From: a virus
Reading direction: 5' to 3' (one strand)
DNA: 26,274 nucleotides
IMG/VR virus record: IMGVR_UViG_3300038701_002504
Span: 83,235 to 109,508 of that record
Made by a program: the position numbers and the translations under genes
The notes under the pieces: generated by a model
The model's database searches: none
Seen by the model: the letters and a program-made list of their open reading frames with translations, nothing else
Told to the model about the DNA's origin: nothing
Shown here: piece by piece, positions 1 through 26,274 of the stretch
Layout: every line of letters starts with the position of its first letter
How positions within the stretch are numbered: position 1 is the first letter of the stretch

Positions 1-245
1 TCACAAGAACACAGTTCAGAAACCTTGTAGTGCCTTACCTAAGAAATATTCAGGGCCGTAGAGGTATCTACGAATTCAGAGTTGTTTGTGATGAAACTAA
101 CAACACAGGCGAAATTATCGATAATAACCAATTCGTTGGTGATATCTATATCAAACCTGCTAAGTCAATCAACGAAATTCAATTGAACTTCGTAGCAGTA
201 AGAACTGCTGTTGACTTCGAAGAAGTTATCGGCAGATTCGGTTAA
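1..245 (+). CDS. 18: Tail sheath protein gp18, C-terminal part (5' truncated; frame open from nt 3)
   Basis: TRTQFRNLVVPYLRNIQGRRGIYEFRVVCDETNNT...FVGDIYIKPAKSINEIQLNFVAVRT is the typical T4-like sheath C-terminus; lies upstream of gp19. Confidence 0.95.
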   Translation, partial: TRTQFRNLVVPYLRNIQGRRGIYEFRVVCDETNNTGEIIDNNQFVGDIYIKPAKSINEIQLNFVAVRTAVDFEEVIGRFG

Positions 246-264
246 TTTCTTCAATATATAAATT

Positions 265-291
265 AAAAGGGGCTAATTAGCCCCTTTTTTT
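265..291. terminator. Bidirectional intrinsic terminator
   Basis: AAAAGGGGCTA-AT-TAGCCCCTTTTTTT inverted repeat between convergent genes. Confidence 0.85.
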
Positions 292-826
292 ATTCTCTTC
301 CTTCTAAAAGTTTATCAACCCACCATTGTGGTGCGTCACCCAAATCTACTCCATTTGCTTCATCTACATCACACACAACATATTCATGTCCCAATGATTT
401 GAGATATTTTCCACCGGCACCAGGATCACAAACAGCAACCACATGTCTCATCTGCCTAATAGTCCACAACCATCTCTTAGTTGATTTATTTGGATTGTTG
501 GAAAGAAGTGCTACACATGAATAACCCATCGATGTAAGACGTGTCGCATTGAATATTCCCTCAACAACAAACAAAGTCTTTGATAAATCCCATGATTCTA
601 AACCCCAAACGCTTACTGCATCTTTATTTCGATAAGTGTAGTATCTTCCTTTTAAATCATTCTTCTGAACTTTTTCTCCATTTGGACGATAAGTTTGATA
701 TCCAACTAAATGTCCCGATAAATTCCATAGAGGAAATGTCGCACAATATTCATCCTCATCCAGCCATACTTTATGATGGGAGAGGTCCAAATATCTGGAT
801 TTCAAATGTTCTTCAAGTTTTGACAT
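290..826 (-). CDS. Small Toprim/primase-like protein without a Zn-binding domain
   Basis: FPLWNLSGHLVGYQ..., LFVVEGIFNA, VAVCD, and DLGD motifs; start moved to MSKL (826) because GGAGAGG precedes it. Confidence 0.7.
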   Translation of the reverse strand: MSKLEEHLKSRYLDLSHHKVWLDEDEYCATFPLWNLSGHLVGYQTYRPNGEKVQKNDLKGRYYTYRNKDAVSVWGLESWDLSKTLFVVEGIFNATRLTSMGYSCVALLSNNPNKSTKRWLWTIRQMRHVVAVCDPGAGGKYLKSLGHEYVVCDVDEANGVDLGDAPQWWVDKLLEGRE

Positions 827-840
827 TTGGACCTCTCCCA

Positions 841-996
841 TTAATCCTTCTCTGCTTTTCTTACAGCGCCATATACAACTACAAGAACAGCATTGACAAA
901 TGCTAGAATAAGACCTATTATTGTTATTTCAGTGAATGCTAATGTAAGCATATAGCCAAAAAGACAGCCCTGAATAATTAGAATAATATTACTCAT
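841..996 (-). CDS. 51-aa two-TM membrane protein
   Basis: MSNIILIIQGCLFGYMLTLAF...IIGLILAFVNAVLVVVYG; GGAG SD before ATG at 996; first gene after an early-type promoter. Confidence 0.7.
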   Translation of the reverse strand: MSNIILIIQGCLFGYMLTLAFTEITIIGLILAFVNAVLVVVYGAVRKAEKD

Positions 997-1027
997 TTTC
1001 TTTCTCCATGTTTGTTTCGATAATGAT

Positions 1028-1056
1028 ACTATACACCGTTTCTCAGCAATGTAAAC
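1028..1056 (-). promoter_or_regulatory. Early (sigma70-like) promoter
   Basis: GTTTACA-N16-TATAGT on the - strand; the same motif recurs at four other gene starts. Confidence 0.7.
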
Positions 1057-1065
1057 CATATTTTT

Positions 1066-1073
1066 TATAAATA
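1066..1073 (+). promoter_or_regulatory. T4-type late promoter
   Basis: TATAAATA upstream of gp19. Confidence 0.8.
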
Positions 1074-1098
1074 TCAATAAAATATAAAAGGAGAAGAA

Positions 1099-1647
1099 AT
1101 GGCATTTAATATTAACGAAATGCGTGCTGGTTTAGTTGGTGGTGGAGCTCGTCCTTCGCTTTTTGAAGTTATCATTACAAACCCAATTTCATCAATTGCC
1201 GATATCCGCGTGCCTATTATGTGTAAAGCTACACAGTTACCAGGTCATACAATTGGTAAGATTGAAGTTCCATATTTTGGTCGTAAAATTCCTATTCCAG
1301 GCGACAGAATTGTACAGGATTGGACTGTTACAATCATCAATGATGAAACTTTTGATGTTAGAAACGCACTTGAAACTTGGTCAAATGCTATGAATTCTCA
1401 ACAAGGGAACGTTGCAACCAGAGGAAGTTCTCCGTCTCTTTATACATCACAGGCATCTGTAAGACAGTTTGGTAAAGACGGAAGTGTTCTTCGTATTTAT
1501 GAACTGAATGGAATATTCCCAATGGATATTTCTCCAATTGATCTGTCATGGGAATCAATTGATGTTATTGAAGAATTCCAGGTTACATGGGCAGTTTCCG
1601 ATTTTGCTGTGGTTGGTGGATCTTCCGGCGACGCTGGCGGCATCTGA
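1099..1647 (+). CDS. 19: Tail tube protein gp19
   Basis: GARPSLFEV, MCKATQLPG, PYFGRKIPIPGDR...WTVTIINDE, FPMDISPIDLSW, IEEFQVTW; AAGGAG SD. Confidence 0.95.
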   Translation: MAFNINEMRAGLVGGGARPSLFEVIITNPISSIADIRVPIMCKATQLPGHTIGKIEVPYFGRKIPIPGDRIVQDWTVTIINDETFDVRNALETWSNAMNSQQGNVATRGSSPSLYTSQASVRQFGKDGSVLRIYELNGIFPMDISPIDLSWESIDVIEEFQVTWAVSDFAVVGGSSGDAGGI

Positions 1648-1666
1648 TATTACCTAATTTTATAAA

Positions 1667-1696
1667 ATGGGGCTTGGAATAGGCCCCATATTATTT
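1667..1696 (+). terminator. Hairpin/terminator after gp19
   Basis: ATGGGGCTT-GGAAT-AGGCCCCAT followed by ATTATTTT. Confidence 0.6.
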
Positions 1697-1704
1697 TATA
1701 AATA
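1697..1704 (+). promoter_or_regulatory. T4-type late promoter
   Basis: TATAAATA upstream of gp20. Confidence 0.8.
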
Positions 1705-1726
1705 ATAATAAAATAAGGATTTTACT

Positions 1727-3427
1727 ATGGAACTTTTCGGATGGAAAATAGAAAAAAAGGAAGAAGAAAAAGAGACTAAATCTCCTTTTCCTATGCTTGA
1801 TGATGAAGGCTCTCTCATCATCGAAAAAAATTGGGTACCTGGTGCAGACCATGATGCCTATGCTGTTGCTACAAATTTTGATGATGTGGTTTCTTCTGAA
1901 AGCGAGCTTATCACAAAATATAGAGAGATGTCTCAGCTGCCCGAAGTTGATTATGCTGTCGACGACATCATTAATGAATTGATGTCTGTTGAAAAAGCAA
2001 ATGATATTGTTGATATTGACCTTGATGAACTTGAATATTCTAAAGGTGTCAAAAACAAAATAACCGACGAATTCAATCACATTTTAACTCTATTGGATTT
2101 CAATAATTCTGCATATGAAATAGCGCGTAATTGGTACGTTGATGGTCGTTTAACGTACGAAATTATTGTCGATGAAAAAGATTATGTTAAGAATGGTATT
2201 AAAGAAGTTCGCTATATCGATCCAAGAACCATTAGAAAAATTAAAGAAATTAAGAACTCTCAGGGTAGAGCAAATGCCATTTTAAAACAGTTAGCGGATG
2301 AATATTACATTTATTCACCAACTGGCTTTGGTAGACAGTCATTTAATACCGGAAGTATTTCAGGAACTGATGTTGTTAAAATGTCAGATGATTCTGTCGT
2401 TCATGTGACATCAGGAATTATGAACCATAATAAGACAATGGTTCAATCACATCTTCACAAAGCAATTCGTCCTCTTAATCAGTTGCGTGCACTAGAAGAT
2501 GCTTCTATCATTTATCGTATATCTCGTGCACCTGAAAGAAGAATTTTCTATATTGACGTTGGTAACTTGCCTAAAGGTAAAGCCGAACAACACCTTCAAA
2601 ATATTGCTCAGAAATATAAAAATAAACTTGTATATGATGGTAAAACTGGCGAAATACGAGATGACCGCAAATTTATGACGATGACTGAGGATTATTTCCT
2701 TCCTCGTCGTTCTGATGGTAAAGCAACTGAAATCACAACGCTTCCAGGTGGTCAGAATCTTGGCGAATTAGAAGAAGTTAATTATTTCCTGAATAAATTC
2801 TATAGATCTCTTAATCTTCCAATTTCTCGTCTTGAAAGCCAAAGTGGATTCCAATTTGGTAGACAAACTGAAATTTCTCGGGATGAATTAAAATTTGCTA
2901 AGTTTGTTGCGAGACTAAGAAAAAGATTTGCTCAGTTGTTCATTAAGCTTTTGAGAAGACAATTAGTGTTGAAAAATATTATGACTGCTGAAGAATTTGA
3001 TAGTATTAAAAACAATATATCATTTGAATTTTCTGCCGACAACCTTATTGCTGAAAATAAAGAACAAGAAGTTCTAGCAGGTAGACTTGATATCCTGAAT
3101 AATATTGACACTTATAAGGGTGTATACTTTTCTAAACAATTCATTCTTCGTAATGTTCTTCGTATGTCTCAGGAAGATATTGATGAGATGGAACAACAGA
3201 TCGGAAAAGAAAAGAAAACAAATGAATATGACGAGGATAATCAGCTTAAATCATATAATGCTGATCCGAATGCAATTGCACAAATGAACATGCAACAGGA
3301 CCAACAAGATCACAGCCAAGAAGTTGAAAAAGATTCTCTAGAACATAAAAAGAAAATCGACAAAGAACTCCTTAAAAAAGGTTTAAATCCTAATCAACAA
3401 ACACAATCTCAGGAAGAAAATGAATGA
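1727..3427 (+). CDS. 20: Portal protein gp20
   Basis: WYVDGR, YIDPR, IYRISRAPERRIFYIDVGNLPK, EDYFLPRR, EITTLPGGQNLG, EISRDELKF. Confidence 0.97.
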   Translation: MELFGWKIEKKEEEKETKSPFPMLDDEGSLIIEKNWVPGADHDAYAVATNFDDVVSSESELITKYREMSQLPEVDYAVDDIINELMSVEKANDIVDIDLDELEYSKGVKNKITDEFNHILTLLDFNNSAYEIARNWYVDGRLTYEIIVDEKDYVKNGIKEVRYIDPRTIRKIKEIKNSQGRANAILKQLADEYYIYSPTGFGRQSFNTGSISGTDVVKMSDDSVVHVTSGIMNHNKTMVQSHLHKAIRPLNQLRALEDASIIYRISRAPERRIFYIDVGNLPKGKAEQHLQNIAQKYKNKLVYDGKTGEIRDDRKFMTMTEDYFLPRRSDGKATEITTLPGGQNLGELEEVNYFLNKFYRSLNLPISRLESQSGFQFGRQTEISRDELKFAKFVARLRKRFAQLFIKLLRRQLVLKNIMTAEEFDSIKNNISFEFSADNLIAENKEQEVLAGRLDILNNIDTYKGVYFSKQFILRNVLRMSQEDIDEMEQQIGKEKKTNEYDEDNQLKSYNADPNAIAQMNMQQDQQDHSQEVEKDSLEHKKKIDKELLKKGLNPNQQTQSQEENE

Positions 3428-3735
3428 TAAAATTTAAAAATTTTCTTTTTGAGTATGAAGATTATTATTCTAAAGACAAATCAGTCGGCTCCGGTTTAAA
3501 ACGTAAAAAATATAAAAACAAAAAACCAGGTAGATGGGCAAAACGTATTGGATCCGGAGTAGGAGCTGCAATTGGTGGGGCTGTTGGATTTGCGGCACGA
3601 GGAAATTATGGATTAGCAGGTGGTGCTGCAGCTGGTGGTGCAATTGGTTATAAAGCTGGAGAGGCTGCATCAAACGCAAAAAGAAGAATTGCTGCAAATG
3701 CTTATGTTAAAAGAAGAAAAAAGCGTAATAGCTAA
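3424..3735 (+). CDS. Putative internal head protein: capsid-targeting-like leader plus cationic glycine-zipper
   Basis: ATGA-coupled to the portal; MIKFKNFLFE resembles the T4 internal-protein leader (MKTYQEFIAE type); GxxxG/A repeats flanked by K/R runs. Confidence 0.7.
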   Translation: MIKFKNFLFEYEDYYSKDKSVGSGLKRKKYKNKKPGRWAKRIGSGVGAAIGGAVGFAARGNYGLAGGAAAGGAIGYKAGEAASNAKRRIAANAYVKRRKKRNS

Positions 3736-3739
3736 TTAA

Positions 3740-3747
3740 TATAAATA
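3740..3747 (+). promoter_or_regulatory. T4-type late promoter
   Basis: TATAAATA followed by AAGGAG SD. Confidence 0.8.
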
Positions 3748-3767
3748 TTATTAAAAAGGAGATATAA

Positions 3768-4346
3768 ATGTCACTAGAAAAGTTACTTGTTGCGATAAAA
3801 GAAGGTAATTATGTTCAAGCTAAGGATGCTTTCTATCAAGAAGTGAATGAAAGAGTTAGCAATAAAATTGATGAAAAAAGATCTTCTATTTTAGAAGGCG
3901 AAGATAAAGAAGAATCAGAAGAAGAATCTGATGATGACGATGAAGAAGATGAAAACGACGACGACGATGATGACAGTATAAAGGAATCTCTTTATTCTAT
4001 GTCTGAATCTGAAATGAATTCATTTGTTGATTCATTGAATGAAACTGAATTAAATGTTCTATTATCTATTATTGAGTCTGACGAATATTTAATGGAAGGT
4101 ATCGGTTCTAAAATTAAATCTGGTCTAAAAAAGACAGGTAATTTGGTAAAAAGAACTGCAGTTGGAACAGCTAAAGATGTAGCAAGAAATCTTGGACGTG
4201 GTGCAGCTGTTGCTGCGGGCGGAGCTGCTGGTATGGCAGCGGGTGGAATTCCTGGAGCAGTTGCTGGCGGAGTTGCTGGTAACATGGCATATCAAGCTGG
4301 AAAAGATACACTAAAAAAGAAATTGGCGGCTAGAAACAAAAAATGA
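3768..4346 (+). CDS. gp67-like prohead core protein with C-terminal glycine-zipper extension
   Basis: LLVAIKEGNYVQAKDAF...KIDEKRSSILEGED plus D/E tract mirrors T4 gp67 and its position after gene 20; followed by a basic Gly/Ala-rich domain. Confidence 0.75.
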   Translation: MSLEKLLVAIKEGNYVQAKDAFYQEVNERVSNKIDEKRSSILEGEDKEESEEESDDDDEEDENDDDDDDSIKESLYSMSESEMNSFVDSLNETELNVLLSIIESDEYLMEGIGSKIKSGLKKTGNLVKRTAVGTAKDVARNLGRGAAVAAGGAAGMAAGGIPGAVAGGVAGNMAYQAGKDTLKKKLAARNKK

Positions 4347-4702
4347 AAAAGATAACAGAAGGCATTTTAAATAAAAATTACGTTCAGGCTAAGGATGCCT
4401 TCTACGAAGAAGTTGACAGAAGAATCAACGAAAAAATAGAAGAAAAAAGAATTCAAATCCTTTCTGAAAAGAAATGGAAACATTCTGGTCTTGCTGGTAC
4501 AATTGGTGGTATTGCCGGTACAGTAGCCGGTGCAGGAACATTAAATCCTGCTCTTGCTGTTGCTGGTGGTGCAGCGGGTCTTGCCGCTGGAGAAGCTGGA
4601 GAGTATGCAGCTAAAAAAGTAGGTAGATTTGTTAAAAATAAATACCTTAGAAGAAAAAGAAAAAAAGCACAAGCTCTAAAGGTGAAAAACAATGGTAGAT
4701 AA
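4343..4702 (+). CDS. Second gp67-like leader fused to a glycine-zipper domain
   Basis: NYVQAKDAFYEEV...KIEEKR nearly identical to the preceding ORF; Gly/Ala zipper and K/R tail. Confidence 0.75.
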   Translation: MKKITEGILNKNYVQAKDAFYEEVDRRINEKIEEKRIQILSEKKWKHSGLAGTIGGIAGTVAGAGTLNPALAVAGGAAGLAAGEAGEYAAKKVGRFVKNKYLRRKRKKAQALKVKNNGR

Positions 4703-6077
4703 GCAGAAGACAATCGGCGGCAAAAAAGCATTTAAAGATATGTTTGGTGATCCTAAGATCTATCAAATTGACGATCATGGGATTGAAGATCAGAAGGCCA
4801 AAAAAGATAAATCTCGTAAAGCTGATAAAGCTCCAGTTGCTGAGGGTATTAATGGTGAATGGACCAAGGAACGTTCACGCAGAGAAGATGAAAATATTAA
4901 AGCTGTAAAGAAGACATATGGCGATTTCAGAACTACTGTTGGAAAAAATTCAAAAGAGAAGATGAAAGAAATTGCTGCTTCTATGAATGAATCATGGGTT
5001 GTGACTATGCCTATATCTGATCCTGATAAAACTGGCAAAGAGATCAACAAAAGATTTATAGACCGCGGAATAGATTATCAGGATATGGGATGGGACAAGC
5101 AAGGTAATCTTACTGTTGAATTTGATGATGAAAAAGAAGCAAAACGTGCTGCAATGATTTTAAAATCTTTCAGACATTCTTCAAAAAATCAAATGCCTAA
5201 AGTTATGAAAGAATCTCTTTCTGATCTTAAATCTATGTATGCCTCATCAATACCTGAAATCGTCGATGAGATCAAAGAATTGTCATCAACTCTTATAGAT
5301 TATTACATGGATCAAGAACAGGAATGGGCTGATACAAATGTTGCACCAGCTCCTGGTATGTATCTGGATTGGAAGGGTATCTATAGAGGTCTTGAAGATT
5401 TAAGAGATATTATGCTTTGTGCTGCACCAGATGAACTTGTTGGTATCGATGGAACAGATGATATGAATGAGTCTGCAAACGACTCAATGAGACAAAAAGT
5501 TATGTCAGCAATTGCAGCAGATATAAGAAAAACTAATGAAAAATTCAAAACTAAAAAAGATGTTGAAAGATATTTAGATTTCACCGGCGGCGACATCATT
5601 ACTAAAATAACAAAGAATGATGATGATTTCAATAATATGCTTCAGTATGCTTCTGAAAAATTATCAAAGAATCTTAGAGAATCTAATCTCCATGAGATTT
5701 CAAAAGAAAGAAAAGATTCTTATGTAAAAAGATCTGCAACTGATGCCGGCTTAGCTAATTTTGGTAAAAGACAATCTGATAAACCAGATGAAAAAAAGAA
5801 ATTTGGTGATGTAGAAAGAAAAAGAAGAGCAGGTCTAAATTTAGCTCTTGCTAAAGGCGGTGACAAGCCTGTTTATAAAAAAGAATCGCTTGATGAAGCA
5901 TTCTCATCTGGATCATTGAAACTGATGGATGGATCAACATATAATTTAACATCAGACGAAGCAAAAGCTTTAAATAAAGTGATGTCTTCAACAAAAGAAA
6001 AAGATCGTATGACAAAAAGAATCACTAAAAGTAAAAGTGATTTGAAGTCTATGATAGAATTTTCAAAGGAAGTGTAA
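4692..6077 (+). CDS. Putative prohead core/internal protein (gp68 position)
   Basis: Between the gp67-like genes and gp21, overlapping both neighbours; many hydrophobic-x-E sites (MNES, MKES, LRES, LHEI, LDEA). Confidence 0.6.
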   Translation: MVDKQKTIGGKKAFKDMFGDPKIYQIDDHGIEDQKAKKDKSRKADKAPVAEGINGEWTKERSRREDENIKAVKKTYGDFRTTVGKNSKEKMKEIAASMNESWVVTMPISDPDKTGKEINKRFIDRGIDYQDMGWDKQGNLTVEFDDEKEAKRAAMILKSFRHSSKNQMPKVMKESLSDLKSMYASSIPEIVDEIKELSSTLIDYYMDQEQEWADTNVAPAPGMYLDWKGIYRGLEDLRDIMLCAAPDELVGIDGTDDMNESANDSMRQKVMSAIAADIRKTNEKFKTKKDVERYLDFTGGDIITKITKNDDDFNNMLQYASEKLSKNLRESNLHEISKERKDSYVKRSATDAGLANFGKRQSDKPDEKKKFGDVERKRRAGLNLALAKGGDKPVYKKESLDEAFSSGSLKLMDGSTYNLTSDEAKALNKVMSSTKEKDRMTKRITKSKSDLKSMIEFSKEV

Positions 6078-6718
6078 TGAAACTTATAACAGAACAAAAC
6101 TTTGATGTGAACTATATTAGAGAAAATCTAGAGGAAGGTAGAAAACCTACCTTATGGATCGAAGGAATTTTCATGCAGGGGGACATTAAAAACCGTAATG
6201 GTAGAATTTATCCTGCTACAATTCTTGAAAGACAAATGAACTATTATGTTGAAAATTTCGTCTCAAAACATAGATCGCTTGGAGAATTAAATCACCCAAA
6301 TGGACCAACAATCAATCTTGATAAAGTATCTCATATGATTACTGAAATGAGACGTGATGGTTCTGATTTCTATGGTAAAGCAAAAATACTTGATACTCCA
6401 ATGGGTAATATTGCGCGTTCATTAATTGATGAAGGTGCTTCTCTGGGAGTTTCAACAAGAGGTCTAGGATCTGTTAAACAATCTGGTGGTGCTATGGTTG
6501 TTCAAGAAGATTTTGTTCTGAATACAGTTGATATCGTTTCTCAGCCTTCTGCTATGGATGCGTGGGTAAATGGAATCATGGAAGGGGTGGAATGGATCTG
6601 GGATGGTGATACTTTGAAAGAAGTAACATTAAATGAAATTAAAAAAGATTTAGACAAGCCACTATTAACTGAAGCACAAGTGTTAAGAAATTGGAAGAAA
6701 TTTCTCAAAACGCTATAA
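6077..6718 (+). CDS. 21: Prohead protease gp21
   Basis: MKLITE, IEGIFMQ, NRNGRIYP, GELNHP, VSH, LGVSTRGLGS, DIVSQPSA. Confidence 0.96.
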   Translation: MKLITEQNFDVNYIRENLEEGRKPTLWIEGIFMQGDIKNRNGRIYPATILERQMNYYVENFVSKHRSLGELNHPNGPTINLDKVSHMITEMRRDGSDFYGKAKILDTPMGNIARSLIDEGASLGVSTRGLGSVKQSGGAMVVQEDFVLNTVDIVSQPSAMDAWVNGIMEGVEWIWDGDTLKEVTLNEIKKDLDKPLLTEAQVLRNWKKFLKTL

Positions 6719-6720
6719 TT

Positions 6721-6728
6721 TATAAATA
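6721..6728 (+). promoter_or_regulatory. T4-type late promoter
   Basis: TATAAATA upstream of gp22. Confidence 0.8.
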
Positions 6729-6756
6729 ATAAAAAATAAAAAATAGGAGTGATAAA

Positions 6757-7608
6757 ATGGACAAGATTAAAAATACTCACGATTCTGGTGAAGCTGAAGT
6801 TGATAAAGTAACAGGCTCTCACAAAAGACCAAAGGATAAGAATGTTGGCGACAAAAATGCTGACACTTCAGCTGCTGAAAAGGTTCAGACAATGCCATCT
6901 GGTGCTGTAAGAAAAGAAGATCTTGATATTCTTTTTGATGGTACTGAATTATCTGAAGAATTCCAGGAACAAGCTTTTGTTCTTTTTGAAGGCGCAGTTT
7001 CCGCAAAAATTGAATCTTTGAAAGAAGCTATGGAAGCAGAATTTGAAGAAAAACTTGCTGAAAGCGTTGAGTCTTATGAAGACAAACTTTCAGATTTCAT
7101 TGATATCTTTGTAGAAAATTACATGCAGGAAAATGAGCTTGCAATTGAAAATGGTATTAAAGCTGAAATTGCTGAATCACTTCTTGATGGACTAAAAAAT
7201 CTATTCGTAGAACATAATGTTGAAATCGATGAAGACAAAGTTGAAATTGTTGAAGCCCTTTCAGAAAGAGTTGCAGAACTTGAAGGCGCTTTAAATGAAG
7301 CCCTTGAAAGCAAGGTAACAACTCAGAAACTTATTGAAAATTTCGAAAAAGAACGTATTCTCGCTGAAATGACATCTGATATGGATGAAGTTTCTAAGGA
7401 TAGAATTAAGAAACTTACAGAAAATATCTCATTCAAAGATGCGACAAGCTTTGAAGCTTCTGTAAACATTCTTAAAGAATCTGTGTCTTCTAAGAAGACT
7501 GTTGTTAAAGAAGACATGCTGAATGAAGAAGTAGCTGTAACAGATGGTTTAACTGAAAAAGTTATTGATCCAAAAATGGCTGCAATTCTAAAAGCTCTTA
7601 GAGACTAA
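6757..7608 (+). CDS. 22: Prohead scaffold protein gp22
   Basis: Acidic coiled coil; ELSEEF...FEGAV, ENELAIENGIKAEIAES...LKNLFVEH; lies between gp21 and gp23. Confidence 0.92.
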   Translation: MDKIKNTHDSGEAEVDKVTGSHKRPKDKNVGDKNADTSAAEKVQTMPSGAVRKEDLDILFDGTELSEEFQEQAFVLFEGAVSAKIESLKEAMEAEFEEKLAESVESYEDKLSDFIDIFVENYMQENELAIENGIKAEIAESLLDGLKNLFVEHNVEIDEDKVEIVEALSERVAELEGALNEALESKVTTQKLIENFEKERILAEMTSDMDEVSKDRIKKLTENISFKDATSFEASVNILKESVSSKKTVVKEDMLNEEVAVTDGLTEKVIDPKMAAILKALRD

Positions 7609-7624
7609 TAGAAATTTCGAAATT

Positions 7625-7632
7625 TATAAATA
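7625..7632 (+). promoter_or_regulatory. T4-type late promoter
   Basis: TATAAATA upstream of gp23. Confidence 0.8.
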
Positions 7633-7659
7633 ATAATAAAAATAAAGGAGACTACGTTA

Positions 7660-8970
7660 ATGTCAATGGTTAAAAAAGAAATTATCGCAAAGTGGGAAGA
7701 TGTTCTTAATGAATCATCTGCCGGTTGCCCAGCAATCACAAATCCAGAAATTGCTGCTGTAACAGCTCAGCTTTTGGAAAACACTGATAAAGCTTATTCA
7801 TCAGGTCTTTTTGAAAATGTTCCTTCAGGACTTTCAGAAGCAGCACCTACTTCTAACACAGGTAACGTAAAGAATTACGACCCTGTTCTTATCTCACTTC
7901 TAAGACGTGCGGCTCCTAAGCTTATCGGATATGAAATCATGGGAACTCAGGCTATGACTGGACCAACTGGCCAGATCTTCGCAATGAGATCACGTTACAC
8001 TTCAAACACAGGTGCGGAAGCATTCTACAATGAAGCAAATACAGGTTTCTCAACAATTAATGGTGGTAACACTGAAATCGTTGGTGATGCAGGTCTTAAC
8101 CTAGGTACAACTCCAACAGGTAATGCTGAAACATATAACGCTGCTGGCGCTATGTCTCTTGCACAGGCTGAAGCACTTGGTACTTCAGGTAATGCTGCTT
8201 TCGCTGAAATGACAGTGACAATCGAACAGCTTTCTGTTACTGCTGGATCACGTAAGCTAAAGGCTCACTACACACATGAATTCGCACAGGACTTGAAGGC
8301 TATTCACGGACTTGAAGCTGAAAAAGAACTTTCAAACGTTCTTTCAACAGAACTTGTTTCTGAAATTAACCGTCAGCTTGTAAGAACATGTTATCTAACA
8401 TCTTCAGCTGGTGCTACTTCTGGTACCACAACAGCTGGTATTTTCGATCTTGACACTGACTCAAACGGTCGTTGGATGGGTGAAAAGTTCGCAGGACTAC
8501 ACTTCTTTATTGACCTAGAAGCTAACGCTATCGCTAAGTCAACACGTAGAGGTAAGGGTAATGTTCTTATTACTTCTTCAAACGTAGCTTCTGCCCTTCA
8601 GATGGCTGGAGTTCTTAAGTTCAATGATGCTGCTGCTTCATTAACTATCGATGACACCGGTGTTTCATACGCAGGTATGATTAACAATAAGATCAAAGTG
8701 TTCATTGATCCATATGCAACATCAGATTATATCGTTCTTGGATATAAGGGTGCCAACAGCTGGGATGCTGGTATGTACTACTGCCCTTACACACCTCTAC
8801 AGATGGTAAGAGCAACTGAAACTGGATCACTTACACCAGTAATTGGTTTCCAGACAAGATACGGACTTGTAGCTAACCCATTCTCAAGAGGAGCAACTGC
8901 TTCTGACGGGTCAATGATGGCTAACAGTAACGTGTATTACAGAAGAACTGCTATCGCAAATATTCAGTAA
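7660..8970 (+). CDS. 23: Major capsid protein gp23
   Basis: YDPVLISLLRRA, MTGPTGQIFAMR, SRKLKA, AQDLKAIHGL, TRRGKGN, YYCPY, IGFQTRYG. Confidence 0.98.
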   Translation: MSMVKKEIIAKWEDVLNESSAGCPAITNPEIAAVTAQLLENTDKAYSSGLFENVPSGLSEAAPTSNTGNVKNYDPVLISLLRRAAPKLIGYEIMGTQAMTGPTGQIFAMRSRYTSNTGAEAFYNEANTGFSTINGGNTEIVGDAGLNLGTTPTGNAETYNAAGAMSLAQAEALGTSGNAAFAEMTVTIEQLSVTAGSRKLKAHYTHEFAQDLKAIHGLEAEKELSNVLSTELVSEINRQLVRTCYLTSSAGATSGTTTAGIFDLDTDSNGRWMGEKFAGLHFFIDLEANAIAKSTRRGKGNVLITSSNVASALQMAGVLKFNDAAASLTIDDTGVSYAGMINNKIKVFIDPYATSDYIVLGYKGANSWDAGMYYCPYTPLQMVRATETGSLTPVIGFQTRYGLVANPFSRGATASDGSMMANSNVYYRRTAIANIQ

Positions 8971-8997
8971 TAATAACCATAACATAAAAACAAATTC

Positions 8998-9021
8998 AGG
9001 GAGCTTCGGCTCCCTTTTTTT
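8998..9021 (+). terminator. Intrinsic terminator with cUUCGg loop
   Basis: AGGGAGC-TTCG-GCTCCCT-TTTTTT after gp23. Confidence 0.92.
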
Positions 9022-9325
9022 ATTCCTGACCGTAATCCATTTCACTATGCTTCAATGTGAATCCTACGCCTGATTGATCAATTTCTGTTCGTGTATTTAC
9101 CTTACATTCAACAGACCAAGTTCCATCCTTCTTCACAATCTTAAATGATTCATCATTAGCTTCATAAGACCAATATTGTTCATCACCATAATCAAAAATT
9201 TCATGTAACTCTGTCATAATGCAACGTGACATATCATATGGATAACCACGAGAAAATTCATACATATCACCGTCGCTAATTGTAGCGACCGATGAAAAAG
9301 CTAAAACAAGAATTGTATTAAACAT
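9020..9325 (-). CDS. Hypothetical protein with hydrophobic N-terminus
   Basis: GGAG SD before MFNTILVLAFSSVA (start 9325); packed with neighbours. Confidence 0.65.
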   Translation of the reverse strand: MFNTILVLAFSSVATISDGDMYEFSRGYPYDMSRCIMTELHEIFDYGDEQYWSYEANDESFKIVKKDGTWSVECKVNTRTEIDQSGVGFTLKHSEMDYGQE

Positions 9326-9494
9326 TTGTGAAACTCCATTTAATTCTATTTTTTGATAGATCACTTAATTGATCTTTTGTAATGTCCTTTATGATGAATG
9401 TGCTATCGGTAAAGGACATTATCTGAACATTTTTAAGTGTGCTACAGACCTTATAGAGGTCCCTGGATGACACTTCAATAGTCACTTTAATCAT
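9318..9494 (-). CDS. Hypothetical protein
   Basis: Fills the gap with short overlaps on both sides; ATG at 9494. Confidence 0.55.
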   Translation of the reverse strand: MIKVTIEVSSRDLYKVCSTLKNVQIMSFTDSTFIIKDITKDQLSDLSKNRIKWSFTNV

Positions 9495-9711
9495 TATCAA
9501 TCTCTTTTCTAATTCTATTCAGAGTATACCGGGTTACCTTATAACCTTCACTCTGTAATTTTAGAATTTCATTATATAGATCTTTTGGATTGTTATATTT
9601 TGATTGAAAATGTGGAAGGCTTTCTTCCTCACAATTAGCAATTATATTGTAATGTATACCATCATTCCAAATATACATGTCACTGTCATTTCCAAATCGT
9701 GAATATGCCAT
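9487..9711 (-). CDS. Hypothetical protein (MAYSRF...SDMYIW type)
   Basis: GGGAG SD; tight packing. Confidence 0.7.
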   Translation of the reverse strand: MAYSRFGNDSDMYIWNDGIHYNIIANCEEESLPHFQSKYNNPKDLYNEILKLQSEGYKVTRYTLNRIRKEIDND

Positions 9712-9723
9712 AACATTCTCCCT

Positions 9724-9930
9724 TCAAACTTCGCTTAAGGTGATTCCAATATCAGAAGGATTAATACCATCAGGAAAATTAAGCACTACCGAAGGATATC
9801 CTTCATTCATTTGAACATAATCAAATTCTTCATAATCATCAGATAGAATATAATTACAATCTTCTTCATTAAACCATCGAATACTAGCAGAACCGTCGCC
9901 GCCATCAAAAATAATTCCATAAACTTTCAT
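9724..9930 (-). CDS. Hypothetical acidic protein (DGGDGSASIRW motif)
   Basis: AGGAG SD; tight packing. Confidence 0.7.
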   Translation of the reverse strand: MKVYGIIFDGGDGSASIRWFNEEDCNYILSDDYEEFDYVQMNEGYPSVVLNFPDGINPSDIGITLSEV

Positions 9931-9948
9931 AATATTTTCTCCTAAATA

Positions 9949-9977
9949 GAGGGCTAGAGAAAATTTCTCTAGCCCTC
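9949..9977 (-). terminator. Long hairpin/terminator after DUF932 gene
   Basis: GAGGGCTAGAGAAA-A-TTTCTCTAGCCCTC, followed by TATTT on the - strand. Confidence 0.75.
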
Positions 9978-9984
9978 ATTTTGA

Positions 9985-10938
9985 TTAAGATGCTTCAGCC
10001 ATTTCGATAGCGGTGTTAAGTGCTACATGCTTGCGATTGGCATTACTTCCATACCATGCGGACTTCAGACGAGTGTCTGCAGAGCGACCAAGAAGATGGT
10101 CAGTAGCATATGTAACCGCGTTATAGGCATTCCACCAGCTACCTGGCTTGAACTCTGCGCCTGGTTGAGTATCAACAATTTCAAGCACCTGACGGGCAGG
10201 GCGAGAAAGCTCAGGCTTATCCAGATCGACATTGAAGACACGCTTCAGAAACACATTGAATGTTTCATCGGTGTACTTCTTACTACCCAGATATTCTGCA
10301 GCTTCCTTGTACTTTGCCATCTTTTCCTTGGAAATTCCAAGAGTTTCCTTCACAGCTTCAGCACTAAATACTGCTCGGTGATTGATGGAAACCTGAGATG
10401 CTGACTTCGTATTAATTGCAAGAGTGAGAGTGTTATTGCAAACAACTCGAATTGGTGTGAAGCGCACATCGATCGACTTGCCATACTTATGAGGATTTGT
10501 AAAGAGAAGATAGCTTTCAACATCATCCTTACCGAAGACTGTGAAACCTTCATTCATCTTAGCAAGAGCCCATACAATGCGACCATCTTCGAGGGCTCCA
10601 GCAGTATGCATCTGCATCTTGCCTTCGTTCACAAAATCATAGAAGAAGCCGAAAGCTTCAGCATTCTGAACTGGGTTCCAACCAGGACCGACAATATCAA
10701 GAACCTTGCTGTCGCGATCACGTACAAGAGCTTCGCGACCGGTGTTGATATACTTTCCATTTACATTTGCATATGTTGGAACACGTTCAACTGACCAATC
10801 AAGCTGTGCAGCTTCAAGCATCTGTTCAGGAGTGAGATCAGCTGGAACTTTACGACCAAGGCCATGCCATGGAGTTTCTCCAGCATAGGCAATTGATGCA
10901 CCATTTTCAGTGATTTCAATCTTATGACATTCTTGCAT
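9985..10938 (-). CDS. DUF932-family phage/plasmid protein
   Basis: PWHGLG, LDWSV, PVQNAEAF, TAGAL..GR.VW, TPIRVVCNNTL, WNAYNAVT. Confidence 0.88.
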   Translation of the reverse strand: MQECHKIEITENGASIAYAGETPWHGLGRKVPADLTPEQMLEAAQLDWSVERVPTYANVNGKYINTGREALVRDRDSKVLDIVGPGWNPVQNAEAFGFFYDFVNEGKMQMHTAGALEDGRIVWALAKMNEGFTVFGKDDVESYLLFTNPHKYGKSIDVRFTPIRVVCNNTLTLAINTKSASQVSINHRAVFSAEAVKETLGISKEKMAKYKEAAEYLGSKKYTDETFNVFLKRVFNVDLDKPELSRPARQVLEIVDTQPGAEFKPGSWWNAYNAVTYATDHLLGRSADTRLKSAWYGSNANRKHVALNTAIEMAEAS

Positions 10939-10966
10939 GGTATTCTCCTTCGTTGTTAATAATGAG

Positions 10967-10995
10967 AATATATACTATTTCTCAGTAATGTAAAC
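10967..10995 (-). promoter_or_regulatory. Early promoter
   Basis: GTTTACA-N16-TATATT; spacer similar to that at 1028-1056. Confidence 0.7.
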
Positions 10996-11012
10996 AACAA
11001 ATTTGAAAAAAG

Positions 11013-11324
11013 TTATTTTTTCTTTGTGAACTTAAACGTGGCTTCGTATGACTCATTATAGGCCGGTTTGTCATAATAAACCGCCCATCCAGCTTCGATA
11101 TAAATTTCTTCAATATCGAGCCATTTATTATCAAAAATATCTCGTCTTGACGTATTAGGTTGAATCTCTAATATTTTATCTATAAGATTGTCTTGGCGAA
11201 TTATAGCATACCCACTTGAGAAATGTTTTGCTATCATATAGTTCACAGCTTCAAATACGAAATCAGGAATTATCTTTTCTTTTTTAAATTCCGTTACTTG
11301 ATCTGGGGTAATGGGTTTTGTCAT
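11013..11324 (-). CDS. Hypothetical phage protein
   Basis: PITP...WLDIE...GWAVYYDKPAYNESY; ATGA-coupled to the upstream gene. Confidence 0.8.
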   Translation of the reverse strand: MTKPITPDQVTEFKKEKIIPDFVFEAVNYMIAKHFSSGYAIIRQDNLIDKILEIQPNTSRRDIFDNKWLDIEEIYIEAGWAVYYDKPAYNESYEATFKFTKKK

Positions 11325-11836
11325 TTTCCATACTTTCCTACAATATCATCTAGAAGAATCGGCCTGTAACCGGTTTTTTCAACAGACACATTAATATGTG
11401 AAGAAGATGGTGCATCATTCTGGTGAATGTGTCCATGAACATTATATTTAGCTTTACGAATTTCTGACTGATGAATAGGAACATGTGTTAACAGAATATC
11501 ATGCTCTTTAAATAATCTCCATAACATCATTTTTTGGAAATGTTTCTGTAGAACTCTGGATTTAATTTCATCATGATTACCAACAATCAATCTTTTCTTT
11601 CCATTTAATCGAGAAAGAATATCATCTGCAGCATCATCAGGACCAAAATACACATCACCTAAATGGTACACATGATCTTCAGGCCCAACAGTGTCATTCC
11701 AACTTCTAATCATAAATTCATTCATATCAGATACATTTTTAAAACCAGGTCTGACGGGATATCCTCCTTCATCAGTAAATTTAAGAATGTTCGCATGATT
11801 GAAATGTGTATCTGATATCACAAAAATTTTTGTCAT
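11321..11836 (-). CDS. Calcineurin-like metallophosphoesterase
   Basis: SDTH, HLGD, GNHD, THVP, HGHIH. Confidence 0.92.
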   Translation of the reverse strand: MTKIFVISDTHFNHANILKFTDEGGYPVRPGFKNVSDMNEFMIRSWNDTVGPEDHVYHLGDVYFGPDDAADDILSRLNGKKRLIVGNHDEIKSRVLQKHFQKMMLWRLFKEHDILLTHVPIHQSEIRKAKYNVHGHIHQNDAPSSSHINVSVEKTGYRPILLDDIVGKYGK

Positions 11837-11846
11837 TTTTCACTTT

Positions 11847-12041
11847 CTATATATTTGATATAACTATATCTTTTTCATTAATAATTATCTGTTTTTTATT
11901 CTTTAAATATTCTAAATGTAAAATTGAATCACCATATTTCCAATGAATAAATTGGACTAGCAAATAATACGGAAATGGACCATGATCATTTATAAGAGAT
12001 AAAATCTCAGCATTTATTTGTTTTTCAGTTTGTTTTAACAT
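11847..12041 (-). CDS. Hypothetical protein
   Basis: Fills the gap; non-overlapping ATG at 12041 preferred over 12101. Confidence 0.5.
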   Translation of the reverse strand: MLKQTEKQINAEILSLINDHGPFPYYLLVQFIHWKYGDSILHLEYLKNKKQIIINEKDIVISNI

Positions 12042-12060
12042 ATTTCTTTCGCAATGTAAA

Positions 12061-12327
12061 CTAAATTGTTTTAGCTTTCTCAACAAACTTTCTAATTTCA
12101 TTCATGTTAATGCCACATATCTTATTATATCTATAAAGTTTTTCTATCACATCTGCTACTTGTTGATTTGTTAAAGTTTCAGGATCAGGAAGTTTTCCTA
12201 ACTGGGGACAGTTATATAATGTTGATGGCGGAGTTATAACAACTGTATCTATTGCGGGTAAATTTCTGCTTGCCGATTGACATGCTGACAGAACAATAAC
12301 TGATAATATAAGCATTAGGTATTTCAT
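12061..12327 (-). CDS. Putative o-spanin (Rz1-like lipoprotein)
   Basis: Signal peptide with LSAC lipobox, Pro-rich, two further Cys; ATGA-coupled to a type II membrane protein. Confidence 0.8.
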   Translation of the reverse strand: MKYLMLILSVIVLSACQSASRNLPAIDTVVITPPSTLYNCPQLGKLPDPETLTNQQVADVIEKLYRYNKICGINMNEIRKFVEKAKTI

Positions 12328-12677
12328 TTGTTCAGCCTTCTGAATAATTCCTTTATTGATTTGGGAGCTTGATCTTTAGAATCTTCTCCCAAATCAACTG
12401 TTACATTTTCTAATGTTTCCTCTAAGACTTTTAGTTCCTGATCACGTATAGCAATGTGTTGGTCTTTTAAATTGTTTATAAGTTCAGTTCTTACTATAGT
12501 TTGTCTTTGTGTCTCTATAATTACTGATTGGCTTTCAATTATAGAGTCTTTTTCTCCATTTTCTTTGATTGTTGAAAACAGAACCCATAAGATAATAAAA
12601 ATCACAACAGCTATGACAATATAAGCTATATATTTTATCATATCCGGTGAAATAAATTTAAATAGTAGAGATAACAT
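12324..12677 (-). CDS. Putative i-spanin (Rz-like)
   Basis: Single N-terminal TM followed by a coiled coil; directly upstream of the lipoprotein. Confidence 0.78.
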   Translation of the reverse strand: MLSLLFKFISPDMIKYIAYIVIAVVIFIILWVLFSTIKENGEKDSIIESQSVIIETQRQTIVRTELINNLKDQHIAIRDQELKVLEETLENVTVDLGEDSKDQAPKSIKELFRRLNK

Positions 12678-12697
12678 TTGTAGCCTTTTATTATTAT

Positions 12698-14053
12698 TTA
12701 TTGAAAGACTTCTGCAAATTTGCTTTTTAAATTATCCAAATTAGTGCTAATAGTTTCATCTAGTGGATCTTCTATTTTTGTTATTTTATTCTGTTCTTCA
12801 GAATTAAACAATCTCATTTTTGGTCTATCAACTCCTACTAAGAATGATGGTTTGATAGAAATAGGACCGTATCTATTTTTCAATTGTTTGAACTTTAACA
12901 TGTTGATTTTTTCAAGCTCTTCTGTAGCGATAATAGCTAAGAATAAATCCAGTGCGTGGACAAGACCCATTGATTCGGATGTCTCAGTCATGTCAAAGTC
13001 ATTTGATTTTAGGCCATCACGATTTACCTGAGTAGCTGTCCATCCAACCATATTATATTCTACACAAAGGCCTCGTAATTCTTCACCAATTGATTTAACA
13101 TATTCATACATTCCTTTGTTTGATTTATGTCTAAAGCTTGACATAATGTTAACATAATCAACAATCAAAACATCGGGAATAAAATTCTTCTTTAATTTCA
13201 ATTCGCTTAAAAGATGACGAATATGTCCAACGTGAGCTGTTGATGTTGGATATTCTTTGATTATAAGTTTACCATGAATTTTGCTCTGTAGAGAATTTAT
13301 CTTTCTCATAAAGTCGTCATGGCCAATATCAGCAATATGATTAATATCTATATCGAATAGATTTGCGTCAATTCTTTTGGAAATTTCTTCTTCTGCCATT
13401 TCCATTGTGACATATAGAACATTGTATCCCTGCGCGATATATGATGCAGCAAAATGACATAAAGCCATAGACTTTCCTACACCAGTACCAGCAAGCAGAC
13501 AGTTCAGAGTTTTGCGTAGAACACCGCCCTGTGTAATCAGATTTAATAACTCTAAATCATATGCAATTTTATTTAGTTTTCTGCTATAAAATTCGTGACG
13601 TTCTTCAGCATCATTGAAATAATCATGTCCAATATGATTATCAAATGAAATGCTTAGTGCCTTTTTAAGAATTTCTGGAATTTCACCACGATCTTCACTT
13701 TCAGATTTATTGACAGCTTCCAACAGAGCATTTGATAAAGCTCTATCTTTACAGAACTGTTCAGTTTTTTCAAGAAGCCATTCATCATCATACACATCAT
13801 CTGTTGATGATATTGATTTAATAGTTGTAACAGCGTCTTGATAAATTTTTTCTGGAAGATTTTTGTTCTCTAATTCTGAAAGGAGAACATTTCTTGACGG
13901 TAGAATTCTATATTTTTTACTATAATCACTAATTAGATGATGAACTATTTGGTGGCGATCTGCCTCAAAATATTCTGTTTGAATATGAGGAGTTGCAACT
14001 TTTGAGAAATGTTCGTTTCTCAAAAGTTGCGATAAGATGATGTCATCTATCAT
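12698..14053 (-). CDS. 41: Replicative helicase gp41 (DnaB-like)
   Basis: AGTGVGKS, VLYVTMEMAEE...RIDAN, IKEYPT, IVDY, WTATQVNR, KQLKNRYG. Confidence 0.96.
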   Translation of the reverse strand: MIDDIILSQLLRNEHFSKVATPHIQTEYFEADRHQIVHHLISDYSKKYRILPSRNVLLSELENKNLPEKIYQDAVTTIKSISSTDDVYDDEWLLEKTEQFCKDRALSNALLEAVNKSESEDRGEIPEILKKALSISFDNHIGHDYFNDAEERHEFYSRKLNKIAYDLELLNLITQGGVLRKTLNCLLAGTGVGKSMALCHFAASYIAQGYNVLYVTMEMAEEEISKRIDANLFDIDINHIADIGHDDFMRKINSLQSKIHGKLIIKEYPTSTAHVGHIRHLLSELKLKKNFIPDVLIVDYVNIMSSFRHKSNKGMYEYVKSIGEELRGLCVEYNMVGWTATQVNRDGLKSNDFDMTETSESMGLVHALDLFLAIIATEELEKINMLKFKQLKNRYGPISIKPSFLVGVDRPKMRLFNSEEQNKITKIEDPLDETISTNLDNLKSKFAEVFQ

Positions 14054-14059
14054 AAATAC

Positions 14060-15151
14060 TTATTCCTCTTCTGATTGCGTAAACTTATTTATGCTCTCCT
14101 GATCATCTTCCTCTGAAATAAGCTTACCATATGAGACTTTATATTTCTTTTCAACATATTCTTTGAATTTTGGATTCTTAATCATAGATTCCCACAACTT
14201 AGAATCATATTCTACTTCTTTTCTCTTATATTTCACATCTTCAAGAACTTCACCAGTTTCTTGATCAATAAGACAATATGACTGAGTACTCACCTTTGAT
14301 ATGAATTCTCCTTCAACCGCAAGATCAAGAAGACCGGACCATCTCTTAATACCACCCTCAAATCCAACAGTAATAGGAATTTTTGATTTTTCTTTCACAT
14401 AACGAGATTTCTCAACATTAATGATGAAGTTATAACCATTGAGTTCTGTTCCATCTTTATCCTGTTGTCTACCAAGAATGTAAACATTATCAGCTGCTAA
14501 CATTGTTCCTTGGCCACCGGATACGACCTTTTTACTATACATTTCCATTGTATCATAAGTATGTTGTACAACATGCATGGGCATGTTCTTGATGCGAAGA
14601 TGTGGAGTAACAATTCTGAAGAGAGACTTATTCTCCTTAGCACGTGTCATATCTGCTGCAGAGTTTTCTTTTAATGCATCTGCTGCTTCTTTCTTTGAAG
14701 CCAGATTACCCAACGAATCCACCATGATAAAGACATTGTCTTTTTCTTCAATTGCATCTAATTTCTTAGCAATATCAAACTTCAACTCTTCATAGTTCAT
14801 AATAGGAATATGAACAACTCTGTTAGGATCAATTCCTACAGCTTCAAAATATGAAGGAGGTGTACCGAACTCAGAGTCATAGCATAAAATACATGCTTCT
14901 GGATCATCGATCTTCGCGTCAAGATATGCCTTTGCAGAAATCAATGTGAATAGTGATTTAAAATGTCTTGATGGACCACACCAAGCTGTCACTCCTGCTG
15001 ATACGCCGCCATCTAACATTCCAGATAATGCAACATTTATCATTGGAACTTGTGTAGGATAAAAATCTCTTCTATTGTATGTCACACTGTCGGAAAGCAT
15101 TCCTGAATGTTTTAATGATGATTCTTTTAATAGTTTGTCTCTTAGACCCAT
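14060..15151 (-). CDS. uvsX: UvsX recombinase
   Basis: GPSRHFKS, YDSEFG, DSLGNLASKKE, DMTRAK, NVEKSRYVKEKSK. Confidence 0.96.
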   Translation of the reverse strand: MGLRDKLLKESSLKHSGMLSDSVTYNRRDFYPTQVPMINVALSGMLDGGVSAGVTAWCGPSRHFKSLFTLISAKAYLDAKIDDPEACILCYDSEFGTPPSYFEAVGIDPNRVVHIPIMNYEELKFDIAKKLDAIEEKDNVFIMVDSLGNLASKKEAADALKENSAADMTRAKENKSLFRIVTPHLRIKNMPMHVVQHTYDTMEMYSKKVVSGGQGTMLAADNVYILGRQQDKDGTELNGYNFIINVEKSRYVKEKSKIPITVGFEGGIKRWSGLLDLAVEGEFISKVSTQSYCLIDQETGEVLEDVKYKRKEVEYDSKLWESMIKNPKFKEYVEKKYKVSYGKLISEEDDQESINKFTQSEEE

Positions 15152-15366
15152 TATTTCTCCATTGTCTTTTCTAATTTATTGATAAAAGCATCAATTTGTT
15201 TATGTCGTTTGTCGCCTGGCCAATTGATTATATTGGAATCTTTATCGCCTTTCAAATTTTCCAGAAAGGTCTTCATCATCTCAAACATTTCCGATGTTCG
15301 ATCAATTGGTTTAAAATCTTCTTCTGATTGGAATGTAAATCCAAAATCGTTAATATCTTCACTCAT
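15151..15366 (-). CDS. Small hypothetical protein of T4-like phages
   Basis: DFGFT...FLENLK...INWP; coupled between the polymerase and uvsX. Confidence 0.75.
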   Translation of the reverse strand: MSEDINDFGFTFQSEEDFKPIDRTSEMFEMMKTFLENLKGDKDSNIINWPGDKRHKQIDAFINKLEKTMEK

Positions 15367-17152
15367 AAAATTGACTCATATCAGATTTATTTTCTAATGA
15401 AATGCCGGCTGGATTTGCTAGCGATGTGATTGGTTTAATGAAGGTTTTTTCAAACTGTCTATCATAATCTATGAATTGATCCAATCCAAACTCTTCTGGT
15501 AACTCATCTAAAGACGATATAACATCTTCACGTATAGGATTAGGCAATTTCAAATATGTGAATTTAATCTTATCACCACTTTGAATTTTCATATATGTCT
15601 TATCTAGATCATGATCCTCTAACAGTTTGTTATATAGTAAAGAACCTCTTACATGAAGCGGTGTTCCTTTCGTATATAGAGTATTTATATCACTATATTT
15701 CGAAACGCCATTTACTCCGCCTGGATTTGCAACTTTTTCAAATGGAAGTGAATAAAATTCTTCTCTACATTTTTCGATAAATGACAAAAGTCCATCTTTG
15801 TCATTGTTAAGAATTATTGGTATACTATTTTTGATATAATTTCTACATACTTCAGGAGTTGAAGATTTAACAGCTTCAATACCCTTCATCTTAATTTTCA
15901 TTTCAGAATAGAATACACCTTCATTGAAGAATACGCCCATCACATAGTTCTTTGACTTACGCCAAATTACCTGAGCAATCACTTCAAGCTTCATATGTAA
16001 TTTTTTCTGATATGCATTTGTTACTGAATATAGATCTTCCATAGCAGCTTGGATGACGTGTTCTTCAAGATGTTTTGAAAAATTTGATAAGAATTTAACA
16101 ATTTCTTCTCTTTCACCACCATTCGGGAATGCTTTCTTAACAACGCCTTCCATATTAAAGTATGCTGAGTCTGTATCTACAGCGATAATATAATCCACAT
16201 TGTCCGTCTTTAACATCTTATTTAGATATATATTAGCGTATTTCTCAACATATTTAGAAGCCAATTGGCCACTTAGTGTAATAGACTCTGCAATGTCGTA
16301 GCTAAACCAACGTGAATACGGATTCGCAAGTCCTCCATAGAAGGCATTCGCGAAAATTTTAGTTGCTAATTGTTGGTTGTTAAATTCAACAACACGTGAT
16401 TTTGTCTTTTTATATTCTTCCTTTAATTTGGCATCATCTGGATTTGTTGAAAGTTTTTTCTTAATTTCTTCAAGCTTCTGTTCTTCGAGAAGCATGATGT
16501 CTTTATATTCTTTTCGTTTCGCAAAAACTTCTTCCATGATTTCAGCAAAGAATGATTTTTTAGCTCGAGAAAAAACTGTGCCTTTTGCAGTAATGCACAT
16601 ATTATTTTCCAGAAGTTTTTCTTTAATCTCATCATAAACTCTATCATTGATAATTCTATCTGGATTGTCAACATTGTCGAATTTATCAAGTTTACCCATA
16701 TAAGCATCTGGAGAAATATTATATGTCATAATAATATGTGGATAAAGTGATGTGAAGTCATATGACATAACATATGGATACAAACCAGGAATCACTTCCT
16801 TCACATATCCACCAGCAATAATTCTGGAAAGCTCGCTACTTTCGGCTTTTTTATGTGGAATTACAACTTTATAATCCATCATTTTATTATGAATCACAAC
16901 ATCACAGGGTTTCACAGTCGCGAACGCGTCATGTAGGTTTGTTCGAGTAAAATGTGATAATGAGAAAATGAGTTCAATAAATTTCAACTCATGTTCAAGT
17001 TCTTCAACTCGAACAATATCGATTATGTTGTATGTATATGCCATAGCATATGATTCTTTATCGGCTTCTGCTTCTACTTTTTCTAATAATTTTTGTAAAT
17101 CTTCAGTAGAAATTGTTTTTATATCTAAATTTAATATTTCTTCTATATTCAT
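15359..17152 (-). CDS. 43: DNA polymerase gp43, C-terminal fragment (ExoIII, palm, fingers, thumb)
   Basis: YNIID (ExoIII), SYDFTSLYP, KIFANAFYG, AVDTDS, KGIEAVKSSTP. Confidence 0.95.
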   Translation of the reverse strand: MNIEEILNLDIKTISTEDLQKLLEKVEAEADKESYAMAYTYNIIDIVRVEELEHELKFIELIFSLSHFTRTNLHDAFATVKPCDVVIHNKMMDYKVVIPHKKAESSELSRIIAGGYVKEVIPGLYPYVMSYDFTSLYPHIIMTYNISPDAYMGKLDKFDNVDNPDRIINDRVYDEIKEKLLENNMCITAKGTVFSRAKKSFFAEIMEEVFAKRKEYKDIMLLEEQKLEEIKKKLSTNPDDAKLKEEYKKTKSRVVEFNNQQLATKIFANAFYGGLANPYSRWFSYDIAESITLSGQLASKYVEKYANIYLNKMLKTDNVDYIIAVDTDSAYFNMEGVVKKAFPNGGEREEIVKFLSNFSKHLEEHVIQAAMEDLYSVTNAYQKKLHMKLEVIAQVIWRKSKNYVMGVFFNEGVFYSEMKIKMKGIEAVKSSTPEVCRNYIKNSIPIILNNDKDGLLSFIEKCREEFYSLPFEKVANPGGVNGVSKYSDINTLYTKGTPLHVRGSLLYNKLLEDHDLDKTYMKIQSGDKIKFTYLKLPNPIREDVISSLDELPEEFGLDQFIDYDRQFEKTFIKPITSLANPAGISLENKSDMSQFYE

Positions 17153-17184
17153 CTTTATTTTATCTTTCTGGAAATCAACGATAT

Positions 17185-17198
17185 TATAAATATTTATA
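17185..17198. promoter_or_regulatory. Palindromic back-to-back late promoters
   Basis: TATAAATATTTATA is a perfect palindrome with TATAAATA on each strand. Confidence 0.65.
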
Positions 17199-17217
17199 TA
17201 ACATTAAGGATAGAGTA

Positions 17218-17934
17218 ATGAAAGAATTTATTAATTTTTCACATGATAACAATAACATAAAATCTAATAAATATTTTAAATGGTATATCCAAATTATATT
17301 TAATTCCATTTATTCTAATAGACCTTTATTTCATAGAGAATATGAAAAACACCATATTCTTCCTAAAAGCTGTGGTGGAAGCAACGAAATAAATAATATA
17401 TGTATTTTAACATATAAAGAACATTATATATGTCACTTATTGCTAACTAAATTTCTTCTTAAATATGAACATAAGCGAAATATGCAATTTGCACTACATA
17501 CTTTTTTTCATTTTGATAAAAATAGAGTTTTAGCCTCAAAAAGATCCTTAATATATGAAAATCATAAAAAATTATATAGTAAATATCTTTCTGAGAGAGA
17601 ACCATCAAATGTTAGAGAAGAAATATATACTTTTAAAAACAAAAAAACCCATCAAATTTTTATAGGGCGACCAATAGATTTTATAAAATTTTCAGGTTTA
17701 ACCCATCAAGAAATGAATCATCTACAAAATGTTTATAATAAAAAAGCTTCATATAAACATATAAAAAATTGGGGTATTTTTTTAGATGATAAACAAATTT
17801 TTTCTTATGAGATTCCATATAAGAAAAGAAAACATCCTACAATTAAATGTGAGTTTTGTGGCAAAGTCACAGCAAAATTTAATTATGTAAGATGGCATGG
17901 AAAAAACTGTAAATCACTTATCAGTCCTGTTTAA
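17218..17934 (+). CDS. Free-standing HNH homing endonuclease (MobE-like)
   Basis: EKHHILPKSCGGSNEINNICILTYKEHYICHLLL; C-terminal CEFC...RWHGKNC; AAGGA SD before ATG 17218. Confidence 0.9.
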   Translation: MKEFINFSHDNNNIKSNKYFKWYIQIIFNSIYSNRPLFHREYEKHHILPKSCGGSNEINNICILTYKEHYICHLLLTKFLLKYEHKRNMQFALHTFFHFDKNRVLASKRSLIYENHKKLYSKYLSEREPSNVREEIYTFKNKKTHQIFIGRPIDFIKFSGLTHQEMNHLQNVYNKKASYKHIKNWGIFLDDKQIFSYEIPYKKRKHPTIKCEFCGKVTAKFNYVRWHGKNCKSLISPV

Positions 17935-18930
17935 TAGTTCATCTTTTATTTTATCTCTCATATAACACAACTTTTCTAGTTTTATCATATCTTTAATATT
18001 TTTATTTTTATCGTATTTAAATACTTTTGATCCTTCCAATAGTTTATGTAGCTGTGTCATTTCGCCAGCTTTAAGCTTTTTCTTATCCAAAACAACATGC
18101 GAAATGTAATCTAATTTAAATGACTCAGAGTTTTTAAATGAGAACTTTTTATAACACTCCATATAGTCAAGAGTTGGAATGCCAATGATATCATATTGTG
18201 TTTGTTCTCTACCATACATCATAAAAGTACTTTCTTCTATGATGCCAAAAGGTGATAGAGATTTAGCAAAATCTTCACCAAACAATCTCATCAATCTTCG
18301 AATAAGATACACATGGTCGTAGCCGTTAATGTTCCAACCAGTGATAACATCCATTTTGAGACGTTGCCACGTCTCTACAAATTTAAGCAGAAGATCGCGT
18401 TCATTATCACATTTAATGTATATCACATTTTTTGTGACGCCTTCACGGTCAAGAATTTCTTGAATAGGCTCAGCATCCTTAAGACCAAAGCAATACAACT
18501 CATTGTCAGACATCACACCGATTGAGATTGACGTGATCTCTTTATTTGCTGTTTTGATGTCGGCATAACCACCATCAGAGTCAGTTTCAATATCGTAATT
18601 ACCGATACGAATTACACTATTATCAGATTGGAGATCTTTATAATTGTCATAGATCCATACATAATCGAAGTATGTAGATCCATATAGGTTATATCCATCA
18701 ATTCCTTCATGATCACGAATAAACTGACGAGCTTCGAATGGCGATTTAAATTGCTTTTTCTCAACATAATTTCCATCCATGTTTTTGTATGGAGTTTTTT
18801 CCACCGAAGGAATAAACATATATGGATGTATTTTAATCTCTTCGTTAAATTTAATGCCGCCCTCATAATATGAAATTAATAATTTCGATTTCGATTGCTT
18901 AAAAAATGTGTAAAATTTACTTTTTGACAA
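17914..18930 (-). CDS. 43: DNA polymerase gp43, N-terminal fragment (NTD, ExoI, ExoII)
   Basis: YDIETD, ITGWNINGYD, LSPFG, LDYMECYKKF...SFKLDYIS; TTG start with AAGGA SD. Confidence 0.93.
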   Translation of the reverse strand: MSKSKFYTFFKQSKSKLLISYYEGGIKFNEEIKIHPYMFIPSVEKTPYKNMDGNYVEKKQFKSPFEARQFIRDHEGIDGYNLYGSTYFDYVWIYDNYKDLQSDNSVIRIGNYDIETDSDGGYADIKTANKEITSISIGVMSDNELYCFGLKDAEPIQEILDREGVTKNVIYIKCDNERDLLLKFVETWQRLKMDVITGWNINGYDHVYLIRRLMRLFGEDFAKSLSPFGIIEESTFMMYGREQTQYDIIGIPTLDYMECYKKFSFKNSESFKLDYISHVVLDKKKLKAGEMTQLHKLLEGSKVFKYDKNKNIKDMIKLEKLCYMRDKIKDELLNRTDK

Positions 18931-18948
18931 ATTTTATCCTTATAATTT

Positions 18949-19011
18949 TATAAATAATATGAGTCGCGGATTGCAGTCCCACTCATTCTAACACTTAAGG
19001 GAGTATCAGCT
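18949..19011 (+). promoter_or_regulatory. Late promoter plus structured 5' leader of the GIY-YIG gene
   Basis: TATAAATA (18949-18956); ATGAGT...GGAT-TGCA-GTCC...ACTCAT hairpin; AAGGGAG SD. Confidence 0.6.
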
Positions 19012-19725
19012 ATGAGTATTTATACAGTATATCAAACTACTAATCTTGTAAACAACAAATTTTATATTGGTGTTCATAAAACAGATGATCCGCATGATGA
19101 TTATTTGGGTTCTGGGAGACTGATAACTAGAGCAATAAAGAAGTATGGACAAGAAAACTTTGTGAAAAAGATTCTATTTATTTTTGATAATAGAGAAGAT
19201 GCTTATGATAAAGAGAAAGAGCTTGTTAATATAATACTGCTTGAAAATTCATTATGTTATAATATGAAGGAAGGTGGGATAGGAGGAAAACATTCCAAAG
19301 AATCACGAGAAAATATATCAAAAGCCCAAATAGGTAAAAAACGTAATAGTGAGGCATGTGCTAATATATCAAAAGCTTTAAAGGGTAGAAAAATATCTAA
19401 CAAACATAAAGAAAAACTATCAAAAGCAGCTAAAGATAGAAAATATACTAGAGAATTTTCAGAAGCTATGTCAAAGGCATTAAAGGGTAATGTTTTAGTA
19501 TCCATGTCTCATTTAAAGTATCACTATAAGTTGATAGACCCAAGCGGAAATATTCAACTTGTTGAAACTGGATTAGTAAAATGGTTAAATGAAAACAATA
19601 TGCCATTAAACTCAATAGCAGTTTTAAATAAGGCCTCTGGAAAAATTATATCCAGAGGCATTTTTAAAGGATGGATATCAATTAAGTATTTAATTCCTCC
19701 AGATCATAGCCAAGATACATTCTGA
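19012..19725 (+). CDS. Free-standing GIY-YIG homing endonuclease (Seg-like) with NUMOD3-like repeats
   Basis: VYQTTNLVNNKFYIGVH, YLGSG, AIKKYG..NF, E...YN..GG; repeated ISKA.KG units. Confidence 0.92.
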   Translation: MSIYTVYQTTNLVNNKFYIGVHKTDDPHDDYLGSGRLITRAIKKYGQENFVKKILFIFDNREDAYDKEKELVNIILLENSLCYNMKEGGIGGKHSKESRENISKAQIGKKRNSEACANISKALKGRKISNKHKEKLSKAAKDRKYTREFSEAMSKALKGNVLVSMSHLKYHYKLIDPSGNIQLVETGLVKWLNENNMPLNSIAVLNKASGKIISRGIFKGWISIKYLIPPDHSQDTF

Positions 19726-20302
19726 CATATTTATACAGCGTAACCAAATCATTAATTTCGAAAGCTGTAAAATTATGTTTACGCTGCATATATCCGGGAC
19801 ATGTAATACACATATAAGCATCACCGTAGATTGATTGAGGGACATTGTCTGGGATACTCTTCACAATGAAGATGACCTTGTCCTTGATTTTCTGTTGTGT
19901 CATATTTCCAATATTCCACTTGCGAGTCCATGAAGAATCAAACCCGGTGATATTCTTCACATCGCCCTTCACAAAAATACGATCTGATCCAACATAAATC
20001 TCTTCGGGGGGAGCATTTGCGATAAAGTCTTTCTTGTATTCAATCGCTTCATCATTGGAAATATTGTCAATAAGAATATGACTTTCCCAACCTTCAAAAT
20101 TGGTATTGATAAGCGACATCATAAATCCACTTTTCAAACCGCGAGCATCTCCGCCTTCAAGCATTTGCTTATGTAGATGTTTTGCTCGGGAATAATTTGA
20201 TGACATTGATGAGGATTGCTTCACTGTATCTGTGTTGTAAATACCAACATAATACAGATTTCGCGATGGGTTTGTGTGGAGAACGACTGATTGAAGTTTC
20301 AT
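19682..20302 (-). CDS. Hypothetical early protein, possibly a degenerate GIY-YIG domain
   Basis: GAGG SD, own early-type promoter; LHTNPSRNLYYVG...EAIEYKKDFI. Confidence 0.7.
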   Translation of the reverse strand: MKLQSVVLHTNPSRNLYYVGIYNTDTVKQSSSMSSNYSRAKHLHKQMLEGGDARGLKSGFMMSLINTNFEGWESHILIDNISNDEAIEYKKDFIANAPPEEIYVGSDRIFVKGDVKNITGFDSSWTRKWNIGNMTQQKIKDKVIFIVKSIPDNVPQSIYGDAYMCITCPGYMQRKHNFTAFEINDLVTLYKYVRMYLGYDLEELNT

Positions 20303-20328
20303 AGTGATTTTCCTCTGTTGATAATGAT

Positions 20329-20356
20329 AATATACACTATTTTAAGAGGATGTACA
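20329..20356 (-). promoter_or_regulatory. Early promoter (variant -35)
   Basis: TGTACA-N16-TATATT followed by atcattatc, as at the other sites. Confidence 0.6.
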
Positions 20357-20797
20357 CTAAATTCTTTCAAAAATTACACCAGTTTCTTTATACATTGCTG
20401 ATGAATGTTCGAATGATTCACGCCATTTTTCAGGCAATTCGTGATCTCCAGGAAATGTGTAAAACACTTTTTTAATTCCTGATTGAATGATTGCTTTCGC
20501 ACAATCACAACACGTTGGAAGACCGTAGACATAAATCTCAGAACCTTCTAATTGAACACCATTTTTAGCAGCATTAAGGATCGCATTTAATTCTGCGTGA
20601 ATCACATACCGATATTTAATATCTCTATCATCTAGGCGAGCATTATCCTCAATACCTTCGGGAAATCCATTATAGCCTGTTGAAATGATTCTGCGATCTT
20701 TTACAATTACAGCTCCAATTCGAGTTGATGGATCCTTCGACCAAGTTGAAACTTGCATCGCGATCTTCATAAATCTGGTATCCCATTTGGTGATCAT
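20357..20797 (-). CDS. cd: dCMP deaminase
   Basis: SKDPSTRIGA, GYNG, HAELNA, PTCCDC. Confidence 0.93.
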   Translation of the reverse strand: MITKWDTRFMKIAMQVSTWSKDPSTRIGAVIVKDRRIISTGYNGFPEGIEDNARLDDRDIKYRYVIHAELNAILNAAKNGVQLEGSEIYVYGLPTCCDCAKAIIQSGIKKVFYTFPGDHELPEKWRESFEHSSAMYKETGVIFERI

Positions 20798-21132
20798 AAT
20801 TTCGACCTCATCTCAACAATTCTTTTATCAATATCAGCTATTTTATATTTTGCTTCTTCTAAAGAAGTTGACTCTTCAACTTCTTTATCAAAATCATTTA
20901 CTAACTCTGTTATATAAAAAATATCATCACTTGAAATTATTCTTTTTATGACAAGAAATTCTTGTATAACTTTTTTAGTTTCATGTTTGACAATATCACA
21001 CGTCATAGGTTCTTGTTTTACTTTAACACGAAATATATTATCATATGGATCTCTAGAGTCAACGCCTTTTAATTGCCATGAAATTTTAAATCCTGATTTT
21101 AATGGAATCATGTTTATGTAAAAATCACTCAC
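20794..21132 (-). CDS. Hypothetical protein
   Basis: 4-nt overlaps with both neighbours. Confidence 0.7.
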   Translation of the reverse strand: MSDFYINMIPLKSGFKISWQLKGVDSRDPYDNIFRVKVKQEPMTCDIVKHETKKVIQEFLVIKRIISSDDIFYITELVNDFDKEVEESTSLEEAKYKIADIDKRIVEMRSKL

Positions 21133-21794
21133 TTTAAGTAATCCTCAATCATATTGAAATGGCGTTCATACACATGAAGCGAAGATGTCTGCCAATAGAT
21201 ATTACCCTTATCAACTTCAAGATCATCACACATCATATTTAGAACATGATCTTGCCAATATCTATCATTACGATATCCGAAAACCACATCACAGGAGCGC
21301 ATCTGTACGGTTGCATGTAGCTTATCATCGCGAATGACATAATTCACTGCATTAGTGCAAATAAAATCGTTCTTGCCATTTTCTTTATACTCTTCCCAAA
21401 TAGATGGTCGATTATAAACCATTGTAGCTCTTCGAGAATCACGATTTGTTTGTAATTCAAAGACTGCTTCAGCATACTGAGAAAAATAAATTGGTGAAAA
21501 AATCAATTTACCATAATTAGAATTGATATTACCATATTCATCCGCAGAATATTGCCAGGCTTTTGGTGGTTCTTTATTTGAATAGATATCATTGATATTT
21601 GTTGAAAGAGAGTGATACCAAAAAATCTCTTTTTCCATATAATCACGGTTCAATTCACCGAAAATTGATTCTTCATCAGCAAGAAATGATGTTCCAACAA
21701 GCTCAATTGTCTTTTGTCCTGTTTTGTCCATCACGAATTCATTATTTTGATATTTAGACGCAAGTAGTCTTCTAATGTCTTTCACGTTATACAT
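21129..21794 (-). CDS. 42: gp42-like dCMP hydroxymethylase (thymidylate synthase fold)
   Basis: DKTGQKTIE, INSNYG, DSRR, DFICTN, MRSCDVVFGYRND, SLHVYERHF are collinear with T4 gp42 as recalled. Confidence 0.85.
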   Translation of the reverse strand: MYNVKDIRRLLASKYQNNEFVMDKTGQKTIELVGTSFLADEESIFGELNRDYMEKEIFWYHSLSTNINDIYSNKEPPKAWQYSADEYGNINSNYGKLIFSPIYFSQYAEAVFELQTNRDSRRATMVYNRPSIWEEYKENGKNDFICTNAVNYVIRDDKLHATVQMRSCDVVFGYRNDRYWQDHVLNMMCDDLEVDKGNIYWQTSSLHVYERHFNMIEDYLK

Positions 21795-21803
21795 TAATTC
21801 TCC

Positions 21804-22184
21804 TTATGAATTTCTGCTATTTTTAGTACTGCCGAAGCGTCCTCTTGAACTGTTAAGTTCCTCAGTTGTAGGATGAGGATGAGGATGAGTATATTGTTCT
21901 TGTCCATCAATTTTACCACGCTGCCAAGCAACACCGAATGATGCGTAATTAATTAAATCCTTTAAAGAATCTTCAATACCTTCAAAGTTTGCTTGTTCAC
22001 CACCTTCAGTAAGAGATATAATACGCAAATATTTAGCATTGATAATATCCATAATTGAATCCAATCCACGAGGATAATACATTGCCTGTTTCACGCGTGA
22101 ATTGGGATTCTGGTAATCTTTTCCTTTGCGAATTTGGAGTTCAATACATTCGCGAAGAACTTTCACAGATTCATTTTCTTCCAT
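21804..22184 (-). CDS. DUF1599/Nmad1-like nucleotide-modification-associated all-alpha protein
   Basis: KGKDY, K..R, EGIEDSLKDLINYA; adjacent to the gp42-like gene. Confidence 0.7.
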   Translation of the reverse strand: MEENESVKVLRECIELQIRKGKDYQNPNSRVKQAMYYPRGLDSIMDIINAKYLRIISLTEGGEQANFEGIEDSLKDLINYASFGVAWQRGKIDGQEQYTHPHPHPTTEELNSSRGRFGSTKNSRNS

Positions 22185-22193
22185 AATGTCTCC

Positions 22194-22328
22194 TTAAATA
22201 TAACGGCCAGCAATACGTGGAATATCTGAACGATTAATTCCAATATCCTTCAGTTCACGATCACTAAGTGACATCAATTCATTTCGTGTATTGCGCACAC
22301 GTTTCATGCGTTCAAAAAATTTTAACAT
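22194..22328 (-). CDS. DUF1127 (YjiS-like) small protein, 44 aa, absent from the ORF track
   Basis: Hand translation MLKFFERMKRVRNTRNELMSLSDRELKDIGINRSDIPRIAGRYI; AAGGA SD. Confidence 0.9.
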   Translation of the reverse strand: MLKFFERMKRVRNTRNELMSLSDRELKDIGINRSDIPRIAGRYI

Positions 22329-22816
22329 ATATGATTTCCTTCTTTTTGATTTTCTACATAGGTATTTATACAGTTAATGCAATCTGACTCGTATTCAATA
22401 TTACCATATTGATCCTTGATTGTGTAACGATATATCTTTTCTTCTTTACATTTTGAAACATTTGGAATTTTTTTGAAATTGCCGGCCCAATAACTAAAAG
22501 TTTTGTTATATTCACCTTTAATTTTATAATTGGTATTTCCATATGATGATTTTAAAACTTCATATACAGGATAGTTTTTAAACTTATGAAGATATCGATA
22601 TTCATTCGTGAGACATTTCACATAAAAGAGCGGCTCATCCACAACATCGATAACTGGATCAGCATCAAAAAAGTTTACAGGATATTTGCGAACAACATTA
22701 TCTAAATATACATTGTAATATTTTTTACTATAGTTACTGACAACATACAATTCATTTCTTAAAATCATACCATCAGCAGAATTTCTAACAGCATAGACTG
22801 CGATTTTTTTAGACAT
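22322..22816 (-). CDS. Hypothetical protein, possible tandem SH3-like beta domains
   Basis: Two units of pattern V.(C/A)..N...L....Y.V...Y.(V/I)......Y....F. Confidence 0.65.
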   Translation of the reverse strand: MSKKIAVYAVRNSADGMILRNELYVVSNYSKKYYNVYLDNVVRKYPVNFFDADPVIDVVDEPLFYVKCLTNEYRYLHKFKNYPVYEVLKSSYGNTNYKIKGEYNKTFSYWAGNFKKIPNVSKCKEEKIYRYTIKDQYGNIEYESDCINCINTYVENQKEGNHIC

Positions 22817-22955
22817 TAATTAGCCTTTCATCTACAATTTTGATTGAAGGATCGAAAGAAAACAACATATTCTTCCATTCAACAATGTCCTTCTTAATAT
22901 TCACAGGAAAAACAGCTTTCATTTTTTTATTGTTTACTACAAAATCAATTTCCAT
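22809..22955 (-). CDS. 48-aa hypothetical protein, absent from the ORF track
   Basis: Hand translation MEIDFVVNNKKMKAVFPVNIKKDIVEWKNMLFSFDPSIKIVDERLINV; TAAGGAG SD; follows a promoter. Confidence 0.7.
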   Translation of the reverse strand: MEIDFVVNNKKMKAVFPVNIKKDIVEWKNMLFSFDPSIKIVDERLINV

Positions 22956-22978
22956 TACGCACTCCTTATTAGATAATT

Positions 22979-23007
22979 ATTCTATCATATTATTCATGCA
23001 TTGTAAA
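22979..23007 (-). promoter_or_regulatory. Early promoter
   Basis: TTTACA-N17-TAGAAT just after a terminator. Confidence 0.65.
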
Positions 23008-23010
23008 TAG

Positions 23011-23034
23011 AAATAAGGGCCGAAGCCCTTATTT
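23011..23034 (-). terminator. Intrinsic terminator with cUUCGg loop
   Basis: - strand AAATAAGGGC-TTCG-GCCCTTATTT-CTATTT. Confidence 0.85.
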
Positions 23035-23056
23035 ATCTTATCTTTTAAGTACTGTA

Positions 23057-23422
23057 TCAGTCACCGGTTTCAATTCTGACCGTTTTAACTCCGTCTGTTA
23101 CAACAATAACACCATTTGCATCGACATCTACAACTGGCCGTTCTCTAAACTCGTGAAGATTAAGAAGATCTTTTCGATAATCTTGGCCCTTGTATTCAAA
23201 GATACCAATTAAACCGGCATCAACAGGATAATCAAATCCATCACTTCCTCGATATACTCCATCTCCATAAAGTGTTGATACAGCATCAACATCATTATCT
23301 TCAAATTTATAAGACGACAAATCATTTTCGAAAAAGTTTGTCTCTAATAGACAAGACATCCATTTATTATAGTCATTGAAGATATTATTGTAACACGGAT
23401 CGCCGATAAGATACTTCTTCAT
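23057..23422 (-). CDS. Hypothetical phage protein (GDPCY...YGDG.Y...VDAGLIG)
   Basis: AAGGAG SD; motif set recalled from other phage hypothetical proteins. Confidence 0.8.
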   Translation of the reverse strand: MKKYLIGDPCYNNIFNDYNKWMSCLLETNFFENDLSSYKFEDNDVDAVSTLYGDGVYRGSDGFDYPVDAGLIGIFEYKGQDYRKDLLNLHEFRERPVVDVDANGVIVVTDGVKTVRIETGD

Positions 23423-23448
23423 GATATAATCTCCTTGTTAACTGATGA

Positions 23449-23691
23449 TTAGAAGAGATGCTTTGTAGCATTCCACTTCTTAGCAAAGCCGAGATAACCA
23501 CGAGCCTTACCAGTTACATCATACTTGTTGTTTGGACGACCACGTCCATCACCTTCCTTCACACGAAGGATTTCAACGAAGCCTTCCTTTTCCAGAGTGC
23601 GAAGATGGTAATAAGAAGGAAACTTGCCTTCCTGGATACCCTTGAGAGTGTTCACCATCCAAACCTTGTTGAGAGTCTTTGACTTGTTCAT
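23449..23691 (-). CDS. Small winged-helix-like DNA-binding protein
   Basis: YHLRTLEKEGFVE...GRGRP..KYDVTGKAR; GGAG SD before ATG 23691. Confidence 0.7.
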   Translation of the reverse strand: MNKSKTLNKVWMVNTLKGIQEGKFPSYYHLRTLEKEGFVEILRVKEGDGRGRPNNKYDVTGKARGYLGFAKKWNATKHLF

Positions 23692-23721
23692 GATATAATC
23701 TCCATTTGTTTCGATAAGAAT

Positions 23722-23751
23722 AATATACACAAAATTCAAACAAATGTAAAC
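23722..23751 (-). promoter_or_regulatory. Early promoter
   Basis: GTTTACA-N17-TATATT with extended TG. Confidence 0.7.
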
Positions 23752-23758
23752 TGTTATT

Positions 23759-24442
23759 TTAGATTTTTATGTCAATAAATTCATTTACGTTTAGACATAT
23801 GAAACGAGTATCAAGCAATGACATATCAAAAGATGAGTGCCAATGCCCGAAACACCAAAGTTTAGGTTTATGGTTTTCCCACATATTCTGAAAAGCTCTA
23901 CGAGTGAGACTTTTATCAGGAAGTTTAGTCATATTATTCACTCTACATAATACGTTTGAAACTTCTTCAGGACATTCATGAGTAATCATAATTGTTGGTT
24001 TTACTCTCATATATTCATCGAAAAAATGTAGAAACTCTGAATAAGAGCATTCTTCATCTGGCCACCATGAAACTCCCTCTGTTCGATATGCTCTATCGAT
24101 TGAAGCAGCACCACCGATATACATGATTGTTTCATCGCCTACATATTCAACAGTTCCATCTTCAATGTAATTTGGTTGTTCTCTGCATACTGCGGGATTG
24201 TCGTGATTTCCGCGAATAAATCTATATCGAATATCAGTTACTTCATTTGGAACAAAACCCATTCCATAATCGCCAACCTGTACAACATTTTCGGCATCGC
24301 CTATGATACGCTTATATGAACCAAAATTACCGTGAATATCTCCTACTAATCTAATATCATAGGCATCTTCACAATAATCGCATACTGTTCCTTGATAGCA
24401 TAAATCATGTTGATTTACACATTTATAATCTGTTGGTATCAT
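23759..24442 (-). CDS. Metallophosphoesterase with N-terminal Cys/His module
   Basis: GDIHG, QVGD, RGNHD, GGAASID, THECP, FGHWH. Confidence 0.9.
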   Translation of the reverse strand: MIPTDYKCVNQHDLCYQGTVCDYCEDAYDIRLVGDIHGNFGSYKRIIGDAENVVQVGDYGMGFVPNEVTDIRYRFIRGNHDNPAVCREQPNYIEDGTVEYVGDETIMYIGGAASIDRAYRTEGVSWWPDEECSYSEFLHFFDEYMRVKPTIMITHECPEEVSNVLCRVNNMTKLPDKSLTRRAFQNMWENHKPKLWCFGHWHSSFDMSLLDTRFICLNVNEFIDIKI

Positions 24443-24628
24443 TTACCATCCTTGTCTTTTATCTGCTGCTCTGCGAATTGATCGTTCTTGCATTATGAGT
24501 TCGTTTTCATCTTCTTTTAATTGTTTATAATATGGTCGCATATCTTTTAATGGTGCTTCCCCACATAAAGAACATCCAGCTAACCATTCTCCACATAGAG
24601 AACATATGAAAGTGCCATCTGTTATCAT
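24443..24628 (-). CDS. Small Zn-finger protein (two CSLCGE)
   Basis: ATGA overlap with the aaRS-like stop gives start 24628; two CxxC motifs. Confidence 0.65.
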   Translation of the reverse strand: MITDGTFICSLCGEWLAGCSLCGEAPLKDMRPYYKQLKEDENELIMQERSIRRAADKRQGW

Positions 24629-25191
24629 GATAAGTAACAAGCTTGTGAAAATCTTGGTTCAGCTAAACCAGTACCATAAAGAAATGTGTAATTCACGTCA
24701 TTATGCTTTATAGATCTTCTACCATAGGAGCCAACTTCAATTCCATTAATATTGATGTCCCAAGATTCTGGCCCAGTTTTAACTATAATAGGATCAACAT
24801 TAAATTCTGCTGTCATAACGTCTTTAACACAATCCATCATTTTAAATAATGCTTCATTTGAAATAATATCATTTCTAAACAATTCAATTTTCATAAATTG
24901 CATCTTGTTTAAATCTGTAAAATCCTGTTCCATTCGAAAACATGGGGTACATGTTTGATATTTTCCATATAATTTATTGAAGTTTGATATGAATGATTGT
25001 TCTCCGGAACCAATTAGTGCAAATTCACCTTCTACTCCTGACATATTCACATGAATAATACCACTTTCAGCAGCAGTAGTTCTTATCATATCTGTGTTTT
25101 CAATCCAATTAGTTTCAATATATTTAAAACCATATGATTTGTACATATCAATAGCATATGCTAGTCTACTATAACTAATCGCGGTGTCCAT
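24625..25191 (-). CDS. Minimal class II aminoacyl-tRNA synthetase-like catalytic domain
   Basis: Motif 1-like GFKYIET, GSGEQSF, motif 2 PCFRME...FMKIE, IEVGS, motif 3-like GTGLAEPR; no anticodon-binding domain. Confidence 0.75.
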   Translation of the reverse strand: MDTAISYSRLAYAIDMYKSYGFKYIETNWIENTDMIRTTAAESGIIHVNMSGVEGEFALIGSGEQSFISNFNKLYGKYQTCTPCFRMEQDFTDLNKMQFMKIELFRNDIISNEALFKMMDCVKDVMTAEFNVDPIIVKTGPESWDININGIEVGSYGRRSIKHNDVNYTFLYGTGLAEPRFSQACYLS

Positions 25192-25435
25192 TTATAAAAG
25201 CCCTTTTTGTAATATGTGACATAATCTTTAAATCTTCCATTGTCATTTCTGGAAAAGATAATGCCAAATATGCTTCAATAGCACCATACAGATCTGATAA
25301 TTCTACCAACTGCATAATGCTACATGACTGTTCTTCAGCGTCTTGGAGCTCTAAAACCTCTTCCAAGATTTTAGAGCTCATTCCATAAACACCTTTAGGA
25401 ATTTCAATTAAATGATATCCTGGTTTTTTCATCAT
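25175..25435 (-). CDS. MazG/HisE-like all-alpha NTP pyrophosphatase
   Basis: KILEEVLEL..A...VELSDL matches the EExxE...ExxD pattern. Confidence 0.7.
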   Translation of the reverse strand: MMKKPGYHLIEIPKGVYGMSSKILEEVLELQDAEEQSCSIMQLVELSDLYGAIEAYLALSFPEMTMEDLKIMSHITKRAFINGHRD

Positions 25436-26274
25436 TCCTCACTTAATCCAACATCAAAAAACCATTTACGAGCTTGTGTTGAAATTTCCTTGTTTACATC
25501 TTTGCTTTCAAGATTGTTGCCTACAATCGTATCGGCTTCTTCTTTCATTACATCTCCTACGATCCAACGCAGAAAGTGAGGTGTTGACTTTACATCAATA
25601 GGATGATTCATTTCACGAAGAAATTCAATACCCTGACGAAGCCTCGCTTCAGTGAGAGCATATGAAACAAACCCCTGAACCTTTTCAATCTTTTCAATAT
25701 CAACAGGAGCAAGTGTTTTCACCTTCGAAACAGAGTGTTTTTCGCCCTTCACCTTGAAAATATAGGACATGTGTCCAGTAGTCCACACGATACCCTCACC
25801 TACACCATTTGAAATACCAAAATATTTAGCAACAGGACATTCGGCTTCGACGACCTCTGTATATTCAATAATCTGGTTTTGAATAGATTGTGGATTCTCA
25901 AAATCAATAACAGCGGTCCATGTTCCGAATGTATCTACTGAATATATGTCCTTTCCATTATTAAAATGCGATAGAACATCAATTGATCCAAATGATTTGT
26001 CATCATTATCGTTTGCAAACATAATTGCAAATGGAAAGAACATTTTATGTTCAATTTGAGATACACCCACACCGGCCTGAACACCCGGTCCTGCCCATTC
26101 ACCGAATAGAACAACGTATGTTCTATCAGTCATAAACATTTTAAATTTTTCTCTGAAATGATTTTCGTTGGCTTTTACCCATAGAGCAAAACCATTGTTA
26201 TCATTGTCGACAGTTAGAATACGATTCCGCGATTGTGCGTGAATTTCTCCAGTGCTGGTATTGAAAACCACTTT
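25432..26274 (-). CDS. RNA ligase family (Rnl2-like) nucleotidyltransferase, 5' truncated
   Basis: QSRN, LFGEWAG, FPFAI, GEGIVW, FKVK; frame open to the window edge, so motif I lies outside. Confidence 0.82.
   Translation of the reverse strand, partial: KVVFNTSTGEIHAQSRNRILTVDNDNNGFALWVKANENHFREKFKMFMTDRTYVVLFGEWAGPGVQAGVGVSQIEHKMFFPFAIMFANDNDDKSFGSIDVLSHFNNGKDIYSVDTFGTWTAVIDFENPQSIQNQIIEYTEVVEAECPVAKYFGISNGVGEGIVWTTGHMSYIFKVKGEKHSVSKVKTLAPVDIEKIEKVQGFVSYALTEARLRQGIEFLREMNHPIDVKSTPHFLRWIVGDVMKEEADTIVGNNLESKDVNKEISTQARKWFFDVGLSEE

Follow-up and report, generated by a model that had tools for sequence, protein, structure and literature searches.

Organization of the locus

The window analysed here is a 26,274-nucleotide stretch of a 109.5 kb contig from an uncultured, T4-like phage. 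The gene order in the head region is gp19, gp20 (portal), ORF1, ORF2, ORF3, the 461-aa ORF4, gp21 (protease), gp22 and gp23, and ORF1, ORF2 and ORF3 all lie 3′ of the portal gene (Table 1). A preliminary description of the DNA had placed three consecutive late genes between portal and protease. All three are present, with ORF4 also occupying the interval, and their late head-module character is borne out by the promoter boxes upstream of gp20 and ORF2 and by coupled starts. The late box TATAAATA has 12 matches in the window compared with 4.0 expected. The ATG of ORF1 overlaps the stop codon of gp20 (ATGA), so that ORF1 is translationally coupled to the portal gene, and gene starts overlap the stops of preceding genes.

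Table 1. Features of the portal to capsid protein region, numbered from the first letter of the window; a slash marks a predicted cut.
Feature	Position	Strand	Remarks
Late promoter box, T4-type, TATAAATA	1697..1704	+	upstream of gp20
gp20, portal protein	1727..3427	+	Pfam Portal_T4, E 8.5e-163; phrog_213
ORF1	3424..3735		
ORF1 leader MIKFKNFLFE	3424..3453	+	ten-residue capsid-targeting-type tag; predicted cut after E10
ORF1 cargo	3454..3735	+	93 aa, net +19; basic stretch KRKKYKNKKPG, Gly-zipper hairpin, basic tail; no [LI]xE
Late promoter box, TATAAATA	3740..3747	+	20 nt 5′ of the ORF2 ATG; followed by ribosome-binding site AAGGAG
ORF2	3768..4346		
ORF2 residues 1-43	3768..3896	+	gp67-like two-helix prohead-core domain, end SILE/G; phrog_1064, E 9e-10
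ORF2 residues 44-70	3897..3977	+	poly-acidic tract, net -20; modelled as disordered; compare T4 gp67
ORF2 residues 71-110	3978..4097	+	acidic helical pro-piece, net -9, end YLME/G; three AF2 helices, pLDDT ~85
ORF2 cargo	4098..4346	+	82 aa, net +14, no Glu; amphipathic basic helices, six-rung Gly ladder, basic tail
ORF3	4343..4702		
ORF3 residues 1-42	4343..4468	+	gp67-like leader, end ILSE/K; phrog_1064, E 1.5e-4
ORF3 cargo	4469..4702	+	77 aa, net +15; G/A-rich hairpin, long basic C-terminal helix; no [LI]xE
gp21, prohead protease	6077..6718	+	predicted leader-cutting enzyme; Pfam Peptidase_S77, E 5.9e-38; phrog_207, E 1.4e-73
gp23 propeptide, residues 1-60	7660..7839	+	all four capsid-protein [LI]xE sites; the last is LSE/AAP

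Long antisense ORFs overlap all three glycine/alanine (G/A) tracts, and AF2 confidence is low there, as would be the case if the tracts were functionless low-complexity sequence or if the ORFs were mis-called, for example with the antisense frames being the real ones. This is highly improbable in view of the purifying selection acting in the + frame. Compared with the relative L086, in which the gene order is conserved, dN/dS is 0.14 to 0.22 for ORF2 and ORF3, and the ORF3 cargo, with 92% identity and dN/dS 0.08, is the most conserved part of the locus. Among the differences listed in contigs from other metagenomes, 22 of 29 fall at third codon positions of the + frame; those listed in the ORF3 cargo, at nine places, are all at third positions, and the one indel listed for ORF1 preserves the reading frame. 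The glycine periodicity is non-random, and the genes have a promoter, coupled starts and a ribosome-binding site, all of which also argues against this reading.

Leaders and predicted cleavage sites

The N-terminus of ORF1 conforms to a tag, M-x-x-F-K-x-F-L-x-E, that is common to 14 ORFs on the contig; the cargoes behind it are unrelated and include an Acb1-like protein, a kinase-like protein and ART-like paralogues. In the T4 capsid-targeting sequence (CTS), MKTYQEFIAE (PMC8442874), targeting has been mapped to residues 4 and 7 and processing to residues 8 and 10 (PMC9026906). ORF1 and its orthologue P0021 (MKSFNQFLKE) have no invariant leader residues other than M1, F4, F7, L8 and E10, and the ORF1 tag agrees with the mapped T4 determinants at residues 4, 7, 8 and 10, an agreement that concerns ORF1 only. 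An S77 gp21-type protease is encoded by the same phage, consistent with ORF1 being a CTS-tagged internal head protein.

The leaders of ORF2 and ORF3 are gp67-like and occupy the gene 67 position between genes 20 and 21. The match of ORF2 to PHROG 1064, the family that T4 gp67 itself matches at E 1.7e-30, spans residues 4-69, and the Pfam family GP67 (PF17634) gives only 17.1 bits against a gathering cut-off of 27. AF2 models the ORF2 domain as helices at residues 2-11 and 15-44 (pLDDT 81-89), and the domain is 80% identical to its L086 counterpart with dN/dS 0.07. In both ORF2 (SILE/GEDKEE) and T4 gp67 (FLIE/GEEPED) an [IL]-x-E site is followed by a poly-acidic tract. The ORF3 leader is 52% identical to the ORF2 N-terminus and has the [IL]-x-E site, with the ILSE kept in the relative P0005, and no acidic tract. 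The ORF2 leader is composite: the gp67-like domain (residues 1-43) is followed by the acidic tract (44-70) and then by a pro-piece (71-110), folded and acidic, which accompanies the cargo in other phages. This pro-piece aligns with the gp22-like protein P0007 and with the N-terminus of the Rhizobium phage protein P0003, and L-x-E-G/A is kept in all. The head targeting proposed earlier for the leaders is supported in two forms, a CTS-type tag that fits the T4 determinants in ORF1 and a gp67-like domain in ORF2 and ORF3.

The hydrophobic-x-E sites singled out in the preliminary description, for which LSE-AAP of gp23 served as comparison, were all located: LFE at residue 10 of ORF1, LME at residue 110 of ORF2, LSE at residue 42 of ORF3, and LSE at residue 60 of gp23, followed by AAP and lying before the Pfam Gp23 domain, which begins at residue 70. 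A lone [LI]-x-E site is frequent by chance; it is the position and conservation of the sites that count. The leaders hold one to seven [LI]xE sites and the cargoes none, a distribution found in six of seven sequences and in the P0007 module, and the boundary L-x-E is kept among relatives at 47 to 64% identity. A division of leaders from site-free basic cargoes by conserved, putatively cleaved L-x-E boundaries is supported by this pattern.

Properties of the cargoes

The predicted cargoes of 93, 82 and 77 residues have a pI of 10.7 to 11.3, a net charge of +14 to +19, 16 to 23 lysines and arginines versus 2 to 4 acidic residues, and a Gly+Ala content of 38 to 43%, in line with the K/R-flanked Gly/Ala cargoes of about 80-90 residues with few acidic residues that had been anticipated. 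The first residues given earlier for one predicted product were likewise confirmed, as it begins GIGSKIKSGLKK. Among 414 six-frame ORFs of at least 50 aa from the whole contig, these three alone have windows of 30 residues with 19 to 22 G/A, and the capsid protein follows with 14.

A glycine zipper had been claimed for all three cargoes, and this holds for the ORF2 type, where the i,i+4 glycine ladder has six rungs and exceeds shuffled sequences (p 0.002 to 0.004). The ladder is borderline in ORF1 (five rungs, p 0.056; p 0.013 in the orthologue), and in ORF3 the three rungs are not above shuffles (p 0.4), the sequence being G/A-rich with mixed spacing. Sequences with a GxxxG pattern carry ladders of 5 to 7 rungs, and that of the Rhizobium phage protein has a shuffle p of 0.0002. 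The ORF1 cargo scores 17.1 bits with Pfam Gly-zipper_Omp (PF13488), below the 25-bit cut-off, and P0021, which is 48% identical to ORF1, scores 29.1 bits, above it, and matches the zipper region of YiaD at E 5e-7. ORF2 and ORF3 have no significant match to the glycine-zipper families PF13488, PF13441 and PF05433.

Hydrophobicity calculations give no transmembrane-grade segment in the cargoes. The best 19-residue Kyte-Doolittle mean of the zipper cores is 1.1 to 1.3, below transmembrane thresholds, and the summed Hessa insertion energy amounts to +4.6 to +7 kcal/mol; ordinary insertion into a membrane would call for more hydrophobic hairpins than these. The structure models are of low confidence over the zippers (pLDDT under 50), and comparison with solved structures gave no significant match. 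The hydrophobic moments of the amphipathic basic helices in the cargoes, 0.5 to 0.73, are comparable to those of melittin and magainin. The glycine-rich parts of tape-measure proteins and of internal virion proteins gave sub-threshold matches.

The module also occurs on other carriers. The pro-piece and zipper lie inside the gp22 scaffold protein of another phage (P0007), with 47% identity to the ORF2 cargo, and between genes 21 and 22 in the cultured Rhizobium phage RHph_I1_18. The same cargo is thus found with four carriers, namely a CTS tag, a gp67 domain, gp22 and a short pro-piece alone.

Comparison with known systems

ORF1 resembles the CTS-tagged internal proteins of T4 in having an aromatic residue at position 4, Phe at 7, Leu or Ile at 8 and Glu at 10 of its tag, which gp21 removes in T4 and is predicted to remove here, in its small, highly basic mature product predicted to be kept in the head, and in the variable cargo behind a constant tag. 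It differs in its double Gly-zipper hairpin, which to our knowledge has no counterpart in T4 internal proteins, and in being encoded immediately 3′ of the portal gene as part of the head operon. T4 gp67, a prohead core protein and precursor of internal peptides (PF17634, PHROG 1064), shares with ORF2 and ORF3 what appears to be the same two-helix N-terminal domain with [IL]-x-E at its end and the place between genes 20 and 21, and with ORF2 the poly-acidic tract. However, T4 gp67 (80 aa) stops at the acidic tract, whereas ORF2 continues with a pro-piece of 40 residues and a cationic zipper peptide of 82 and ORF3 has a 77-residue zipper peptide in place of the tract, the gp67-type gene being duplicated here. 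The locus is in this sense a previously undescribed variant of the T4 internal and core proteins.

The cargoes of the ORF1 and ORF2 types share GxxxG ladders on two short, turn-joined helices with glycine-zipper membrane proteins (YiaD, OsmB, SlyB) and toxins (CdzC/D, Tse4, TelE, LXG-T2, Tde1). Unlike these, the phage ORFs lack a lipoprotein signal, a secretion-system domain and an immunity gene, and delivery would be from the phage head. Known members of this group insert into membranes, make them permeable or take an effector across the inner membrane; the zipper is responsible for permeabilisation by CdzC/D, Tse4, TelE and LXG-T2 and for the passage of the type VI secretion effector Tde1 (PMC12955049). 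In the Salmonella giant phage SPN3US, the head protein gp47 loses a propeptide to the prohead protease behind x-x-E, and its mature part starts with a predicted membrane helix; gp47 has been inferred to be ejected and to come into contact with the membrane of the host (PMC5694885). That protein is large, belongs to a phiKZ-like phage, has one classical transmembrane helix and bears no sequence relation to the three small cationic Gly-zipper peptides. In non-enveloped animal viruses, the nodavirus gamma peptide and adenovirus protein VI arise through cleavage during maturation, are kept in the capsid beside the genome, and breach a membrane once entry sets them free. If a membrane role of the phage peptides is right, these would be analogues only, as the viruses, proteases and peptides are unrelated; we know of no tailed phage that uses this principle.

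Proposed function and alternatives

ORF1, ORF2 and ORF3 are probably late-expressed precursors that enter the prohead core, ORF1 by its ten-residue capsid-targeting tag and ORF2 and ORF3 by their gp67-type core domains, and the acidic tract and pro-piece of ORF2 may neutralise its cargo. Once the shell is assembled, the gp21 protease would cut behind L/I-x-E and the leaders would be broken up. The cargoes are free of [LI]xE, so the predicted outcome is that three cationic Gly-zipper peptides, each of about 8 to 10 kDa, stay behind beside the DNA inside the head, like the T4 internal proteins. Packaging and processing of the three precursors are judged to be probable, on the basis of homology, motif position and conservation. 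During infection, the peptides could pass down the tail together with the DNA or in front of it, and the weakly hydrophobic hairpins could self-associate at the cytoplasmic membrane, where they would open or widen a passage for DNA and the many tagged, presumably packaged enzymes of this phage, or depolarise the cell. The probability of the whole chain from packaging through the membrane step is put at roughly 0.4, and the myovirus tape-measure protein and tail tube, which already serve membrane passage, count against that last step. Of the virion-packaged, protease-activated membrane system in the preliminary description, head targeting and cut sites are supported (the CTS tag, the gp67 domain and L-x-E), and the membrane part, be it a DNA-entry channel, an exclusion factor or a toxin, is hypothetical and is weakened by hairpins below transmembrane thresholds, by low-confidence models of the zipper and by the similar plan of T4 gp68. 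It is doubtful that the three peptides go as far as forming a virion-stored, protease-armed hetero-oligomeric translocon, assembled through glycine zippers in the cytoplasmic membrane after release from the head via the contracted tail and passing DNA and an unusually large load of tagged, presumably packaged proteins (ART-like paralogues, an Acb1-like and a kinase-like protein). Such a translocon would be, by analogy, a phage counterpart of the gamma peptide and protein VI principle and of the Gly-zipper-dependent translocation of Tde1.

The cargoes could instead belong to ordinary prohead-core or internal proteins of the gp67/gp68 class, packaged and cut as above, with basic peptides acting only inside the head to neutralise or organise DNA or to help set core and head shape, and with the zipper as a tight helix-helix packing motif that oligomerises the three paralogues and has no membrane role. 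T4 gp68, at the same locus, has an N-terminal 67 residues of net -14 with all five [LI]xE sites and a C-terminal 74 residues of net +23 with none, and since this acidic-leader and basic-tail plan exists without a zipper, a purely structural or DNA-binding role is a strong rival and quite possible. The protamine-like tails (KRRKKRNS, RRKRKK) suit DNA binding, the P0007 module lies within the main scaffold protein, the hairpins are more polar than standard membrane insertion allows, and T4 gp67 and gp68 have been linked to head size determination (PMC9026906). However, no similarity to gp68 is detectable (E 0.12), the ORFs do not match the gp68 PHROGs, and both the gp68 tail, with 19% G+A, and the T4 internal proteins lack a Gly/Ala hairpin of the kind that, in the ORF1 orthologue, matches Pfam and NCBIfam glycine-zipper families of membrane lipoproteins. 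Furthermore, the + strand ORFs of at least 45 aa at the 80 nearest gp21 loci, those of the closest T4-like phages, contain no such gene and, one capsid protein excepted, no such G/A tract; T4-like phages in general thus do not need the module.

Late expression of the genes would also suit action in the membrane of the producing cell, as a prohead-core tether until release by gp21, a lysis factor of the holin, antiholin or disruptin kind, or a superinfection exclusion factor, with the leader as a regulator rather than a packaging signal. Two short G/A-rich helices with a highly basic C-terminus recall small holins and SAR-type domains. T4 proheads are built on the inner membrane and freed after cleavage (PMC9026906; PMC5694885). 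Such action is nevertheless improbable: no signal peptide or transmembrane-grade segment is present, the leaders are head-core elements (the gp67 domain, and a CTS tag borne by 13 other ORFs, several of them enzyme-like), the genes lie in the gp20-gp21 operon away from lysis genes, and a shell-enclosed core component cannot easily remain in a membrane. Identification as a holin was rejected for the lack of a transmembrane-grade domain by Kyte-Doolittle means, the head-operon context and the lack of a match to holin families. A class II bacteriocin, microcin or Cdz-type toxin was likewise rejected, as matches to MccV (E 0.18 and 0.1) are far below the cut-off, the leaders are of the head-core kind and nothing but head genes lies next to them.

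Significance of the locus

Textbooks describe the capsid-targeting tag and the core proteins of T4, which are in use as a protein-delivery platform, and their known cargoes are soluble enzymes or plain basic proteins. At the locus described here, the same loading routes appear to carry a membrane-type glycine-zipper hairpin, in three copies in one phage and on four carriers across phages, one of them cultured; in bacterial toxins, such peptides attack membranes. If membrane action is true, the peptides would be a new class of phage-delivered membrane-active peptide and would bear on how DNA and co-injected proteins of myoviruses cross the cytoplasmic membrane after the tail tube reaches the periplasm. 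A role confined to the head would still reveal a use of the zipper motif in core assembly or DNA condensation. On either reading, the locus is a clean natural case of a modular design of carrier, cleavage site and cargo in phage heads. The cargoes of ORF1 and ORF2 are fast-evolving, with 52 to 53% identity and dN/dS of 0.4 to 0.8, which fits an arms race and also weak constraint.

Locus and coding status of ORF1–ORF3

The three small late genes ORF1, ORF2 and ORF3 lie in the window, which makes up the final 26 kb of an uncultured T4-like phage contig of 109.5 kb, estimated to be 64% complete; together with ORF4, they occupy the slot between the portal and protease genes that is held in T4 by genes 67 and 68. 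T4-type late boxes (TATAAATA) precede gp19, gp20, ORF2, gp22 and gp23, and the window holds 12 of them where 4 would be expected. The starts of ORF1 (at the gp20 stop), ORF3, ORF4 and gp21 overlap the preceding stop, with ORF2 having an AAGGAG site as well as its own late box. The late boxes and overlapping starts thus place ORF1–ORF3 among the late head-operon genes.

Coordinates of the genes in and around the head module, of tagged ORFs elsewhere on the contig and of genes in comparison loci
Feature	Record	Coordinates	Strand	Size
ORF opposite the tail genes	window	290-841	-	183 aa
gp19 tail tube	window	1099-1647	+	
gp20 portal	window	1727-3427	+	
ORF1	window	3424-3735	+	103 aa
ORF2	window	3768-4346	+	192 aa
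ORF3	window	4343-4702	+	119 aa
ORF4	window	4692-6077	+	461 aa
gp21 S77 protease	window	6077-6718	+	
gp22 scaffold	window	6757-7608	+	
gp23 capsid protein	window	7660-8970	+	
Tagged ORFs outside the window (loci L087-L090)	whole contig (G000)	12417-14641, 19510-21009, 38772-43988, 77689-79160	+	
EVB91_280	RHph_I1_18 (L001)	7761-8480		
EVB91_282	RHph_I1_18 (L001)	9124-9546		140 aa
MSLEKIV-family gene	L094	4001-4522		

The preliminary description singled out the Gly/Ala-rich ends of these three genes, and the observation is borne out: each product has a C-terminal tract with 19 to 22 Gly/Ala per 30 residues, and in a six-frame set of 414 ORFs from the contig, each at least 50 aa long, no other exceeds 14. 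No such tract is found among the + strand ORFs of 80 related gp21 loci, with the exception of one capsid protein. Cuts at the sites proposed in that description, which had put the basic cargoes at about 80–90 residues, leave 93, 82 and 77 residues for ORF1, ORF2 and ORF3, with net charges of +19, +14 and +15 and pI values of 10.7 to 11.3. The Gly i,i+4 ladder of ORF2 has six rungs and stands above shuffled sequences (p about 0.004), that of ORF1 has five and is borderline (p 0.056), and the G/A-rich ORF3 has mixed spacing and a ladder that is not significant against shuffles.

ORF1–ORF3 are real genes, and the long ORFs antisense to them arise as a shadow of GGN/GCN codons. The order ORF1-ORF2-ORF3-ORF4 is the same in the sole close relative, the 1.5-kb JGI contig L086, which served as reference and yields dN/dS values of 0.22 (ORF2) and 0.14 (ORF3). 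Third codon positions hold 22 of the 29 differences listed against contigs from four other metagenome studies, some of which span only parts of the stretch, and the indel listed within ORF1 in such contigs is in frame. The conservation picture across the three cargoes is mixed, with that of ORF3 being 92% identical to its L086 counterpart (dN/dS 0.08) and better conserved than the ORF3 leader, and those of ORF1 and ORF2 being about 52% identical (dN/dS 0.4 to 0.8). In the neighboring ORF4, approximately residues 100-173 form a segment of 74 extra residues relative to L086 with flanks that are 89% identical; it is bounded by MNES and MKES, short motifs that resemble each other, and appears to be an inserted module with a cleavage-like site at either end.

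Leaders of the gp67 type and a tag of the capsid-targeting type

The leaders of ORF2 and ORF3 match PHROG 1064 (residues 4-69, E 9e-10, and residues 1-39, E 1.5e-4, respectively), the family that T4 gp67 matches at E 1.7e-30. The ORF2 N-terminus is 52% identical to that of ORF3, and a domain-end site is common to all three proteins, FLIE/GEE in T4, SILE/GED in ORF2 and ILSE/KKW in ORF3 (the slash marks the cleavage position). The score against Pfam GP67 is 17.1 bits, below its cut-off of 27 bits. The PHROG match, mutual identity and common site indicate that ORF2 and ORF3 are paralogues of gene 67 with added C-terminal parts. A fusion of gp67 and gp68 as the origin of ORF2 was without sequence support (BLASTP E 0.12), and in an hhalign run on this idea the gp22 portion of the gp22-like metagenome protein P0007 outweighed the rest.

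A family beginning with MSLEKIV, found by phmmer at loci L092-L108, combines a gp67-like N-terminal helix with a poly-acidic tract and often variable small C-terminal domains, and was considered as a set of gp67 carriers with variable cargo. Its gene in L094 lies between endolysin and an Rz-like spanin, outside any T4-type head module, and gives no PHROG 1064 match at E 1e-3 or better, and because of these lysis neighbors and the missing match the family was dropped as support for the module. No relative of gp20, gp21, gp22 or gp23 turned up in any of the 17 loci.

The ORF1 leader is of a different type, beginning MIKFKNFLFE, and that of its orthologue P0021 reads MKSFNQFLKE, so that M1, F4, F7, L8 and E10 are the only invariant residues. 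In T4, the capsid-targeting sequence reads MKTYQEFIAE (PMC8442874), and its residues 4 and 7 direct targeting and residues 8 and 10 processing (PMC9026906). A search of ORF starts over the whole contig with the regular expression M..[FYW]..[FYW][LI].E places the tag on 14 ORFs, all on the + strand, with the consensus M-x-x-F-K-x-[FY]-L-x-E and unrelated sequence behind it. In addition to ORF1, these include an Acb1-like phosphoesterase (Pfam E 2.8e-11), a T7 gp0.7-kinase-like protein (PHROG E 3.5e-10), a 499-aa PARP-like protein and about ten ART-like paralogues with GRDAPLYH directly after the tag. In the cultured Rhizobium phage RHph_I1_18, the gene after the portal (EVB91_280) starts with the tag-like MKKFGDFLED, with Asp at position 10, and its C-terminal region is common with ORF4 of the window (E 3e-4).

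A pro-piece and zipper module on several carriers

P0007 came out of a full phmmer scan over 1.8 billion representative sequences and is a gp22 scaffold protein of 426 aa (T4_CASP, E 2e-49). Behind its first 50 residues, and ahead of the conserved KEDLDILF block, lies a segment that is 47% identical to ORF2 residues 73-186 and comprises an acidic helical pro-piece ending ALSE/G followed by zipper cargo. RHph_I1_18 carries between gp21 and gp22 a gene (EVB91_282) whose product aligns at its N-terminus with the pro-piece, ending LLE/A, and continues with a Gly ladder of seven rungs and then a basic tail. AF2 models residues 67-103 of ORF2, the pro-piece, as three helices with a pLDDT of about 85, and net charge is -9 to -11 for the pro-piece versus +12 to +16 for the cargo. 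On these alignments, zipper cargo appears behind four different head-core carriers, which is the pattern expected if the purpose is getting a peptide into the head.

Predicted processing in the head

T4 gp21 cleaves after L/I-x-E (PMC9026906). One such site alone carries little weight; the distribution of sites is more informative. ORF1 has a single [LI]xE site at residue 10, the seven of ORF2 all lie at or before residue 110 and the four of ORF3 at or before residue 42, leaving the cargoes free of sites, as are those of L086 ORF2, P0021, the ORF3 orthologue P0005 and the P0007 module. The four sites of gp23 all fall within residues 1-60 and its 376-residue mature part has none, as would be expected if mature head proteins are under selection to avoid protease sites; gp22 contains fifteen. 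T4 gp68 follows the same rule, with five sites in its first 67 residues (net -14) and none in its last 74 (net +23). Confinement of sites to the leaders implies that leaders should be fragmented and cargoes should survive, and the ORF1–ORF3 proteins are, judging by site placement and leader type, probably packaged and processed. In the proposed mechanism, gp21 would break up the leaders and the zipper cargoes would persist in the head like the internal proteins of T4. About 1,000 copies of the T4 internal proteins are retained in the head. The core proteins gp67 and gp68 number about 341 and 240 copies per T4 head (PMC5694885).

Possible action of the cargo

The preliminary description took the cargoes for a membrane system, and the full sequence of packaging, processing and subsequent membrane action at entry is given here a tentative probability of about 0.42. 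In favor of a membrane role, P0021 scores 29.1 bits against Pfam Gly-zipper_Omp, above the 25-bit cut-off, and aligns with the zipper part of YiaD-type lipoproteins (E 5e-7), ORF2-type cargoes open with amphipathic basic helices of hydrophobic moment 0.5 to 0.73, and there are weak matches to tape-measure proteins and internal virion proteins in their Gly-rich segments. In several toxins that permeabilise membranes, as in the translocation of T6SS effectors, the Gly zipper is the active element (PMC12955049), and the protease-processed head protein gp47 of SPN3US, which has a predicted membrane helix (PMC5694885), is a precedent for a head-processed protein with a membrane segment. Counting against a membrane role, the proposed hairpins fall far below transmembrane hydrophobicity, AF2 models of the zipper regions are unreliable and too poor for a fold search, and a PDB profile search gave no significant match, only composition-driven hits below significance to a Dot/Icm OmpA-like protein and to the hydrophobic core of prion. 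The ESM Atlas returned only unnamed viral clusters with scores of 0.8 or less.

The same shortfall in hydrophobicity bears on the suggestion that the proteins act in the membrane of the producer cell, which is improbable. Action solely inside the head, for which the parallel with T4 gp68 supplies a purely internal function, is a credible but still doubtful alternative to membrane action at entry, and the zipper matches of P0021 point away from it. ORF1–ORF3 belong with the known internal and core proteins of T4, as a variant and not as a separate kind of system. In the literature searched, no account of a glycine zipper in a head or ejection protein of a phage was found.

Distribution

The lineage is rare. 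Among 50,697 phage records, the locus DNA and ORF2 protein gave no match and the RHph_I1_18 protein matched only itself, in searches whose low-complexity filter may hide weak matches, and IMG/VR scans with ORF3, P0007 and the alignment of pro-piece and cargo yielded no relatives. Among 5.8 billion proteins, only P0005 and P0021 matched besides the queries themselves. The known members are two close-clade contigs, P0007, RHph_I1_18 and some short contigs related to them from further algal and lake metagenomes. As RHph_I1_18 is cultured, the reading can be put to the test. This phage also has an Srd-like opposite-strand gene at the same position as the minus-strand ORF that separates the tail sheath gene of the window from its tail tube gene.

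Follow-up and report, generated by a model that had tools for sequence, protein, structure and literature searches.

A probable homing cassette between ExoII and ExoIII of T4-like gene 43 and a proposed two-chain DNA polymerase

Introduction

It is known that a homing-endonuclease cassette can split a metal-binding or active site and supply tails to the halves. In the T4-like topoisomerase gene 39/60, the MobA element is an HNH cassette of about 1.1 kb that many clades have acquired independently, always at one site. It brings C- and N-terminal extensions of about 44 aa and deletes 55–75 nt, with a homologous region in their place (10.1101/2022.08.31.505936). MobA splits a metal-binding site, its endonuclease is sometimes lost or swapped for a GIY-YIG enzyme, and secondary fusions retain the tails (10.1101/2022.08.31.505936; structure in PMC11461880). 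In the Aeh1 arrangement nrdA-a/mobE/nrdA-b, a MobE-family HNH gene splits the active site, the halves carry a basic C-tail and an acidic N-tail, and there is no splicing (Friedrich 2007; Crona 2011, PMC3045599). The Aeh1 NrdA tails are dispensable for the heterodimer and needed for higher assembly and activity (PMC3045599).

Split DNA polymerases have also been described. The gp43A/gp43B genes of Aeromonas and Acinetobacter phages break at the fingertip and leave the exonuclease whole; the gp43 gap of phage 25 holds a GIY-YIG gene, and the two phage 25 halves co-purify and show activity (Petrov 2006, 2010, as summarised in PMC3061061 and PMC2988022). Published family B splits lie in the fingers, in the palm or at the N/palm boundary (PMC3061061, PMC13648687), with M. 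thermautotrophicus PolB split in the palm and RM378 at the N/palm boundary. The PhiKZ DNAP-N/C pair has a palm insertion and all four exonuclease acids on one chain (PMC13648687), and S-SBP1-like PolA is split at the exo/pol boundary (PMC10201439). Fractured genes with split inteins can have a free-standing endonuclease between the two gene parts (Dassa 2009, PMC2677866).

Here we examine a gene 43 that is broken between ExoII and ExoIII. The sequence-only reading from which we started knew of no description of a split at this position, and neither did we find a paper describing one for gp43, in a literature search that covered few subscription papers.

Results

The window, by which we mean the whole 26,274-nt stretch that was analysed, forms the final part of a linear virus record of 109.5 kb. 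It has T4-like head genes on the plus strand and a replication block (uvsX, gp41, dCMP deaminase and thymidylate synthase) on the minus strand. Gene 43 had been read as two open reading frames with their own starts and stops, and we confirmed both on the minus strand, at 17914..18930 (N-half) and 15359..17152 (C-half). The N-half (338 aa) starts at a TTG with an AGGA 6–7 nt upstream and encodes the N-terminal domain and the exonuclease up to the helix preceding ExoIII, followed by a C-terminal tail. The C-half (597 aa) starts at an ATG and encodes a tail, ExoIII, the palm, unbroken fingers and the thumb; we looked for a clear Shine-Dalgarno sequence upstream of it and did not find one. From the stop of the N-half to the start of the C-half there is a gap of 761 nt.

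When aligned to RB69 gp43, the N-half matched residues 4–312 (E 6e-32) and the C-half residues 318–899 (E 3e-60), with the break at RB69 312/318. ExoI (D113-I-E115, RB69 D114/E116; 18586..18594) and ExoII (W199...D205, where D205 is RB69 D222; 18316..18336) fall on the N-half. ExoIII (Y41-N-I-I-D45, Y323/D327 in RB69; 17018..17032) falls on the C-half, and by alignment so do the polymerase acids of motif A (D132) and motif C (D326/D328); all of these motifs are read from the minus strand. The alignments therefore bear out the earlier claims that the break separates Y41 and D45 from ExoI and ExoII and that all polymerase motifs are on the ExoIII side. With ExoI-III, motifs A-C, homology to RB69 and T4 gp43 and the uvsX/gp41 context, we take the gene to encode a family B polymerase of the T4-like gp43 type. 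It does not belong with the gp43A/gp43B pairs broken at the fingertip, since the fingers are continuous in the C-half and the break is elsewhere.

The predicted structure of the N-half has the N-terminal and exonuclease domains (pLDDT 84.5), with RB69 gp43 as the top fold match. Neither half has an internal stop, and both are under purifying selection (pN 0.08–0.12 against pS 0.64–0.76). The halves had been called intact, and this holds in that both are open, full ORFs; it is incomplete in that each bears an extra tail that had gone unmentioned.

An HNH ORF on the plus strand occupies almost the entire gap (23% GC). It is a phrog_655 homing endonuclease (E 1e-23) with the motifs EKHH, GGSNEINN and EHYICH, its HNH motifs are intact, its dN/dS against L006 is 0.25, and its last part overlaps the last 7 codons of the N-half. 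The opposite-strand MobE-like gene of the sequence-only reading thus stands, except for its start. The longest ORF is 17113-17934, but the gene probably begins at the ATG at 17218 (17218..17934, 238 aa), because a T4 late-promoter box, TATAAATA, at 17185 and an AGGA lie upstream. This box is one of a back-to-back pair, at 17185-17192 (plus strand, towards the HNH gene) and 17191-17198 (minus strand, towards the C-half), both of which are consensus matches only. Searching for similar loci with the HNH gene as query gave three weak matches only.

We set the boundaries of the inserted element, which are clean, codon by codon against an 87%-identical uninterrupted allele, comparing the window with L008 and L001. 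These are its closest relatives, and they have a whole exonuclease and are split at the fingertip instead. The window departs from the host sequence after L286 of the N-half and rejoins it at T40 of the C-half. The whole element (17036..18072) is 1037 bp long, has a GC content of 23% where the gene cores have 33%, and puts partly recoded equivalents in place of 20 host codons. It gives the N-half a basic C-terminal extension of 52 aa (aa 287-338; 17914..18072, minus strand), of which about the first 12 correspond, in recoded form, to the host segment that was lost; a helix at 317-337 ends in I-K-x-E-L-x-x-R. To the C-half it gives an acidic N-terminal extension (aa 1-39; 17036..17152, minus strand) that bears an I-S-T-E-D-L motif and is predicted to make the ExoIII helix longer. 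In a second pair, L009 and L017 (98% core identity), the DNA is identical until a few codons short of the break, and recoding is again seen in the flanks. In both comparisons a recoded homologous stretch stands where a short piece of host sequence is missing. We take the C-tail, the antisense HNH gene and the N-tail together as a probable mobile homing cassette between ExoII and ExoIII.

We then searched a 50%-identity protein library with a profile built on the final 87 residues of the N-half. About 40 proteins end at the ExoII/ExoIII site with a homologous tail, and 25 distinct clusters among these matches are full-length N-halves (319–345 aa), in almost all of which the ExoI and ExoII acids can be recognised. 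Overall, at least 25 further gp43 clusters share the cut and have homologous tails, at a median identity of 34%. The Y, N and D of ExoIII are invariant in all eight C-halves that we compared, and all eight carry an N-tail. Two candidate C-halves, P0078 and P0094, were rejected as contig-edge truncations.

What lies between the halves varies. The same cut with an antisense HNH gene is found in P0005 (two ENA assemblies) and in L009-L011 (three JGI samples, cyanophage-like), and a phrog_655 gene separates the halves in the window, L006, L009, L098 and L099, being antisense in the last two as well. The gap gene of L100 and L105 is GIY-YIG-like as read by eye, L097 and L103 have HNH remnants, and L104 has no endonuclease ORF in the gap. 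In L101 and L102 the halves overlap by 8 nt with no gene between, so there is no intervening sequence to splice there. Both L099 and L100 carry a fingertip cut in addition to the ExoII/ExoIII cut, giving three chains, and the P0194 contigs have three genes: a 137-aa ORF with ExoI, a 251-aa ORF with ExoII and a tail, and a 589-aa polymerase ORF. Two of the split copies are from cultured phages, Variovorax phage V45v66 (L104; PV558790.1) and Pseudoalteromonas phage vB_Psh_XG4 (L105; PP712099.1), whose records are unannotated. The V45v66 preprint reports that plaques formed and does not mention the polymerase. Gene 43 of Acidovorax ACP17 is annotated as whole. When we looked at the 80 viral contigs nearest to the L009 N-half, we saw no ExoII/ExoIII split in any of them where the region is covered. 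The split is a widespread mobile element and not a one-off. Since dozens of unrelated phages, two of them in culture, share this cut, two-chain reassembly of the enzyme with no splicing is the most likely reading.

On a FastTree tree of the exonuclease cores without tails, whose deep branches are uncertain, the split label needs 22 changes against a mean of 23 when shuffled, and at least 11 changes are forced by well-supported branches. The window groups with the uninterrupted P0002 (87%) and not with the next split copy (57%). In four cases split cores are 87–100% identical to uninterrupted alleles. This scatter would be the pattern expected of a homing element at a fixed site, with the counts alone fitting gain as well as precise loss.

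The tails have a consistent character. N-tails are acidic in 10 of 10 examined (charge -3 to -10), and the last 20 aa of 40 C-tails have a charge of 0 to +7 (median +4). The motif I-x-x-E-x-x-x-R, which we picked after inspecting the data, is in 26 of 40 exonuclease-site C-tails against a background of 1.1%, and in 25 of 32 fingertip-split tails against 1 of 128 unbroken fingertips. On these motif counts a common origin of the two kinds of tail is plausible. Tail pN/pS is only modestly below 1 (0.58; 49 codons, one homologue). Pfam and PDB searches with the tails gave chance matches only (an ATP-cone below the cut-off), and no solved chain matched.

Three natural single-chain polymerases, P0215, P0227 and P0267, have the tails fused in frame as 49–52 extra residues. 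In the model of P0227 (pLDDT 93.9), a helix at 172-189 is followed by a 3-residue turn and a single helix at 193-232 that contains ExoIII, with the ExoIII helix as the second half of this 40-residue helix. Because the helix is continuous in this model, the simplest reading is that the N-tail extends the ExoIII helix and has the C-tail helix as its partner. A complex prediction with the tails only scored 0.32 against 0.00 for the best of three controls, with at least 84% contact agreement between runs and a partner pLDDT of at least 71. This is a weak pass: 58 of 80 solved pairs and 2 of 110 mismatched pairs reached the pass mark, but passes at or below 0.60 comprised 7 solved pairs and both mismatches, and a pass at this level is usually a false one except where the pair was likely beforehand.

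Discussion

All features of the MobA/topoisomerase and MobE/NrdA class that can be checked in sequence are found at this locus, which would work in a similar mode. Like MobA, the element has an HNH cassette of about 1.1 kb, a split metal-binding site, both tails, a replaced host stretch, one recurrent site, endonuclease loss or swap, and fusions that keep the tails. It differs in that the host gene is a DNA polymerase and the 50-nt bypass cassette is absent. With Aeh1 NrdA it shares a MobE-family HNH gene at a split active site, a basic C-tail with an acidic N-tail, and the absence of splicing. However, the enzyme is another one, mobE is on the same operon message in Aeh1 whereas here the gene is antisense with a late box, and tail function was tested in Aeh1 while here it is predicted from sequence and models. 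The gp43A/gp43B pairs are also two-gene gp43s, with short tail motifs common to both, but in our case the exonuclease is cut and the fingers are whole (L099 and L100 carry both cuts). In M. thermautotrophicus PolB, RM378, PhiKZ and S-SBP1-like PolA two chains likewise rebuild one polymerase; as described, these break outside the exonuclease catalytic set and have no tail-bearing nuclease cassette. Unlike most fractured split-intein genes, our locus has no intein halves, and resembles only their single intein-less SbcD-like case.

Given the anatomy, boundaries, recurrence and conservation that we observed, we infer that the two chains assemble into an active polymerase whose proofreading site is composite, a reading to which we give a probability of about 0.8. 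The halves would be translated separately, from their own starts, on an early polycistronic message, and would fold into a single heterodimeric polymerase. Its two-metal proofreading site would be made up of D113, E115 and D205 from chain A together with D45 from chain B. The acidic N-tail would lengthen the ExoIII helix and form a hairpin-like clasp by packing on the helix of the basic C-tail. We are less sure of this clasp than of the two-chain enzyme, and the role of the tails may differ here, because those of Aeh1 NrdA are dispensable for the heterodimer itself. The HNH enzyme, expressed late, would nick uninterrupted gene-43 alleles in mixed infections, recombination would then copy the cassette into the nicked allele, and the insertion would destroy and recode the HNH target.

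The halves could also assemble and proofread through the native exonuclease fold alone, with the tails as tolerated leftovers or with some other role, such as translation start, solubility or higher-order contacts. In favour of this, Aeh1 NrdA heterodimerises despite tail deletions (PMC3045599), engineered split Pfu assembles without tails (PMC3061061), and tail sequences are variable (34–41% mean column identity). We nevertheless consider it unlikely: every split copy keeps its tails, even after loss of the endonuclease (L097, L101-L104) or re-fusion, the C-tail motif is far above background, and the T4 topoisomerase tails are an assembly bracket (PMC11461880). Another reading is that the dimer forms with lost or weak proofreading, as a mutator polymerase with a structural N-half. 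The cut does adjoin a catalytic helix, but the window and very distant split copies alike retain the ExoIII tyrosine together with all four of the exonuclease acids, which makes this improbable. Exonuclease-deficient T4 mutants are viable mutators, so the viability of a phage is no proof of proofreading.

It is quite improbable that the gene is rejoined at the RNA or protein level by an atypical intron, a split intein or a gene-60-like ribosome bypass. Group I introns often carry HNH genes, gene 43 of a close relative contains an intron at another place, and P0215, P0267 and L102 have inteins at other sites. However, Rfam found no intron in the element up to E 10, including the group I core (RF00028), while it scores the group I intron of the closest relative at 115.6 bits. 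Pfam found no intein match, and no split-intein Hint halves, on the halves or tails, and the N-tail has no C-terminal His-Asn/nucleophile junction; the earlier claim of no intron or intein is upheld by these searches. In addition, the HNH ORF leaves little of the low-GC gap free, the gap contains stops, and zero-gap homologues retain both tails. The short coding gap of a gene-60 bypass is absent after the N-tail, the C-half ORF being continuous from the ATG at 17152. An assembly error or dead pseudogene is very unlikely. The window is a single metagenomic contig, but the same architecture recurs in independent ENA, JGI, Logan and GenBank assemblies, and the stop-free halves under purifying selection do not fit a pseudogene.

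A bolder extension of the two-chain enzyme, which we put forward tentatively and think rather doubtful, is that one portable helix pair (basic I-x-x-E-L-x-x-R with acidic L-S-D-x-E-L) is a general splicing-free counterpart of split inteins. It would be used at both the ExoII/ExoIII site and the fingertip and be stackable with a third cut near ExoI, building a proofreading site of normal fidelity from up to three polypeptides (L106).

While the principle is known, this site in gp43 is real and widespread, and it is unreported in the literature that we searched. If the two-chain reading is true, it would be the first family B polymerase with a two-chain proofreading site, so far as the searched papers show. 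The tail pair is a candidate for a small heterodimerisation tag in split-enzyme work, and the two cultured phages and the near-identical empty alleles allow direct tests. The split is common, occurring in dozens of phage lineages, and is easily mis-annotated as a truncated exonuclease and an exo-less polymerase. For the question of how homing endonucleases can enter essential genes in the absence of splicing, it would provide a third system, and a widespread one.

Neighbours of gene 43 and other insertions

Immediately upstream of the gp43 N-half in the window, and antisense to it, is a GIY-YIG/NUMOD3 (seg-like) endonuclease gene (19012-19725, +) with a late box, a match to the T4 late-promoter consensus, at 18949. 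It is absent from the same place in L001 and L008, the window's closest relatives. A 206-aa gene without a Pfam or PHROG match (19682-20302, -) is conserved in both relatives, upstream of gene 43.

This genome (G000) has a second MobE-like HNH gene, free-standing with nrdB and nrdA on either side (L005:1417-2178, ~16.8-17.6 kb of G000:C1). At locus L013, intein-like and NUMOD3 genes interrupt uvsX (1837-3921).

Additional breaks and re-fusion of gp43

Among the matches, a gp43A/B split at the fingertip turns up very often (L001, L008, L017 and ~30 proteins of 480-525 aa), and its tails are short and conserved. Gene 43 of L008 carries, on top of this split, a group I intron within the motif B region of gp43B (L008:7607-7815; 115.6 bits against RF00028).

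We also found gp43 in three pieces. Two contigs (L099:3501-7976 and L100:3501-7729) combine the exonuclease-site cut, with an antisense endonuclease gene, and the fingertip cut, with an HNH gene on the same strand. In L106 (1524-2693) and the sister ENA contigs of protein P0194, ExoI, ExoII and ExoIII/polymerase (the last by gene call) are each on a separate ORF, and an antisense HNH gene follows the middle piece.

Three polymerases (P0215, P0227 and P0267) are single chains, with the tails fused in-frame at the exonuclease-site cut, an additional insert directly downstream of ExoI, and intein-like stretches. We believe these are probably the result of repeated hit-and-run events.

Follow-up and report, generated by a model that had tools for sequence, protein, structure and literature searches.

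How can a replicative DNA polymerase tolerate an endonuclease gene placed within its proofreading domain? The question is raised by a window of 26,274 nucleotides, positions 83,235 to 109,508 of the IMG/VR virus record IMGVR_UViG_3300038701_002504, in which a polymerase gene of the T4 gp43 type is found in two pieces, with a Mob-like homing endonuclease gene lying between them and a short extension on each of the two new termini (Table 1).

A polymerase gene split between ExoII and ExoIII

Both pieces derive from one family B polymerase (PolB) with exonuclease and polymerase domains and with homology to gp43 of known structure. The N-fragment matches Pfam DNA_pol_B_exo1 (E 1.4e-19) and the C-fragment DNA_pol_B (E 3.8e-24), while phmmer matches them to the RB69/T4 gp43 chains with E values of 2e-32 and 2.3e-19, respectively. 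In the solved RB69 gp43 structure, residues 6–294 of the N-fragment align with residues 4–312, and residues 36–149 of the C-fragment with residues 318–428, placing the split between motifs ExoII and ExoIII. Because this alignment ends at 312/318, about 44 residues of the N-fragment and 35 of the C-fragment are left unmatched, and the native gap at the break comprises a few residues only, in agreement with the gp43 spacing given in a first-pass annotation of this DNA. No other PolB match occurs in the 109.5-kb contig, and between them the two fragments span a full-length relative. Folded singly with AlphaFold2, the N-fragment has a body pLDDT above 90 and the C-fragment a mean pLDDT of 89. A megablast search of phage genomes for nearby isolates returned no match to the window.

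Table 1. Features of the split polymerase locus, in window coordinates
Feature	Position	Strand	Remarks
PolB N-fragment	17914..18930	(-)	338 aa, TTG start; N-terminal domain and exonuclease domain through ExoII
Tail of the N-fragment (C-terminal, cassette-borne)	17917..18072	(-)	52 aa after KKKL; 39 aa after LHKLLE at 17917-18033
Mob-like HNH homing endonuclease gene	17218..17934	(+)	antisense to the polymerase
Divergent spacer	17153..17217	(.)	65 bp; 14-bp palindrome at 17185-17198
Head of the C-fragment (N-terminal, cassette-borne)	17033..17152	(-)	40 aa; 34 aa of the first-pass annotation at 17051-17152
PolB C-fragment body	15359..17032	(-)	ExoIII helix, remaining N-terminal domain, palm, fingers and thumb
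PolB C-fragment ORF, head included	15359..17152	(-)	

The boundaries of the insertion are defined by the closest relative, environmental locus L009, which is sister to the window, has an 88% identical N-body and is contiguous at the split site. A cassette of ~1,040 bp with 23% GC stands in the window in place of 22 contiguous residues of L009; DNA similarity between the two stops after the KKKL codons on the tail side and resumes only at the TYNIID codons on the head side. GC content is 0.21–0.26 in tail coding sequence, 0.22–0.23 in head coding sequence and 0.21–0.23 in the endonuclease gene, as against 0.32–0.33 in the polymerase body. Unsplit relatives have 22 aa at this site and no insertion. 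Tail and head have no equivalent in unsplit homologues and are foreign in base composition, like the extensions of split NrdA in Aeromonas phage Aeh1.

The lengths and charges first noted for the extensions hold: 39 aa with 12 Lys/Arg and 7 Asp/Glu in the tail, and 34 aa before the ExoIII motif region with 10 Asp/Glu and 4 Lys in the head. The first ~15 aa of the tail form a diverged native-like helix, and its last 37–39 aa a linker followed by a basic amphipathic helix, modelled at N-fragment residues 312–336 with low confidence (pLDDT about 58–63 with the fragment folded alone). The head consists of a short helix, a turn and an acidic helix by which the ExoIII helix is extended toward the N-terminus; in the AlphaFold2 model of the C-fragment alone, helices span residues 3–7 and 16–69, the second of them taking in this extension, with a head pLDDT of 70–81.

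A MAFFT alignment and long BLAST extensions suggested that the extensions were overlapping duplicates of the native segment, an idea that was then rejected. With an HMM of the native segment, the window tail scores 3.7 bits, a value equalled or exceeded by 39 of 500 shuffles, and the head 1.5 bits, equalled or exceeded by 238 of 500. By hhalign, only the first 14 tail positions match the native helix (E 0.011) and neither the head nor the extra tail matches the native segment; tail and head show no similarity to each other by BLASTP or hhalign. Judged by these sequence comparisons, a possible origin by duplication appears unsupported.

The endonuclease gene overlaps the 3' end of the N-fragment by 21 bp. 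Its product matches Pfam HNH_5 weakly (18.7 bits, below cut-off), and by tblastn it matches annotated Mob-like/HNH homing endonucleases in 889 phage records at <60% identity, with T4-like phages at 27–30% identity in the best listed places. Endonucleases at the same position in five other loci are 43–56% identical to that of the window, and 40–57% over 14 carrier loci; His-His...Asn...His and C-terminal Cys/His motifs are invariant among six copies of the cassette. The HNH motif, the similarity to T4-family enzymes and the lack of an intron or intein domain identify it, by sequence, as a free-standing Mob-type HNH endonuclease.

The palindrome in the divergent spacer reads as a T4 late-promoter consensus on both strands. 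The endonuclease-facing TATAAATA alone is conserved, in 10 of 12 related loci, and is followed by a GGAG-type ribosome site in L090, the locus that was read out. The match facing the C-half occurs in this window only, among the related loci compared, so that a promoter serving the C-half, once proposed as part of the cassette, is a local feature and the conserved late promoter is that of the endonuclease. The window C-half also lacks the clear ribosome-binding site present in several relatives.

Recurrence, selection and scattered distribution of the cassette

At least 16 environmental phage loci besides the window have tail, endonuclease and head together (same architecture in L004, L010–L014, L090–L101 and L111). 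The endonuclease is antisense in nearly all of them; in L098 it lies in sense orientation and the conserved tails are still there. The tail is conserved in 15 loci and the head in 12. Of the identical residue pairs, 47–49% are encoded by different codons, including switches among the six-fold Leu, Ser and Arg codons. Conserved residues are thus spelled with many synonymous codons, and therefore both extensions are translated and constrained.

Profile searches place the extensions at the termini of polymerase fragments and nowhere else. The head profile had 16 matches among 1.84 billion proteins: 13 carry the head within their first 50 residues and are at most 599 aa long, and the other three are unrelated repeat proteins. 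Eight of the 13 were scanned in Pfam and are PolB C-fragments, and the shorter ones printed out carry the ExoIII motif. All 22 matches to the tail profile are proteins of 101–346 aa, and 21 of them have an exonuclease domain as their only Pfam domain (the 101-aa protein has no Pfam match). Because neither of two large database searches found a contiguous, fused tail–head form, the endonuclease does not appear to have hit a loop that unsplit relatives already possessed. A likeness of the head to the fingers helix of gp43, pointed out earlier, amounts to a generic helix-capping motif shared with the three repeat proteins; where L009 and L010 are split in the fingers region, small ORFs resemble the head with E values of 0.04–0.19, which are not significant.

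The carriers are scattered. They are polyphyletic on the PolB tree, and the AU test rejects monophyly of the ten core carriers (p-AU 0.0002, lnL difference 408). Pairs of endonucleases average 46.5% identity and pairs of polymerase bodies 42%, with only a weak correlation between the two (r 0.07–0.36). This distribution is indirect evidence that the cassette may move by homing through its endonuclease; in the window's own lineage, gain by homing or loss by recombination may account for the pattern, and either fits. Sharp boundaries, shared low GC, joint conservation and polyphyletic carriers agree with the first-pass view that tail, endonuclease and head are one inserted unit. The further suggestion, that the unit invades various essential genes, was not borne out: when ORFs in all six frames of the entire contig and of 107 loci were searched with HMMs of tail and head, the pair turned up only in PolB fragments, never beside related endonucleases elsewhere.

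A proposed pairing of tail and head, and its alternatives

We favor, at a probability of roughly 0.6, a model in which PolB has been split by a Mob cassette, its fragments reassemble non-covalently, and the helices of tail and head form a charge-complementary clasp. The anatomy is shown by the sequence: a free-standing Mob-type HNH cassette of ~1,040 bp lies in the T4-type replicative polymerase gene just upstream of the ExoIII codons, in place of 22 native codons, and besides the endonuclease gene with its late promoter it contributes a stop codon and a new start codon as well as a tail of ~37 aa and a head of ~33 aa. The two fragments would be translated separately and would come together through their large native interface, with the tail helix packing on the head helix as a small, heptad-patterned clasp of complementary charge; by keeping the ExoIII helix in the exonuclease domain, the clasp would make the insertion phenotypically tolerable. 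Its role in the polymerase would then correspond to that of the NrdA-a/NrdA-b tails in Aeh1.

Opposite charges of the Aeh1 NrdA type are found in the two extensions of the window and, family-wide, in the terminal helices rather than in the whole tail. The last helix of the tail has a net charge of 0 to +6 (mean +3.1, 15 loci) and the head helix one of −1 to −6 (mean −3.4, 12 loci). Overall charge complementarity is not universal, because the net charge of the whole extra tail spans −2 to +8 across the loci, the window tail, at +5, being more basic than many of its relatives. Both helices have conserved hydrophobic positions with heptad-like spacing throughout the family. The predicted tail–head complex has an ipSAE of 0.35, as against 0.02 for the best of three controls, which the tool's calibration rates as weak support. 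In that calibration, 58 of the 80 solved complexes attained the mark, as did 2 of the 110 mismatched pairs; at 0.60 or under, only 7 of the 80 and both of the passing mismatches attained it. The prediction runs share at least 82% of their contacts, with a partner pLDDT of at least 71. Zippering of the tails, as originally supposed, thus has weak computational support, in a predicted complex that stands above its controls.

It is unlikely that tail and head are functionally required and yet do not pair with each other, but instead pack on the body of the other fragment, repair the exonuclease fold, contact DNA or an accessory protein, or tune proofreading. Such roles would suit a head that continues the ExoIII helix in the model even in the absence of a partner, a tail linker whose charge varies across the family, and a complex prediction as weak as the present one. 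The only tested precedent also points this way: the tails of Aeh1 NrdA are essential for activity and needed for higher-order assembly, but dispensable for heterodimer formation (PMC3045599), and a clasp role is therefore not guaranteed for their polymerase counterparts. Against non-pairing roles stand the conserved heptad-like hydrophobic positions, the opposite helix charges across the family and, subject to its calibration, a complex score well above the controls.

We regard it as very improbable that the extensions are neutral leftovers, arising from readthrough of the N-fragment to a stop codon and from a fortuitous upstream start of the C-fragment, with charges that follow from base composition. 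A cassette with 23% GC does favor Lys, Asn and Ile codons, and the basicity of the window tail relative to many others would be expected on this account. However, a 37-codon open extension has a chance of about 0.025 per event at the base composition of the cassette, tail and head remain alignable across at least 12–15 loci whose polymerase bodies share 22–57% identity, the conserved positions include Leu, Ser, Arg, Ala and Val, with their many synonymous codons, and conservation holds where the endonuclease is inverted (L098). By the open-frame probability, conservation in at least 16 other loci and predicted helices, the extensions amount to more than chance.

That the polymerase is rejoined, by a group I or group II intron that removes the insert or by a cryptic split intein formed from tail and head, is hardly credible, although a group I intron interrupts the polymerase gene of L009, other relatives have intein domains, and splicing out the insert would restore roughly native spacing. 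An Rfam covariance search of positions 16800–18300 gave no intron at E <= 10, whereas Intron_gpI was recovered from the L009 control at 115.6 bits (E 1.9e-31), and selection at the protein level acts on the parts that the intron would comprise; an intron was accordingly rejected. For a split intein we looked for N-intein blocks A and B, a C-intein His-Asn followed by Cys, Ser or Thr, and about 100 + 35 aa or more. Neither fragment matches a Pfam intein or Hint domain at E <= 0.01, the 35 + 33 aa available are far below intein size (the extra tail is 32–38 aa), and the head is followed by Cys, Ser or Ala. Since the only invariant column of the head is a Leu and the tail has none, there is no conserved intein-type Cys/Ser, His or Asn, as the first reading of the extensions had held, and the split intein was rejected as well.

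Relation to other split phage genes

The split of NrdA-a/NrdA-b by mobE in Aeromonas phage Aeh1 was reportedly described by Friedrich and co-workers in 2007. Neutralization of such an insertion by tails was demonstrated for this enzyme and proposed to be general (Crona et al. 2011, PMC3045599); the concept that we apply to PolB is therefore already known, and what is new is the family-level evidence. In both systems the broken gene is essential and replication-related, the phage is T4-like and the intruder is a free-standing HNH endonuclease of the Mob type; AT-rich, unique extensions are found on the new C- and N-termini (pI 10.4 and 3.8 in Aeh1 NrdA; PMC3045599), with neither RNA nor protein splicing. 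They differ in the host gene, here PolB with its break inside the proofreading domain; in the endonuclease, antisense here in nearly all loci; and in the tails, which in Aeh1 have no database relatives, whereas those of PolB form a conserved family in at least 16–22 lineages that travels with the endonuclease. The function of the Aeh1 tails was established by experiment; that of the polymerase tails is predicted from sequence and models.

Aeh1 NrdA is the only experimentally shown case of gene fragmentation neutralized by tails, and the same solution would now extend to the proofreading domain of a replicative polymerase, across many uncultured T4-like phages and within one endonuclease lineage. 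Comparative and biochemical work can now test the idea that selfish endonucleases bring along their own remedy at the protein level, and the natural pair of short helices is a candidate split-protein clasp. More tentatively, at somewhat below even odds, the tail–head pair may be a 'repair kit' that one lineage of Mob endonucleases inherits and carries along as it moves, and the first cassette-borne clasp family. If so, the element would bring its own heterodimerizing helices, spread by recombination among polymerases 22–57% identical, persist intact in its recipients and constitute a natural, portable module for split-protein assembly.

Other split genes resemble this one in part. The T4 topoisomerase genes gp39/gp60, with mobA, likewise represent a contiguous enzyme gene split by a Mob insertion, and tail-like extensions of similar charge distribution were noted there, with speculation about their role (PMC3045599, PMC2988022). 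That enzyme is a different one, and a conserved tail family is not described for it. Fractured replication genes from environmental phage-like sequences also enclose a free-standing endonuclease gene between their two parts, and their terminal pieces were proposed to be complementary in charge (Dassa et al. 2009, PMC2677866). Those pieces are split inteins, by which the halves become ligated, whereas the PolB pieces lack intein blocks and domains and are too short.

A T4-type PolB made as two polypeptides is found in Aeromonas phages 44RR and 25 (43A/43B), at a split that we take to lie further downstream in the gene than the break in the window. According to PMC2988022, which summarizes Petrov et al. 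(2010), the two proteins are active and purify together, and the split is associated with untranslated sequence between the cistrons and, in phage 25, with a seg-type endonuclease gene and a group I intron. Annotators and phylogeneticists should be aware that PolB marker genes of aquatic myoviruses often come in two or three pieces. L009, with its fingers-region break and group I intron, resembles the 43A/43B arrangement, while the window is contiguous there and split at ExoII/ExoIII.

Position and boundaries of the polymerase split

The minus strand of the window, the final 26 kb of one 109.5-kb contig, carries a T4-like replication module in which the polymerase is encoded as two fragments, the only PolB matches in the whole contig, with an endonuclease ORF between them (see table). 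By tblastn, this ORF is 27–30% identical to Mob-like and other HNH homing endonucleases of T4-like phages. The polymerase is indeed split and bears extensions at the break: a tail at the C-terminus of the N-fragment (39 aa, 12 basic and 7 acidic) and a head at the N-terminus of the C-fragment (~34 aa, 10 acidic and 4 basic), whose coordinates, lengths and charge counts in a first-pass annotation proved exact when rechecked on the sequence.

Coordinates and composition of features in the window and in compared loci
Feature	Locus	Position	Strand	Remarks
gp41-like helicase	window		−	replication module
UvsX	window		−	replication module
Small ORF	window		−	replication module
PolB C-fragment	window	15359–17152	−	597 aa; Pfam polymerase domain
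Insert	window	17033–18072		~1,040 bp
Head coding	window			GC 0.22
Palindrome	window	17185–17198		14 bp
HNH endonuclease ORF	window	17218–17934	+	238 aa; weak Pfam HNH match; GC 0.23
Tail coding	window			GC 0.21
PolB N-fragment	window	17914–18930	−	338 aa; Pfam exonuclease domain
Polymerase bodies	window			GC 0.32–0.33
Second free-standing endonuclease gene	window	19012–19725	+	GIY-YIG/NUMOD3-like; weak Pfam matches
Relative of cassette endonuclease	G000 contig C1	16844–17182		outside window; 42% identity over 118 aa
Polymerase of closest relative	L009	5001–7846		broken in fingers region
Group I intron	L009	6607–6815		Rfam Intron_gpI; inside motif B
Locus with sense endonuclease	L098	1–2129
Endonuclease ORF, cyanophage-like carrier	L006	5307–6071	−

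The nearest relative found, P0122 on environmental locus L009, has an N-body 88% identical to that of the window and is contiguous at the split site, where 22 residues separate its KKKL and TYNIID motifs. DNA similarity between the two ends directly after KKKL and restarts at the TYNIID codons; therefore, the window carries the insert in place of 66 bp. No insertion at this site was present in any unsplit relative aligned. The L009 polymerase has its break elsewhere, in the fingers region: after a 493-aa piece come an exon-like ORF of 39 aa and a group I intron, an arrangement like that reported for Aeromonas phage 25. The window's second endonuclease gene lies between the PolB N-fragment and an upstream 206-aa ORF, where L009 has only a gap of ~360 bp.

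Alignment to the solved structure of RB69 gp43 (N-fragment residues 6–294 to 4–312, C-fragment residues 36–149 to 318–428) places the break in the proofreading domain, directly ahead of its ExoIII helix, and leaves ~44 and ~35 residues, respectively, without a counterpart. With each fragment folded alone by AlphaFold2, the polymerase bodies were confidently modelled; the N-fragment ends in a low-confidence linker and a helix (312–336), while the C-fragment begins with a short helix (3–7), a turn and a single long helix (16–69) that prolongs the ExoIII helix N-terminally, the head having a pLDDT of 70–81.

Conservation, charge and predicted pairing of the extensions

Alignments of 15 tails and 12 heads showed that the native helix continues for ~14 residues beyond KL (hhalign E 0.011), while the remaining ~35 tail and ~33 head residues matched neither native PolB nor each other. 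Hydrophobic residues recur at heptad-like intervals among the conserved positions. Of the aligned residues that are identical, 47–49% are specified by different codons, in some cases from the other of the two codon families for Leu, Ser or Arg, indicating selection on the proteins and not on DNA or RNA. The proposed charge complementarity holds family-wide for the two predicted helices: net charge is 0 to +6 in the tail terminal helix (mean +3.1) and averages −3.4 in the head helix (−1 to −6). It does not hold for whole extra tails, whose net charge ranges from −2 to +8 and whose linker is variable; whole heads are acidic in all cases (−3 to −10).

Complex prediction from the tail and head alignments gave an ipSAE of 0.35 (runs 0.34–0.37), while the highest of three controls scored 0.02. 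The verdict was "weak support": in the calibration, 58 of the 80 solved complexes reached that mark, as did 2 of the 110 mismatched pairs, but those reaching it at 0.60 or under were only 7 of the 80 solved complexes and both mismatches that passed. The runs agreed in at least 82% of contacts, with partner pLDDT of at least 71. These predictions modestly raise the odds of direct tail–head pairing, without proving it.

Distribution, probable mobility and relation to known split genes

Two ENA contigs (L004 and L005), IMG/VR contigs L010–L014 and about a dozen metagenome contigs (L090–L101 and L111) share this split architecture, in the order N-fragment, convergent endonuclease gene and C-fragment; in most loci the endonuclease gene abuts or overlaps the N-fragment stop codon. 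In L098 it is co-oriented with the polymerase, yet the usual conserved tail and head are in place. In a cyanophage-like group (L006–L008), a more distant endonuclease (~29% identical) splits the gene no more than a few codons from this site; the tail and head there bear no recognisable relation to the core family, but are of the same polarity (+4 and −7). The endonuclease ORF of these carriers in L006 overlaps the C-fragment start and lacks an ATG ahead of its conserved N-terminal motif, and may be decaying or have an unusual start. In L010, L100 and L111, and possibly L011 and L099, the C-fragment is interrupted again downstream by another ORF or a 0.5–1.4-kb gap, so that the polymerase is in at least three pieces.

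Among 1.84 billion representative proteins, a head profile found 16 matches. In 13 of them, none longer than 599 aa, the head lies within residues 1–50; the eight of these scanned in Pfam were all PolB C-fragments, and the shorter ones printed have the ExoIII motif. The other three (P0147, P0155 and P0159) are unrelated large repeat proteins with a tandem short acidic helix-capping motif resembling the head core, which suggests that this motif is a common building block and not polymerase-specific. The tail profile matched 22 proteins of 101–346 aa, 21 with a Pfam exonuclease domain only and the 101-aa one without a Pfam match. A contiguous insertion of ~70 residues in unsplit relatives, which would have made the extensions a pre-existing loop, was found neither in these searches nor among the aligned unsplit relatives. 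The suggested invasion of unrelated genes by this tail and head pair was not borne out, as HMM scans of all ORFs in 107 loci with related endonucleases and of the whole contig matched PolB fragments only.

Carriers of the cassette (tail, endonuclease and head) are scattered on the N-body tree, with at least five state changes forced by well-supported branches. Monophyly of ten core carriers was rejected (AU test, lnL difference 408, p-AU 0.0002), the group having been set by cassette presence, though an earlier tree had been inspected beforehand. Mean pairwise identity is higher for the endonucleases (46.5%) than for the polymerase bodies (~42%), and the two are poorly correlated (r 0.07–0.36). 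This pattern fits a cassette that would move, or be removed, as a unit by recombination; on the window's own branch, gain and loss fit alike.

The first-pass reading of a possible mobile element that would neutralise itself by non-covalent zippering is largely right for the polymerase gene, but the concept was already known. The mobE-split NrdA of phage Aeh1 has AT-rich unique tails with pI 10.4 (first fragment) and 3.8 (second fragment), which are kept in the mature proteins and are essential for activity but not for heterodimer formation; Crona et al., citing T4 gp39/gp60 with mobA, proposed tails as a general way of neutralising fragmentation (PMC3045599). A review covers both cases along with the 43A/43B split of Aeromonas phages 44RR and 25, which differs from that of the window (PMC2988022). 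The literature searched contained no account of PolB being split at ExoII/ExoIII and bearing a conserved tail and head family. The novelty lies in a polymerase member of the tail-bearing, endonuclease-split class and in family-level evidence for joint inheritance of tail, endonuclease gene and head under selection.

Expression of the two halves

As first annotated, the break has no intein features, with neither an intein domain nor intein-type residues in the tail or head. Rfam detected no intron in 16800–18300 even at E ≤ 10, while the L009 group I intron scored 115.6 bits in the same search. Ten of 12 loci share a conserved T4-type late-promoter consensus on the strand of the endonuclease gene; in L090, the locus read out, a ribosome site (GGAG) and then the start of the endonuclease gene come after it. 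The window's palindrome contains this consensus on both strands, the copy facing the C-half occurring in the window only. AGGAG-type sites precede the C-fragment start in several relatives, the window's own site being weak. The C-half therefore probably depends on upstream read-through for its transcription and is translated separately.
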